This document shows, one piece after another, positions 1 through 64,000 of a stretch of DNA of 64,000 bases. The DNA is from Naegleria gruberi (taxonomy: Eukaryota). How positions within the stretch are numbered: the first letter of the stretch is position 1; every line of letters begins with the position of its first letter. The DNA lies in the NCBI GenBank assembly GCA_000004985.1, contig GG738845.1, one strand, 5' to 3'. A program made the position numbers and the translations under genes. The notes beneath the pieces are model-generated. The model saw nothing but the letters and a program-made list of their open reading frames with translations. It searched no databases and had not been told where the DNA came from.

Positions 1-2798
1 AGACAAAGATTAAATTTATGACTGATGGTATTTTGATGAGAGAAATTCAAACAGATCCTCTTTTGCTTAAATATTCAGTTATTGCTTTGGATGAAATTCA
101 CGAAAGAAATGTAAATACAGACATATTGATTGGTTGGTTATCCAGATTTATACCTCAAAGAAATAGAATGGCAGCTGCTGGATTAACAACTCCAGAGGGA
201 CAAACTATAACACCACTCAAATTAATTATCATGAGTGCTACACTCCAATTAGAAAACTTTACTGATAACAAGAAGCTTTTCGCTAATCCACCTCCTGTTG
301 TTGATGTTCAATCAAGACAATATCCAGTTGTTGTTCATTTTAATAAGAGAACAATTTTCAATGACTATATGGAGGCTGCATTCAAGAAGGTTGTAAAAAT
401 TCATGAAAGTTTACCAAATGGTGGTATTTTAATTTTTCTTACTGGTAGAAAAGAGATTGAATTTTTGGTTGAAAAGTTGAAAAATTACTCAACCAAACGT
501 TATGTTCAAATTGTTAAAAAAGAGATGGAAAGGAAGAAATCTCTTAAAGAAAAGGAAGAGGAAAATCAAAGAACGGTAGAGGAAGAAGAAGAATTAATTA
601 ATCAACTGGGTGATTTGAGTGATAGTGATGATGACGGTGATGAAATTTCCTCCAGTAAGAAGGCTGTTGGACTTAAGGAAGATGAAAATTTATTTGACGA
701 CGACCAAGATCAATCCGAGCAAGAAGAAAAAGAAGAAAAAGAAATCAAAGAAGAGGAAGAAAAGGGAAAGAGTGAAACTGTTGTTCTCTTCCAAGAAAAT
801 ATTAAATCCGATAAGGTAAAGAAGGAAGGTGAGGAAAATAATGCCAAGCTCAATAGTAAGAAAAAGGCTGAAAGATTGCATGTACTTCCACTCTATGCTA
901 TGCTTCAACCTCATGAACAAATGAAAGTTTTCAACAATCCGCCTGAGGGTCATAGATTAGTTGTTGTGGCTACCAACGTTGCTGAAACCAGTTTGACCAT
1001 TCCAAATGTTAGATATGTTGTTGATTGTGGTCGTACTAAGGAAAAACAATTTGAAAAGAGTACTGGTATTTTCAAATTCCAAATTGGTTGGACTTCACAA
1101 GCAAGTGCCAATCAGAGAGCAGGTCGTGCAGGTCGTACAGGACCTGGTCATTGTTACAGATTATTCAGCAGTGCTGTGTTTGATCAAAGATTCAAGAATT
1201 ATACTGAACCAGACATTCTCAAAGCCCCAATAGAAAATATCATTTTACAAATGAAGAGTATGGGTATCAAACAAGTCGAAAAATTCCCATTCCCAACTCC
1301 TCCCGATGCTGATTCTGTGAAAAAAGGGGTTGACGCTTTAGTCAATTTAGGTGCTCTTGATAAATTTATCTCAAAAGAGGGAAATATTGAAACAATGATT
1401 ACCAAAATGGGTTCTGCCATGAATAGATTCCCACTCCATCCTAGATTTGCAAAAATGTTAATTCTCTCAAACAATAATCCCGACTTACTATTATATACTG
1501 CAGGTGCTGTGAGTGTAATGACGGTCCAACAAATATTTATGCATGATAACCATTTAACTCTTTTGAAAGAAAAGATTGAGAGAAGAAAACAAGAAGAATT
1601 GAAAGAAAAATTCTCTCGATTAGGAATGAAATCAGATGCCATTGATAAGAACAAGAAGTTGCAAATCGACTTGGAAGAAATTGAAGAAGAGCAAGCTGCA
1701 GAAAGTTTGGAAGAAAATTTATCTGAAGAACAAATCAATGAAGAGAAACAATATTTGGATGAGCAAGAGCTTGAAATGAAGACTAAATGTAAGGAAATTA
1801 AGAAAATGTGGTCCCATCCTCTCAGTGATCATTTGGCAATGCTTAAGGCAGTTGGTGCCTATTTATATGCAGATGATGCAAAAGAGTTTTGTCTCGAATA
1901 TATGTTACATCAAAAGAATATGAGAGAAGTTAGAAAGTTGCATAGACAATTATTAAATACAGTTAGATCAGAATTAAAAGCATCTGCCTTGGAGATTGAT
2001 ACAGACGAAACTGAAGTTGATATTCACGAGAAGGATGAAACTGTTGAATTCCCAGAACCAAAAGATGATGAAGATGAACAATATCAAGTTGATACTGCTA
2101 TCAGACAAGTTATTTGTGCTGGTATGGTCGATCAAGTTGCCAGATTAGCCACTGTGGAAGATTTGGCTCATATGGATGTTTCATATAAGGAAACAAGCAA
2201 GCCTTATGTAACTCTTTCATTGGGAAGGTCTGTACCTGTATTTATTCATCCTGGATCTTGTCTCTTTGGTCGTCATCCAGAGTATGTTGTATTTACCGAA
2301 TTGAGTAAGAGTAGAAAGAATAAGACTTATATGAGAGGAGTGACAGCAATTGAACCAAACTGGATTTCTAGATTTGGTAACAGCAAGTGTGGATTTGTTA
2401 AATTTTCAGACCCTCTCGAATCTCCAGCTCCATTCTATGACTCTGTTGATGATATGGTTAAATGCTTTGTGAGACCAACAATTCGCCAATCGGCTACGGG
2501 TGTTGTTTGGACTCTTCCAATAGAACCTGTTGAGTTTAAGGATGGATCAAGACAGGTTAATGTCTTTGCTAAATCTATTCTCGAAGGAAAGGTGTTCGAA
2601 GGTCTAAAACTTTCAAAAGAAACTATGGTCAACCTTCCAACAATCATTCAATCAAAACGTTTCTTGGACTTGACAATATCTCTAAAGAAAGTGTTCCCAA
2701 ATGGCCTTAAATGCTCCAAAGCCAAATTGCAAGCAAAATGGAATGAAGACTCATCCTTCCTTAGGAAAGAACTTTCAAACCTTGGGTTAAAGTTTTAA
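1..2798 (+). CDS. DHX37: DEAH-box RNA helicase DHX37/Dhr1-like; 5' end lies upstream of the window
   Basis: The frame is open from the window edge and the track ORF is 18..2798. It carries the motifs TDGILMREI, DEIHERNVNTDIL, LIIMSATL, VVATNVAETSLTIP and QRAGRAGRTGPGHCYRLFS. A long acidic K/E/D-rich insert lies between the RecA domains, followed by a C-terminal OB/HA2 region. It aligns along its whole length with human DHX37. The stop codon is TAA at 2796-2798. Confidence 0.88.
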   Translation, partial: TKIKFMTDGILMREIQTDPLLLKYSVIALDEIHERNVNTDILIGWLSRFIPQRNRMAAAGLTTPEGQTITPLKLIIMSATLQLENFTDNKKLFANPPPVVDVQSRQYPVVVHFNKRTIFNDYMEAAFKKVVKIHESLPNGGILIFLTGRKEIEFLVEKLKNYSTKRYVQIVKKEMERKKSLKEKEEENQRTVEEEEELINQLGDLSDSDDDGDEISSSKKAVGLKEDENLFDDDQDQSEQEEKEEKEIKEEEEKGKSETVVLFQENIKSDKVKKEGEENNAKLNSKKKAERLHVLPLYAMLQPHEQMKVFNNPPEGHRLVVVATNVAETSLTIPNVRYVVDCGRTKEKQFEKSTGIFKFQIGWTSQASANQRAGRAGRTGPGHCYRLFSSAVFDQRFKNYTEPDILKAPIENIILQMKSMGIKQVEKFPFPTPPDADSVKKGVDALVNLGALDKFISKEGNIETMITKMGSAMNRFPLHPRFAKMLILSNNNPDLLLYTAGAVSVMTVQQIFMHDNHLTLLKEKIERRKQEELKEKFSRLGMKSDAIDKNKKLQIDLEEIEEEQAAESLEENLSEEQINEEKQYLDEQELEMKTKCKEIKKMWSHPLSDHLAMLKAVGAYLYADDAKEFCLEYMLHQKNMREVRKLHRQLLNTVRSELKASALEIDTDETEVDIHEKDETVEFPEPKDDEDEQYQVDTAIRQVICAGMVDQVARLATVEDLAHMDVSYKETSKPYVTLSLGRSVPVFIHPGSCLFGRHPEYVVFTELSKSRKNKTYMRGVTAIEPNWISRFGNSKCGFVKFSDPLESPAPFYDSVDDMVKCFVRPTIRQSATGVVWTLPIEPVEFKDGSRQVNVFAKSILEGKVFEGLKLSKETMVNLPTIIQSKRFLDLTISLKKVFPNGLKCSKAKLQAKWNEDSSFLRKELSNLGLKF

Positions 2799-3085
2799 TA
2801 AAAACATTATTTGAACAAAAAAAATGGAATCAAAAGGAGTGATTGATTTGTTAGGAGGTGGAGCGTTAGGATATTTTGTTGTTCTTTTAATCTTTTTGCA
2901 CCTTGCTGCCTTTGGTTTCTGGATTGTAAAGGTAATGTGCACTAACACTGATGCTGTAGATGAAAGGAAGAACAAATAGTCATCGGAATTAATGAATGAA
3001 CCGCTGAAATAAAATCCTTTATTGTAGTCGATTTGGGATATGAATTGTGATAAATATTGCAGAAATAATTTATTAATATTATAAA

Positions 3086-4048
3086 CTATCCTTTCTGCAC
3101 TCTGTACTGTTGATATTGCAAAATAACAGACACCAATTGCCAAAATGAAAATTCTGGCCAATACAGAGAAGAAATATAAATCATGGATTTTTCGCACTGC
3201 CACGTCAAGAAATCTGACAATCTCATCTCTCCACTTGTTCTAACAATAATATCAGGTTCACTTGTAGTAAGGAAATACTTGTCGAGTAGTTTAGTTTCTT
3301 CCTCTATTACTATCGACTTTTTTTTCTCCTCATTTGATAAATCTTTGTTGCTGATCTTATCTGAAATGTAATTGGTGATAGCATTTTCGATTTCATAGGT
3401 TGATGTATATGGACAACATAAATTCAATATAAGAGCATCATTACCATATTTTGAATTAATTTTGTAAGAATAGTCCATGGCTCTTTGGGCACTATCTTGA
3501 ACATATTGTGGAAATCTGTTGAAATCTCCTAAAACTCGTAAAATTACCTTATACTTGATTATGAAAGATTTCTTTTTTGTGACCATGTCTTTAAATCTTC
3601 TATCCATTAGATCCATAATATTGTCAACCTCCTGTTTATCCCTTTTAAAATTATCAATCGAAAAAGCATAAACAGTAACAGTTTTCACACCCAACATTTC
3701 ACACCAATTTAGACATTGTTTCAGTTTCTTATATCCGGAACGATGACCCTCTTTGATTGGAATATTCTTTTTAGTTGCATACCTTCTATTACCATCCATA
3801 ATGAAGGCTATGTGTTGTGGAAGCAAATCATTAGTCTTTGGGTCGTATCGTAAAATTCTAACAATACATGTTATTATTAATTCATAAAACCATGTGAACC
3901 ACGAAACTATTACTTGAACAAAAGATTTTTGTTTTTTAATAATCCGAGAATTGTTTCTTTCCGAAATTTTATATTCATTCATTGAGGATTCCAAATTACT
4001 ACTTGTACTACTATTATCATTCCAAGTCATATTAAGCAATAAATTCAT
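3086..4048 (-). CDS. DHDDS: Dehydrodolichyl diphosphate synthase (cis-prenyltransferase, Rer2/DHDDS family)
   Basis: The true ATG is at 4048; the track start at 4051 is TTG. An N-terminal TM helix precedes the UPP-synthase motifs HIAFIMDGNRRYA, VYAFSIDNFKR and RTSGEMRLSDFLTWQ. It is a single exon. Confidence 0.88.
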   Translation of the reverse strand: MNLLLNMTWNDNSSTSSNLESSMNEYKISERNNSRIIKKQKSFVQVIVSWFTWFYELIITCIVRILRYDPKTNDLLPQHIAFIMDGNRRYATKKNIPIKEGHRSGYKKLKQCLNWCEMLGVKTVTVYAFSIDNFKRDKQEVDNIMDLMDRRFKDMVTKKKSFIIKYKVILRVLGDFNRFPQYVQDSAQRAMDYSYKINSKYGNDALILNLCCPYTSTYEIENAITNYISDKISNKDLSNEEKKKSIVIEEETKLLDKYFLTTSEPDIIVRTSGEMRLSDFLTWQCEKSMIYISSLYWPEFSFWQLVSVILQYQQYRVQKG

Positions 4049-4128
4049 CAAAAAACAAAGTGTTTGTATTTTTTTTTGTTTTTTATTTCGGACTTTATTT
4101 TGGACACGTTTTCCAATACTGATGTGAC

Positions 4129-7100
4129 CTAGTTGTGTTTGTTTTTTTTGGAATGTGGCCTAATATTGTTGTCTATTGGTTTTCTCTTCTTAGTGAGAAT
4201 GGTACGAATGGTTGGACCACTATTCTCTAAAACCTTATCAACAAGTTGTTCTTGCCCGTTGTGGAGAAATGAGTGTATAACTGGATTATAGTCTTGTTTG
4301 AAATGCAATACAGACCACTCTATGAAAATTATTATTAAATTGGGAACGGACATTGCTGTTGTGGTAAAATCTCTAACAAGTGTTTCAAAAAAACCAAGTA
4401 CTTCATCACGTTCATGATTTGCAAGAAGATTTGTTCTATCAAATACCTCAGTAATGATGAAAGATAACTTTTTTGAAAAATTTTCACAATTGCCAGCTTG
4501 GTTGATTAATATTTTCAATCCATCTAGAAACCAAGATTTAGAATTTTGGTCTGATTTTGTTGCCAAATAAATTTCTAATTCTCTATCACACATTCTTAAA
4601 ATTGAGAAGAAATCTGTAGGCAAGCGTGTCAATATATTAGTGCTAAGATTTGCTAATTCCACAAATATATTTCTCATGACAGAGTTCAAGTCTTCCTCAT
4701 CCCTCATAAAGTGGTTGAATATTATGCTCTTAATATGATCAGATAAATTATGAATCACTGATGCAAGATCTGGTAGCCAATATATCCAATACTTCAGTTC
4801 TAACACCTCACAAAGAGTTTTGGAAGCTAGTAAGTTATTTGTTAAAATGCTGGAAAACCATAGAAATTCTTGATTCGATAACATTTTAAATTGACCAGTA
4901 TGGAAGAGTAATGCCAATCTCTGTAGAAGAGGAGGAAATTTCTCATTTTGTTTTGCCATATTTATGGAGAATACTCGATTTTCTCCAATGATTTGGCAAA
5001 TAGTCTTTAAAAAGGGAACAATATTTTGAGAAGAGTCTTTCCATTTGATCACTTTACAAGTTATGCCATCAAAAACAATGTTTAAAAAGTTAACGTGATC
5101 CCTAGAGTGTAAACTTTTGAAAATCACCTCTAAAATTTTTCCAAATCCATCATAACTCTTTTTCTGTGAGCATTCCACAAATATCTCCCTGCAAACTATT
5201 CCCAAATCCTCCAACAAGAACACATCTCTATATTTTTCTATTATATCCGAAAGACATCTGTTGAAGGTACTACTTTGGGTTATCATTCCAGCTCTTACCA
5301 ATTGTCGAGTTAGAGAGGAAGAGTCTATAAGAGTGTTGGACTCTATGAGCTCAAAAACAAACTTTCTAATCTCAAATGGATTTTGCTCTGCAATCTCTTT
5401 TTCCATTATAATTCTGAAAGAAAAACAGTTATGAAAAGGATGAACCTGGGGTAGATTGATTCTTAGGAAATTTAGCAGACCCAAAGATTTGATAGAGAGT
5501 TTTGTTTGGAATTCTTTAAAACGTTTTAACATTTTTTCAGAATTTTCGCAGAAGAATTGTAAAAATTCTATAGGTCTGTTGGAATACATTTCTAAAATGG
5601 ATTCTAAAATTGTATTCTCAGAAGTTGGATCAATAGGTTGAGATTTGGAATCAGAGAGGTAAAACTTGGAAAGAATGGATAGTCGTATTGAATTTGCGAC
5701 TGGTCCTATCGATTCTTCTTCAATTGATTCAAGGGGAGATATGATACATTGCCTAGCATGCGTTGAATCCTCTAAAATTATTCTCTCTTCAATTGTTGAT
5801 AGTAAAGGTATGGTAAACTTGTTTTTTTGCAAGAGGGATTTAAGCCATGTTTGAAAGTTGAATCTTAAAATACAATCAGAAGAATGATTGGTTATAACTT
5901 ACTTAATGGATTTCGAATAATGAAATAATGTAGCCCAGTACATGCAATTGTGGATGTAAAATCGTGATAAAGTATTGGAAGTTATGTTCGGATGTAAAAA
6001 TAAAATATTATCTATTATATCAATGAATGAATTTTCATCCCTAGTATCTGATAAAAGTTGTACAAATCTATTTACAAAAATGTCATTATCTTGTCTGACC
6101 ATAAAAATAAAACCAGAAATTTTCAATTGTTTTGAATGAAGGAAATGTTGCTGAGAAATTCTAAAGCAAATCTTGGCCAAAAACCTTTTAAAAAATGATT
6201 TCTCACATGCCTTGTATACCAATAGCACTTTTTCTATCAATTCTTTTTTAAATTCGTCAGAATATAGTAATAATATGAAAATGGTAGCTGTTAAATCTTC
6301 TACAATATTATAAGGTATATGTTTAGTAGCCTCACCAAATATAAAGCTATTATCCTTACTGATAAATGAATAATCAATTTCAGGCCGTGAATTGAATATC
6401 TTTAACAAATCGAATAACTTTGTTGATGGCAACTCCTGAAAAATAAACCGTTGAACCAAATTACTTATTGTGAAATTATTAATACAGTGAATACTAGCAA
6501 TGCAATCCCAAACATCAAAAAGATCTTTTTTTTCGAGAGGAGTCATTTCTAAAAAGAGGCGAAGGAATTTTGCAATGTTCTCCATGATTTTAAGTAGAAT
6601 TGACTCGCTAGTACTCGACTCTTCCAGACTTGTAAATTCTATCTGGGTTGGCATTGAGAAAACCATTGATGAATTTTGAATTAATAAATTCAATTCCATA
6701 CTACAGTTTTTCAATATGGTCGCTAAACTTTGAAAGTTATAAATATTGAATTGTTTTGAGGTATTAGACACAAAGGTAAAATCGATTAGGTTACATTTTT
6801 CAAGTTCGTCAAAAAATTGCTGTAGAATTCCTCTACCAAAAATATAATTAGATTCTGTGCATAAAATCATGTCAGTCACATTATGGTATTTTTTCATTAA
6901 ATGTGAGGCTATTCTTTCAGAAATAAAGCCAATGCTAATTAATTTATCCTCCTCTGATGTGTCAAGAAAGAAAAAGGTAAGCCTTCTTTGTTGACTGCAT
7001 ACTTCAAATAATGAATAATTTTTGAATTTTGGATTAATAAATCTATGAATATCATTCTCAATCTTATCCAGAAAAGTATGCTCAAGTAATAGAAAAATCC

Positions 7101-7641
7101 AAGTGTTCATACTAAAAAAACTTTCTCCACCCAAACTTGAAATTCCACTATCTGATAAATCTCCAAACATGATTAATTCCTCTTCCAAAACTTGTTTAAC
7201 TGAAAGATGAAATATATTCAATTGTTCCAATAAAACTTCTGTAATTCTATCCTTTAGAATAGTTTCTAAATATTTAAACGAATTTTGCTTGGCATTTTTC
7301 GAAATGGAAAAGTATAATGTTGTAAACAAGCTCATAAAAATGTCAAACCACAACATTTTGTGATTAAATATTATTTTCTTATAGATTTCATCTAGATTGG
7401 CTGACGATTTGCTTGTTTCATTGAACAGTCTCGCAAGATATTCAATAAATAATTTTGAAATTGATGAGAACAATATCGGAAATTTGTGCATGTAGTAATT
7501 CAAATTTTGCCATTGTGTATGTGATAAATCTAAATAATTGGAAGATGAATCCCGTTTAATAGCCTCTTCTATTCCCTTCCAAATTATTTGAAAGGTGTGG
7601 AAAGCCTTTATATGTGTGGAAGACATGACGGTAATCAACAT
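4129..7641 (-). CDS. Large (~1157 aa) leucine-rich alpha-helical protein of unknown function; 2 exons joined by a 39-nt intron
   Basis: The exons are 7641..5903 and 5863..4129, separated by the intron 5864..5902 (gtaagttataacc...attttaag). The phase is consistent: the exon ends in AA, the next supplies A to give K, and the frame continues into track ORF 4129..5832. The track 'M' at 5832 is TTG. The start is ATG 7641, or possibly 7626. I recognised no domain. Confidence 0.55.
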
Positions 7642-7705
7642 GAAAACATTTTTTGCTTCAATTCTAAAAATAAAACATAATTGCGAATAAATAATAACAA
7701 AAAAA

Positions 7706-8028
7706 ATGGCCAACGATAAGAAGGTTGATAACGAAGTGGAAAACAAAGTCGATGAACAAGATGTTTTGGAAGATGATGACTTTGAGGAATTTGAAGATGA
7801 AAGTATGTATTATTAATAGTAAAAATCAACAAAAATATGGTCCGATCTTGAATGATTGCTTAATAATTTTTATTATTTAATTGTAATACAACAGAATGGG
7901 ATGTAAACCAAAAGGAAGAACAAGAACAATTAGAATGGGAAGAAGATTGGGACGATGAAGATGTGGACGATTTTTCGAAACAATTACGTGAAGAACTCAA
8001 ACGACACGAAATGCAAGACGATCAATAA
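7706..8028 (+). CDS. SEM1: 26S proteasome complex subunit DSS1/Sem1 (2 exons)
   Basis: Exon 1 is 7706..7802 (MANDKKVDNEVENKVDEQDVLEDDDFEEFEDE), the GTATGT intron is 7803..7894, and exon 2 is 7895..8028 (KWDVNQKEEQEQLEWEEDWDDEDVDDFSKQLREELKRHEMQDDQ*). It is an acidic ~77-aa protein. The conserved Trp residues and the DDFxxQLRxEL tail are typical of DSS1. Confidence 0.8.
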
Positions 8029-8180
8029 TTATTTATTCATTAAACAGTCACCATTTACAACCCATTATCATTCCCTCCATCCCTAATACTCTTCTGCAAT
8101 AATTCTATCATTGTAGATGTGCTTTATATTCCATTGTAAAAATAAAAACAAATTGCTTATTTGTAATGTTAATAAAAAAT

Positions 8181-10454
8181 TTATTGTTTTGTTAGAGCAG
8201 TAAACAGAGATTCAGCTCTGGAGTAATAACTCTTTTTGGAAACTGAAGAAGGTGATTGCATCGGAGAAGCCGATAATGGAGAAGATGTTAAGAAGCTAGA
8301 AGTCTTAGAACTGAATGGTGAATAGCTTAATGAAGAAATATCTCTTTCTGGTGTGTATGGAAGTTTGTCAGAAGGGGATTTGAAGGCGTCAAACTTTTCA
8401 GCTGAACCATTAATCTTGGAATTGATTAAATTGAAATTAACACCCATTCCAATAATATTGGTTGTAACAGGAGTACTTGTAATTGAGGAGGATCTTTGAG
8501 GTTGAGGAGTAATACTAACGTCATCAGTAAAATCCAATCGCTTACCAAATCCTTGCTTTCTTTCTCTACCAGTTATTTGGTTTTGAGGAGTGGATGGACT
8601 GAAAAGATATGATGGGCTTCCAAAACTATTGTTAATTGGGGATTTCTTTTTTGGAGTATTAATATTTGAGCCAGTTGGACTATCAGATTCGCGTTTACGT
8701 TTTCTTAAAATGGAAGGAGAATTAAATTTGAGTGGAGACATGAAATCTTTTGAAGGTGAAAAGAATGGAATATGTTTTGAAGGTGTTTTGGATGGACTAA
8801 ACAGAATGGAATTTCTATCATGTTTAGGACTGGAAAACATTTCCTCAAAACTGAAGGAAGAATTTAAATTTGAAGTATCATGCTTACTTGGGGAAGGAGC
8901 CATGGCAATATCATAATGTAAATTATTTGGATAAACATCAGTGCTCATTTCTGGGTTGTATGTTGGTGGTTGTACAAGAATTGAATTATTCGCATCATTG
9001 ACTGGTTGAATTTCAACAAATAATGATTCTCCATAACACTCATTTTGAGGTTCATCATACTCAATCAAAGAAGGTGCAATATCAACAACTGATCCTTCAG
9101 CTGTAGTAATAGTCTCAGTAACTGTTGTTTCAACTTGTTGTGGAGCCACTGTAAGTGACACCATTGGAGGAATAGTTGGTGGTACAGAACTGGATGGAAA
9201 AGTGGATGGAATTTGTGGAGGTTGTGATTTTGGTGGCAACTCATTGAGTTGATCTGTTTTCTTAGATTTTCTTCTCGTGTATTTTCTCTTTGGTTTGGCA
9301 TTAGGATCTATGAGAGGTGTTGAGCAAGTGGAAGTTGTTGTGCTATTTGTTTGACTGGATACAATTGAAGTTGTACTAGCTTCTGAAACTGTATCTAAAC
9401 CATCGTCAGACTTTTTCTTAGCAGCACGTCCTCTAGGTTTTGTTGGTGGAAGACCTTCTTTTTCTCTTCGTTCCCTTTCCATCTTTCTTCTCATTGTTGA
9501 ATTCCAATGATTCTTAATGGCATTGTCAGTTCTTCCAGGTAAAAGTTTAGCAATTTGTGCCCATTTGTTACCATAATCTTTATGTGCTTGATAAATGATA
9601 CGATCTTCTTCCTCAGTCCATGGTCCTTTGTTGATATCTGGATTAAGATGATTGTGCCACCTTTCACGACATTGTTTACCAATTCTTCCAGGTAAATGTT
9701 GAGCAATGAGTGACCATTTTTTGGCACCATACTTTTTAACTAATTCGACAACTTGATTGTCTTCCTCCTGGGTCCATGGTCCTTTGACAACTTCAGGATT
9801 CAAAACTTTTTGCCATCTGTGAAGACATTGAACATCAGTTCTTTCAGGGAAATGTTCGGCGATCTTCTTCCAATTTTTGGCTCTATGATGCAAAACAGCA
9901 GCCTTTAATATTCTGTCTTCTTCTGGTGTCCATTTTACTTTGGATTTGTCCCTTATAAGAATTAGCTAATAATCTTCTGATTTCACTTACTTTTTAGAAC
10001 AAGTACTCTCTCCTTCCGATTCATCAGTACTTTCGGATGGATCAGCTTCGTCATCGGAAACAGCATCTTTAGACTTGGATGTCGACACGATGATTGGGGT
10101 ATTCATTTTCAAGGGTGTATCTGGAGAAATAGAAGCAACAATACCACTCGGTGGAATTATTCCTGTTGCACTTGTATATGGAGATGAATAATTGTTATGG
10201 ATATTAATTTCTGAGAGTAATCCTGAGTGATGATGAATTGTTCCATTGAACATTAAAAATTGTTTAGTGCCATTTGAATCGGTGGATGGGACAAGTGGAG
10301 AAGGATGATGTGGATCCATCATTGGAGGATATGGGGTTGTTGGAGTTGAATATAAAACAGGATTTGTAGTGCTTGTACTTGTGGAAGGAGGAGGGTTAGT
10401 TGGGTTTTGAAGAAAAGCAGAGTTAGGTTGTTTCTTTGTTGTGTTAGGGTTCAT
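8181..10454 (-). CDS. c-Myb-like transcription factor with R1-R2-R3 Myb repeats (2 exons, ~744 aa)
   Basis: Exon 1 is 10454..9991 and is S/T/P-rich and acidic, ending ...ESTCSKK. The intron is 9952..9990 (39 nt, gtaagtg...cttataag). Exon 2 is 9951..8181. The junction restores Myb repeat R1: [50 protein letters not shown]2 and R3 follow: [24 protein letters not shown] and [24 protein letters not shown]. Confidence 0.88.
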
Positions 10455-11417
10455 GATGATTGTTTCGATCAGAGAACTTGTGTTGACTTTGAATTATGGC
10501 AGTAACGATATTGCAAGAGGAAGGAAATATTGAATTGGCTTCCGTGATTGGCTATAAAGCAGAATACAAGAATATATTTGTTGAAAGGATTTGATGAAAT
10601 ATTAGATTGCAATCATTTGATATAATTTAATATTACACAAGAGTAGGAAGGTAAGCATCATAAGAAATCAAATACAAACCTCTTTTTAAAGAAAGGTCAA
10701 GTTGTTGCCGACCTTGTAACAAACAAGATAATTCCAAGTAGATGATGTCTAATTTTGTATCCACAACTCACCTATGGTTGTGAATGGATGATGCTATAGT
10801 AAAGAGGAATTAATTTAATAAAAACTTTGAAATTTTAGGCTTGATAGAGACTACCTAACATACGCTTGTAAGTCTCGTGCTGGATGCTGTGGAAATTTTT
10901 TTGGAGTGGTTGAACAAGTGATTTATTTTGGCGCAAATTTTTTTTAACGGCCGTTACAATAACGTTCATTTTTTCAAATGCTTGTTGTATCTAACACAGA
11001 GAAAATATCAACGCTAGTCATTTCTTCCTAATCACCTCTGTAGTATTAAACAAAGTTCTTGAAAAATAAGAATTAGATCCTCTTCACAATTCTGCCTCTT
11101 TATCTAACCATTCCTTCCCTAATTGACAACTGTTGTGTGGGGGTTATACTCTTCTTTTTTCGTCTTGAGCAGAATAAACTTTTTGAACAGCAAGCATAAT
11201 ACTATAATTGCTTGCAAATTAATGCTGAAGCCAATGGTGATATTTTAATTCCATCGCATGATGTGTTTCACATGCATATCATTATTATGTTTTTTTTTGT
11301 GGATTTTCTTGCAACATTTTTTAATTTCTTATTGAAACGATTATTTTTCGCGCCAAAACGGTCAGTTATGTCTCGACAATTGATTATTCCAAATTCGTTG
11401 TTTCATGAAGTGATAAT

Positions 11418-12704
11418 TTATTTCGTTGTTCTACGTTTCATTGGAAGGAGTGTTTGTTCTTGATTATTCATTTCATTAAACATAATTTTAGCAAAATTGG
11501 AGCATTCTGAAATATATTCTAACTTCCCATCAGTTTGTTGGACCTTAAAGTCAACCACCCTCTTTTTTCTTTTTGGGAAATAGTCACTTTCTGATGGGTC
11601 ACTAACAATCTCTACATAGTTTTGGATAATATCTTGCTCGATTAATGATTCATTTTGTGTTGAAATAATGTTTGCTCTAAATTTCAAAGTATTAATAATT
11701 TCTGTTACTTTTTGATTCAAAATAGGTTGGGTAGGGCTAAAAATTTTCCCAAGACAATATAAATCATCTCCCCAAATCATATCTTCAATTGTAATTATAT
11801 TAATTTTCATGCATTCTCTCAATAAATCTCCAACAAGATCATTGAAAAATAAATTGGGGAGACCAAGGAAAAAATCAACCACTAACACCTTATAAACTTT
11901 CATAAAAAGTTCAGCAGATAACAAATCCTCAATGGAAAAAGAAATGATTTCCTGTTCTTCAAATTCAATTCTTTTAAGAGAAGACACCATTTTCGAAAAA
12001 TCTTCTTGAGTGAAATTTAACAATTTGTAACAATAAGAATCTCTTAGAGTATAATCAATTCTATCTGCACAAAGCATTGGAAAATCCTTTTCCAATAATG
12101 TGTAAGTGTCCAGTTTTAAATTTTCAACAACATCTTGCATGTTAAATTCTTTCAAAATATCCATAAGGGAGAGAGAATTTCCAATATAATTAATAAACTT
12201 ATCATTTGGAGCTTGAATAATGTTATCCAAAATAGTTTCATGGAAATCATCTTTTCTATTTTCCAAAATAATATCAACCAAGTGGCTAAAAGCTGTATGT
12301 GAAATGTCATGTAGTAAACCAGCTAATTGTTGCTTGTGATCTGTTGGGCTGAGTTTTCTAATCAGTAACATAACCCCAATGGAGTGTTCCAATCTTGTGA
12401 CGTTATACTTGTGAGTATTCCACAAGAAGAAGCCTCCTGCTTGATGAATTTTATCTAATCTTCTGATAGCACTGCATTTAAACAACAGGGAATGCAATAA
12501 TTGGGAAAATTTATAATCTCGTGTAAAGTCAAAAGAACCGTAAACAGGATCCTGTATTGTCAAAATTATATCATCAGTATGAGTAATTAAAGTTTGACGT
12601 TTTTGATCAACATCTCCAACAACTTGGTTCGACGAATAATTGCCAAAGTCGCCGAGAGCAGTAATCTGTGTTCCATTCATTTTTTTTACAGATTTTTGCA
12701 TCAT
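11418..12704 (-). CDS. HD-domain phosphohydrolase, SAMHD1/dGTPase-like (COG1078 family)
   Basis: The start is ATG 12704 (MMQKS). It carries the HD motifs RLEHSIGV, GLLHDISHTAFSH and LCADRIDYTLRD. It is a single exon. The start lies only 20 nt after the LSG1 stop. Confidence 0.7.
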   Translation of the reverse strand: MMQKSVKKMNGTQITALGDFGNYSSNQVVGDVDQKRQTLITHTDDIILTIQDPVYGSFDFTRDYKFSQLLHSLLFKCSAIRRLDKIHQAGGFFLWNTHKYNVTRLEHSIGVMLLIRKLSPTDHKQQLAGLLHDISHTAFSHLVDIILENRKDDFHETILDNIIQAPNDKFINYIGNSLSLMDILKEFNMQDVVENLKLDTYTLLEKDFPMLCADRIDYTLRDSYCYKLLNFTQEDFSKMVSSLKRIEFEEQEIISFSIEDLLSAELFMKVYKVLVVDFFLGLPNLFFNDLVGDLLRECMKINIITIEDMIWGDDLYCLGKIFSPTQPILNQKVTEIINTLKFRANIISTQNESLIEQDIIQNYVEIVSDPSESDYFPKRKKRVVDFKVQQTDGKLEYISECSNFAKIMFNEMNNQEQTLLPMKRRTTK

Positions 12705-12724
12705 TCGAGTTAACTCATTGACTT

Positions 12725-14949
12725 TTATTTCATAAACTTCTTGAGGTATGTAAATTTTCTTCTCTTTTGTTTTTCAGTGAGCTTTTCGTAAGGTGATTGA
12801 TTATCAACAGGTTGTTCTTCTGGTTTTTGTTCAACAAGAATGGTTTGTTCATCCAATTCAAATGGATCATAACCTTTGGCTTGAATGATCTTTTCCTTCT
12901 TTCTCTCAAGAGACTCGGTATGAACATTGACACGATTGAAATCATCAATTTCACCTTCCCATTCCATTTCGTCCTCAGATTCTTCTAATGTAGCCTCTTC
13001 TTCTTCATCAGAGTTGTAAATGTCTTCTTCGTCATCATGATATTCTCCTTCTTCTTCGTCTTCACTTTCTGTAAAGTATTCACCATCGTCTTCCAATTCT
13101 TCATCATGATTAATGACAATGATTTCATCATTATCATTAAGCATTCCTTCTGATTGTATCTTATCATTTTCTTCCAAATCATCAACTTGAATATTTTCAG
13201 GAGGTGCATGGCAATACAGAATTTTACCATCTATGTAATCTTTCAAAATACGACGAGCAGCTGTTGGATAGTTGGGCACGAAATTCTTGGACATCAAACT
13301 CTTTGCAATACAAAAAGTCTTAAGTAAATTTTCTGGAGTAACAAATGTCATACGTTGTTTTCCAGGAAGTTTTGGGAACGACAAACCATATGTAAGTTCG
13401 AAAACACGTCTAGGAACACGACAACAAACCAATTCTATTGGTGGAATGTGATCTCTCATTTGGTGATCAATTGAAATAATACCATTTACAATCATTTCTT
13501 CCTTGGTTGTTGTAATTGATGGGAAAACTAGACCTGGACAGTCAGCAATCATTATACTTTCACCAATTGGAAGTGTTTGGAAATGTTTTGTTTTACCTGG
13601 AGTGGAACCAACTGCAACCTTCTTTTTACCACATAACACATTTACAAGTGATGATTTACCAACGTTTGGATAACCGACCATACCAACAACAACTCTACCA
13701 ATGTCACTCTTCTTATTTTCAGGATTGAACTTATTCATCAAACTCTTAAAGAAGAATAACAATTCAGATCTATCAAAAATATATGTCCAATCTTTTTCTT
13801 GGGGATTTTCATAATTAGTAGTATCGAATGAATCTAGTTCCTCTTGTTGTTCTTTTAAAAGATCTTCTCTGGTAATTTGACGATTTGCAATTTTAGAAAT
13901 TTCATTCAAAGCAGAGAAGAAGATAAAGTTAATCTTCTTCTTTTTAAAGTAGCATGCCCATTTGAATCTTTGCTTTTTTGTAAGCAAATCAGCCTTATTC
14001 AAAAGTAAAAAGTTTTCCTTTGATGAATCAACCTCTTTCACATACTTTTCTAAATCTTCACTTTGAAATAATAATGGATTACGAGAATCTACAATTTGAA
14101 TAACAATGTCACTTCTCTCCACAACACGCCATAATTGTCTCCAAACTTCAATGTTCTTTTCATATGGTGTGAGTGTAGCATCATAACTTTCTTCAATCTC
14201 TGCCAAATTTCTTCTCCACTTTAAGAATGATTCGGTTTCAAATTGAATGAGTTTCTTCTTTGCTAGTTCATTCTTTTTTTCCTTTTTCTTCTTTTTCTTC
14301 TTTTGTTCGGGCTCAGTTGACTCTTGAACATAATTCATCAAATCATAGGCTTCCTTTGGTCTTCTAGGTATTGGTAATTGTATTCCCATTTCTTGTAATT
14401 CACGAACACGTTCATAAATTTCATCTTGTGATTTTTCCTTCAAAACCAATGTTCCTTCAGCATAGGCTTCATCGTCATCATCTTGATTTTCCTCATCTAA
14501 AATTATTTCATATTATTTAAAAAAATTATTAATCAATGATAAAACATACCATCTCCTTCTTCTTCTTCATCCCTATCAACGACATGAAATTCTCTCCGAG
14601 AGCCATCTTCATCAGTATGTATTAAAACAGTAGCACTATCTTTTTCATACTTTTTTAAGCTCATCTTGGCGTTTAACATTAAATCTTGGAGATCTGTTGT
14701 TCCAATTAAACTTTCCAATTTTCCTCTGCCTTTGTTGAGCATATTGTGCATGATATTATCTTCACGTAAAATTTCTTCTTCGATAGGAAGTTCATCGGAG
14801 CCCATGGTTACGGTTTCTTTACCCAATATTGCATCAGCAACTGGTTCTTGATGTCTATCAGAAAACACCTTGTCCTTCTTTCGGTTACGAGCTTTTAAAA
14901 TTGTTTTACCTAATCCTCCGGATTTATTCTTGGTTCTTGTTCCTGGCAT
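12725..14949 (-). CDS. LSG1: Large-subunit GTPase 1 (LSG1, circularly permuted GTPase), 2 exons
   Basis: Exon 1 is 14949..14550 (MPGTRTKNKSGGLGKTILKARN...). The intron is 14497..14549 (gtatgtttt...ttttag, 53 nt). Exon 2 is 14496..12725. A long block matches human LSG1: LKWRRNLAEIEE...WRQLWRVVERSDIVIQIVDSRNPLLFQSEDLEKYVKEVDSSKENFLLLNKADLL. The G-motifs appear in circularly permuted order: GYPNVGKSS, then DCPGLVFP. There is an acidic C-terminal tail. Confidence 0.88.
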
Positions 14950-15022
14950 TTTTTTGATTCAATTATTTACGTGAATGGAACAATTTAATGATTATACCAA
15001 TTTTTTTACTTTCTGTTGTTGA

Positions 15023-16324
15023 TCAGTGTTTTGTTGTGAGTGAAAAAGTGTGATTACATTTGAGAATTTCCTGTGTTTGCATTTGGGAAAGTCTGTTGCT
15101 TATTAAAAACACCTTTGTTCTTCCTAGAAGATCTCCTGTTGCCATTAGCATTGGATTATGTTTGTTGAACTCTAGACATGAAAGAGCCTTTCCATCTTGT
15201 GAAACGTCAATATCATTAATTGGCTCAGTTGTGGACTCTAAGAGATCGAACATGTATAGGTGTCCATTGGAGCTGGCAACAGCAACTACCATTGGACGAA
15301 ATGGAGAGAATTTAGAACAACTACTAGGATCAGTGGATGGTTGCAAAGTTAGAATATCTTTTGTTCTGAAAGCATTATATATCCTTACTAATCCGTCACT
15401 GCAACAAGACATAAATAAATCCTTATTAAAAGTATTGGCATCAAGAGTGTAAATAATTCCAGTTCCAGAGTCAAATTCAGATTCCATCTTTTCTTCCTTA
15501 AAGTTTACATTTGTTTTCTTTAAGGTAGCCATTTTTCTGGTGCTAATCATTTTAGAGTCTGATATCGATAGTTTAAACACATTTCCAACTTCTGTTCCTA
15601 AAATAAATGAGCTGTCAAGTGTTGGTGTTTTCTTTTGAGATAGGGCGCTACTGCCAAATAAATTTAAAAAACAAAGTGATGAACCACCCAAAGGAGTAGA
15701 CTTGAGTGGGCTATTCAGGGCAATCGCGTGAATAGGTTGCTCTAGCTTGTTATGTAAACTCCATAATAATATTTTTCCGTCTCCACTCATACTCAATATA
15801 AGAAATGAGTCATCATATCTATTTCTTACCCATTGAAGACTAGTTATTGGATCTCTATGGGAGTAGGATTCAATTGAGGTTTGGCAAAGAAGACTGTCTG
15901 TATCCTGATGAAGTTTGTAAACCTTAATACCTCCATCATATGTACCTGCTGCAATAATATTATGCTTATCTGGATGGAATGCTAATTTCATAACGTAACT
16001 CTCTTCGTTTTCGATTGTAACTTTTGGTTCTAGGTTGTAATCTGTATAAATATCAGGATTTATCAAAAAGAAACACATATATCCTGGATCAACACACCAC
16101 CCACTAGCCGAGGGTTTTCCAAAGCTCACACCCAACATGTTTCCTTTACAATTCCAAGATAAGTCAGTTACTGACAATGGTTCATGTAACTTTTTAATTA
16201 TTCTCTCTGGTAATTTTAATTCGTGAGCTGTTGACATTTCCTCAATATCCACAGACCAATTAACATCGTAATCAATGAACGATAAATAATGAACTGTTTC
16301 AGCGTTAATCAATTCCTTTTCCAT
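15023..16324 (-). CDS. WD40-repeat protein, dynein intermediate-chain-like (possibly flagellar); the 5' end is uncertain
   Basis: The ATG is at 16324 (MEKELINAE...). The WD repeats are GTYDGGIKVYKL, HRDPITSLQWV...SMSGDGKILLWSL, CCSDGLVRIYN, ASSNGHLYMFDL and ATGDLLGRTKVF. The frame stays open about 35 codons upstream of the ATG without a start codon, so an upstream exon is possible; the 16452..16727 ORF is a candidate for it. Confidence 0.5.
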   Translation of the reverse strand: MEKELINAETVHYLSFIDYDVNWSVDIEEMSTAHELKLPERIIKKLHEPLSVTDLSWNCKGNMLGVSFGKPSASGWCVDPGYMCFFLINPDIYTDYNLEPKVTIENEESYVMKLAFHPDKHNIIAAGTYDGGIKVYKLHQDTDSLLCQTSIESYSHRDPITSLQWVRNRYDDSFLILSMSGDGKILLWSLHNKLEQPIHAIALNSPLKSTPLGGSSLCFLNLFGSSALSQKKTPTLDSSFILGTEVGNVFKLSISDSKMISTRKMATLKKTNVNFKEEKMESEFDSGTGIIYTLDANTFNKDLFMSCCSDGLVRIYNAFRTKDILTLQPSTDPSSCSKFSPFRPMVVAVASSNGHLYMFDLLESTTEPINDIDVSQDGKALSCLEFNKHNPMLMATGDLLGRTKVFLISNRLSQMQTQEILKCNHTFSLTTKH

Positions 16325-16927
16325 TTGAGGGTAGACTTTTTTCAAGAATGTAGATATTTCTCCTTCATTGCTTGTTGTTTCATTCCTTACTCTTTTAATA
16401 ACATCCTCAATTGAGTCCGTTTGTATCTTCCCTTGTAAACATTTAAATAATTTACTTCCAACCTACTTCTTGATCGGCCACAATGCCTTGCTCCACTGAA
16501 AAATCATTACTAATACATGATGCATTGGATTGAACTCCAGAATCCTCAAAAGACAAACTCATCGTCTGTGTAGAATGGTCTGCACTCGGATTCTTTTTCT
16601 GGCCCCACTTTGAATTAAAATTGGCTCCTTGAACAAATCCGAACGAATAGAAAACTTCGTTATTTGCCTTGTTCATCTTGTATTTTTTTGTTGTTTGACC
16701 AAAAATTTGGCGCTTTTTTTTGTACAAACATCGACAATATTCACTAAACTTTTTCCAGTGGAGCTTGATTAAATTAATATGGCTCTAATTCATGTTTTGT
16801 GAGAAACCTGAAGAAAGTTCCTGACACCATTGACATCACTATCCAAAACCAGGTAAAAATGTTTTAGCCCAAGTAAAAAATTATAATTATTTATTAATTT
16901 AAAAGTAAGCTAAATGAAATTGATAAT

Positions 16928-19900
16928 TTAAACAATTGTCTTTCTAATAATTCTTCCATCTCCACCAGATGTATAGAAAAATTGAGTGCTTATCTCAGAC
17001 CATGTAACACCTTCTTGAGTGAAAAGTTTCTTCTTTGGGTGAGTGTCTGGATAAAAGTATAATTGTTTCTTTAAATTCTTCATATCCCAAACAGTTATGT
17101 GACCATTGGAGCAACCAGTAACAAAGAAATCTTCTGTAACATCAATATTTAAAACTTGAATACTGTCATGTTGAGTGGAGGTCTTTTGTAAAAAACCATA
17201 ACTTCCATCTTCTGCATCAAAGATGTAAATATCTCCCTTCTTGGTACCAACAAGTAATAGTTTATACTTGTAAGAATAGCGAAGGGCAATTGGTTCATCA
17301 TTGTTAGGGAATAAGTAATAGAACATTTTAGCATCTTGATTTGGCAAGAATAAATCCCAAATACACAATTCGCCTCCCTTTTGTGATTGTCCAATAGTTG
17401 CAATCAAACTGCCTGACTCTAAAAATGAAAAATCATTTACCTTAGTGCCATGACAATGTAAATGATAAAAGTAATGTAGACTTTCCTTGGATGCTTCAAA
17501 TCTCCATAATGTAAGATAACCTGATGTATCTGTGACACCAAATTTGTATCCAAATCTGGAGAAACGAATGTTAGTAATTGGTGATGTACCAGGTTCTCTA
17601 TAAGTTCTCAAAGCATATTGGAATCCATATTGCCACATGAATACAGAACCATCTGCACCTCCAGATATATAGAAAGGTAAAAATGGATGAGATACTAAAA
17701 CGTTGGCTGTTTGATTTCTGTCAATTTTTCCAACTTTTTTGACTGGTTGTTTAGATGGAGGAACATTTGATTGTCTTCTAAAATGAGATGCAGATGGAGT
17801 TGTAGTCGTGAAGGAAGGTCTTTTACCAACAGAAAATCTTTGTTTAAGCTTGTTCATATAAGAATTGCTTGAATCGACAGAAGACATTGGATTGGAGAAA
17901 CCAATAAACTTTTTCAAATTCTTGTTGGACATGGCTTCATCATCATTTACCGTATCTAGGAAGTCAAAAACGTTAAAGTTTGAAATGCTTGGAACTTTAG
18001 CAATAGAAGAGGACTGCTGTACAAACTTGGTATTATTTACATCCTTGGCAGCAATTTCATCAAATCGGTGGAATGATTGATCCCAAGTATTGGCTTCCTC
18101 ATCTAAAAGTTTGTCAAGTGAAGGATTTCTCTTTCTGTATCTAATAGAATGTTCAATATTAATCTCTCTAATACATTTGCCAGATGCATATGCCAAATAG
18201 CTTGGGTTATTGGAGTCTACACAGAAAGATTTGATCAATTCTTTACATTTGACAATTTCAATATCTGCAGAGAATTTCAAAACTTCATCTGATTCTGTCT
18301 TTGAGAAGTCGGAGGAAGTTTCGGTAGTGTTCTCACCACTAGCAAATTTTGCTAGACTACTATTGACGCTTACGGAACTGCTAATATTTGGTTTTGGTTT
18401 AGATGATAAATCCATCAAGTAGCTCCATAATTGTTGGGAAGTTGGATCAGACTTGAAAGTATCGAAAATCTTTTCATCCTCTAACCAATGATCACTAATA
18501 CAAGACAAGAGAAGATTTTGTTGTCCTCCAACTTGTTCCAATCCCAACTCTGGTAGAGCATGTGCCAATGAGTGGAAATGATCCTTTGACGATTGAGTAC
18601 GTTGATGCATTTTCTTTGATCCATGAGAAAGGGTTTCTACCATGCTTGATAAATTATTTCTTGTTGAGAGTGCGTTTACATCTTTCAAATTAGGAGCCCC
18701 ATGCTCAGAGACAGTGTATACTTCCATTTCTCTATATTGAAGTCGTCTTTCTAAATGGGAGCACCACAATGCAGAACATGAAAGAGCAGTTTGTGCACAG
18801 AGTGAATATTGTTGCTTATTGATATCATCCCTCTTCTTTTGGGATTGTTTGACAAATCCAGAGTAGGTTTCATCATAGGCATGTTCAATAAAATCCTTTA
18901 GAGTTGTTGTAAACTTGAACACTACAAATGCATCAAACATTTCCCAATGAAATTGCTTTTCAATTCTTTCAACATCCTCGTTTCTATCACTTCCAGATTT
19001 TGTGGTCTTGTTGTGATAGTTTTCGAGAAGATTTTTGTAATAGTCTTTCTTCTTCTCAGCTTCTTCTTTGTTAATGATCAAACCGGATGTCTTATTGACA
19101 GGAGCTTTTTTCTTTCTTTTCTCTTCTTGGTCAATTTCCTCTTGCATTGCCTTGTTTATCTTATTATCCAACATCTTTTTCTTGAATTTTTTGTGGAACA
19201 TGGCCATTCTATCGAAAAGTAAATGATAAAACTTGTCAAATACTTCTTTTCCTTCAAAGCTTGGACGAGAGGACAACGAATCTCTTTCCTTTTTATCAAA
19301 ATCTTGATGAAGAGTAAAAAGTGTGAAAAGCCCCTCAAAATCACGGTTAAAGTATAAAATTACAAACATCATTGTCTATTCAAGTTAAAAATGATCTATG
19401 TTTTTTTCAAAATACTTACTAAAAGAGTTGATGAGAGATCTGATTGTTGGTGTTCGGTAATGATTACCTTATTGCTCTTCATTCTACTGTAACAATGGAC
19501 ATATTCCTTTAGTAATCCTTCTAAAACGTTAACTTGTGATTTTCTTAATTGATTCTTGATTACAAGAGAAAGTGTGTTTTCAACTTGATAAACAAAAGAT
19601 TCCAAAATTCTAAGAATTGAACTTGGCTTGGAGCAAAGTAAACACCTTGCTGCTAATAATCCATTGACTCTTGTGAACACTTTGAGCTTTTTGATTAGCA
19701 TTTGTTTGTCAATATCCAATTTTTCAACAAGCTCATCAATATCTGTCATTATCTTCTTATGATTCTTGTCCCAGTCACTGTGGTAATTTGAATTGGTACG
19801 ATAACAACAATCATAAAGTTCTTGAGAAATGATTGTGAGGGCTGTTTTGAATTTGAGAAGTTCAGTAAGATCAGTTTGTTCTTTAGCATCCTCAATGGAA

Positions 19901-22900
19901 ATAGTGGAAGAGTTCAATTGCTGTTGTTTAGTGTTACCCATTCCCATACCACTCATTCCACCAAACCCACTCAAAGTTCCACTTGCAAGATTTCCTGATG
20001 TGCCTGATCCTCTCATGGAGTTACTCATTCCCATATTGTTCATTCCACCAAATCCACTCAGAGTTCCACTAGATAGATTTCCAGAAGCCATGGAATTACC
20101 CATTCCCATACTGCCCATACCAAACCCACTTAAAGTTCCACTTGCAAGATTGCCCGAGTTAATGGAAGAAGTCTTACTCATTGAATTACCCATTCCCATA
20201 CCACTCATTCCACCAAATCCACTTAAAGTTCCACTAGACAAATTTCCAGAAGCCATGGAATTACTCATTCCCATACCACTCATTCCACCAAATCCACCCA
20301 AGGTACCGCTAGATAAGTTGCCAGATGTCATAGAGCTATTCATACCCATTCCCATACTACTCATTCCGCCAAACCCTCCCAAAGTTCCACTTGTCAAATT
20401 TCCTGAAGTACTAGGTGTAGTTTTAGGTGTCCCAAAGGCTCCCATATTGATTTGACCAGACATTAAATCATTTTGTCCAGTTGAAGTATTCAACTTTCTT
20501 TTAGAAGTATATTGTTCCATATTTTTAAGTTTCAATAAATGTTCTAAACAAAGTGTGTAAAGTCCAACTTGGCTATAATAATGAGCAGTTCTTAATAATA
20601 TTGGAAGAGCATGCTTTGCAACAAGATCTGATGAATTCAAGTGTGGCTTGGAATCTACCTTAATACAGAATGCAAAAAGAGAAGGATCAAAAGCTTCATT
20701 CTCCTCTCCTCTCTTGATGAGTGTTTCAATGGATGTTTCATACTTTTTCAGTGTCCACAAAATAACACCTTGCATCCATACATCCTTGCTTTCAGTGTAT
20801 CGTTGATAGAGTTCATTTTCCAACATGTTCTTACAGAAATTACTATCATCACCACAATATAGACGAGCAATGAAGAAAGCTAAATCGTATTCTTTGGCGC
20901 TTTTGATGAGAATACTGATAGCGTCTTTAGGATTATCAGCAAGTAAAAAATATGCGGCAGCATAGTAATAATCCTGTCTACTAAGTAAAGTATAGGCATT
21001 CTTAGATGCTGCTACTCTACATTTTTCATCTGTGAAATCCTTATTTAAGAATTCAGCAACCTTCTCATTACCTTTGAGTTTGAAAAGTCTAGCCAATGCT
21101 CCTTTCTTCTTAATAGCCATATAATACAAAGCACATTTGGTAGGATCATTTGTTTCCTTATAAATTTCTGTTGCAAGTCGTTCAGCAACCTTTCTCAAAG
21201 AATTATTATTCATCCAGTAACAAACACCCAACTGTTCTACAAGTTTCCAACAAATATCCTCTTCTTCTGGGCAAATCATACGCCATAATGAATCCTGTGT
21301 TTCAGAAAGTAAAGCCCAAGCTATCATTGAACTGTTTACCTTTTCTATTAATAAATTATCATGCTCCGTTGATGATTTTGAAGAATCCCTCATTTCGGGT
21401 TTTCTTTTATCGTATAGAAACTGTAAATACTTGACTGTCACAAGATATCTGATACCAGCTGGATCTAAGGCTTCAGGATTTCTTTGAAGCTCAATAAAAG
21501 TGTCAACTACAGCCTGTAAGTTCATTTGCTCTATCTTTGAAATGCCAGGTAAGTGAATACTACTTTTAGAAAGGAGAGAGTTTAAATAATGGACATCGGA
21601 ATAAATGTTAATTTCTTCTTCTTCAGTTTCTGTCGGGGTTTCCTTCTTTTGGTTTTCTTCTTTGGCTATTTCTTCGTCAATATTTGTGAACTTGTCAAGG
21701 AGTGTTCTTCTCTTTTGTACAACAGGTTCTGTCTTCTTTGATTCTTCCTTTAAGAGAGAGGTCACTTTAATTGATGGAATTTCCAATAGGTGAGAATAGT
21801 CCTTGTCCTTATTTAGATATTCTTCAATTTTATCATTCTTCTTCTTTTCAACCAAATCTTCATAAATCTTCAAATGCTTAACTAAATGATGTATAATTGT
21901 CTTGATTATACTAAATCTTCCATCCATAAGTAATTCTAAAAGGAAATTTGGGTGATAGTCTACTAGTCTTCTGTGCGTAAGTAAGGATTCTGTATTAAGA
22001 GTTGGTTCAGATGCCAATTTGAAAAGAGACATTAGAGCAAGAGAATCATCATTTTGTTGAGTCTTTGTGTACACATGCAAAGATGAACCAAAAGAGGCGA
22101 TAATAGCCTTATCCTTTGTAACTGTAATTTTGGAACATGGATGACCTTTAACTGAAGGCATAAATTGTGTAACCTTTTTCCAGTATTGTTTTTGTTGTTT
22201 GATTATTCCTGGAGGTATCTTTGATTGAGTGTAGTACAATATCTTGGAATCTGTTCCAATACAAATAACAAACTGACCGTCTCCATAGCTCAACCATTCA
22301 AAATCGTGCACGAAATCACTCTCTGTATTGATAGATTGTTCTAATGTGTATGTTACATGGGATTCATTTTCCCAAATTTTTACACAACTTGAGGAAGAGG
22401 TTGTAGTAGCAATTCTAGAAACCAATTCACAGCACCTAACAGTAGTAATTGGTTCTTTTTCGGCTCTAAACTCGAACCACTTTTGTAATATGAGTTTTTC
22501 CTCATCTGTATTAATACTGGCTGTAGAAGAGCTAGAATTGGAAGTAGTGGCGGTAAATTTTCCAAGAAGACCACCAATCTTTGGTTTCGGAGGCTCTTTG
22601 ACTTCATTTTCCTGTTTTTTCAATCTTATTACAGAGACAGTACCATCCTTATTACCCAGAGTAATAACTACCACTCTTTGATTAGAAAAATACTTCTTAA
22701 TACTGGATTCATTTGATAAAGCTGTCTTACTCTCTACAGTAAAATGTTTTAAAGTTGTATATAAAATTAAATGACTTACTATGAATATCATACACAAAAG
22801 GAACTCCTTTTACACAGTCTGCACTGCAAACGATCTTTTCAAGATTTTGTTTGATAAGGGTTTTACATTCGAATTGATTTACATCATTTTGCTTTGCCTC

Positions 22901-24968
22901 AACTTGGAAAATGCCAATGGTTTTACAATTCGAAGCAATAGCAACTACCAATGCTCCAATTGAGGAGGTTTTTTCTGGACTAGTAGGAGATGTTCCAAAA
23001 GGCAAAACTTTGAGGAACATACAATCAGAAAAATCTTCTGAATTTGGAAGAATAAAATTCAATGAATGAATATTATAGTAAGAAGGTGAAGGTGGAAATA
23101 TTGTAGATTCATAGATGCTAGAGAGGTTGTGAGTGAGAGGGTTGACTGATTTTACGTGAATGACTTCAATACCTTTGTTTGTTGAGCAAAACAAATGAGG
23201 AGAAGTAGGAAACCATGAAATATTTGTTGCATTAATTTGAAAATCTTGAATATTGGTCAAAACATCTTTAGGGCTATAAAATGGTGTATCTCTTATATGC
23301 CATGCTACAAGATGGTTATTATCCTTATCTAATGATGCCATTATTGGTAGACTTGGGTGGCATTCCATATTTTTAACATCTCCAATATGTCCTGTAAATA
23401 CATTAAGTAATTCTAATTGAGGACGTTTAGCCAAGTTTAACTCCCAACTAGATAACATTCCATTTCTACTTTGTACATAGATTGTTAAAATTTTTGGAGT
23501 TGTAGAACCCAAATCAAGATTTGAATCATCAGCTGTTTTGTAAACCATTGATACATTTAATGGATCTTCAATACCTTTTAATGCATTAGGCATCTTTATC
23601 CACATGGAAGTTTTTGGAGTTCTTCTTGGAAAATCGGCCAATCCTTGTAATAAATCAATCATTAATGTACCATCAGATTGAACTGTTCCTAACCATGTTT
23701 GTGATTCGAATAGACCTGTATCAGAACTTGCTTTTTGAAGTTTAGTCTCCAAACTGATCTTTGTCTCACTCTCTAAAATTATATCCTTGTGATCACCTTC
23801 ATAAGACTTCTTTCTTTTTTTTCTGAGGTATTGTAGAAGTAGCTCATTTGGGCTCCTCTCATTAGCTGTATTTAACCATTGCACATTGGAAGGAGTTTCC
23901 TTTTCAATGATAGAACAAACATAAAATGACAAGTCTTCATTCTCGTTTGTTTCACTCCATACACGTACCACATTGTCAATAGATGTTGTCAATAAAACAT
24001 TAGCTGTAAATTCATCTCTTTGTTGTGATTGTATATCCTTAAATCTCCATGAGATGGAAGTAACTGAACGAGGATGAGGTAAATAAATGTAGGAAAAACT
24101 TTCTTCTTCATCATCCTCAATAGTTTGTGAAGTAGATTTTGGATCTACAATAGTAATTACTGGAGTAAATAATGATACTCTGACTTGAGGTTTGTTTCTA
24201 TACCAAACCTTTACAAGACGATCAAACTTGGACACTGTTGCAAAATATTTTTCATCTGGTGAATATGCAACTAAGTAAATTGGAGTTGGATTGTCATATT
24301 TCCAAACCATATTCCATTTCTAAACTATATTATAAATTTCTAAACATAAAGAAACATACATAAACTTGATTTCCTAGAATAGGTTTTCCTTCAAAAATCA
24401 TTGTAGTTTTTCCACCAACAATTAGTCTATCACCATAAAAATTCCAATCCATGCATTCGAATTCATCTGTTGAGTTAATAACCTGTTCAACAATCCAAGA
24501 AGGGCTCTTTTTCAAGGCACCATTGTCAACCTCATCTTCAACTGGAGAATAAATAACAATTTTTCCTCTTGAGCAAGCAGCAATTCTTCCATGAAGATTA
24601 CTCCATTTTACGCTGGTAATAGTTTCATCATGACCATCCAATAATTGAACAAAACTATTTCCACAATAAACCATAACATGTCTTCCGCTTGCAAAAGCAA
24701 TCACTTCATCACCCATAAATGTTGACCATGTAAAAGCTTGAGGATAGGGATTAATAGAACCAGGACAAACCTGCCAAGCATTAATCCCTTTTGATCTGTT
24801 GATACTTGGTGTTGTCTGTTGTTCCGTTGCATTGGATCCTAATATATTTAAACCGTTTGAGAAGATATTTCCTCCAAACGATGATGAAGAACCAGCAGGT
24901 GTAGAGGGAGTACTTTTTGGTGTATTAACCAAAGGAGTAGTGGTTCCGCTCGAAACACCGTTAAACAT
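16928..24968 (-). CDS. DMXL: DmX-like / rabconnectin-3 alpha / Rav1 homolog (V-ATPase assembly regulator), 4 exons, ~2636 aa
   Basis: The exons are 24968..24360, 24319..22780, 22733..19420 and 19375..16928. The introns are 24320..24359 (gtatgt...gtttag, 40 nt), 22734..22779 (gtaagtcat...ctgtag, 46 nt) and 19376..19419 (gtaagtat...gaatag, 44 nt). All phases are consistent and the total is 7911 nt. The N-terminus AWQVCPGSINPYPQAFTWSTFMGDEVIAFASG...LDGHDETITSVKWS matches the DMXL N-terminal WD region. The exon 2 start ...VAYSPDEKYFATVSKFDRLVKVWY matches the DMXL 'FSPDG.FFATAGKDD.LLKVWY' block. C-terminal WD repeats are GGADGSVFMWQ, GCSNGHITVWD and SGGDGRI. It joins four separate track ORFs. Confidence 0.72.
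19925..20440 (-). repeat. In-frame coding tandem repeat (~75-nt unit x ~7) encoding a 25-aa Gly/Met/Ser/Asn-rich unit inside exon 3 of the rabconnectin gene
   Basis: The protein reads ...SGNLSSGTLGGFGGMSGMGMSNSMA SGNLSSGTLSGFGGMSGMGMGNSMS..., about 7 imperfect copies. On the + strand the DNA shows the recurring unit cattcccataccactcattccaccaaatccactyaaagttccac. The antisense Pro-rich ORF 19829..20455 is the mirror image of this periodicity. Confidence 0.85.
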
Positions 24969-25113
24969 TTTTTTTAAATAGATTTTTTAATACGTAAATC
25001 TAAAATAGGTTTATTAATTTAATAAATACCTAATTATTTTTTATTTATTTATTAAAAATATTTTTCGTCACCTTTTGCAAAGTAGATGTAATTTTAACGA
25101 AATAATTTACATT

Positions 25114-25668
25114 TTATTCTAAAACCATTTTTTCTTCATTTTCCTTTTGTTCCTTACTTCCATTATATACAAGTCTATCAAAGGAGCCAAATATTTTTTC
25201 CTTATCAGGAATATCAAGGTTTGTTAGGATGGCAGGTATCTTTGACATTATTTTTGGAAGTTTGGGTATTGGATTTTCTTTTGTTAGTTCATCACTCGAC
25301 AAACAATGTGCAAATATACAACAATTTTCATCCTTTACATTTTTTTGAACAAAAGTCTTGTACCAAAATTCCAATTCCTTTACATGATTAATGTTTGAAG
25401 GATTATACACTATAATACATCCGTTCATGTCCTTCATTATTGCAGGCCAACAATTTTCGAAATTTCGATCTCCAGAAATATCCCAAAGTTCTACCGACAC
25501 CTTTTCCATTGATTGCATCTCTCTATCACATTCGCAAATTCTTAGACCCATAGTTGGTCTGTATTCATTTGAAAATTCCTTATATCCACTAAGAAAATTA
25601 CAAATAGCACTCTTGCCACTCTTTTTTGGTCCAACAACAATAAGTTTTACAGTTTGTGAGTCACTCAT
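25114..25668 (-). CDS. IFT22: Intraflagellar transport protein 22 (IFT22 / RABL5), atypical small GTPase
   Basis: It begins MSDSQTVKLIVVGPKKSGKSAICNFL. The blocks ELWDISGDRNFENCWPAIMKDMNGCIIVYNP and ELEFWYKTFVQ are collinear with human IFT22: FELWDCGGDAKFESCWPALMKDAHGVVIVFN and MEMWYSCFVQ. It is 184 aa. The ATG is at 25668. Confidence 0.75.
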   Translation of the reverse strand: MSDSQTVKLIVVGPKKSGKSAICNFLSGYKEFSNEYRPTMGLRICECDREMQSMEKVSVELWDISGDRNFENCWPAIMKDMNGCIIVYNPSNINHVKELEFWYKTFVQKNVKDENCCIFAHCLSSDELTKENPIPKLPKIMSKIPAILTNLDIPDKEKIFGSFDRLVYNGSKEQKENEEKMVLE

Positions 25669-25908
25669 TTTTTTTGTAGTTTTATTGGCACTCTCCCGCC
25701 AATATGCAAAAGAATAAGAATAGAATTTGTAAACCGGTTATTTCTCTTGAAGTTTTCGTCCACCATTCGAATGTTAGAGGTCATAACCGATATTTGATGC
25801 TGGTACCTTATTGCACCACTTAAAAATTTAGAGTCCCCACTAAACAATAACGGGCAACAAATTGAAAAATTTGCCAAGTCAAAAAAAGACACCAAACTGG
25901 CTTGAACG

Positions 25909-26652
25909 ATGCACTTCACAAAACCAATTGAAATTCCTCTCAACAGGTCCACATACCACGAATTAGACTACAATAGATATTGCCAACACTTTAGAACTAT
26001 TTCTAAACCTACCACACACCCATGTGTTAGTAAACAGAAGAAACCTATTCTGTTGGAACATCCCAAGATGCTTTCAAATTTGCACAAGAACTTTTCTTCA
26101 CAATCCATGAAAAAATTGGAGAAAGAAATATTGTTTTCACAACCTATTTTGAAACAATCATATGCGCTGCATGAAGATGAGCTATTAGAAGAAATGGTTT
26201 GCATGATTAAGAATCATAAACTCGCAAAACAAAAGGTCAACTCTACACAAGAGCCAGTTCATCAATCAGATAACGAAGAAACCAGAAGATTATTTGTTTC
26301 CAATTCACTTACAATCAAATTTCTAGAAGAACAGGATGTTGTCTTGATTACAGTATCTGAAGAATTACAAATTTCACAAGTGGTGGATGCCAATTTTCAT
26401 TTAAAGGTTGGGAGAATTGTTAAAAAATTAGAGTTTGATGAGTGTTTAGTAGAAGTTGGAACTAATGACATTGTTACTGTGCCATCATTCTGTCTCTGTC
26501 TAGAAGATAGGGTTTTGTTTGATAGAATGCAAACTATGAGAAATAAGATGATATTCAGAAGAAGCAATGAAGAAATTAATGAATTGGAAATATCAATGGA
26601 AGAAAAACAAGATGTTTCCTCAAAACCAAAAAGAAAGTTCAAGAGTTGTTGA
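25909..26652 (+). CDS. Hypothetical protein (247 aa), no recognised domain
   Basis: It has a clean ATG at 25909 and an open frame to TGA at 26650-26652. It lies divergent from IFT22, about 240 nt away. The composition is typical of the neighbouring genes. Confidence 0.4.
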   Translation: MHFTKPIEIPLNRSTYHELDYNRYCQHFRTISKPTTHPCVSKQKKPILLEHPKMLSNLHKNFSSQSMKKLEKEILFSQPILKQSYALHEDELLEEMVCMIKNHKLAKQKVNSTQEPVHQSDNEETRRLFVSNSLTIKFLEEQDVVLITVSEELQISQVVDANFHLKVGRIVKKLEFDECLVEVGTNDIVTVPSFCLCLEDRVLFDRMQTMRNKMIFRRSNEEINELEISMEEKQDVSSKPKRKFKSC

Positions 26653-26883
26653 GCTGTCAAATTAATTTGTAAAACAACAAATGAATGGTAGAAAGAACTT
26701 AATTGAATTAAATGAGAAAGAAAGCTTAATGAAGAATTGATGTATGAATTCAAATCAGACAATTTGATAATATTTTACAACAAACCAGTTAACAGTTTTT
26801 TGCAATAAAGTGCAATGTACGATCAATCATAAAGGTTTGAAGATTTTAAACAACGTTATTACCATCTGGCCAAGTTTTATTTT

Positions 26884-27921
26884 TTAAAAAGAGAAGAAAT
26901 GATCACCACGTTTCATTTCTAATTTTTCTTCCAAAACCTTCTTCATTGCAGCCAACATTGGTGGAGGTCCACACATTAAAATATTCATCTTATCACCCTT
27001 TGCTGGCAAGTACTTTTCAATCAATTCTTGAGTAATAAAACCAACACCTTGAGTCCAACCAGCTGGTGGTTCGTTCAAAACATTGAAAAGAGTAAAGTTC
27101 TTGTGTTTAGATGCCAATTCCTCGAGTCTATCACGCAAAATGATATCTTGTTCAGTCAAATTACCATATAATAAACTAACTTCAGTCTTGTCATCTTCAT
27201 GTTTGAGAATTTCTTCAATAACTTGTAACATTGGAGTAATACCAGTACCACCGGCAATCATACCCAATTTGTTATACTTGTTCTTTTCATATGTAAAACG
27301 TCCCTTTGGACCACTAACCAAAATACTTTCTCCAACTTGCATATTTTCCAAATGTTGGGTCATTAATCCTTTTGGATAAATTTTGGCAACAACATCGAAG
27401 AATCCCTTATCATCATTAGATGATGTTGGTGTATAGCTTCTAGCGATTTCTTCTCCATTGATTGAAGCCCTATTACAACAATTATTCCGATTGTTAAAAA
27501 GGATAGTAGATTACACTTACTTCAAGGAAATGTGTTGACCGACTGGTAAACCCAAGCACTTTCCAGTTGGAAGTTCAAATCTAAAGAGACGAACTGGGCA
27601 TTTAACTTCAGGACCATCGGTAAGAGTGATCTTTTTGATGAGTTTGAATGGTCTATATTCTTCGGTGGAGAGAACACCTTCACTCTTTACAGCAGCAGTA
27701 GTATTACTGGTAGTGCTGATTGGTTTGGTTGGTTTACTACCCATAAGTTTTTTAATTAAAACTGAAAAAGCTACTATAGCAAAAGCTGTTACTCCAAGTG
27801 TTGTCAAATCTCCGGAGAGAAGTCTTTCAATTNNNNNNNNNNNNNNNNNNNNNNNNNNNNNNNNNNNNNNNNNNNNNNNNNNGATCTTCATTAATTCGAA
27901 ATAGATTAAAGTTGATTTCAA
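26884..27921 (-). CDS. CYB5R: NADH-cytochrome b5 reductase (membrane-anchored); 2 exons; the 5' exon is interrupted by a scaffold gap
   Basis: Exon 1 runs from about 27921 to 27521 and contains the N run 27833..27882, so the start is uncertain (MKI-gap-...). It has the TM anchor LTTLGVTAFAIVAFSVLIKKL and the FAD domain FRFELPTGKCLGLPVGQHISLK. The intron is 27470..27520 (gtaagtgtaa...gtaatag, 51 nt, phase 2). Exon 2 is 27469..26884: ASINGEEIARSYTPTSSNDDKGFF...MIAGGTGITPMLQV...CGPPPM. It aligns with human CYB5R3 across the splice junction. Confidence 0.82.
27833..27882. other. Run of 50 N: an assembly or scaffold gap of unknown true length
   Basis: Literal n characters occur in the sequence, inside CYB5R exon 1. 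Confidence 0.99.
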
Positions 27922-27995
27922 AAATTAATGCATGTATTTTACGGCTGTTGATTTTAAATTGATTTAAATTATTATTTATTAGTTTTGAAACTTCT

Positions 27996-29955
27996 TTAAT
28001 TGGACCAAACATCCTTTTGATATCTGTGACCTAATTTTTCCAAATAATCTTGGGCATCCTTTTCAGTCATTCTACCATATTTTTGAATACTGTTCAACAT
28101 TACATTTTCTACATCCTTTGCCATATGTTTAGCATCACCACAAATGTAGAAATAGCCACCATTATTCAAAAAGTTGAATAATTCTTCACTTCTAGATTCT
28201 AATCTATGTTGAACGTAAACCTTATTTCCTTGATCTCTAGAGAAGGCAACATCTAAAAGAGAAATAACACCATCTCTTTCTGCCTTTTCCATTTCTTCAC
28301 TATAAATATAATCTTCACCTCTCTTTCTACAACCAAAATAGAGATGACATGGTCCTAGTTCAACTCCTCTATTCTTCATAGCTGTTCTTTGTTCAAGGAA
28401 TCCAAGGAATGGAGCAATACCAGTACCAGGTCCAACCATGATAACAGGAGTCTTTGGATCTTGTGGAAGACGGAAACTTGATTGACGAACATAAATAAAA
28501 GCCTTTTTGTCTACATCAATTCTTTCCAAATATGATGAACAGACACCTTCCTTGTTTGCTCCGATTGGAGTAGTATACTTGACAACAGCAACAACGGCGG
28601 AAATAGTATTTGGATGTAATTGAGATGAGGAAGCAATAGAGTAGTAACGAACTTGCATCTTTGGAACAATTTCTAAAAGGCCGTCAACTGGTAACTTGAC
28701 AGATGTGAAATGATTCAAAACCTCAAGAACATTACGACATCCTTCCTTAACAAAAGAATTGTACTTGGCTTTACCCTCCTCGCTATTTGAAGCAAGAAGT
28801 TTGAGTTCAGTACGTTCAGATTCATTTTGAGCATAGTGAGCCATAACTTTGAAAGCTTTCTTCTTTGCGAGTTCATTAAGATCCATATAATAAGTGAATG
28901 CAATTCTGAGAGTCATTGCATCCTTTGGGAAATAACTAGCCAATCTGTTATCTTTGTGATTTCTCAATTGGAATGGTGCATCGGCTTGTTCATTAGTAAT
29001 TCCGATTCTAGCCAAATAAGCATTTACCAAATTTTCATTATTAGCTGGATAGACAGCCAAGTGATCGCCTGCTTCATATTTGATTCCACTATCAGTAATG
29101 TTGAAATCTACATGAACAGTACTTCTATTATCCGATCCAGAACTCTTCAACAATTGTTCCTTCTTACTAATGGTAGCCAAGAATGGGTGTTTAGCATCAG
29201 GAGCAGAACTTGATGATTTGAATGGGGTCATGGCAATATTCTTCTTTAAGAAGTCGAGAGTAAACTTTGGTTCATATTCCTCTTCTTCTTCTGTAATGGT
29301 TGTAGAGAAAATGTCAGAAGCTGTCAATAACATGTGTGACTTCCATTCTTCAAAATCTTCTTCAATATCAGCATCAGCATCACCTTCTCCCTTTCTAAAG
29401 AATCTTTCACCACCGAGCTCTTCAAATCTTTTATCAAAGAATCTCGCCATTGCTTGGTAAATCTTGTATTGCTTGTTACCCAATCCAAAAACAGAAAACT
29501 TGACACCTGAAAGCATATCAGAGGAAATACTTGTGTCTTTGTAGTATTCATAAAAATCACGAGCGTTATCAGTTGGTTCACCCTCACCGTAAGTTGCAAC
29601 CATTAGGATGACAAGTTTTTCATTTGAAATTTGGTCAGGCTCAAAGTCAACCATATCCTTAGCAACAGCATTAAAGCCGTACTTTTTAGCATCTTGTGCT
29701 AATGTATTAGAGAATTCTTCAGCTGTACCTGTTTGAGAACCATAGAGAATGAGCATCTTTGGCCTTCCATCATCAACATATTCCTTGCTAAAGTTTAAAA
29801 TTATTTTAAATTTAATTATCTTATACAGTAGAAAATAAAACCTACTTTTCTTCTTCAACTTCTTCTTCGGTTTCTTGGTTATCCGATCTCAGGACAAACC
29901 AGTAGGTAAAGAAAGCACCAATAGCAGCCAAAAATCCATATAAAATGTAACTCAT
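27996..29955 (-). CDS. CPR: NADPH-cytochrome P450 reductase (CPR), 2 exons
   Basis: Exon 1 is 29955..29846 with the signal anchor MSYILYGFLAAIGAFFTYWFVLRSDNQETEEEVEEE. An alternative ATG at 30031 is possible. The intron is 29788..29845 (gtaggtttt...ctttag, 58 nt). Exon 2 is 29787..27996. It has the FMN domain MLILYGSQTGTAEEF...YGEGEPTDNA, the FAD motif RYYSIASS, the NADPH motif GPGTGIAPF, and the C-terminal DVWS. Confidence 0.88.
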
Positions 29956-30175
29956 TTTTTTTTGCTTGTTTGAGGTACAGTCGGTAGGTATCCTTTTAGT
30001 TTTTATTGCGCACAAGTATGGTCGCATACAGTCGGGAGTGATGCCAGGACAAAGGTCAATCAATACGCGTCGGAATACATGTTTTTTGTGCGGTAGGTAG
30101 TTGGAATATTAATTCATAATTATTAGAATTATTTAAATACATTGTATTTAATTATTAAGTTAAATTTTTAAAACA

Positions 30176-30673
30176 ATGATTATTCGGTTTTCTAAAAAAT
30201 TAAAAATGAACGAACAATCAGAGGGAACAAAAAATATTCAACAGGACAGTCAAGAAGATGATCAACTGGAAAAGAAAAGATCCACCTATAGAGAAAGAAG
30301 TAATTCTGCAGTTAAATCTGCACAAATCACTTCGGAAAATCAATCACATACTAAAAATTTGGAAGAATTAACCGAGGAAATGTTTTCGGATTTTATTCAA
30401 TTATTGCAAGGAGAAATGCAAGCAGGATTTAACGAACTTGATTTATTACAACAAATGAATGGAGCCATCTCCAAGAAATATGAAAATTTGAATGGTAGAG
30501 TGGATATTGTTCATTCAAATCTTCAAAAAATGATGAAACTTTATGAAAATTTACAAAATAATTTTCAAGAAGTCGATGCTATTGATCAATCTGTTTCTGA
30601 ATTGGCCAATGTTGTAAATTATTTAGATCATTACACAAAACAATTAGAACTTCAATTAAAACCTTATTTATAA
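30176..30673 (+). CDS. Small coiled-coil protein, BLOC-1 subunit 2 (BLOS2)-like
   Basis: It is 165 aa. The block EMFSDFIQLLQGEMQAGFNELDLLQQMN...YENLQNNFQEVDAIDQSVSELANVVNYLDHYTKQLE is collinear with human BLOC1S2: DMFSKMATYLTGEL...YKLLENMN...[30 protein letters not shown]. It lies divergent from CPR, about 220 nt away. Confidence 0.5.
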   Translation: MIIRFSKKLKMNEQSEGTKNIQQDSQEDDQLEKKRSTYRERSNSAVKSAQITSENQSHTKNLEELTEEMFSDFIQLLQGEMQAGFNELDLLQQMNGAISKKYENLNGRVDIVHSNLQKMMKLYENLQNNFQEVDAIDQSVSELANVVNYLDHYTKQLELQLKPYL

Positions 30674-30807
30674 AAAAAATTAAAAATACAAATACCTCGG
30701 TTATCAAGACAACTTCAAAATCTCGTTCCGATTTCTAAAAAACAAAAGTTGAACCAAATATTACTGTTATTTTATAACAAACATTTTTTATCAGAAAGGT
30801 TGGGAAA

Positions 30808-31890
30808 ATGGGAGTCGGTATATGTCTTGTTAATAATCCTCATTCACTAGAGTGGAGTCCCTTTATTGAAAATCAACTTGCTGTGGCAACCTCAAACAGA
30901 CCAGGTCATACACCAATTTCTGGCATTATTTATTTACTCTCTTTTTTACCAAAGAACGAAATTGAAATTGAACATCAAATTCAGCTAAATGTTGGATGTC
31001 AACATATCCTTTGGTCACACAGAAACGAAAGTATTCTTCTCAGTTCCTGTCATGATAATGTATTAAGATTTTTTGATACACAGAATACAGATTGTATGTA
31101 TAGAGAATGGTTCGATACTCAAAGTATCTCAAATTTGGATTGGGATAAAATCTCTCTAGAGTGGATAATAACAGGAGGAATAGATTCATCTATCAAGTTG
31201 TATCATGAAAATCAAGATTCCAATGAATCTCTTCAAACATTTCACACTAAAAAACATGAACTTGTCATTAAGGAACAAGAATCAAATTTGGAAAGTATTG
31301 ATGATTTGCAGGCCCCTCCTATTCATGATATTCAGTGGAATACTCATTCTCCCATGCAATTTCTCACTACTGATAGAGATGGTTTTGTGTGCTTATGGGA
31401 TTTGAGACAAGAGGAAGATCCTTGTGTTAAATCGTTTAGAATTCATAACAAGACATGTGCCTTAAAAATGGATTTGAATATATTTGATGAAAACTCTTTA
31501 GCTTTGGGATGTTTTGATAATTCATTAATGACCTATGATTTGAGAAATGTGAAGAAACCAAAATCTATTCTATCTAACATTCACTACTCCCAAATAACGT
31601 CAACACAATGGAGTCCACATACGCAACATTTAGTGGCTACAAGCTCCACTGATAGAACATTAAGGATATGGGACATGAGAGAATCAAATAACCTATTGCA
31701 ATTCAATAATGATACCCCAAATGATTCATACGAGACTGAAGTTAGTTTTGGAGGGAGAGTGTCAAATTTTAAAAATCAAAAGATGGAAGATTGGGTGAAT
31801 GATATTGCATGGAATATTCATGAAGTTGGTTTGATGGCTCTATGTTGTAATGATCAACTTGTAAAGGCCTACAATATTAAAGAAGATTAG
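30808..31890 (+). CDS. PEX7: Peroxin-7 (PTS2 receptor), WD40
   Basis: It begins MGVGICLVNNPHSLEWSPFIENQLAVATSN, the PEX7 N-terminal signature. The WD repeats are ...SCHDNVLRFFD, ITGGIDSSIKLY, TTDRDGFVCLWDLR and TSSTDRTLRIWDMR. It ends ...DQLVKAYNI. It is 360 aa and a single exon. Confidence 0.75.
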   Translation: MGVGICLVNNPHSLEWSPFIENQLAVATSNRPGHTPISGIIYLLSFLPKNEIEIEHQIQLNVGCQHILWSHRNESILLSSCHDNVLRFFDTQNTDCMYREWFDTQSISNLDWDKISLEWIITGGIDSSIKLYHENQDSNESLQTFHTKKHELVIKEQESNLESIDDLQAPPIHDIQWNTHSPMQFLTTDRDGFVCLWDLRQEEDPCVKSFRIHNKTCALKMDLNIFDENSLALGCFDNSLMTYDLRNVKKPKSILSNIHYSQITSTQWSPHTQHLVATSSTDRTLRIWDMRESNNLLQFNNDTPNDSYETEVSFGGRVSNFKNQKMEDWVNDIAWNIHEVGLMALCCNDQLVKAYNIKED

Positions 31891-31969
31891 ATGCGTGATT
31901 GGAAGCTGGTAAAATATTACTGTCGCCCTATTTTATCTCCTTTCTTTTTTTAACTTTCTAATAAAAAAA

Positions 31970-33544
31970 ATGTCAGCAGAGAAACTGAAAGAAGCAGACA
32001 GTCTCGAAAAAGAGGGAAAGAAACTGTAGGTTTGGTTTTAAATATGTTCGGATAGTATAACGTAGTTAAATATTAGAACTGAACGATCATTATTTCGTTG
32101 GTCACCTGATTGGGATACAGCTGCTTCAAAATTTGAAAAAGCATCCTTGTTATATAAAAATTTAGGAAAGGATGATAAAGCTGTTGAGTGCTACTTGAGA
32201 GCAGGTATGTGGTCTTCCTACTAAAATATTAATAATAATTGAATATAAATTAATTTAGGAGTTTGTCATGAAAAGAATAAAATGTTCTACTCTGCAGGAA
32301 AATCCTATGAAATGGCAGCCAACATTTATCAAAATACAATTAAAGACTACATCAGTGCCTTTAAAAATTATAAAGATGCAGCCCGTCTCTATCTTGATGA
32401 TGGAAAGAATGATCGTGCAGCTGAGGTTCTTGTCAAGGCAGCAAAATCAATGGAAAAGGAACCAAATTGTTTGAATCAATGTGTGGAACTATACAAGGAA
32501 GGAATTGAAGCTTCAACCATGAATGGAAAATATCACAATGTAACTGATATTCTTCGTAATTTTAATAACTTTCTAATAAGACATAAATTATATACTGAAG
32601 CTATTCAAAATTTAGAAACACAAATTAATGCTTTTAGATCTCTATCTCAACCAAACAATGAAAGAAAAGCCATGCTGGCGATTATTATTCTCTATTTGAA
32701 GAATGATGACCCAGTTGCTGCTCAAAATGCTTTGGACAAATTCACCAATGATAGTGGATCTTCTGGATTTTGTGAGAATGATGAAGGTGACGTTGCAATT
32801 CAATTAGTGAGTTCTTTTGAAAATAGAGATGAAAGAATGTTGGATCAAGCAAAAACAAGCTCTGTAATCAAGTTTTTGGAAGGTCCAGTCTCAAAGATTG
32901 GTTTGACATTGTCATTAAACCCTCTTCTTGATGAACTCAATGAAAAGAAAAAGAAGGCAAACACTCCAGTCAGCCCTTCAGTGAGTGGCACAGCAAAAGG
33001 CGGAACTAGGTCTAGCTCTAGCTCTGGTGGTAAGGCTAGAGGTAAGGCAGCACTTTTCGATACTGGTAGTGATGATGAAGAGGAAGATCCTAAGGCATCC
33101 AGAAGAACTGGTAATAACTCATTCTTATCTGGTAGCAGTAGCAGTACAAACAAACCAAAAACAGCCTTTGCTCAAATGCCTTCAAAAGAGGAATTGACAG
33201 CCCTTCAAAAAAAGCAAGAAGCAGCTTTCGAACAAAGACAACAGGAGCGTAGGGAAAGATTGGAAAGAGGAGAATCTGAATTCGATGATGACGAAGAAGA
33301 GGATGGACAAGATGCAGAGATTCCAAATGGAGAGGGAGACGACTTGACTGGTGCAACTGATTCAAAACAAAAAGCACCACAATCAAACGATGATGACGAT
33401 CTTGAATATGTTCCCTCAACTAAACCAACACAACAAACAGATGATTTCTCTAAACCAGTAGGAATCGCTCCTTCTGCCCCAGCCGAAATTGACGATGAGG
33501 AAGATGAAAACCAAGATATTTTCGACCCTACCGATCTTACTTAA
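31970..33544 (+). CDS. Gamma-soluble NSF attachment protein (gamma-SNAP)-like, 3 exons, with a long acidic/Ser-rich C-terminal extension
   Basis: Exon 1 is 31970..32025 (MSAEKLKEADSLEKEGKK-L). Intron 1 is 32026..32076 (gtaggtt...tattag, 51 nt). Exon 2 is 32077..32204 (TERSLFRWSPDWDTAASKFEKASLLYKNLGKDDKAVECYLRA). Intron 2 is 32205..32258 (gtatgt...aatttag, 54 nt). Exon 3 is 32259..33544 (VCHEKNKMFYSAGKSYEMAANIYQ...). The N-terminal 300 aa are collinear with gamma-SNAP (LKWKPDYDSAASEYGKAAVAFKNAK...). The tail from about residue 320 onward is S/G/D/E-rich. Confidence 0.65.
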
Positions 33545-33569
33545 AAAACTTATTAAAGCTTGTAGTATT

Positions 33570-35303
33570 TTATTGACCTCTCAACCTTTTATATTCAGCT
33601 AGAGTGATTCTCTTATTATTCGAATTTTTCTTCTTGTTTGTGGTTGGTTGAATTTTACGTGTTGTCATAATTGGTTGAGTTGTATCATTCAAATCAAGTT
33701 GGAAGTCATGAGCACTAACTAAACTGTTCTCTGGAGTTTCAGAAGTTTTACGGGATTCAGTTTGCTTTGATTGTTGTGATGTGGTTTCTTTGGCAGGGGT
33801 TGGTTCGTCTGTGTCAGCCAACACAAAGAAAGATGAGGCTGTTTTTCTTCTAGAGAATGGATCTAATTGACCAATAGCTTGATTTGCATTGCCGGCAGAA
33901 TTTTGATTTTTCTTTCTTTGCTCGTGTGCAGCTTGATCCATAGCTCTATTCTTGTTGTTGATATATCCCAAACGTTGTGCTGTTGGTGAAAGGAAATCGA
34001 TTTTAGAATATTCTCTCTCCAATTTTCTTAATTCTTCCTCCCATTTTTGTCTTTCTTGTTTTAGTGAGGATTCTGATTGAACTTCACTTCTACCATCATC
34101 TTCATCAAATTCAGAAAATTGATTAGGCTTGCTTTGATGTGTTCTCAAGTAGAGTTCATCATCAACTAGTTTGATCTTTGTTTTAACAGCACTTATTTCT
34201 CTGGCAATAGATTGCTTATTCTTGACTATAAGTCCTCCTTTTTGAGTTCTTCTTTCTTGAACCATGTTCTCAATTTGTTCATCTGTATATCTGAACTCCT
34301 TTAAAGATTTCCATTTTTGAATCTTTTCATCAATAAACTTTCTTGTTGGGAATTTCTCATTTACTTTTTCCATTTCAGCCTTCCATGCCTTATACTCATT
34401 CTCTTCTATTTCCTTGTTGTCACTAATAGCACTCATTTGCCAAGTTCTCTTTTGTACTCCAAATTTGAGAAGCAATCCCTTCTTAGTTTTTTCAGAATTA
34501 TTTGTTCCAAAAAGATAGTCCTTGGTCATGTCTTGAACTTGAATAATTTGGCACAATCTGTAGGTTTTCTTTTTTGCACGTTCATTGAATCCAACAAGAA
34601 CTCTAACAAAAGCTTTTTCCACGCTGCTGGCAAAGTATGGTTCTTTAAACTCCTTTTCCAATGCTGATCTTCTAATTAAAATTCTTTCTATATCTTTTTT
34701 AGTAATTTTACATTTTGAGGATTCCTCTTCATTATCACTACCATCACCAAATATATTTTGGTCTTCTTCGTCACTCTCTTCATGGTGTGACTGGCTTGTT
34801 TGTTGTTGTTGACGACCTCTGGATGGTTGTACAGGTTCTTGATCATCATCATCTTCGTAATCCTCATCATCATCAGAAGATGGTTTTGATCTTCTGGTAC
34901 GACGAGCTGTTGATGCCTTCTTTGTATTTTTCCTTACTGGTTCATCGTCTTCTTCGTCCAATGACAAGTCAACCTCATCATTTTGTTTTTGTTCAATAGG
35001 TTTACTTGCAGATTGTGGTTTTCTTCCTCTTTCTATCAATTTACCTTGTTTTCTAAGTACTTCCTTTTTCTTTCTTAGGTCGAGTCTTCTCTCGTATCTT
35101 TCCGAGATGATTTCTTCACGGTCGACATCACCCAGTGATTCCAAGTATCTTCTATCATTCTCATCACCCTTTAAATCATCATCATATCCATCATCAAGAT
35201 CCTCTTCATAAACAAAATCATCACCACTGGTTGGTTTTGTTTTCTTTGATTGATTTTCTAATTCGTCATCACTAATATTTTTTCCTCTACCTCGTTTAGA
35301 CAT
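33570..35303 (-). CDS. RTF1: RTF1 (Paf1-complex subunit) with Plus3 domain
   Basis: The ATG is at 35303. An acidic, basic N-terminus precedes the Plus3 domain ILIRRSALEKEFKEPYFASSVEKAFVRVLVG...YRLCQIIQVQD. A C-terminal coiled-coil and basic tail follow. It is 577 aa. Confidence 0.75.
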   Translation of the reverse strand: MSKRGRGKNISDDELENQSKKTKPTSGDDFVYEEDLDDGYDDDLKGDENDRRYLESLGDVDREEIISERYERRLDLRKKKEVLRKQGKLIERGRKPQSASKPIEQKQNDEVDLSLDEEDDEPVRKNTKKASTARRTRRSKPSSDDDEDYEDDDDQEPVQPSRGRQQQQTSQSHHEESDEEDQNIFGDGSDNEEESSKCKITKKDIERILIRRSALEKEFKEPYFASSVEKAFVRVLVGFNERAKKKTYRLCQIIQVQDMTKDYLFGTNNSEKTKKGLLLKFGVQKRTWQMSAISDNKEIEENEYKAWKAEMEKVNEKFPTRKFIDEKIQKWKSLKEFRYTDEQIENMVQERRTQKGGLIVKNKQSIAREISAVKTKIKLVDDELYLRTHQSKPNQFSEFDEDDGRSEVQSESSLKQERQKWEEELRKLEREYSKIDFLSPTAQRLGYINNKNRAMDQAAHEQRKKNQNSAGNANQAIGQLDPFSRRKTASSFFVLADTDEPTPAKETTSQQSKQTESRKTSETPENSLVSAHDFQLDLNDTTQPIMTTRKIQPTTNKKKNSNNKRITLAEYKRLRGQ

Positions 35304-35370
35304 TTTTTAATATTTATTTTTATAAATTAAAGTTGTATGCGTTACTTTCACCCTTGTTTACTATTACACA

Positions 35371-37155
35371 TTATTGTTTGGAACAACCAAAACTCTTGTG
35401 GATAGAGTCGAAACTGGCCTTAACTTGATCGTTGTACATTTGTTGGTAAGTGTAACTCTTCACGTTGGCAATCTTCTTTGAAGGTAATAATAAACCAGTT
35501 TGATGCATTACCAAACTTTCATTACTCATTGGATCAACCATTGAGTAAATCATTGAGAAAGCATCAGAACCATCATTGAGTTTAATCATTCCATCTCTTT
35601 CAATGTTAACTGGTGAACCACCAGAGTACATTTGAATCATTTGTAATTCAGCCTTCATTAATTGGGACAAACCGTCTAAATCAGAAACTGGCATCATTTG
35701 ATTTGGTTCAGCAATTGAAACCATGGTTTCCAATGGAAGACTGTTTTCATCGTTTTGAGCCAACAACGTAACAACTGGATTGTCACTATTATTTTCCTTT
35801 GCTGTAGCTTGCAATTTAATTGGTTGGGAAATCTTAAAGTTGAATTCAGTATTTTCATAAATCAATGATGAACCAGATGAAGCATTAACATCTTCAAAGA
35901 ATTTCATCTTCTTTACCATAGTAAGGAAATCAACTTTGAATTTTTCACTAATTTGTGGCAATGATCTTCCTAAAATTGTGTAAATACTAGATCCACGTTG
36001 GAAATAAATTTCAATAAAATCATAGTCAGCTTGGACTTCAGACTTTTCTTTCTCGCTAGCAACATAAGAGTGAGCTTTATCGCTATAGGCAATAAGTTCA
36101 CCATTACTGTGTCCAATTTTCATTTGTCCAAGAGTCATGTATCCTGTCTTGGTTGAATGAAGAGACTTTTGTTCAGAAACAAACTGTTCAAAGTCTTGAG
36201 CTTCATTAGAGATGATGACAATTTCCTTATCAATATTATCTTCCTTTGAATAGTGAATCATATAAGTTTCAACATTCTTATTTCCCAAATAGAGAGCACG
36301 ATCAGTGGCAGATCCGATAGCTAGGAAATCAGTTGATGGCAAATTGAGAATATATCCAAGTTTGTCATTTCTGTAAGAAACTCTTCCAAACAATTCTCCC
36401 TTTTGCAATTTGACAGTACGAATAATATTTTTAGTTCTACCAATATTTGATTCAAAGGCCTTCATGTCAGTACCAATATGTTGGAACATTAAAACTTTGT
36501 TAGGTTCTTCTGGATTTTTGAAAGCAATGGCAAAGATTTTAACTTTTTGTTGTCCTGTTAATTCAGAAATCATTTGGCAGGCTTCAATTCCATTAACCTT
36601 GATACGATCAGTTTCTTCTAAAACTCTGAAAGGAACTTGAGTTTGAGCAAGAGCAGAAACGTTATTCTTCATATATTGCTTGATATCAAGCTCAGCTGGT
36701 ACGTCTTCAATAGTGATCATGGTAGCATCACCACCACCTCCCATCATCATATTCATATTAGAGGCATCAATGAGAGTAATTGTGGTAATTGGTCCTTGAG
36801 AGTGGACTTCCACTTCATATTGTGCTGGCATCTTGAAGGAAACTCCAATCTTTTTCTGATTGCAAACCTTCCATGATGAAATTCCAGAAGCGTCTTCAAC
36901 ATTGTACAAGATCCATTCAGGTTCAGTTGGAACTGGTGTAGCTACTTCAACAGGCTTTTCAGTTGCAGTCTTGATGGAAACCGCTAACTTTTTAGTACTC
37001 TTATTTTGAGAGAAAACTTTATAGAGAACGAAACCAACAACAGAAGCAGCAGCTGAGCCTAGTACTGTTGCAAGTCCCTTGTTTTCCTTCAATGCGTTGA
37101 CAATATTTTCCCACAATGAAGAATCGGATGAAGTTGTTGTAGAAGAATTAACCAT
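35371..37155 (-). CDS. Hypothetical 594-aa protein with an N-terminal signal-anchor or TM helix; no recognised domain
   Basis: It has an ATG at 37155 and a single long ORF. The N-terminus is S/T-rich, followed by the hydrophobic helix GLATVLGSAAASVVGFVLYKVF. It is 67 nt downstream of the RTF1 start on the same strand. Confidence 0.45.
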   Translation of the reverse strand: MVNSSTTTSSDSSLWENIVNALKENKGLATVLGSAAASVVGFVLYKVFSQNKSTKKLAVSIKTATEKPVEVATPVPTEPEWILYNVEDASGISSWKVCNQKKIGVSFKMPAQYEVEVHSQGPITTITLIDASNMNMMMGGGGDATMITIEDVPAELDIKQYMKNNVSALAQTQVPFRVLEETDRIKVNGIEACQMISELTGQQKVKIFAIAFKNPEEPNKVLMFQHIGTDMKAFESNIGRTKNIIRTVKLQKGELFGRVSYRNDKLGYILNLPSTDFLAIGSATDRALYLGNKNVETYMIHYSKEDNIDKEIVIISNEAQDFEQFVSEQKSLHSTKTGYMTLGQMKIGHSNGELIAYSDKAHSYVASEKEKSEVQADYDFIEIYFQRGSSIYTILGRSLPQISEKFKVDFLTMVKKMKFFEDVNASSGSSLIYENTEFNFKISQPIKLQATAKENNSDNPVVTLLAQNDENSLPLETMVSIAEPNQMMPVSDLDGLSQLMKAELQMIQMYSGGSPVNIERDGMIKLNDGSDAFSMIYSMVDPMSNESLVMHQTGLLLPSKKIANVKSYTYQQMYNDQVKASFDSIHKSFGCSKQ

Positions 37156-37356
37156 TTTTTTGTTTCAAATTTTATTAATTTTTTTCAATCAAAACGAATT
37201 AAAAAATAATAAAACTTAATAAAATTGGCTAGAAAATTTTTTGAATCAAAGAAACAGGTCAATAAAGAAACTTTATTGATTCATTATTTGCTATCAATTC
37301 TGTCAACATTCTTTTGCCATTTGAGTCACACATTTAAGGTTTGTCACTTTCCTCTT

Positions 37357-37932
37357 TTAAAAGAAGACATCAGTTTCCTTATGATATTGATATCTGTCTC
37401 CTTCATTGATAGGATGTTTGTAGTTCTTCTTTGGTTGGACTGGGCCTTTAACTCCAGTCTTTGTTTTGGCTTCATATTCAAGTTGTTCCATATAAATTTT
37501 GTACTTTTTAACTCTCTTTTCACATTGTATAGGTGTCCATTGTAGAATATTAACATCAGTATCCCAAGCCATTGCTGTATAGTTTTCCCCATGTTTGTCA
37601 ATTAGTGCTTGCAGAGTTTTTCTTTCCGATTCGTGAACAATAAAGCACAATCTCGATTTGAATTGTGGCTTTTTACTAATGATTTCATCTAAAATTTCTG
37701 GCTTTTTTTCTTTTGGTAGTGTTTCGGCAACTTGGTGATTCTCTTCTGACGGTTTGTTAGGGTCAGCCACGAGGTCCAATCGAGCATAATTGTATTTAGC
37801 AGTCAACTCCCTGTCCCATACTTTTCCGGTACTACTTTTTAATTGATATTGTCTTTTTTGTTTCTTCTTTTCCTTGTGAATTTCGGTTTTTGTTCTTCTG
37901 ATCGTCGACTTGAGAGCACTAAATTTTCCCAT
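37357..37932 (-). CDS. NOP16: Nucleolar protein 16 (NOP16)-like
   Basis: It is a 191-aa basic protein. The block ARLDLVADPNKP...KTLQALIDKHGENYTAMAWDTDVNILQWTPIQCEKRVKKYK is collinear with human NOP16: AEMGLAVDPNRA...RDLIDYVRYMVENHGEDYKAMARDEKNYYQDTPKQIRSKINVYK. The ATG at 37932 is only 48 nt downstream of the Rac gene stop. Confidence 0.6.
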   Translation of the reverse strand: MGKFSALKSTIRRTKTEIHKEKKKQKRQYQLKSSTGKVWDRELTAKYNYARLDLVADPNKPSEENHQVAETLPKEKKPEILDEIISKKPQFKSRLCFIVHESERKTLQALIDKHGENYTAMAWDTDVNILQWTPIQCEKRVKKYKIYMEQLEYEAKTKTGVKGPVQPKKNYKHPINEGDRYQYHKETDVFF

Positions 37933-37980
37933 TTTTTTTTGTTCTAACTTTTATTTGATGGTGTTACAATTAATGAAGGT

Positions 37981-38868
37981 TTAAAGCAAAGTGCATTTGC
38001 CTGGCTTCTTTTCTTGTGTCTTCTCTGTTGGAGGATACATACCATTATAGAGAGCTTCTTCGAAAACTTCTCTCACACCCTCATTCAACATGGCACTACA
38101 TTCCATAAATTTAACAGCTTTGATTGACTTGCAAATTTGGTTTGCTGCTTCAACAGAGACTGGTTCAACACCTTGATCCTTGAGTTTGGCCAACATGTTC
38201 TTGTCGTTTCTAATATCCGCCTTGGTTCCTACGAGAATGTAAGGACAATTTGGTCTGTGCTTTTTAACTTCTGGAACCCATTTATTCTTTACGTTTTCCA
38301 AAGAAGTTGGACTGTCGATGGAGAAACACAACAAGAATACATTAGCGTCAGGGTAGGAGAGTGGTCTATTAAGCTTTGATAAGGGAATTATTTTTCAAAA
38401 TATGATCACTTACCGAAGATTATCGTAGCTAATATTGTTAATCAATATAATTTTACACTTGAATTCACTTACTCTGTGAGGAATTAATATTAAGGTTCAT
38501 TATTATTTGTTATAATAGGAAAACTTGTTAACTTCAATATTTACCTTCCTACAAAAAGGTTCTTGCATTACATTTACGTTCGTACTTACTTGTCCAGCAG
38601 TATCCATCAATAAAAACTTGATGGTTTGATTGTTGAGTTCAATTTCTGATGAATAGTTATCGAAAATTCTAATAAGGAGAACGTTTTAAACATGTGGTTA
38701 TTGTAAATACATACGTTGGGATATACTTTTCAGGGAATACACCTTCAGCAAAGACGTGCAAGAGACATGTTTTACCCTGATAATAGATTTAAGGATTTTA
38801 AAATTATGCTCAGTACATACCACAGCACCATCTCCAACAACAACGAGACGAACAGTTTGACTTTCCAT
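37981..38868 (-). CDS. Rac/Rho-family small GTPase (CAAX = CTLL), 5 or more exons; the switch-II junction is unresolved
   Basis: Exon 1 is 38868..38821 (MESQTVRLVVVGDGAV). Intron 1 is 38777..38820 (gtatgt...tatcag, 44 nt). Exon 2 is 38776..38715 (GKTCLLHVFAEGVFPEKYIPT). Intron 2 is 38669..38714 (46 nt). Exon 3 is 38668..38590 (IFDNYSSEIELNNQTIKFLLMDTAGQ). A putative micro-exon is 38428..38414 (YDNLR). Intron 4 is 38366..38413 (48 nt). Exon 5 is 38365..37981 (PLSYPDANVFLLCFSIDSP...ILVGTKADI...ECSAM...KCTLL*). The 161-nt span 38429..38589 should supply the invariant Q-E-(D/E) of switch II, but no canonical splice does so. Confidence 0.7.
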
Positions 38869-39172
38869 TTTTTTAATTAATAAATAAAAATCTAAAAATA
38901 AGGAAACAAAGGCAGCCTTAATATCAACGGAAAAGTTCAAGGAAGCGAAATTATTATTGTAAATTGTCCACAAATATATCACTATAAAACAATCAAAATA
39001 ATATCTCATAATACGATTTACGCTATCAATTTATTTAATGCTTCCAAATTCTTATTGAGTCAATGAAGTCTATTCAATTATGAAAAATAATCCTTCGTTT
39101 GTCCTATTCATTTTAAAAATGCTGAATGACTGACAGAAATCAAAACCTAATGTTAAATTTGAATTGAAATAT

Positions 39173-39804
39173 TTACCATGTTTTAAATGATGTTGGTAAA
39201 TATTCAGCTTTCTTTTTCAATTCAATATTGTTTTCTAAAATTTCAGATACCATAGTAATTGTTCCAGAAAAGAATGTATACTTGTAAATGTAAAATAATG
39301 CAGGATATTTGGCAAAAAATCGTCGATATCGATCTCTAACATTAGCCTTTGTCATGTATTTTGAATTAATATGGAATGCCTGTGGGTGGTGTCTTTTAGG
39401 ATTGTTAGGATCGAACAGTTTGAGCTCCTTGTTTAGACTAACGATCCACCTTTCCTTGTTCCATTTTCTGCCATGTTCCTCTGCTTCTGATTCCTCATTT
39501 TGCTCTTCTAACACACTAGTGCTTGGTTTATGATTTTGAAATAAATATTTAATTTTTTCCACAAATTCACAGTGTTTTTCGAATAGGTGTGGGGAACGAC
39601 CAGTAATGTATCTTATCAAACTTGAATATAATTCGGGATTTGTGACAGAACGACTGGATGTCCACTTTCTAAAAGTTTCTAGAGATGTTTTGTCTTCTTC
39701 CGATATGCTATTCAGCTCAATGCTTGATTTATTCTCCTCCTCATCATCAATATTTAAAATATTGGGAGATCGTTCATCATCACTTATCACATGTTCTGAA
39801 TCTT
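39173..39804 (-). CDS. Hypothetical acidic protein (~210 aa), no confident domain
   Basis: The ATG is at 39804 (MPKDSEHVISDDERS...). The track ORF extends upstream only through an alternative start. There is a Ser/Glu-rich N-terminus and a basic C-terminal half. Confidence 0.35.
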
Positions 39805-40012
39805 TTGGCATTTTTTTGGACGATCTTGACCGTACAATTTTGGCATGGAAAATGAGCACAGCACCCTCAAGTCGTTTAATAAGAAAGTGGCCAGAAAAAT
39901 ATTGTAGTGGGATCACTCCCAAAAAAAATGATGAAGGCGTTAGTAGGTTTTATTTTGAATGGTTTGATTTATTGTTTGAACCAATTTTTAATAGGGGCTT
40001 AAAGATATTCTT

Positions 40013-43000
40013 ATGAATTCTATAATGAAAGATTCATTTAGAACATTTTGTAAGCAAGTGTTATCCTGTGAAGAATTAATAGATTTGTGGACAGATATTC
40101 AAAACTACAGGAACATCAAAGACAATGAAGTGGAATTAAGAGTGAATACAGCAAAAAAGATATGGAACACCTACTTTGTTGCTGGTTCTATTGAAGTTCC
40201 GGAAGAGTTGCACTCAATTTTAGTGGATAATATGGATTCGGGCAGTATTGCTTTATACGATGAAGTGCAAACGTTGATAGAGGATGATCTTAAAGAAGAG
40301 GCCTACCATCTATTTATCAAAGATTTTATCAAACACGCAAATTCTTCATCTAACAATCCACTCTCCTCCCTTAATACTATTAGCAATGCACCTTCATCAA
40401 GTGATGATACAATTTCAAAAATCTTTCAACCAATCCATGAGATTTCTAACAGAAGAAGAAACAGCTTCCAAGAACAAACACCAACCAAATTGACCTTTCC
40501 AGTACCAAACACCAGCATTCCCACTGTTCCCCTTACTCCAATCTTGCACACAGTAATACCTCTCAATAATGATAGTAAGGTGTCATCACCACCACGCCTA
40601 CCACCTGCTCACACACCGCCACCATCAAATTCTGTTAAGAGGGGCGTTAGAATTGAGAGGCTTGGTGATAAAATTCAAGTGTATGGAAGATCTCCAACAA
40701 ATTTAACAAAACCAGGTGAGAATGCAGCCTCAAGTTTGGAAGAGTACAAATATAAAGGTCCTCTAATTCCTCCAAATCAGGAAATTAGAGCTACAGTTGC
40801 AGATATCGACTCATCATTCCTGAGGTCAAAAGGAGAAAAGGAACAATTCACACAGGTTACATGTTGTGAAGTCTCTGTTAATCTTCTATATCAAAAGATA
40901 CCAATAATCACACAAGGAAGCATTGAAGGAATGGCAGAAATGGCAAAGAAGTTATACAATTTAAAGGATTACCTTCAAACAGATGACGACTCATTTGTTA
41001 TGGATATTAATTCTATTCTAAATAGATGTGATCGTTACTCTGCTCACCTTCAAGTTGAGAATGTAGAGTCTATCAACAATTACGGTATTATTCAAATGTT
41101 TAAATCATCAGAAAAGAAGCCAATTTGCTGCATTCTAAAGGCACAAGTGATTGAGGAAGAGTCAAATAGTTTTAATGATTATTTGGTGGTATTTTATGAT
41201 GGAAATGAAAGTTATTGTCTATTCCACACATTTCAAAAACTCTTTCCAAAAAAAGGGTTGAGGGCTTGTGTTACCTATTTTGAAAATCTGGAAGTTATGG
41301 AAAGATTTTTAAATGATTTCCTTGCTCCTAATGAAATGAGCGCTTCAAAATTATCAAGCAATAAGAAATATATTTTAAAACAATTAATAACTTTGAGAAA
41401 GAAGGAGCATGGGTTGATCAAGAAATATTTAAATTATAGAGTTTCTCTTCAAGTTGAAGATTCTCCTATTGACAATATCGAGAAAAAATTATTCATCATG
41501 GAGGATATGCATAGAAATAGAATTGAAGATCTTTTAAACAAGTTGAAAGATATTGAGGGAAAAATTAAAAGTGGAAAACAGAAATTAGTTAATCCCAAGT
41601 CAGTAGAAGAAAGAGGGATAGAAAATTCAACTTTTGATCAAGATCTTACGGATGTAATGGTGAGACTGGAAGAGATTGATGAAAGGCAGCTGTCCCCAAG
41701 AAAAAGACAAACTCAAGAACAAAAAAACAAAACAGTTTCAGAAACTCTAAGTCAAACGACTTCTCCACAAAAGAGTGATATCATAACAGAGTATTTCATT
41801 AATAGACTTACCAGTATTGAATCTGAAATGAATGAAGTGAAGAATGCATATACCAAAAAGATGGAGAGCGTTGTAGAAAATCTTTCTAATTATGAGAAAC
41901 AAAACCATCCGGTTATGGAAAAAACAATAACCCAACATGAGAATTCAGATGCTAAATTAATTTATGAAATGAAAAAAGAGATTGAAATTATGAAAATGGC
42001 TAGGCTTCAAATTGAAAAGGATGTAAAAAACAAAGCATTTCACCAAAGTACCAACAATAGTGATTTGAATAAGATTATAGCCAACTCAACCTTTAACACT
42101 GAACCTTTATCTGAACCTTTAGAATCAAATTTACAACTACCAGAGGAAAAGGAGACAGAACCGCAGCTTATTTCCAATTATGAAAATTCTCCAGAACAAA
42201 TGATTATTCATCAATCACAAGTAATTGCACAAGAAACTAACACCAATCCTCAATCCGAATCAAAACTTGAATATGTATCAAGAGTGATAGAGGATTTGAA
42301 AACTGAATTGGCGAGTCTTAGGGATGAAATGAGTATCATTTCTAAAAGGAAATATGCTCATGAGGTATTGGGTACTATTTTTGAAAAGTCCAATAACGAC
42401 CAAGAAACCTTCAAGTTACCCCAACCTTCAGCTGATACTCAAATAGATGAGGTTGTTGAAAGAATCAATAATATTGAAAGTTATACTTACGAAAACATGT
42501 CAAACGTAAAACAATCACTTTATGAAGAGAAGAAGGACCGTTTTAACATGTTTGATGCTCTTCACACCAAAATTCAGTCCGTTGAAGAAAGTAATAAGGA
42601 ACATGCAAAGGAAACTAAAGAAATCAGCGACAAAGTTGATCAAATTAAGTCAGAAATTGATATGCTAAGATTTACATCATCTTTGCAAGCAAGAAACTCA
42701 GACACATCCTCAATAGTCTCTAAACTTGACGATTCTTTAGATGTCAGTTCAAATGCTTCCTCTCCAACAAAGTCTTTAGACTCTAATCAATTTATGTTCA
42801 TTCAGAATAATTTGAAGAAGGAAATAATACAACAAGTCAATCAACAAGTTAATCAACAAATTCATCAACAAATCAATAATATACCAAATGTTGAAAATTT
42901 GTTTCGTGAGTATAGGAAACAGTTTGATAATTTTGAAAGCAAAATTGAGAATAGATTCAATACTCAAACCTTTGTTAATGGTAATCAGGAAGAAATCGAA

Positions 43001-44380
43001 ACCCTTGATAGAAGGGTCTCTATTTTGGAAAATGATCTAAAGGAGCAATTGGAAAAAACAGTAGACTCTAAAATTGAGCAGTTTAATTTTATGAATAAGA
43101 ACCTCAATCAAATTGTCAATGTCAAAGTTGAATCCCTTGAAGAAAAGTGGGAGCATTTGAAAGAATTTATTCACATGAAAACAAGGGAAATGGAACTTAG
43201 TGCAATGAATATAGTTCCTCCAAACAACAATTTTATATCTGAAGGAGAGGAACCAACAACTCACTTTGAAAATGAAGTAATTCAAAACTTTATCTCCCAA
43301 CTTTCAAATATTCAACATACCCAATCAAATTATGATGAAAAACTCGACCTAATTTCCAAGCTCTATGACTCAAGTTGGACAAAAACAATTGAACTTTCAG
43401 AGAGCGTGAAGGATATTACAGATGTTAAAAATAATGTGGAATATCTCAAGCAAAACACAGACAATAGGGTTGGCCAATTACAGTCATCGGTAAAAAGAAT
43501 TGATAATCAAATTGAGTATTTATCAAGAAGACTACAACAAGTTGATCAGCAAAAGGATGAACAACATATTGAAAAGATGACTCTGTTCATCAATAGTCTC
43601 TCTTCAAGAGTGGATCAAGAATTGAGAAAGATGAACGAGTATTTCCAGAGAAAAGAAATACAACTTAACGACAAAGTTTTGGAGATTTTAACGAGAGAAA
43701 GAATGTTGAATATGAGAGAACAAAATCTTGAGGAGAGAGAGGACCATTTTATCAAACATACCAATGGCCACTCTGTCAGTGTTGCAAAAAGCGACAAGGC
43801 TGATGATAACCTTCTTCTTAAACAAGTTCAACACCACCTCAATGCCCCTAAAGTTGATTATTCCTTAGAATCAGTTCTTTACCCACTCTCATCAGTTGAT
43901 CCAGAAGTTTTGAAAACTCAACGTATTACTGATCCTTCGGAAAGAATTGCCAATGAGTTCAAAGATTCATTCTTGCTAAAAACTCCAGAATCTCTTTTCT
44001 CTTCCACAAGTTTTGCTTTACCAAGCTATTCTTTGAGTCAACCTTCAGCTAGTAATTCAAATTTTTTTTCTATTTTGAGCCCAAATGATACTGCATCATC
44101 TGTGCACTCAAATTCTACATCACCAACCAGTTCAACAACCTCAGCGTACCATCCTTTGTTGGTTACATCTTCTGGAATGCAAACTTTTGATGAGGATATG
44201 TTAAAGACCACAAACAATAGTGCTCCATCTACACCAATTGAAAGAAGTCGTAGAAGTTCTGGAAGTCAAACATACAAAACCCAGTTCAAAGAATACAAGA
44301 AAGAAGACAACTCTATTATAAGATCACCATTTAGAAAGTATGCAGAGCAAAAAGATACTCACAGCAGTTATTTTTTCTAA
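40013..44380 (+). CDS. Giant (1455 aa) protein: N-terminal RGS domain followed by a ~1000-aa coiled-coil and a Ser/Thr-rich tail
   Basis: The ATG is at 40013. Residues ~8-105 read FRTFCKQVLSCEELIDLWTDIQNYRNI...AKKIWNTYFVAGSIEVPEEL...YDEVQTLIEDDLKEEAYHLFIKDFIK, an RGS-box pattern. Long heptad-rich K/E/Q/L-rich segments follow. It is a single exon. Confidence 0.5.
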   Translation: MNSIMKDSFRTFCKQVLSCEELIDLWTDIQNYRNIKDNEVELRVNTAKKIWNTYFVAGSIEVPEELHSILVDNMDSGSIALYDEVQTLIEDDLKEEAYHLFIKDFIKHANSSSNNPLSSLNTISNAPSSSDDTISKIFQPIHEISNRRRNSFQEQTPTKLTFPVPNTSIPTVPLTPILHTVIPLNNDSKVSSPPRLPPAHTPPPSNSVKRGVRIERLGDKIQVYGRSPTNLTKPGENAASSLEEYKYKGPLIPPNQEIRATVADIDSSFLRSKGEKEQFTQVTCCEVSVNLLYQKIPIITQGSIEGMAEMAKKLYNLKDYLQTDDDSFVMDINSILNRCDRYSAHLQVENVESINNYGIIQMFKSSEKKPICCILKAQVIEEESNSFNDYLVVFYDGNESYCLFHTFQKLFPKKGLRACVTYFENLEVMERFLNDFLAPNEMSASKLSSNKKYILKQLITLRKKEHGLIKKYLNYRVSLQVEDSPIDNIEKKLFIMEDMHRNRIEDLLNKLKDIEGKIKSGKQKLVNPKSVEERGIENSTFDQDLTDVMVRLEEIDERQLSPRKRQTQEQKNKTVSETLSQTTSPQKSDIITEYFINRLTSIESEMNEVKNAYTKKMESVVENLSNYEKQNHPVMEKTITQHENSDAKLIYEMKKEIEIMKMARLQIEKDVKNKAFHQSTNNSDLNKIIANSTFNTEPLSEPLESNLQLPEEKETEPQLISNYENSPEQMIIHQSQVIAQETNTNPQSESKLEYVSRVIEDLKTELASLRDEMSIISKRKYAHEVLGTIFEKSNNDQETFKLPQPSADTQIDEVVERINNIESYTYENMSNVKQSLYEEKKDRFNMFDALHTKIQSVEESNKEHAKETKEISDKVDQIKSEIDMLRFTSSLQARNSDTSSIVSKLDDSLDVSSNASSPTKSLDSNQFMFIQNNLKKEIIQQVNQQVNQQIHQQINNIPNVENLFREYRKQFDNFESKIENRFNTQTFVNGNQEEIETLDRRVSILENDLKEQLEKTVDSKIEQFNFMNKNLNQIVNVKVESLEEKWEHLKEFIHMKTREMELSAMNIVPPNNNFISEGEEPTTHFENEVIQNFISQLSNIQHTQSNYDEKLDLISKLYDSSWTKTIELSESVKDITDVKNNVEYLKQNTDNRVGQLQSSVKRIDNQIEYLSRRLQQVDQQKDEQHIEKMTLFINSLSSRVDQELRKMNEYFQRKEIQLNDKVLEILTRERMLNMREQNLEEREDHFIKHTNGHSVSVAKSDKADDNLLLKQVQHHLNAPKVDYSLESVLYPLSSVDPEVLKTQRITDPSERIANEFKDSFLLKTPESLFSSTSFALPSYSLSQPSASNSNFFSILSPNDTASSVHSNSTSPTSSTTSAYHPLLVTSSGMQTFDEDMLKTTNNSAPSTPIERSRRSSGSQTYKTQFKEYKKEDNSIIRSPFRKYAEQKDTHSSYFF

Positions 44381-44510
44381 TAATTAATCTAATAAATTGT
44401 AAAATATGACCAACCTGCACATTATTAAATTATTATTTACACAAAATTTCGAAATAATTGAAATTATTTGTGCACTAGTGTGTTGGTAATTAAAGAAAAT
44501 CACAAAAAAA

Positions 44511-45109
44511 ATGCAAGGAATGCCTTCGGAAGTAGAAACCTCAGTGCTACGATTTCATAACTCTTTGAAGGTTGTAGAAGACATGGTAAAACCATTACTT
44601 GAACAACCACTCACCTCCAAAACATCTAAATTAGATCCAGAATCAAGAGCAAAAGTTAATCTTTGTTGTGCATACACAGTGAACACTCTATTTTATCGTA
44701 TGTTTATCAAATGTTAATTCCTATTCACAAACTTTATGATTTTTCTTCATCTATGGTGAACAACTGATTGATAATATTATTTGTTGGATGAAATTTTATT
44801 TGTTTTCTTTTTACATCATCAATTTGTTGTTGGTTACTTACTAATATATTAGTGTACCTAAAAACACAAGGAATAAATCCGGAGGAACACCCTGTGAAAC
44901 AAGAGATTGCAAGGATACAACTTTACTTTAAAAAACTGAAAGAAAAACAAAGAAAAGTTGCCCTCGAAAACCAGCCAACAAACGAAACTTCTGAAACAAG
45001 TATCAATTCAACAAGTGAAACCAAAGATGACAACTCTTCTGAAGATGGTGACAACAAAAAACGTAAGAACAAGGCCACAGACAACAAACAAAGAAAAAAG
45101 AAAAAGTAA
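44511..45109 (+). CDS. C1D: Nuclear exosome cofactor C1D / Rrp47 (Sas10 domain), 2 exons
   Basis: Exon 1 is 44511..44697 (...[22 protein letters not shown]). The intron is 44698..44852 (gtatgtttatc...atatattag, 155 nt, phase 1). Exon 2 is 44853..45109 ([31 protein letters not shown]...KKRKNK...*). It is collinear with human C1D: [44 protein letters not shown]. Confidence 0.7.
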
Positions 45110-45251
45110 CCCAGTAGATTTTAATGGGAGGTTGTAACCCTTCCCTTTTGATAAGGTTGACTTTCGACTGGAATTTCCGACCAGTTGTGTACATACGAAT
45201 TTGTCAATACAAAAAAGAAAAAACATTAAAAAACAGAAATTGGCAAATAAT

Positions 45252-47531
45252 TTATTTTTGTTTTTCTTTCTCTTTCTTCCACAACATGGCCTTCTCCAAA
45301 ATTTTCAAATTGGATTTCTTTCCTGTTGATTCATCTTCATCATCTTTGAAGATAAAGTCAGCATATTCTGTGTAGCCTGATACTTCACCTTCTTGGTTGA
45401 AAATTTTTCTCTTTTTCCTAATTTTAGTTGGTTTCTTTTGGTTCAGTTTCTCTATCATATCTTGGTTATTTGGTATTGATTGCTCAAATGATAACCAAGA
45501 AATTAAAAGTTGGTATCTTTGCTCTCGCCTTGCAATTTGTATTTGGTCATCGACATTTTGTTGCCCTCCTTCTTCTATGGAGCCCTTTTTGAGGTAAGTG
45601 TATGCATCTTCATAAACTTGGCGTGTTTTTGCAAAATTATTGGATCCTAATGCTTTTTCGAAAAGTGCATAGCTAAGCCATACCTTAACATGTTTTGTTT
45701 TTTCGAGTAATCTTTTGTAAAGTAATCTAACCTTCTCGTATTCCTTTTGTTCAATTTCAAAATCAATATAACACTTCCAAATCAATTCTGGCATATCTAG
45801 ATTAGGTTGTGACACAGCTAGCTCATAAATAGCTCTTGTTCTTTGGATTTCCTTGACTTTTTGTTCTAGTTCAGCATAATTCTTCCATGCCTCACAGTTG
45901 GATGGAGATACTTCTAATTGTTTTTGGAATAAATGTCTTACACTATCAATGTTACCAAGAGAAAGCTCAACCTTGATATATTCCTTAAAAATTCTATCTT
46001 TTGGAATAATAGAGATTGCTGTATCTAAAATTTTTCTAGCCTCATCCATATTGTGCTGTCTTATTTCAAAGTGTGCAAACATTATCCAAATTTTAGAAAA
46101 ATAAATATTAGGAGAAGAGTACTCTTCATTTGCTAATAGCTCTAAGCATCCCTGGTACACTTGTCTTGCCCTAGTAATGTTTTTAGTTGTTATTTCTTCG
46201 AAAATAGCATAATTTATCCAAATATAAATATACCGCTTCCAGTATCTTTTTTCTTTTAGTGGTGGTACATTGGATATTGCTCTTTCGAATAAATCTCTTG
46301 TTTCTTCCAAGTTATCATTTCCATTTTGCTCTTTAGCCATTGTTAAATATTGAATCCATACGTCATAATTATTTGGATTTTCTTTGATATCATTTTCAAA
46401 ATCAAATCTTTTCTTATTGTAAATAACATTTTCTATACTGTGGGTATCACCGAATTGCTTTTGGAAAGATACAAACTTTTGATACAATACATCAGCATAA
46501 TCTTTTGTAACACGATCTAATAGGTACTTGTAAATTGAGTTGGCTCTTTCAACTTCCCCATTAACAACTTCAAAGTCAGCAAATGCAATGTACAATCCAA
46601 TTACTTCATCAAGGTTTTGTCTTGTAAAATTTTGGGCTTTAAGTAATACTTCCAAGTCAAATAGGGTAGTAGCTCTCTCAAATACCAGTCTAGCTTGAGT
46701 TTTCCCTTCTCTTCCTCCATATTTTTGTTCAAATTTAGCATAATAGAGCCATGTTTTGATGTCTGGATGAACACGAATAAATTTTTCATTAACTTTTCTA
46801 GCTTTTTCGACTTCTCCATATCTCAATTCAAAACTAATGTAAGATTTCCAGCCTTTTTCATCTGGTTGCCATTCCATCCATCTCTCGAAAAGCTGTCTAG
46901 CAGCATTTATATTTTTCATCATTTCCTCCATGTGAATATACTTGTACCAGAATTGGTCAGTTCGTGGTAACAAGCTGACAGCTCGATCCCAAATATTTCT
47001 AGCATGATTGATGAATTTGTTTCTCATTTCCATTTCAGCATACTTGAGCCAAATAATTGGTTCTCTATAATTTACATCGAGTGCTCGTTCAAAAATAGAT
47101 CTTGCTCTTTCAATTTGTTTTTGATTTTCTTCCCATTGTGCATATTTAATATAATTTGTCATTCTATGTCTATTTTTCCTAATAGTGTCTTCATATTGTT
47201 TTCTCATTCTTAATCTAAACTCCTCCAATTCCTCCATATCTTTGATATCTTGCTTTGGTGCTTTGATTTCCTTTTCGGATCTTTCAAAGGCCTCCCTAAT
47301 AATTTGCTCTGCAGTGATCTGAAGTTGAGAACTTCGTTTATCTTTCACCTTGGAACTACGGGATCTATCAACATTGCCATAATTATAGCTATATCCTTCG
47401 GGAAGGTTATCATCCTTTTTCTTATCTTGATCATTTCTTGATCTCTTTTTTCCGTGTTGTTTTTGTTCTTGTTCGTTTTGTTTTTGTTCGAATTGTTGTT
47501 GACGTTCTATCCGTTGTTGTATGTCATTCAT
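45252..47531 (-). CDS. CRNKL1: Pre-mRNA splicing factor crooked-neck/Clf1/CRNKL1 (HAT repeats)
   Basis: The ATG is at 47531. It is 759 aa. There is a tandem HAT/TPR-like array: ...RNIWDRAVSLLPRTDQFWYKYIHMEE..., ARQLFERWMEWQPDEKGWKSYISFELRYGEVEKAR and ...WLYYAKFEQKYG... There is a basic C-terminal tail. Confidence 0.85.
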   Translation of the reverse strand: MNDIQQRIERQQQFEQKQNEQEQKQHGKKRSRNDQDKKKDDNLPEGYSYNYGNVDRSRSSKVKDKRSSQLQITAEQIIREAFERSEKEIKAPKQDIKDMEELEEFRLRMRKQYEDTIRKNRHRMTNYIKYAQWEENQKQIERARSIFERALDVNYREPIIWLKYAEMEMRNKFINHARNIWDRAVSLLPRTDQFWYKYIHMEEMMKNINAARQLFERWMEWQPDEKGWKSYISFELRYGEVEKARKVNEKFIRVHPDIKTWLYYAKFEQKYGGREGKTQARLVFERATTLFDLEVLLKAQNFTRQNLDEVIGLYIAFADFEVVNGEVERANSIYKYLLDRVTKDYADVLYQKFVSFQKQFGDTHSIENVIYNKKRFDFENDIKENPNNYDVWIQYLTMAKEQNGNDNLEETRDLFERAISNVPPLKEKRYWKRYIYIWINYAIFEEITTKNITRARQVYQGCLELLANEEYSSPNIYFSKIWIMFAHFEIRQHNMDEARKILDTAISIIPKDRIFKEYIKVELSLGNIDSVRHLFQKQLEVSPSNCEAWKNYAELEQKVKEIQRTRAIYELAVSQPNLDMPELIWKCYIDFEIEQKEYEKVRLLYKRLLEKTKHVKVWLSYALFEKALGSNNFAKTRQVYEDAYTYLKKGSIEEGGQQNVDDQIQIARREQRYQLLISWLSFEQSIPNNQDMIEKLNQKKPTKIRKKRKIFNQEGEVSGYTEYADFIFKDDEDESTGKKSNLKILEKAMLWKKEKEKQK

Positions 47532-47649
47532 TTTTTTTTCTAAATATTAAAATTATTTTTTCCCCTAGCTGCTTGTTCAATAATGGCATCAAGCCAATAA
47601 TTTAATATTTATTAATAATTTATTTATTAATTTACAAATATAATTATAA

Positions 47650-48879
47650 TTACATAACAATTTGACCTGGTTCCAAAATATCTTCACCAACAGTCTTGTG
47701 AGGCAAAACCTTAACGTTGTTCACAAAGACTTCATCAGAAACGTGAGTATCCTCGCCCAAAACTGTATCATTAGCAATTCTGGACCATTTACCGACCGAA
47801 GATTTCCAACCAATGATTGAAGATTTTACAAGAGCATGTTCCTTTACATGAGCTGATTCAAAGATTGTTGATCTAGTAACTCTAGCACCTTCTCCAATAG
47901 TAACATTATCACCAAGAACAACATTAGGTCCAATTACAGCTCCTCTACCAATCTTGACATTTTCTCCCAATAGAACTGTTGATTCATTGATGATCTTGTA
48001 GGATCCATCCTCAGGATTCTTAGCAAAATGTTGAGAATTTTCTCTCAAATGTTTGTCACTTGACAGATACATGCACATACCAGTAATGTAATCCTTTGGT
48101 TGACCAATATCCATCCAGAAACCCTTTAAATCCATTGCATATAATTCCTTATCCCTGGCCATCAATGGGAAGATTTCTCTTTCAATACTGGTTGGTCTCA
48201 ATTCAATTCTTTCCAAAACTTTTGTGCTAAAAACATAAATACCAGCGTTGATTCTGTCGCCAACGAAAGTCTTTGGTTTCTCAACAAATTTTTCAATTTC
48301 ACCTTGTTTTCCATCTTGTGTAACAACTACACCATATTTACTTGGATCATCAACTTTAGTTACCATAATGGTTCCTTCCTTTCCATGATTTTTATGATAT
48401 TCCAAAAGTTCATCCAATGAATATTCACAAATAACATCAGAATTTAAAACAAAGAAGTATTCAGTTTCATCTGCACCGAGAATATCCCTGGCAAGGGCCA
48501 AAGGTCCAGCTGTACCTAATGGTTCATTTTCTACAGAATAGGTAATCTTAACTTGATACTTTTCTTCGTACTTCTTCATAGCATCAATCATTTCTTGTGG
48601 CTTATAATTTACAGCAAGAACAATTTCTGTACATCCAGCCTTCTTTAAAGCTTCAATTTGATGGACAACAATTGGTTTATTGGCAAAGTGAATCAAAGGC
48701 TTAGCAGTAGAGAAGGTGAGTGGTCTGAGTCTTGTTCCGTATCCACCAACAAGAATGCTACATGTTTTTTGATGTATTGTTGCAGTTATTATTTAATATT
48801 ATTAATAATTATTTTAATTCGTAAATATATTGATGAATAATAATTATTATCAACACACTTACAGTGCCTTTACTTTCAT
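47650..48879 (-). CDS. GMPP: Mannose-1-phosphate guanylyltransferase (GDP-mannose pyrophosphorylase), 2 exons
   Basis: Exon 1 is 48879..48863 (MKVKA-L). The intron is 48758..48862 (gtaagtgtg...catgtag, 105 nt, phase 2). Exon 2 is 48757..47650 (ILVGGYGTRLRPLTFSTAKPLIHFANKPIVVHQIEAL...EPLGTAGPLALARDIL...), ending in a left-handed beta-helix region. It is 374 aa. Confidence 0.88.
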
Positions 48880-49051
48880 GTTGTACTCCTGAGTTTGTTG
48901 TTATTTTTTTGCTTGTTTATCTGTTTAATTTAAACAGTAACCGTTGTCATAGTGCCTCAACACGTGTTCAATAATAAGACAGGAAAATCATCATTTTCAC
49001 CTCAATCTGCTTTGCTAAATTGAACAATCCTGAGGAGTTTACGGAAATAGA

Positions 49052-49540
49052 TCACTTGATGAATTTGAATTTTTGTTCAAGAGCAAAATCAACAAAGTCC
49101 TTTCTTATTTCTCTTCTTCTTAGATAGATCCACCTATAATATAGATATCCACCCAATCCAAATATACAACCAATCAGCATACACACTCTTCCCGGGCCAA
49201 GTCCCTCTGAGGATGATATTATTTCAACAATGAATGAAATGATCTGTTCTAGGAATGAAACCTCTCCACGTTGTGTGCTTGATTTTGTCTCTTTCTTCTT
49301 ACTCAGTACGAAATTTTTCATAGGAAATAAATCACCAGTAAGAAAGTGAAGGGTTGCTTTCCAAGTTGATTTATTTGATTCCGAATCCTTGTCAAATTTA
49401 ATTTCCAAAATATTTCCATCATAGATTTTATCATCACTATCGTCATTATTAATGCATCCACTAGTTATTTCGGATGGTGTTGAAAAATTCTTATCACCAT
49501 TTTGTTTTCTCAAATGTTCCAACTTTTGAAAGAAGGACAT
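49052..49540 (-). CDS. Hypothetical 162-aa protein with a single C-terminal TM helix (tail-anchored topology)
   Basis: The ATG is at 49540. The N-terminus is hydrophilic. The helix LIGCIFGLGGYLYYRWIYL is followed by the basic tail RRREIRK. It lies divergent from the DEAD-box gene, with only 41 nt between the two start codons. Confidence 0.4.
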   Translation of the reverse strand: MSFFQKLEHLRKQNGDKNFSTPSEITSGCINNDDSDDKIYDGNILEIKFDKDSESNKSTWKATLHFLTGDLFPMKNFVLSKKKETKSSTQRGEVSFLEQIISFIVEIISSSEGLGPGRVCMLIGCIFGLGGYLYYRWIYLRRREIRKDFVDFALEQKFKFIK

Positions 49541-49581
49541 TGATTCCCTCTAAATTTTTTTTGAATTATTTTTTAAAAAAG

Positions 49582-51624
49582 ATGCCCAAACTACCTTCTC
49601 ATGATGATAGGAAGCTTCTCGACATTGAAAATGATAATGTGGAGGATTCATCCGATTTATTCACATCACTCACAAAAACATTAGCTTATGATGCATCCCA
49701 AGTGAATAGTTTTAAACAACGTAACATTTCAAATATAAATGTTGACAGTCATTCATCTAAAACAAAAGCATCATTGACCGTACATAATATGGCTGATGAG
49801 AAACTTTTTGAACAATTACTTCCTGCTTCATCATTGGATTTTTTCGGCTCTTCAAAGTCATCATCAGTTTTGGATCGTATTAAAAAAGTGAAACAAGCAA
49901 ACGAGGAATCAAAGCAACAAACATCTCAAATTGAGGAAGAAGATGAGGAGGAAGATCTTTCTGACTTACCACCTCCATTGACAACAGCTGAGGAAATTAA
50001 GAAATTTAGAAAGCAAAACAAGATCAAGATAAAAGGTATTGTAAGCCAAATGGATCCAGACCTGCTTCTTGCTCCAAATATGAAAACTAATTCTCAAGAT
50101 GTTTATGTTTCCCCTTATAAACCATTCGTTTCTTTTTTGGAGTTAAAAAATAGATATCCAGATTTGGTTCGTGATTATTTATATAGAAATATTAGAACAA
50201 AGCTCAAATACAAACTTCCAACACCAGTTCAAATGCAAGCTGTTCCCGTCTTACTTTCTAAAAAAGATTGTCTGGTAGCTGCTCCAACTGGTTCAGGTAA
50301 AACTGTTGCATTTTGTTTACCAATGTTATGCCTATTAGGAAAACCAAAGAAGGAGGGTTTTAGAGGATTAATTATTACTCCAACAAAGGTTTTAGCTGAC
50401 CAAATATTTAGAAATTTAGAGGTACTAGGAAGTGGAAAGGATTGGAAGATTCGTCTAAATGATCAATCCGCAGCCGATAGTGAGGGAGGTGAGTCTCATG
50501 CAGTGAGGGATAACCACAAATTCCAATCAAAGAGAAACGATATTTTAATTTCAACTCCAATGCGTCTTTTAAGTATGATTAAGAGTGGAATAATTGATTT
50601 GACTAACGTGGAAATGCTTGTTTTTGATGAGGCTGATCGTTTGTTTGATTTAGGATTTATAGAACAGGTGGATGAAATTTTAGGTTTTTGCACTAATCCT
50701 AATTTGGTAAAGACATATTTCAGTGCTACTATTCCTTTAAGTTTGGAACATACTCTCAAAACTCAGACCTCTTTATTGAAAATAGACTCTGTCCAAGTTA
50801 GTATTGGTGTAAGAAATGCAGGTCCAGACACTATTGAACAAAAATTAATATTTGTTGGATCTGAGGAAGGAAAATTACTTGCTCTTAAGGAAAGAATAAG
50901 AATTGAAGGATTGAAACCTCCAGTACTTATTTTCGTTCAATCAATAGATAGAGCAAAACAATTATATAAGGAATTATTATTTACATTGACAAGCACTACA
51001 GGAATGTCTTCAAGTTCAAATGAAACTGGTGCATCAGATCCTCTTGACTATTGCGTAGATTACATTCACGGAAAGAGAAGTGATAAGAAAAATCATGAAG
51101 TAATTCAGAATTTCAGAACTGGTAAAACTTGGGCTTTAATTTGTACAGATGTCATGGCTCGTGGTTTGGATTTTAAGAATATTAGTTGTGTTATTAATTA
51201 TGACTTTCCAACCTCAGTACCAAATTACATTCACAGAATTGGTAGAACTGGTAGAGCTGGACAAAAAGGTGAAGCTCTTACATTCTTTACGTATGCAGAT
51301 ATTCCTCTTTTAAAGAACATTGCTGATGTATTGAAAAATTCAGGATGTCCTGTACCTGATTACATGTCAGAAATTAAGCTTGTTTCTGAGGAAAAGATGA
51401 TCAAAACAGCTTTGGAAAATATCAAGTCAACCAGGATTGGTCACTCTAAAAAGGAAGATGGTAAAACATTGGACAAGAAGGAAAAGAGAAAGGCTTTCGT
51501 GACAGGCTCTAAAAAAAATAACAAACCAAAGAAAACCAAAGAAATAGTATCACAAAACACAACACAAAACGAAAAGAAGAGAAAGAGAGTTTCATTACTG
51601 GAAGGCAAACCAAATAAAAAGTAA
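49582..51624 (+). CDS. DEAD-box ATP-dependent RNA helicase (DDX52/Rok1-like)
   Basis: The true ATG is at 49582 (MPKLPSHDD...); the track start at 49474 is an alternative start. It has the Q motif (PTPVQMQAVP) and the motifs AAPTGSGKTVAF, PTKVLADQ, VFDEADRLFDLGF, SAT, ARGLDF and HRIGRTGRAG. There is a K-rich C-terminal tail. Confidence 0.85.
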   Translation: MPKLPSHDDRKLLDIENDNVEDSSDLFTSLTKTLAYDASQVNSFKQRNISNINVDSHSSKTKASLTVHNMADEKLFEQLLPASSLDFFGSSKSSSVLDRIKKVKQANEESKQQTSQIEEEDEEEDLSDLPPPLTTAEEIKKFRKQNKIKIKGIVSQMDPDLLLAPNMKTNSQDVYVSPYKPFVSFLELKNRYPDLVRDYLYRNIRTKLKYKLPTPVQMQAVPVLLSKKDCLVAAPTGSGKTVAFCLPMLCLLGKPKKEGFRGLIITPTKVLADQIFRNLEVLGSGKDWKIRLNDQSAADSEGGESHAVRDNHKFQSKRNDILISTPMRLLSMIKSGIIDLTNVEMLVFDEADRLFDLGFIEQVDEILGFCTNPNLVKTYFSATIPLSLEHTLKTQTSLLKIDSVQVSIGVRNAGPDTIEQKLIFVGSEEGKLLALKERIRIEGLKPPVLIFVQSIDRAKQLYKELLFTLTSTTGMSSSSNETGASDPLDYCVDYIHGKRSDKKNHEVIQNFRTGKTWALICTDVMARGLDFKNISCVINYDFPTSVPNYIHRIGRTGRAGQKGEALTFFTYADIPLLKNIADVLKNSGCPVPDYMSEIKLVSEEKMIKTALENIKSTRIGHSKKEDGKTLDKKEKRKAFVTGSKKNNKPKKTKEIVSQNTTQNEKKRKRVSLLEGKPNKK

Positions 51625-51639
51625 AATTTATTGAAAAAA

Positions 51640-52830
51640 ATGAACATTTTAAAGACACGGTCAAAAATTGTGAAACCACTCTCACAAATCGCAACTCTCC
51701 ATAAAACATTAGCAATTGGAACAATTAATAACCAATCATTTACACAAAATAATAGCACGGAATCAAGACTATATACATTTTCTGCCAATAATACCATTCG
51801 CTATTATCATAATAATTTAGTAATCAACAAGCAAGAAACTACTTCACACTCATGTAGTCATCAACAAGTGCAAACAATTTCATGGCCTCAAAAAATGGTT
51901 GACTCTTCACCTGCCTCTATTAGACCATACTTACGTTTAATGAGACTAGATAAACCAATTGGAACTTGGTTGCTATTGTATCCTTGTTTGTGGAGTTTAG
52001 GATTGGCAGATATTAATTCATTAATACCATCACCATATTATGCAAGTTTATTTGCAATAGGTTCGATTATAATGAGAGGAGCAGGATGTACAGTTAATGA
52101 TTTATGGGATAGAGATTTTGATAAAAAGGTGGAAAGAACTAAAACCAGACCTATTGCAAGTGGAGAAATATCAGTGAGAAATGGTATAATATTTTTAGGC
52201 GCCCAATTGTTGACTGGATTGGCTGTTCTTGTCCAATTTAATATGTATACTATTGCAGTAGGAGCCAGTTCATTATTCTTAGTTTTTACTTATCCTTTAA
52301 TGAAAAGAATAACTTATTGGCCACAAAGTTATTTGGGATTGACTTTTAACTGGGGTGCTTTTGTGGGCTATTCTGCTCTTGCTGGTTTTTGCGATTGGTC
52401 AATAGTTGTTCCACTTTATTTAGGAAGTATTGCTTGGACAATTGTTTATGATACCATTTACGCCCACCAGGACAAGAAAGATGACAAACAAATTGGAGTC
52501 AAATCAACTGCCTTACTTTTTGGAGAAAGAACAAGAGAAATTTTGACAGGATTTTCCTTAATTTTTGGTGCCTTGATGACTATTACTGGTTATAATGCTG
52601 GATATGATTTTATCGAGCAATGGCCATATTACACAGCTGTTTATTCTTCTCTTTTGGCAGCTGTTTACAAAATTCATACCATTGACTATAATAATTCTGA
52701 ACAATGTATGAAAACTTTTGTTCAAAACAAATGGATTGGCTTGGTAATATTTATTGGTATTATTCTTGCAAATCTCACTAAAAGAAAGAAGCAAGCAGAT
52801 AATCAAACAGAAAAAGTGGAAGCCAAATAA
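51640..52830 (+). CDS. COQ2: 4-hydroxybenzoate polyprenyltransferase (COQ2, UbiA family)
   Basis: The ATG is at 51640; the track start at 51631 is TTG. An N-terminal presequence-like region of about 85 aa is K/R/S/T-rich. The UbiA motifs NDLWDRDFDKKVERTKTRPIASGEIS and YAHQDKKDDKQIGVKSTA are present, with multiple TM helices. The start is only 15 nt after the DEAD-box stop. Confidence 0.82.
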   Translation: MNILKTRSKIVKPLSQIATLHKTLAIGTINNQSFTQNNSTESRLYTFSANNTIRYYHNNLVINKQETTSHSCSHQQVQTISWPQKMVDSSPASIRPYLRLMRLDKPIGTWLLLYPCLWSLGLADINSLIPSPYYASLFAIGSIIMRGAGCTVNDLWDRDFDKKVERTKTRPIASGEISVRNGIIFLGAQLLTGLAVLVQFNMYTIAVGASSLFLVFTYPLMKRITYWPQSYLGLTFNWGAFVGYSALAGFCDWSIVVPLYLGSIAWTIVYDTIYAHQDKKDDKQIGVKSTALLFGERTREILTGFSLIFGALMTITGYNAGYDFIEQWPYYTAVYSSLLAAVYKIHTIDYNNSEQCMKTFVQNKWIGLVIFIGIILANLTKRKKQADNQTEKVEAK

Positions 52831-52832
52831 AT

Positions 52833-54004
52833 TTATCTTGATGTATTATTAATAGAATGAGATAGGGATGACACTCTCTTCTTCTTTTCTGTCAAACGTT
52901 TGTCTATTTCTTCGAATAATTGCTTAGACAATCGAGTTGCTTCATGATTTTCGCCAAGAATTTGTTCTCTTAATTTGAAAGCTTTTTGAAAGTAGGTGAG
53001 CGATTGAGGAAGGTTTCTATCCTTAAACAATATGAGTCCCATGTTATGGAGGGCTAAAGCATAATCATAGGTGTTCACTCCCAAATGCTTTTTCCGTATG
53101 GCAATAACTTTGTTTTGAAATTCTATCGCCTTTTTAAATTTTTTTACATCCTTAAGAACTTGAGCCATATTTTCATAGGTAAGGGCTGTAATTGGATGAG
53201 TGTCACCCAATATTTTTTCCCTAATTCGAATAGATTTATCATAATAATCAATGGCATCCTCTAATCTTGATTGGTGATCATAAATTACTCCAATGTTATG
53301 ATAAATATCTGACAAACATAATCTATCGTCTCCAAGAATATCTATATAGGTTGTTGTAGAATAGATACAGTTACATACTTACTTTCAGCTAATTTTTGAG
53401 CTCTCTGAAAGGTTACCAAAGCTTCATCATACTTTTTTTGATTAGTATATATTAAGGCAATATTCACCATTGGTGACACTATTCCAGGGAAGTTTTTTCC
53501 AAATTTAACTTCCAACCTCTGGATACATCTATTGTACAGTTCCAATGCAGATTCATCATCTCCGTTGCCATAATATGAAATTCCCATTGCAAGGAAAATG
53601 TTAGCACACATTTCCGCATCTTCAATTTTTGATTTCATGAAAATATTTAGACAGTCATTGAAACGATCTAGGGCCTCCTCAAATTTACCCTTATCGTATA
53701 GGACCATACCCCTCTCATATTCATTTAAAATCTTTCCAATTTTTTGATCCTCTGGAATCATGTTTGTGGAAGAGTGGGAAGTATCTTTTGTAGTCTCTTT
53801 TCTTTGATAGTAATTTTGAGTTTGGGTGGATGAAGTGTAAGAAGTCGGGATGAGATCATTGTTATTTGATGTTGGCTGAGGTTTTTTAGGTATGACAGCA
53901 CTTTTAGGTCTTTGTTTTAAAGATGATGCTTGTTGGAGTGAGGGATTATTTTGTGGCTCCTGTTGTGGCAGTAGTGGGTTAGAGGAGAAGGAAAACAGTG
54001 ACAT
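52833..54004 (-). CDS. TPR-repeat protein of the kinesin-light-chain type (TPR_10/12), 2 exons
   Basis: Exon 1 is 54004..53383. The intron is 53342..53382 (gtaagtatg...tatatag, 41 nt, phase 1). Exon 2 is 53341..52833. The junction gives ...RAQKLAE-N-ILGDDRLCLSDIYHNIGVIYDH... The array ...LGDTHPITALTYENMAQV... and ...LGENHEATRLSKQL repeats the KLC-like 'LG..HP.VA' unit. Confidence 0.65.
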
Positions 54005-54048
54005 TTTTTTGAGTTATATTTTGGCGGGATTGTAATTTCTAAGGTTTA

Positions 54049-54951
54049 TTAGTAACAAGAGGCATCACTCAATACATCATGGTCATTAACTTTTTTCGAA
54101 ACAATATTATAACTGGAGGCTGATTTTTTCTTCTCATTAAAGTACTTTCTCTTTTTCTTCTCCATCACATATTCTTCATAACCTGGATCACCTTTTCTAA
54201 TCTTTGGTTTGGATTCGAACAGAATCTCTCTTGTGTGAATATATCTAGGCATTTGTTTTGATATTACCATAGCATCTATCATGCATTTGGGAGAAAATCT
54301 CTTTTCATGTAATAACATGTACTTCTCCACACCTAGAATACTTGTGCAATCCATTGATCTATATGTTGTTCGTCTTAATTCATCTGCCTTCTTTATCATC
54401 TTTTGATTATTCTCAATTCTGAATTTTTGTTTGGTTTGTAGTGGTGTTATTGTTTTCTTATCTGAATTACTTCTTTTGATTGTTATTTTAACATTTTCAT
54501 CTCCTTTTGAGGGTGTGACTACCCCCGCTTTTACTAATCCAAATTCTAAACTTGTTATAACAGCTTTTGCAGCAGTCACTTTCTTGGCAGCGTTTCTAAA
54601 CTGTTCAAGGGCTGCTCCTGATTTTTTAGGTTTATCTTCAAAGTCTGCAGTATCAACAACACCCGATCCAACCTCTCCAAAAACATCATCAGTACTTTTT
54701 GATAAATCCTTAATACTAGGTGTTTTTTCCATATCCAACTGTACAAGTTTTCTTGCAATTTCTTTCTTCTCATTTTCAATTTCCTCTTTATATGATTGAT
54801 ATATTACATCTTTTTGAATGGCTCCATACACCTTATTTGCTGATTGTTCTCTTCCCCTTACGGAACTAAGGTTGTTTCCCTCAGCAACAACCAAGTCTCT
54901 GTTCGACTTCATAGGAGAAGAATAATTTAAAGGAGCTTCATCTGTATTCAT
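54049..54951 (-). CDS. Hypothetical 300-aa basic or charged protein, no confident domain
   Basis: It has an ATG at 54951 and a single ORF. It is K/E-rich with the conserved-looking C-terminal block PKCMIDAMVISKQMPRYIHTREILFE...GDPGYEEYV. Confidence 0.35.
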   Translation of the reverse strand: MNTDEAPLNYSSPMKSNRDLVVAEGNNLSSVRGREQSANKVYGAIQKDVIYQSYKEEIENEKKEIARKLVQLDMEKTPSIKDLSKSTDDVFGEVGSGVVDTADFEDKPKKSGAALEQFRNAAKKVTAAKAVITSLEFGLVKAGVVTPSKGDENVKITIKRSNSDKKTITPLQTKQKFRIENNQKMIKKADELRRTTYRSMDCTSILGVEKYMLLHEKRFSPKCMIDAMVISKQMPRYIHTREILFESKPKIRKGDPGYEEYVMEKKKRKYFNEKKKSASSYNIVSKKVNDHDVLSDASCY

Positions 54952-55213
54952 TTTCTCTATTTACAAGTTGGAGGTCCAACAAAACGTTTAATAAAAAATT
55001 TAAGGGTTTAAATTGCTGTAGTTTTTTTAGATGTGGTTTTGCCCAAGCCAAATTTGTTATCATTACGATACCTGCAACATAGTGAGAGTTCGCTGTGTGA
55101 CGAGTTTCCAGATCATCTTTCCATTTCATAAAAAAATTGTCAATTAATATTTTCACTTATCAATTTACATATTATTTATTAGTGTTTTTATTTATTGGAC
55201 AGGTGCTAGTAAT

Positions 55214-56791
55214 ATGGATCCATCCTACAATCAACAAGAATCATCTAGTTTTGATGATAATCATCAAACTCAAACTTATGCATCATCCTCTGAATCTGCA
55301 TCACCACCCGCCAATAGTCTAGGACAAGAGAATGCCCTGTCGGAGAAGCAGCAAAATTATTTCATAAAGACGTCACCAGGTAATATTACTACACTTCCAA
55401 CAGGTGTTGTTAAACAATCTTTAGTGAAAAAATATAGTATGGAGAATAGTAGTGCTCTAAATTCTTCTCTTATCCTTCATGATCAATCACACAAATCAAA
55501 AACATCATTTAAATTTTATTTAAAACCAAAACAAAGAAATTTAAGACATTTACGAGCAATACACGTCAGAAATATTCAAAGCTCGGAAGTTTTGAATAGT
55601 TTTGCTAGTGGACATTTAGAAAAGGAAAATACAAGTAATCAAATTTTCAGAACAGGAATTATTGAACAGTCAATTGTATGTTACTGATGATTTACATTTT
55701 ATTGTTAAACAAATTAGAATCCTTCTTGGAGTTTTGAACTAAATATTAGTAACTTAACAGATGAAAACGAAACAAAATTCATTACAGAACACGAGAGTGA
55801 AATTACTAACTTGGCTGTAAAAATATTTAGTGTACAATCCAATATACAGCATGAATCTTACATCCCTCACCCAAATATTGACCTAGATTTGAGAGAACAA
55901 ATAATTTGTGAGGATAGGTTTAATTTTAACACATTAACATTCATAGGTGTATCAATGAGAGATTTGAATATACCTGATCTCCCAATTAATTGTATATTAT
56001 TAGAATTTGTTGATGGTATATTTATTTCAGAACATGCAGACCTTGCATTGAGGAATCATGGCTCTCTTTCCAATGAAAAAGTATCTAGAAAAAGCTTTAG
56101 AATTGACCATACTTCCCAAGATGTATCACTATTTGATTTACAATTTTCAATTGAAAAACTTTGTGGTATTCAGTTTGCCATTGAAGAATCTCAAAGAAAC
56201 TCTAGATTTATTCAAGATGATGTAAAGAAAGAATTGGAAAGAAGGAAAATTCTGACAGAGTATAAACAAAATATTGAACTCAGAAAAAGTAGGATAAAAC
56301 GATTGAGAGGCGTAATTGAGGAAACAAAAAAATCAATAGAGGAAAGAAAGAAAGAACTTGAAGAAAGGAGAGTTTCGTTAAAAGAAAAACACAAAATTTT
56401 ATTAGAGTCTCAACAGGATTTATTAGATCAAAGATTATCTCTATCACGTGAGCAAACTGGATCTTTGTCAACACAAAAGGAGGAGCTTTCTATATTGGAA
56501 CAAAAATACAAACATAGACAGGCAATGATAGTACAACAATTGAGCAGTATTTATATGATTGGACCTCATCCTCAAAAACAAACTAATGATCTGTACATTA
56601 ATGGATTAACTATTTGTAGAGGAGAGCAACCAAACAATGATGATGAAGCAGCTAGTGCACTTGGTTTTGTTGCTCATTGTGTTAGAATTTTATCCAAGTT
56701 ATTCCAAATACCACTCAAGTATCAAATTTACGCTCTATCTTCCAGAAGTTTTGTGAGTGAGGAGGGTCAAAATGATCAAAATGTTCTGTAA
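55214..56791 (+). CDS. UVRAG: UVRAG / Vps38-like (PI3K complex II subunit), 2 exons
   Basis: Exon 1 is 55214..55675. The intron is 55676..55717 (gtatgttactg...caaattag, 42 nt, phase 0). Exon 2 is 55718..56791. The N-terminal NLRHLRAIHVRNIQSSE matches UVRAG RRLRHLRNIAARNI. The junction ...IEQSI|NPSWSFELNISN matches the C2 region (NPTWRSLDF). After the coiled-coil, LSSIYMIGPH...DDEAASALGFVAHCVRILSKLFQIPLKYQI matches the BARA-domain start LSELSYIYPI...[31 protein letters not shown]. Confidence 0.62.
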
Positions 56792-57575
56792 GTACAATTA
56801 CTCTAATTTTTGCGAATAATTTATTATCGTCAGTCTGCCTCTTTTCATGTTAAGAGGAAGTGAAAGACCTAAATACTACAAGGCCATTATTTTACTCAAC
56901 CTTAATTTACAGCATGTAAGTAAAAATGTAATATTATTTTACGATTGAGTTAAAAAGATATTGAAAGTTAAAGGATTTAAGAGAGCGATGAAGAGTGAGC
57001 GAAAGTTCGATGTTTTGGACAACCTCCAATTTTTATTTAAGAATTTACAAAAATAATTTTTAAACTCAATTTAAATAAAGGCATTATGATTAATTACAAG
57101 ACCTGTGGAATATTGAGTTTGGCAAAAATTTAATTTGTATTTGTCGATCGTTTCTTATGGTTAACTTTGTCCAAACTTTGGGATTGTAACTTGTAGGCGT
57201 GACAAAGACTACCTAAACTGTTGGAATCTCCCACTCTACACACTGTTGAAATCAAATGTGGTTTGGAATGTTACTTTATTTGTTTTTTCCTCTTATTTGT
57301 AATAAGTTCAAAAAATCAATTTTGCAAACTCAATAATCACAACATTTGCAAAGTATCAAAAAAAATTCACTGGCAATTTTTCCTATTACGGCCTCATCAC
57401 CTAAGTAACGATCACGTCAATTATTTTTTTATTTTTAATTTAAAATCAAAAAAAATTCTCTAGCAACGCTTGACGTTATTTCAAACAACACCAACTTTTA
57501 GGTCTTCCTCTTGGCATTTGGATAAACTTATTGAGAGGATTAAAAATCGGAATTACAATCTATTTATCTTATAGA

Positions 57576-60500
57576 ATGGATCTTTTACTTCACCTGAATG
57601 CCTATCATACACTGAAAGGCCAAACACAAAATGCGGAAACAGAATCTGCTCTTACCAAAAGACAATTGGAAAGAACAGAAAGAAAGGCTAGGAATGATCA
57701 TTTGGAGTTGGTAAAACAAAAGAAAGGTCTTCAAAATTATATGGAAGAGTTACAAACTAAATATCGATTATTGCAGGAAAAGATTGCAACTCAACAACTG
57801 GAACATAAAGAATTACAATTAGCTTTGGAAAACAAAATTAATAACCTTACCCAAGAATTTCAAGGCAAGGAAGTGCAAATGAATCAAATCATTAAACAAA
57901 AACATCAAGATATTGAAAATTTACAAAGAATGATCAAAACAGAAGAAGAACAGCACAACCAAAAGAAACAACAGCTCGAAAATGAAATATCACAATTAGA
58001 AAATCATGTATCCAATTTGGAAACTACTATTGAAAGTTTGAATAGTAGTCTTTCTGCCTCTCAACACAATTATGAAGATTTAAAGAAATATTCCGAAAAT
58101 CAAATCGAATTGTTAGATCAGGAAAAGAGTCGAATTATTGCTGATATTGAAGAGTTGCAAACTTCCTTCAATAACGAAAGGCAACAACTACTTAGGGAAT
58201 TATCACAGACAGAGCTTCAACTCTCCCAATCGCAACAGGAATATATGGTACTAAGTGAGGAGCGAAATCAACTTATTTCCCAATCTCATACAATTGCTCA
58301 CCTATTAGATGAAGCCAACTCACAAAATTCTACGTTGGCTTCTGACATTTCAAGTGTTAGAAACGAACTTGAACTTGTTACACAAGAAAAGCTTGAATTA
58401 GTTCAAAAACTTTCGGATTCAGAGAAGGTTCAAACAACCTTGAACTCTCAGTTGAATGATTTGAAGAATCAATATGTAGAACTCCAAAAGAAAATTGCTT
58501 CCAAAGAATCAGAATTACAAAAGGCCGAAAATACCCTTTCTGATGTAAGAGAAACACTCTTAAGAAGAGAAAGCGAGATACAGAAAGAAGAAAACGAGTT
58601 GAGAAACAAGGAAAAGGTCTTGAGAGAGGAAATTTCTTCAATGGATGAGAAAATCAATGCTCTCCAAAACCAGATAGATCAAAAAGAAATTGAAAAAACA
58701 AGTTTGAAAGAAAAGTTAGAAAGTGAAATTTCTTCCATCAAGTCACAATTGAATGAAAAAGAACAAGCCATTTCAAAATTAGAAACAGAAAAAGAGCAAT
58801 TATTATCTCAAATGAAGCAGGCAATTGACGACCTAAACATTAAAATTTCCGATCAAGCTGTGCAAATACATCACCAAAAAGAAGAGTATGAAACTATGAA
58901 GGATAATTTTGAGCATTCCACCACAGAGCTAAAAAATACCATATTTCTAAGGGAAGAGGATCTTAGAAAAAGTAATGATTTGAATCAAATAATTGTTGAA
59001 CAATTACAATCTTCAATCCAAAACCTTACCCAAACTGTTTCTCAAAAAGAGATGGATCTTTCAAAGCAAAAAGTGGAGCATGAAAGCACCACTAGTAAGT
59101 TAGAAAAGGAGCTTGAGGATATCAAATTAGCATTAACAAAGAAGGAGAGCGAGCTCTCAAGAAAAGAACAAGAAAATGCCCAACAAATTAGCGAGCTCAA
59201 CAAGAATCTAGATCTTATGAGAAATATTTTGAACAAAAAAGAAGAAGGTCTTCATGAGAAGGAAGAAGAAAACTCATCCTATATCCAAGGTCTTAACAAG
59301 ATTATAGATGATCTTAGAAATACTATTTCCAACAAGGATATAGAATTGAAGAGATTGGAGTCTGAGCATTTAAATGAAATTGATTCTTTAAAGCAAACCA
59401 TTTCTCAATTTCAAAATCAAATCAAATTGTCCAAGGAAACAGATATTGAAAAGGAGGAATTAATTAATCAATTAAGAGTAGAAATCTCCAAGCTATACTC
59501 TGAGAAGGAAAATCTTGCAAACAAGGAAGACTTGAAAACCAAGAAGGAGGAAAACTCATTGAAAGAAAAGCTTGACGAAGCCAACAGAAATGTATCTAGA
59601 ATACAAACACTTTTTGAAAAGGAGCGAGAAGATAAGGTTAAAATTAATAACGAAAAAACCAAACTTGAAAACGACGCCAAGAAGGCCATTTCGTTATTGA
59701 ACAGTCTCAACAATAACCAAAATCAAAGTCTCAACCTTAAGGTTACACAGCAAATGACAGCCTACGAAGAAAAGTTACAAGAACTCTCAAAAACAATTTA
59801 TTCTCTTCAAAATAACTACAAGAATAATCTTAACAAGTTGACCCAAGATAAGATTAAACTAGAAACTGATTTGAAGAAGGCTCTCTCCACAGCCCAAAAT
59901 ACCATTCCAACTCATGAAATTCCTTCTGTGCATATTCACAATCCTATTGGTACTCCTATTTCAAGAAATTCCATTAATGAGATTCCAAGCACAGAAACAC
60001 CAACTAACAAGCAAATATCCACTCCTGTTACTCCTCAAACCAACACAAACGTGTCCACGCCAACATCTGTTGCTACACCACCAGTTGCACTCTCACCAGC
60101 TCTTCAATTCCTTTTGCGAATGAAACAAGAAGGATTTAAGCTTGAAGATCAACCATACTATGCTGAATTAATGGAGTCAATGAAAGGTAAATCAGTTATG
60201 GCACTCTTTAGAAGAGCCCAACAAGCAATCCCTGGTGATTTGGACTCTAAACAATTATACTACTTTACTGAAAAGGCTGTATCCAAATGGATAAGTACAA
60301 TCTGCAAGGAGGATTACAATTCTACTTTGACTTTTTATGATAACTTGAGAGATGGTATTTTATTGTGTAAAATTGTAAATAGTAATATTTTCCCTGAATT
60401 CTACTCCGGTGCTGGTGGCTCACAAGTGTGTAACTCTAAAACTCCAATTAACAAGTCGGTAGAATTAGAGAACGTTAATCAATACCTCAAGTTTTGTGGT

Positions 60501-60995
60501 ATTTTGAATGTGAAACCAATATTTACCTATGACCAACTTTGTAAGACAACAACAAGTGCTCCTGAAAAACAAATAATTCTGCAAAACCTCTGCATGCTCT
60601 TTGAATTGAGTATGGTATGCCAACAAAACAAGAAGAGAAAGTTTGAATTTATGGAAATTTTAAAGAAAAACCTCTCCAACAACCAACAAGCTCCAAACAC
60701 TACACCATCTAGGACATCATTAGGTTCAACACCAACCAATAATAGTACACCTTCCTTAGTTCCAAACCCATCAACACCACAAATTTCAGAGCAAGACATT
60801 ACCGATGATAAGAGAAAGGCAAGATTTAGCTTGAGCCCTGGCTCATTTACTGGTATCAAAGACGGCCTCAAAGATGCATTGTTTAAGGGACTGAATAAGA
60901 AGGTACTTCAAGGTAAGGATGTAAAACCACTAATGGACGATGAAGAACCAAATTCCCAACAAAAATCTGCATCAGCAGATGACTACTTTAATTAA
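57576..60995 (+). CDS. Long coiled-coil protein with a C-terminal calponin-homology (CH) domain (SPECC1/cytospin-like architecture)
   Basis: The ATG is at 57576; the track start at 57531 is TTG. About 800 aa are heptad-rich and E/K/L/Q-rich. A T/P/S-rich linker follows. The CH-like block reads ...KWISTICKEDYNSTLTFYDNLRDGILLCKIVNSNIFPEF...ENVNQYLKFCGILNVKPIFTYDQL. A possible 3' splice site sits just upstream (tatttatcttatag at 57561-57574), so a 5' exon cannot be excluded. Confidence 0.5.
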   Translation: MDLLLHLNAYHTLKGQTQNAETESALTKRQLERTERKARNDHLELVKQKKGLQNYMEELQTKYRLLQEKIATQQLEHKELQLALENKINNLTQEFQGKEVQMNQIIKQKHQDIENLQRMIKTEEEQHNQKKQQLENEISQLENHVSNLETTIESLNSSLSASQHNYEDLKKYSENQIELLDQEKSRIIADIEELQTSFNNERQQLLRELSQTELQLSQSQQEYMVLSEERNQLISQSHTIAHLLDEANSQNSTLASDISSVRNELELVTQEKLELVQKLSDSEKVQTTLNSQLNDLKNQYVELQKKIASKESELQKAENTLSDVRETLLRRESEIQKEENELRNKEKVLREEISSMDEKINALQNQIDQKEIEKTSLKEKLESEISSIKSQLNEKEQAISKLETEKEQLLSQMKQAIDDLNIKISDQAVQIHHQKEEYETMKDNFEHSTTELKNTIFLREEDLRKSNDLNQIIVEQLQSSIQNLTQTVSQKEMDLSKQKVEHESTTSKLEKELEDIKLALTKKESELSRKEQENAQQISELNKNLDLMRNILNKKEEGLHEKEEENSSYIQGLNKIIDDLRNTISNKDIELKRLESEHLNEIDSLKQTISQFQNQIKLSKETDIEKEELINQLRVEISKLYSEKENLANKEDLKTKKEENSLKEKLDEANRNVSRIQTLFEKEREDKVKINNEKTKLENDAKKAISLLNSLNNNQNQSLNLKVTQQMTAYEEKLQELSKTIYSLQNNYKNNLNKLTQDKIKLETDLKKALSTAQNTIPTHEIPSVHIHNPIGTPISRNSINEIPSTETPTNKQISTPVTPQTNTNVSTPTSVATPPVALSPALQFLLRMKQEGFKLEDQPYYAELMESMKGKSVMALFRRAQQAIPGDLDSKQLYYFTEKAVSKWISTICKEDYNSTLTFYDNLRDGILLCKIVNSNIFPEFYSGAGGSQVCNSKTPINKSVELENVNQYLKFCGILNVKPIFTYDQLCKTTTSAPEKQIILQNLCMLFELSMVCQQNKKRKFEFMEILKKNLSNNQQAPNTTPSRTSLGSTPTNNSTPSLVPNPSTPQISEQDITDDKRKARFSLSPGSFTGIKDGLKDALFKGLNKKVLQGKDVKPLMDDEEPNSQQKSASADDYFN

Positions 60996-61069
60996 CATTA
61001 CAATAAACATTTTGAGAGTGATTTAATTTTTTGAATTTATATACCTAGGTTTTATAGAATATTTATTGT

Positions 61070-63428
61070 TTACAAATTGTTTAAAATATCATCGAAGCTG
61101 TCTTCCAAGTTTCTTCCAAAGTTGGGCACTTCAGTTGTAGCAGATGATTGTGGAATATTCTCATTAGGTATGTTAATAAATATTGGTTGTTGTTGGTTAC
61201 TGTTTACAGCTTCTCCATTGTTGTTGTGGAACAGGCTGTAAATAGATGACAAATGTTCCTGGGATAGGAAACTCTTGTCAAAGTTGATTTTTCCATCACC
61301 ATTTCGCATGGATTTGAGTCGTTCTATCTCGTTTACCACAAGCTTTGATACTTCCATCTCCCTTCTTCGTTTAATGGATTCTAAACGGTAAATAATCTGA
61401 GAGTAACGTTTACGAACTCTTCCAAATTGCTTTTCCAAATAATTCATAGCCTTGATATCCTTATCAATCATGGAATAATAATCAACTCCAAACTCAAAGT
61501 TACTTCTAGCTCCACTCTCTATTTCTTCAATGATAGCAATATGTACCTGACAAGTAGCTATCACAGAAGACATATACAGTGGAGATGCAAACCCAATAGA
61601 AATTTCATTAGAAAAAATTTCTGCAATTCTATTAGCTGCATCTTCCAAGACCTTTCCCTTATAGCCGCATTGTTGAAGTATTAAAACACGAGTACCATTG
61701 ATAAAAGCGTCACAAATTGCTTTTGAAATTTCTTCTTGTTCAGGAGTAAGACTTTTTTGTCTATTGGCTTCGTGTTGTGTTACTAGTTTGGTAATCATAT
61801 CAAATAATGTCAAGTATAGGAATATTGTATCCTGATTGATTGTTTGTGAGGTTATTTGTAATAATTCTGGAGGAACCTTCTTTTTTCCTGTTGTATACTT
61901 GTAAAAGCCAACCAAAAGATTAGCAACATCATGATGACATTGTTTGCTTAGGGATTCTGCATCCACCTCTGCCAACTCATCATAAATTGGTTTCTCACTG
62001 CATACACCAATACCTGCTGCCATCTCGGCGATAGACTTGAGATATCGTAGATTTTGCTGTCCTAGTGAAAATTTTTCCTTCAACTGAGAGAAATAATAGT
62101 CCACAAAGCTCAAATAAAATACTGCGTCTGCATCGTTTCCCTCTCCTGAGCAATAAATTGAAAGATTGCAATATGTACATGCTGTTAAGAAAGATCTCCA
62201 TTGATCAAATACACTAGAAAGCATTGCTCTTGTTTTTTCGTATGCTCTTTCAGATTCTTCTTTGAATCCTCTTCTTTGACACATAAGCATGTGGATACTA
62301 TACAGAAAACAATTTGCTTCCGCACTACGTTTTTCAGAGAAGAAAATTTGTTCAACTGATCGTTGATCAATGAGTGGCATTGATGTGGATCTGTAATAGT
62401 CATCAACTGTTAATCTTTTCATTAGTTGTTTGTTTAAATCTCTGCTCATCCTTATTAATGCCATTAAACTTTCATTATTAAAATCGACGTGTGGCATTTG
62501 TGAGAAGCCTGCCATATCAATTTCTGTTTCATTCATCATGATTGGGTTAGTAGTGGAGCTAGAGGCAACCCGACTCAATTGCTAGTATGAAATTAGGTCA
62601 ATTAAAATGTAAAATTGGTATCACTTACAGTTTCTGTTTGTTGTTGTTTTAAATTTTGTTGTTGATTGAAAAACCACCCAGTCATGTCACCAGAATTTTG
62701 AGGGAATTCGTCCATTTGGAAATTTTGGTTGGCTGTGCTGATCATAGTTGAAGTTGACTCTGGAAATGTAGGAACTCTATTACCATTCATTTCGCTCTCA
62801 TCATCTTCAGTAGATTGACCATTCTTATTCTTAGTGCTTGGCCTCCCTCTTTTTTTTGGTTTGCGATACTAGTGAGAGTAAAGATTGATAGGAATAAGTA
62901 TTTGTACTTACCTGACATGTTAGTCCATGTTTTATGCAATATGTACAGTGAGGAAGTTTTTTGTCTAAAAAAGTAATTGTGATTCAAATAGGAAAGATTA
63001 AAAAACGTACCACACTTGATATGTTTCTCTCTACAAGCAGTGCAAGCAATATGAAAGGAGGCTGATGTTAGGGAGGAAAGATCATTATGTTTTTTGAAAG
63101 GATCTTCGGCTGTTGTTGTGTTTGGTGGAGATAGTTTGAGATCATTGTCTGATGTTGGAAAAGGATTCATTAACTCTCCTGATGTTGAAGGTGTAGAAAA
63201 TGAAAAACCATTAATTGGATCATCGTCTTGGAATCCTAAAAGTTGGGTCATCCCTCCCGAAGAGTTTGAAGGAGATGGAAAGTTTGGTTTGGATTTTAAC
63301 GGAGATTGTTGCTCATATGATTCCCAAACGAATTCAACGTTCTTTTTCGCATTTGTTTGTTGTGGTGCAGAACTTTCTGGATAGGGTTGTTTGTTGTGGT
63401 GAGAAATTGTTTTTGATTCTTTAGGCAT
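61070..63428 (-). CDS. Fungal-type Zn(II)2Cys6 binuclear-cluster (Gal4-like) transcription factor, 4 exons, ~740 aa
   Basis: Exon 1 is 63428..63011 (...FHIACTACREKHIKC-). Intron 1 is 62965..63010 (gtacgtttt...tttttag, 46 nt). Exon 2 is 62964..62912 (DKKLPHCTYCIKHGLTCQ). Intron 2 is 62869..62911 (gtaagtac...cactag, 43 nt). Exon 3 is 62868..62629 (YRKPKKRGRPSTKNK...QQTET). Intron 3 is 62582..62628 (gtaagtga...catactag, 47 nt). Exon 4 is 62581..61070. The spliced protein has the exact C-x2-C-x6-C-x6-C-x2-C-x6-C spacing followed by a basic linker. The 500-aa C-terminal region is consistent with a fungal_trans-type regulatory domain. It joins three track ORFs. Confidence 0.82.
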
Positions 63429-64000
63429 GATTTAATGATTTTGAAAATTAGATCGTCAATGATTGACTATTAATACTATTAATACAAAGTTAATGTCCAA
63501 TATTTTCTTCCAATATTGTTGTTACTATTTCCTCACTCTAACGACTATTTTTCAAATATTTTTTCAAGAGGCCTGTGATGATTCTTAGGCATACGAGTAT
63601 TTTTTTCTATTTGTAAAATACGTTTCAAAAGTTAGAGATGATTTAAATCTTTCCTCACTATTAAAACTCTTTTTGATTTCAATTAAAAGCGCTATTTTAT
63701 TAGCAAACAATTGCAATGAAAAGTGTTTGTATGTTAAAAGCTCAATAATATGTTAATTATCAATTAATCTTCCAATCTCTGGTGATTTCCAAAATTGAAA
63801 AATTCGCGATTTATCCATTTGGAATTGAATTACTTGTTGTAAACTGATGACAATTGAATATAAAATAGGGCCATCACCAATATTTAGCCTCTGCTTTCCA
63901 TTGCCTTTTTCATGTTCTAATTTAATTAGGACGTATTTGTGAGCATGATAAAAGTTAGTCTATCTAAGAAATAGATGAAGAGGTAGTAGGTATTGTGCTG

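What the first reader, a model, noticed from the sequence alone, without database searches (positions are those of the whole stretch)
51625..51639. DEAD-box helicase stop and COQ2 start separated by 15 nt
The DEAD-box gene ends in TAA at 51622-51624 and the COQ2 ATG is at 51640, on the same + strand. The COQ2 frame is open for 86 codons before the first conserved UbiA region. That is far longer than chance in AT-rich DNA, so the upstream ATG is probably real and the N-terminal stretch looks like a mitochondrial presequence. This is a second example of near-abutting tandem genes. It suggests a general property of this genome: promoters embedded in upstream coding sequence, or polycistronic transcripts.
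Basis: partly seen in the sequence, partly recalled or inferred. Interest (0 to 1): 0.5.

Follow-up and report, generated by a model that had tools for sequence, protein, structure and literature searches.

The report
Two Naegleria genes 15 bases apart
In the amoeba Naegleria gruberi a ribosome-biogenesis helicase gene really does stop only 15 bases before the start of the ubiquinone-synthesis gene COQ2, an extreme but ordinary case of this organism's known gene crowding that also shows the reference COQ2 model to be 85 codons too short.

Summary
The window is Naegleria gruberi nuclear DNA. The ROK1/DDX52-type DEAD-box gene (49582-51624) ends in TAA at 51622-24. COQ2 starts at ATG 51640. The spacer is AATTTATTGAAAAAA. 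The next in-frame ATG is codon 86 (51895), not "Met87/51898".

The upstream ATG is very probably the real start. Four heterolobosean orthologues keep a conserved SWPQK motif just upstream of codon 86, carry Leu or Phe at that position, and have basic, acid-free N-termini of 60-90 residues. The reference model (NAEGRDRAFT_29145, 311 aa) starts at Met86 and looks truncated. The helicase stop is also genuine, because its C-terminal tail is conserved.

The junction is specific to N. gruberi. Relatives have other neighbours and spacers of 53-198 nt, so a rearrangement made it. The helicase carries AAUAAA in its last codons (51613-18). Published nanopore data for N. gruberi place cleavage about 15-20 nt after that signal, which falls inside the spacer. 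COQ2's promoter must therefore lie in the helicase's A-rich lysine-tail coding sequence. This step is inferred, not shown.

Polycistronic transcription is not supported. Some "abutting genes" elsewhere in the window are exons of one gene. Known kind, low interest.

The parts
49582..51624 (+). ROK1/DDX52-type DEAD-box RNA helicase CDS (680 aa), stop TAA 51622-24
   Evidence: Pfam DEAD plus Helicase_C. Best named homologues are ROK1/DDX52. The start at 49582 matches the orthologue N-termini and an identical 680-aa gene call, P0121. The C-terminal tail ...KKRKRVS...PNKK* is conserved with N. lovaniensis, N. fowleri and a JGI relative.
51511..51610 (+). A-rich (60% A) coding sequence for the helicase's lysine-rich tail; inferred site of the COQ2 core promoter
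   Evidence: Among the most A-rich 100-nt stretches of the 64 kb (99.7th percentile), with AT skew about 0.6. No ATG lies in the 179 nt before 51640. The promoter role is inferred, not shown.
51613..51618 (+). AATAAA hexamer (codons Asn-Lys of the helicase tail), predicted poly(A) signal of the helicase mRNA
   Evidence: The same AAT-AAA codons end the helicase CDS in N. lovaniensis (L010) and the JGI relative (L008); N. fowleri has AAC-AAA. N. gruberi uses AAUAAA about 15-20 nt upstream of cleavage (PMC11529991).
51625..51639 (+). 15-nt spacer AATTTATTGAAAAAA: predicted helicase 3' UTR and poly(A) site, plus the A-run context of the COQ2 start codon
   Evidence: An A5-A8 run directly before ATG occurs in about 10 of 23 confident starts in the window.
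51640..51894 (+). COQ2 N-terminal extension (85 codons): presequence-like start plus a poorly conserved linker ending in the conserved SWPQK motif
   Evidence: Open frame with P about 0.002. Codon log-likelihood ratio is +4.7 in frame against -34 and -32 out of frame. Net charge +5 with the first acidic residue at position 41. SWPQK is conserved, and orthologues have L/F at codon 86.
51895..52830 (+). COQ2 core (UbiA prenyltransferase domain) as in the reference model NAEGRDRAFT_29145 (311 aa), stop TAA 52828-30
   Evidence: Pfam UbiA E=1.2e-56. 100% identity to XP_002683169.1. The Asp-rich motifs NDxxDxxxD and DxxxD... are invariant.
52826..52831 (+). AATAAA overlapping the COQ2 stop codon ('dual-use' stop and poly(A) signal)
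   Evidence: Nine of 33 ORF ends in the window have this arrangement. It is described for 11-13% of N. gruberi genes, with a median 3' UTR of 22 nt (PMC11529991).
52833..54004 (-). Convergent TPR-repeat gene (two exons, about 52833-53315 and 53342-54004); its stop codon lies 2 nt from the COQ2 stop
   Evidence: Pfam TPR_12/TPR_10. The same convergent neighbour is present in N. lovaniensis-like contigs, L002 and Willaertia, with stops 2-68 nt apart.

Best explanation
Two unrelated, independently transcribed N. gruberi nuclear genes were joined head-to-tail by a lineage-specific rearrangement. They now lie 15 nt apart.

The helicase gene ends at TAA 51622-24. Its poly(A) signal AAUAAA is written into its last codons (51613-18). 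Its mRNA is therefore predicted to be cleaved about 15-20 nt later, inside the 15-nt spacer and just before the COQ2 ATG.

COQ2 is translated from ATG 51640. Its first 85 residues form a fast-evolving, basic, acid-free mitochondrial targeting region plus a linker. The reference model that starts at Met86 is truncated.

Only 15 nt separate the two coding sequences, so the COQ2 core promoter must sit in the A-rich lysine-tail coding sequence of the helicase. The COQ2 transcription start must lie in the last few tens of bases before the ATG, giving an ultrashort 5' UTR.

Shown: the gene boundaries, the rearrangement, and the presence and conservation of the signals. Inferred: the actual RNA ends and the promoter position.
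For: - Organism and reference model.
- Start codon: SWPQK is conserved immediately upstream of codon 86, and that codon is L/F in N. lovaniensis, Willaertia, P0005, P0009 and the JGI relative, all of which carry 60-90-residue N-extensions. ATG 51640 is the only upstream in-frame ATG. The frame is open with P about 0.002. Frame-specific codon usage favours this frame. The composition is presequence-like in all orthologues, against 2 of 22 other N-termini in the window that lack acidic residues. The A-run start context is typical of the window.
- Helicase stop: the C-terminus is conserved.
- Independent assembly.
- Rearrangement: different neighbours on the inner side of both genes in relatives, with conserved outer neighbours.
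- Poly(A) geometry: AATAAA at 51613, conserved in 3 of 4 Naegleria helicase genes. Published direct-RNA data for N. gruberi give AAUAAA 15-20 nt upstream of cleavage, a median 3' UTR of 39 nt, and 22 nt for dual-use stops (PMC11529991).
- A second tandem pair shows the same geometry: the LSG1 stop with AATAAA, then an ATG 20 nt later.
Against: - No RNA data for this locus could be reached, so the transcription start, the poly(A) site and the promoter are all unmeasured.
- The extension scores low for coding potential (LLR +4.7 against a mean of 21.6 for coding chunks; only 1.3% of chunks score lower).
- The extension shows no significant sequence similarity to orthologous extensions (shuffle p 0.18-0.52).
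- Met86 also sits behind an A-run (CAAAAAATG).
- No UGUA auxiliary element lies upstream of the helicase AAUAAA.
- N. fowleri lacks the AATAAA at the orthologous position.
- The presequence test used here is a home-made composition heuristic, not a validated predictor.
Confidence: 0.72

Rival explanations
1. The reference annotation is right. COQ2 is translated from Met86 (51895), and 51640-51894 is untranslated leader or intergenic DNA, so the true spacer is about 270 nt.
For: The reference model XP_002683169.1 starts there. Met86 has an A-rich context. The extension has weak codon bias and no detectable similarity to other species' extensions.
Against: Conservation runs through SWPQK upstream of codon 86, and orthologues have L/F at that position, so the ancestral start is upstream. 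An 85-codon open frame has P about 0.002, while the other frames hold 6 and 9 stops. A protein starting at MVDSS has an acidic residue at position 3 and no targeting region, although COQ2 is an inner-mitochondrial-membrane enzyme (established knowledge).
Confidence: 0.08
2. Both start codons are used. Leaky scanning or two transcription starts give a long mitochondrial form and a short form from Met86.
For: Both ATGs sit behind A-runs. The Met at codon 86 is an N. gruberi novelty where relatives have L/F. Several in-frame starts have been discussed for human COQ2 (recalled from memory, not checked).
Against: Nothing in the sequence requires it. A single Leu-to-Met change is an unremarkable substitution. 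No known role exists for a COQ2 form without a presequence.
Confidence: 0.1
3. The helicase and COQ2 are made from one bicistronic or polycistronic precursor, as in the related kinetoplastids. COQ2 is then expressed by processing or reinitiation.
For: The two genes share a strand, lie 15 nt apart and are even in the same frame. Naegleria belongs to Discoba, like trypanosomatids. The window holds a run of about 8 genes on the - strand.
Against: The adjacency is recent and absent in relatives. The helicase has its own conserved AAUAAA that would cut the RNA just before the COQ2 ATG, leaving an uncapped downstream piece. No spliced-leader trans-splicing is known in Heterolobosea (own knowledge). 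Heterolobosea show about 2 genes per same-strand run, and equal intergenic lengths within and between runs, as in yeast (preprint 10.64898/2026.07.29.740908).
Confidence: 0.07
4. Assembly or annotation artefact: a mis-join, or one fused gene.
For: Same frame with a single stop codon between the two. An assembly gap exists elsewhere in the window (27833-27882).
Against: An independent metagenome assembly gives the identical junction. Both proteins are complete, and each has separate orthologues that end or start at the same places. TAA followed by A is a strong stop context (own knowledge).
Confidence: 0.01

Closest known systems
Ultrashort 3' UTRs and 'dual-use' stop codon/AAUAAA signals of Naegleria gruberi (Genome Res 2024, PMC11529991)
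   Same: The COQ2 stop is embedded in AAUAAA (52826-31). The helicase AAUAAA lies 4 nt before its stop. Nine of 33 ORF ends in the window are dual-use. The predicted 3' UTRs of about 10-22 nt fit the published medians of 22 and 39 nt.
   Different: The paper deals with 3' ends only. It does not describe what happens when the next gene's start codon lies at the predicted cleavage site, and the locus studied here is not mentioned in the text available.
Overlapping or abutting transcription units in compacted eukaryotic genomes (microsporidia, nucleomorphs, Giardia); recalled from the literature, not re-read here
   Same: Intergenic spacers are too short to hold a promoter, a 5' UTR and a 3' UTR, so signals are embedded in neighbouring genes. 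Convergent genes have overlapping 3' ends.
   Different: N. gruberi is a free-living amoeba with a 41-Mb genome, not a reduced parasite or endosymbiont genome. Transcript overlap at this locus is inferred, not observed.
Kinetoplastid polycistronic transcription units and nematode operons
   Same: Same-strand genes lie very close together, and Naegleria is a distant relative of kinetoplastids within Discoba.
   Different: No spliced-leader trans-splicing. Gene order is not conserved. Each gene carries its own canonical AAUAAA. Same-strand runs are short in Heterolobosea.
COQ2 / 4-hydroxybenzoate polyprenyltransferase with an N-terminal mitochondrial presequence (yeast Coq2, human COQ2)
   Same: A UbiA core with both Asp-rich motifs, preceded by a poorly conserved, basic N-terminal extension.
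   Different: The extension (85 aa) is not alignable outside the species. The reference database entry lacks it.

Membership tests
UbiA prenyltransferase / COQ2 | Match to the UbiA family profile over the whole domain | tested here: met
   PF01040, E=1.2e-56, residues 112-362, profile positions 1-245 of 250. Top homologues are named 4-hydroxybenzoate polyprenyltransferase, mitochondrial.
UbiA prenyltransferase / COQ2 | Two Asp-rich motifs (NDxxDxxxD and DxxxD-type) | tested here: met
   N153 D154 D157 D159 D161, and D271...D278 K279 D281 D282, are invariant in the alignment.
Mitochondrial matrix-targeting presequence | N-terminal, net positive, free of acidic residues, rich in Ser/Thr, able to form an amphipathic helix | tested here: met
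   First 40 residues: 5 K/R, 0 D/E, 10 S/T, maximum helical moment 0.66. The same pattern holds in four orthologues. Only 2 of 22 other N-termini in the window lack acidic residues. This is a heuristic, not a validated predictor.
Mitochondrial matrix-targeting presequence | Import into mitochondria and cleavage by the processing peptidase | not testable with these tools
   Needs TargetP/MitoFates-type prediction, or import and N-terminomics experiments.
DEAD-box helicase, ROK1/DDX52 subfamily | DEAD and Helicase_C domains with motifs I, II (DEAD), III (SAT) and VI | tested here: met
   PF00270 E=9e-38 and PF00271 E=4e-26. AAPTGSGKT, DEAD, SAT and HRIGRTGRAG are visible in the translation. The nearest named homologues are ROK1/DDX52.
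N. gruberi dual-use stop codon / poly(A) signal | AAUAAA overlapping the stop codon | tested here: met
   COQ2: AATAAA 52826-31 over TAA 52828-30. The helicase hexamer (51613-18) ends 3 nt before its stop, so it is adjacent rather than overlapping. AGTAAA 51620-25 does overlap the stop.
N. gruberi dual-use stop codon / poly(A) signal | Cleavage and polyadenylation about 15-20 nt downstream of the hexamer | not testable with these tools
   No RNA reads for the locus. The supplementary 3' UTR tables of PMC11529991 are not held.
Polycistronic transcription unit (kinetoplastid type) | Gene order and long same-strand clusters maintained; no gene-specific 3'/5' signals between genes; trans-splicing | tested here: not met
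   The junction is absent in four related genomes or contigs. A canonical AAUAAA lies at the end of the upstream gene. Heterolobosea have about 2 genes per same-strand run. Trans-splicing itself was not tested.

The most novel reading that the evidence does not exclude
The roughly 30-nt module AAUAAA-N(19-21)-ATG, seen at both the helicase/COQ2 and the LSG1/HD-gene junctions, is a bifunctional terminator-initiator. In this reading, 3'-end formation of the upstream mRNA and initiation of the downstream mRNA are mechanistically coupled. Alternatively, the downstream mRNA derives from the cleaved precursor without spliced-leader trans-splicing. Either way Naegleria could run genes with essentially no private promoter DNA, which would be a possible stepping stone toward the polycistronic system of its euglenozoan relatives.
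Probability: 0.06. Interest if true: 0.7.

Novelty: new member of a known kind. Interest (0 to 1): 0.2.

Why it matters
Practically, the reference protein for N. gruberi COQ2 (NAEGRDRAFT_29145) lacks its targeting region. Localisation predictions or mitochondrial proteome inventories that use it would miss the protein.

Biologically, the locus is a clean natural experiment. A recent rearrangement put a gene 15 nt behind another gene's stop codon and 2 nt from a convergent gene's stop, and the gene stayed intact. This indicates that Naegleria promoters and UTRs need almost no dedicated DNA.

The locus would be a convenient test case for mapping core promoters in an organism where none are defined. 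It does not by itself reveal a new mechanism.

Tried and rejected
- Exact-protein look-ups of the 396-aa and 311-aa COQ2 forms found no contig. No transcript-derived contigs could be recovered, so RNA continuity and 5' ends remain untested.
- A JGI metagenome scan for closer COQ2 relatives gave only one distant hit. No dN/dS test on the extension was therefore possible. The only close sequence (L006) differs by 3 SNPs in 601 nt: one non-synonymous (A18T) in the extension and two, judged synonymous by eye, in the helicase. This gives no statistical power.
- DNA and protein comparison of the extension with the relative's extension, and with the DNA downstream of the relative's helicase, was run to locate the breakpoint or a recruited sequence. 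Homology starts only at 51879, and nothing is significant upstream.
- Literature searches for Naegleria transcription starts, promoters or overlapping transcripts found nothing specific. The supplements of the poly(A) paper are not held.
- I first guessed a ciliate (Stentor) from the roughly 20-nt ORF gaps. One search rejected this.
- I considered an intron inside 51640-51894. The only GT...AG candidate seen by eye is 38 nt long and would break the frame.
- Rfam and tRNA scans of the window were empty.

Full report
**What is there.** The coordinates are right. The + strand ORF of a DEAD-box protein ends with TAA at 51622-24. Fifteen bases follow (AATTTATTGAAAAAA, 51625-39), then ATG at 51640 opens a 396-codon frame that ends at TAA 52828-30. 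Pfam places DEAD and Helicase_C domains in the first protein, and a full UbiA domain at residues 112-362 of the second. Both genes are in the same reading frame, separated by a single stop codon.

**Organism and reference annotation.** The COQ2 core is 100% identical to Naegleria gruberi XP_002683169.1 / NAEGRDRAFT_29145, a 311-aa model. An independent metagenome assembly (L006/L007, run ERR1078381) carries the same two genes with the same 15-nt spacer and 3 SNPs in 601 nt. The junction is therefore not a mis-assembly.

**Is ATG 51640 the real start?** Four lines of evidence say yes.
- An 85-codon open stretch has a probability of about 0.002 in sequence of this composition. The other two frames of the same 255 nt contain 6 and 9 stops.
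- In the alignment with N. lovaniensis, Willaertia magna, two environmental Naegleria-like sequences and a more distant relative, conservation does not begin at Met86. It begins five residues earlier (SWPQK/R), and the residue aligned with Met86 is Leu or Phe in every other sequence. Those proteins must start upstream, and they do: each has a 60-90-residue extension. In the closest relative (L002) the frame runs up to an ATG that gives MKRLSSLVSTASFHRNG.... In N. gruberi the only in-frame ATG upstream of codon 86 is 51640.
- The first 40 residues carry +5 net charge, no acidic residue and ten Ser/Thr. The four orthologues are the same (+5 to +6, first acidic residue at 41-56). Only 2 of 22 other N-termini in the window lack acidic residues. 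This is a composition heuristic, not a validated predictor.
- Codon usage favours this frame (log-likelihood ratio +4.7 against -34 and -32), although weakly for coding sequence (mean 21.6). That weakness fits a fast-evolving targeting region and linker. The extensions of different species are not significantly similar to one another, and DNA homology with the closest relative starts only at 51879.

The ATG also sits behind the A-run that precedes about 10 of 23 confident start codons in the window. Met86 sits behind an A-run too, so this point does not discriminate.

**Is the helicase stop real?** Yes. The C-terminal tail (...EKKRKRVSLLEGKPNKK*) matches the tails of the N. lovaniensis, N. fowleri and JGI-relative orthologues (...KKRKKVSF...KRNK*) to within three residues of the end. 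The family is ROK1/DDX52. The start at 49582 fits the orthologues.

**How the junction arose.** The outer neighbours of both genes are conserved. The small divergent gene upstream of the helicase and the convergent TPR gene downstream of COQ2 are both found in relatives. The inner neighbours are not conserved.
- In the JGI relative the helicase is followed by an NF-Y/CBF-type gene 198 nt away.
- In N. lovaniensis and N. fowleri the helicase is followed by a convergent F5/8-type-C gene.
- COQ2 is preceded by a PPR gene in N. lovaniensis and in L003/L004 (55 nt in N. lovaniensis), by another gene in L002 (53 nt), and by a divergent gene in Willaertia.

A rearrangement with a breakpoint between 51625 and about 51879 therefore created the adjacency in the N. 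gruberi lineage. This alone argues against a conserved co-transcription unit.

**How it most likely works.** Published nanopore direct-RNA data for N. gruberi show the following (PMC11529991):
[quoted passage not shown] - In 11-13% of genes the AAUAAA overlaps the stop codon ("dual use"), and these have a median 3' UTR of 22 nt.

At this locus AATAAA occupies 51613-18, the Asn-Lys codons of the helicase tail. The same AAT-AAA codons end the gene in N. lovaniensis and in the JGI relative; N. fowleri has AAC-AAA. Cleavage 15-20 nt downstream falls at about 51628-51638, which is inside the 15-nt spacer. The helicase mRNA can thus end without entering the COQ2 coding sequence, and the spacer is about as short as the geometry of the poly(A) machinery allows.

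The same geometry appears at a second tandem pair. The LSG1 GTPase gene ends in a dual-use AATAAA, and the next gene, an HD-domain-like protein, has its ATG 20 nt after the stop.

COQ2 itself ends in a dual-use AATAAA (52826-31). Its stop lies 2 nt from the stop of the convergent TPR gene, within a 10-nt palindrome ATAAATTTAT. This convergent arrangement is also found in Willaertia (2 nt) and L002 (7 nt). Each 3' UTR there must run antisense into the other gene.

What cannot fit into 15 nt is a promoter. By elimination, the COQ2 core promoter lies in the helicase's last 50-100 coding bases. This stretch is 60% A, among the most A-rich 0.3% of 100-nt windows in the 64 kb, and no ATG occurs in the 179 nt before the COQ2 start. 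The 5' UTR is probably no longer than about 25 nt, because a start upstream of 51613 would place the AAUAAA in the COQ2 leader. The divergent pair on the other side of the helicase has only 41 nt between its two start codons, which also points to very compact promoters and leaders. All of this paragraph is inference from geometry. No RNA ends for the locus were available.

**Rivals.**
- Translation from Met86 only, as in the reference model, conflicts with the conserved SWPQK, the L/F residues in orthologues, the open frame and the need for a targeting signal. I give it about 0.08.
- Use of both starts cannot be excluded (about 0.1).
- A bicistronic precursor is unlikely (about 0.07). The adjacency is recent. 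The upstream gene has its own conserved signal that would sever the RNA just before the COQ2 ATG. Heterolobosea show about 2 genes per same-strand run and no shortening of intergenic regions within runs (preprint).
- An assembly artefact is excluded.

**Generality.** The window is very dense: 89% lies in open frames of at least 80 codons. Nine of 33 ORF ends have AATAAA over the stop codon. Several apparently abutting ORFs, however, are exons of one gene. The ORFs at 24330-24968, 22727-24310, 19396-22791 and 16928-19372 together form a Rav1/DMXL-like protein: N-terminal WD40, Rav1p_C, then C-terminal WD40. Annotated tandem spacers in the related loci fetched here range from 55 to 1443 nt. Spacers of 15-20 nt are therefore the lower extreme of a compact genome, not its norm.

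**Verdict.** The call on the start codon and presequence is supported, and it corrects the reference model. The "promoter in the upstream gene" reading is probable but unproven. The "polycistronic" reading is not supported. The phenomenon belongs to a known kind, namely compact protist genomes with ultrashort UTRs and dual-use signals as published for this very species, so interest is low.

Noticed in passing
window 52826-52836 (also L005 7120-7132, L002 1425-1437): The COQ2 stop (TAA 52828-30, + strand) and the stop of the convergent TPR gene (52833-35, - strand) are 2 nt apart inside the palindrome ATAAATTTAT. The same convergent pair is 2 nt apart in Willaertia and 7 nt apart in a JGI relative, so antisense-overlapping 3' ends appear to be stably tolerated.
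   Followed up: partly
window 12700-12730 (- strand): The LSG1 GTPase gene (exons 14533-14949 and 12725-14449) ends in a dual-use AATAAA/TAA. The next gene (11418-12704, weak match to the HD-domain protein PDB 2hek) has its first ATG 20 nt after the stop. This is the same AAUAAA-to-ATG distance (19-21 nt) as at the helicase/COQ2 junction.
   Followed up: partly
window 16928-24968 (- strand): Four long ORFs separated by gaps or overlaps of about 20 nt are pieces of one Rav1/DMXL (rabconnectin)-like gene: WD40, Rav1p_C, WD40. They look like abutting genes but are exons. One junction (22727/22791) shows overlapping open frames, so the intron positions need proper modelling.
   Followed up: partly
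window 49541-49581: Only 41 nt (TGATTCCCTCTAAATTTTTTTTGAATTATTTTTTAAAAAAG) separate the start codons of the helicase and a divergent 162-aa gene with no Pfam match. The same pair is 106-264 nt apart in relatives.
   Followed up: partly
window-wide start codons (e.g. 14949, 24968, 25668, 35303, 37155, 37932, 47531, 51640, 54004): About 10 of 23 confident start codons are directly preceded by a run of 5-8 A. This could be a translation context or part of an initiator-like element.
   Followed up: no
window 27833-27882: A run of 50 N (assembly gap) lies inside a - strand ORF region.
   Followed up: no
window 49582-51624: No N. gruberi reference protein appeared among the helicase homologues; only metagenome-derived identical copies did (P0121). 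The reference annotation may lack this ROK1/DDX52 gene or mis-model it.
   Followed up: no
window 47650-48840 (- strand): The GDP-mannose pyrophosphorylase ORF lacks its first roughly 23 profile positions and an ATG, so a short 5' exon and intron probably lie just upstream.
   Followed up: no
L003 3858-4360 / L004 1670-2172: In the N. lovaniensis-like environmental contigs the called COQ2 start (MQSRTEFNMEQ..., acidic) lies 500 nt after the PPR gene. The true N-terminus is probably further upstream or split by an intron, so those gene calls are likely truncated too.
   Followed up: no
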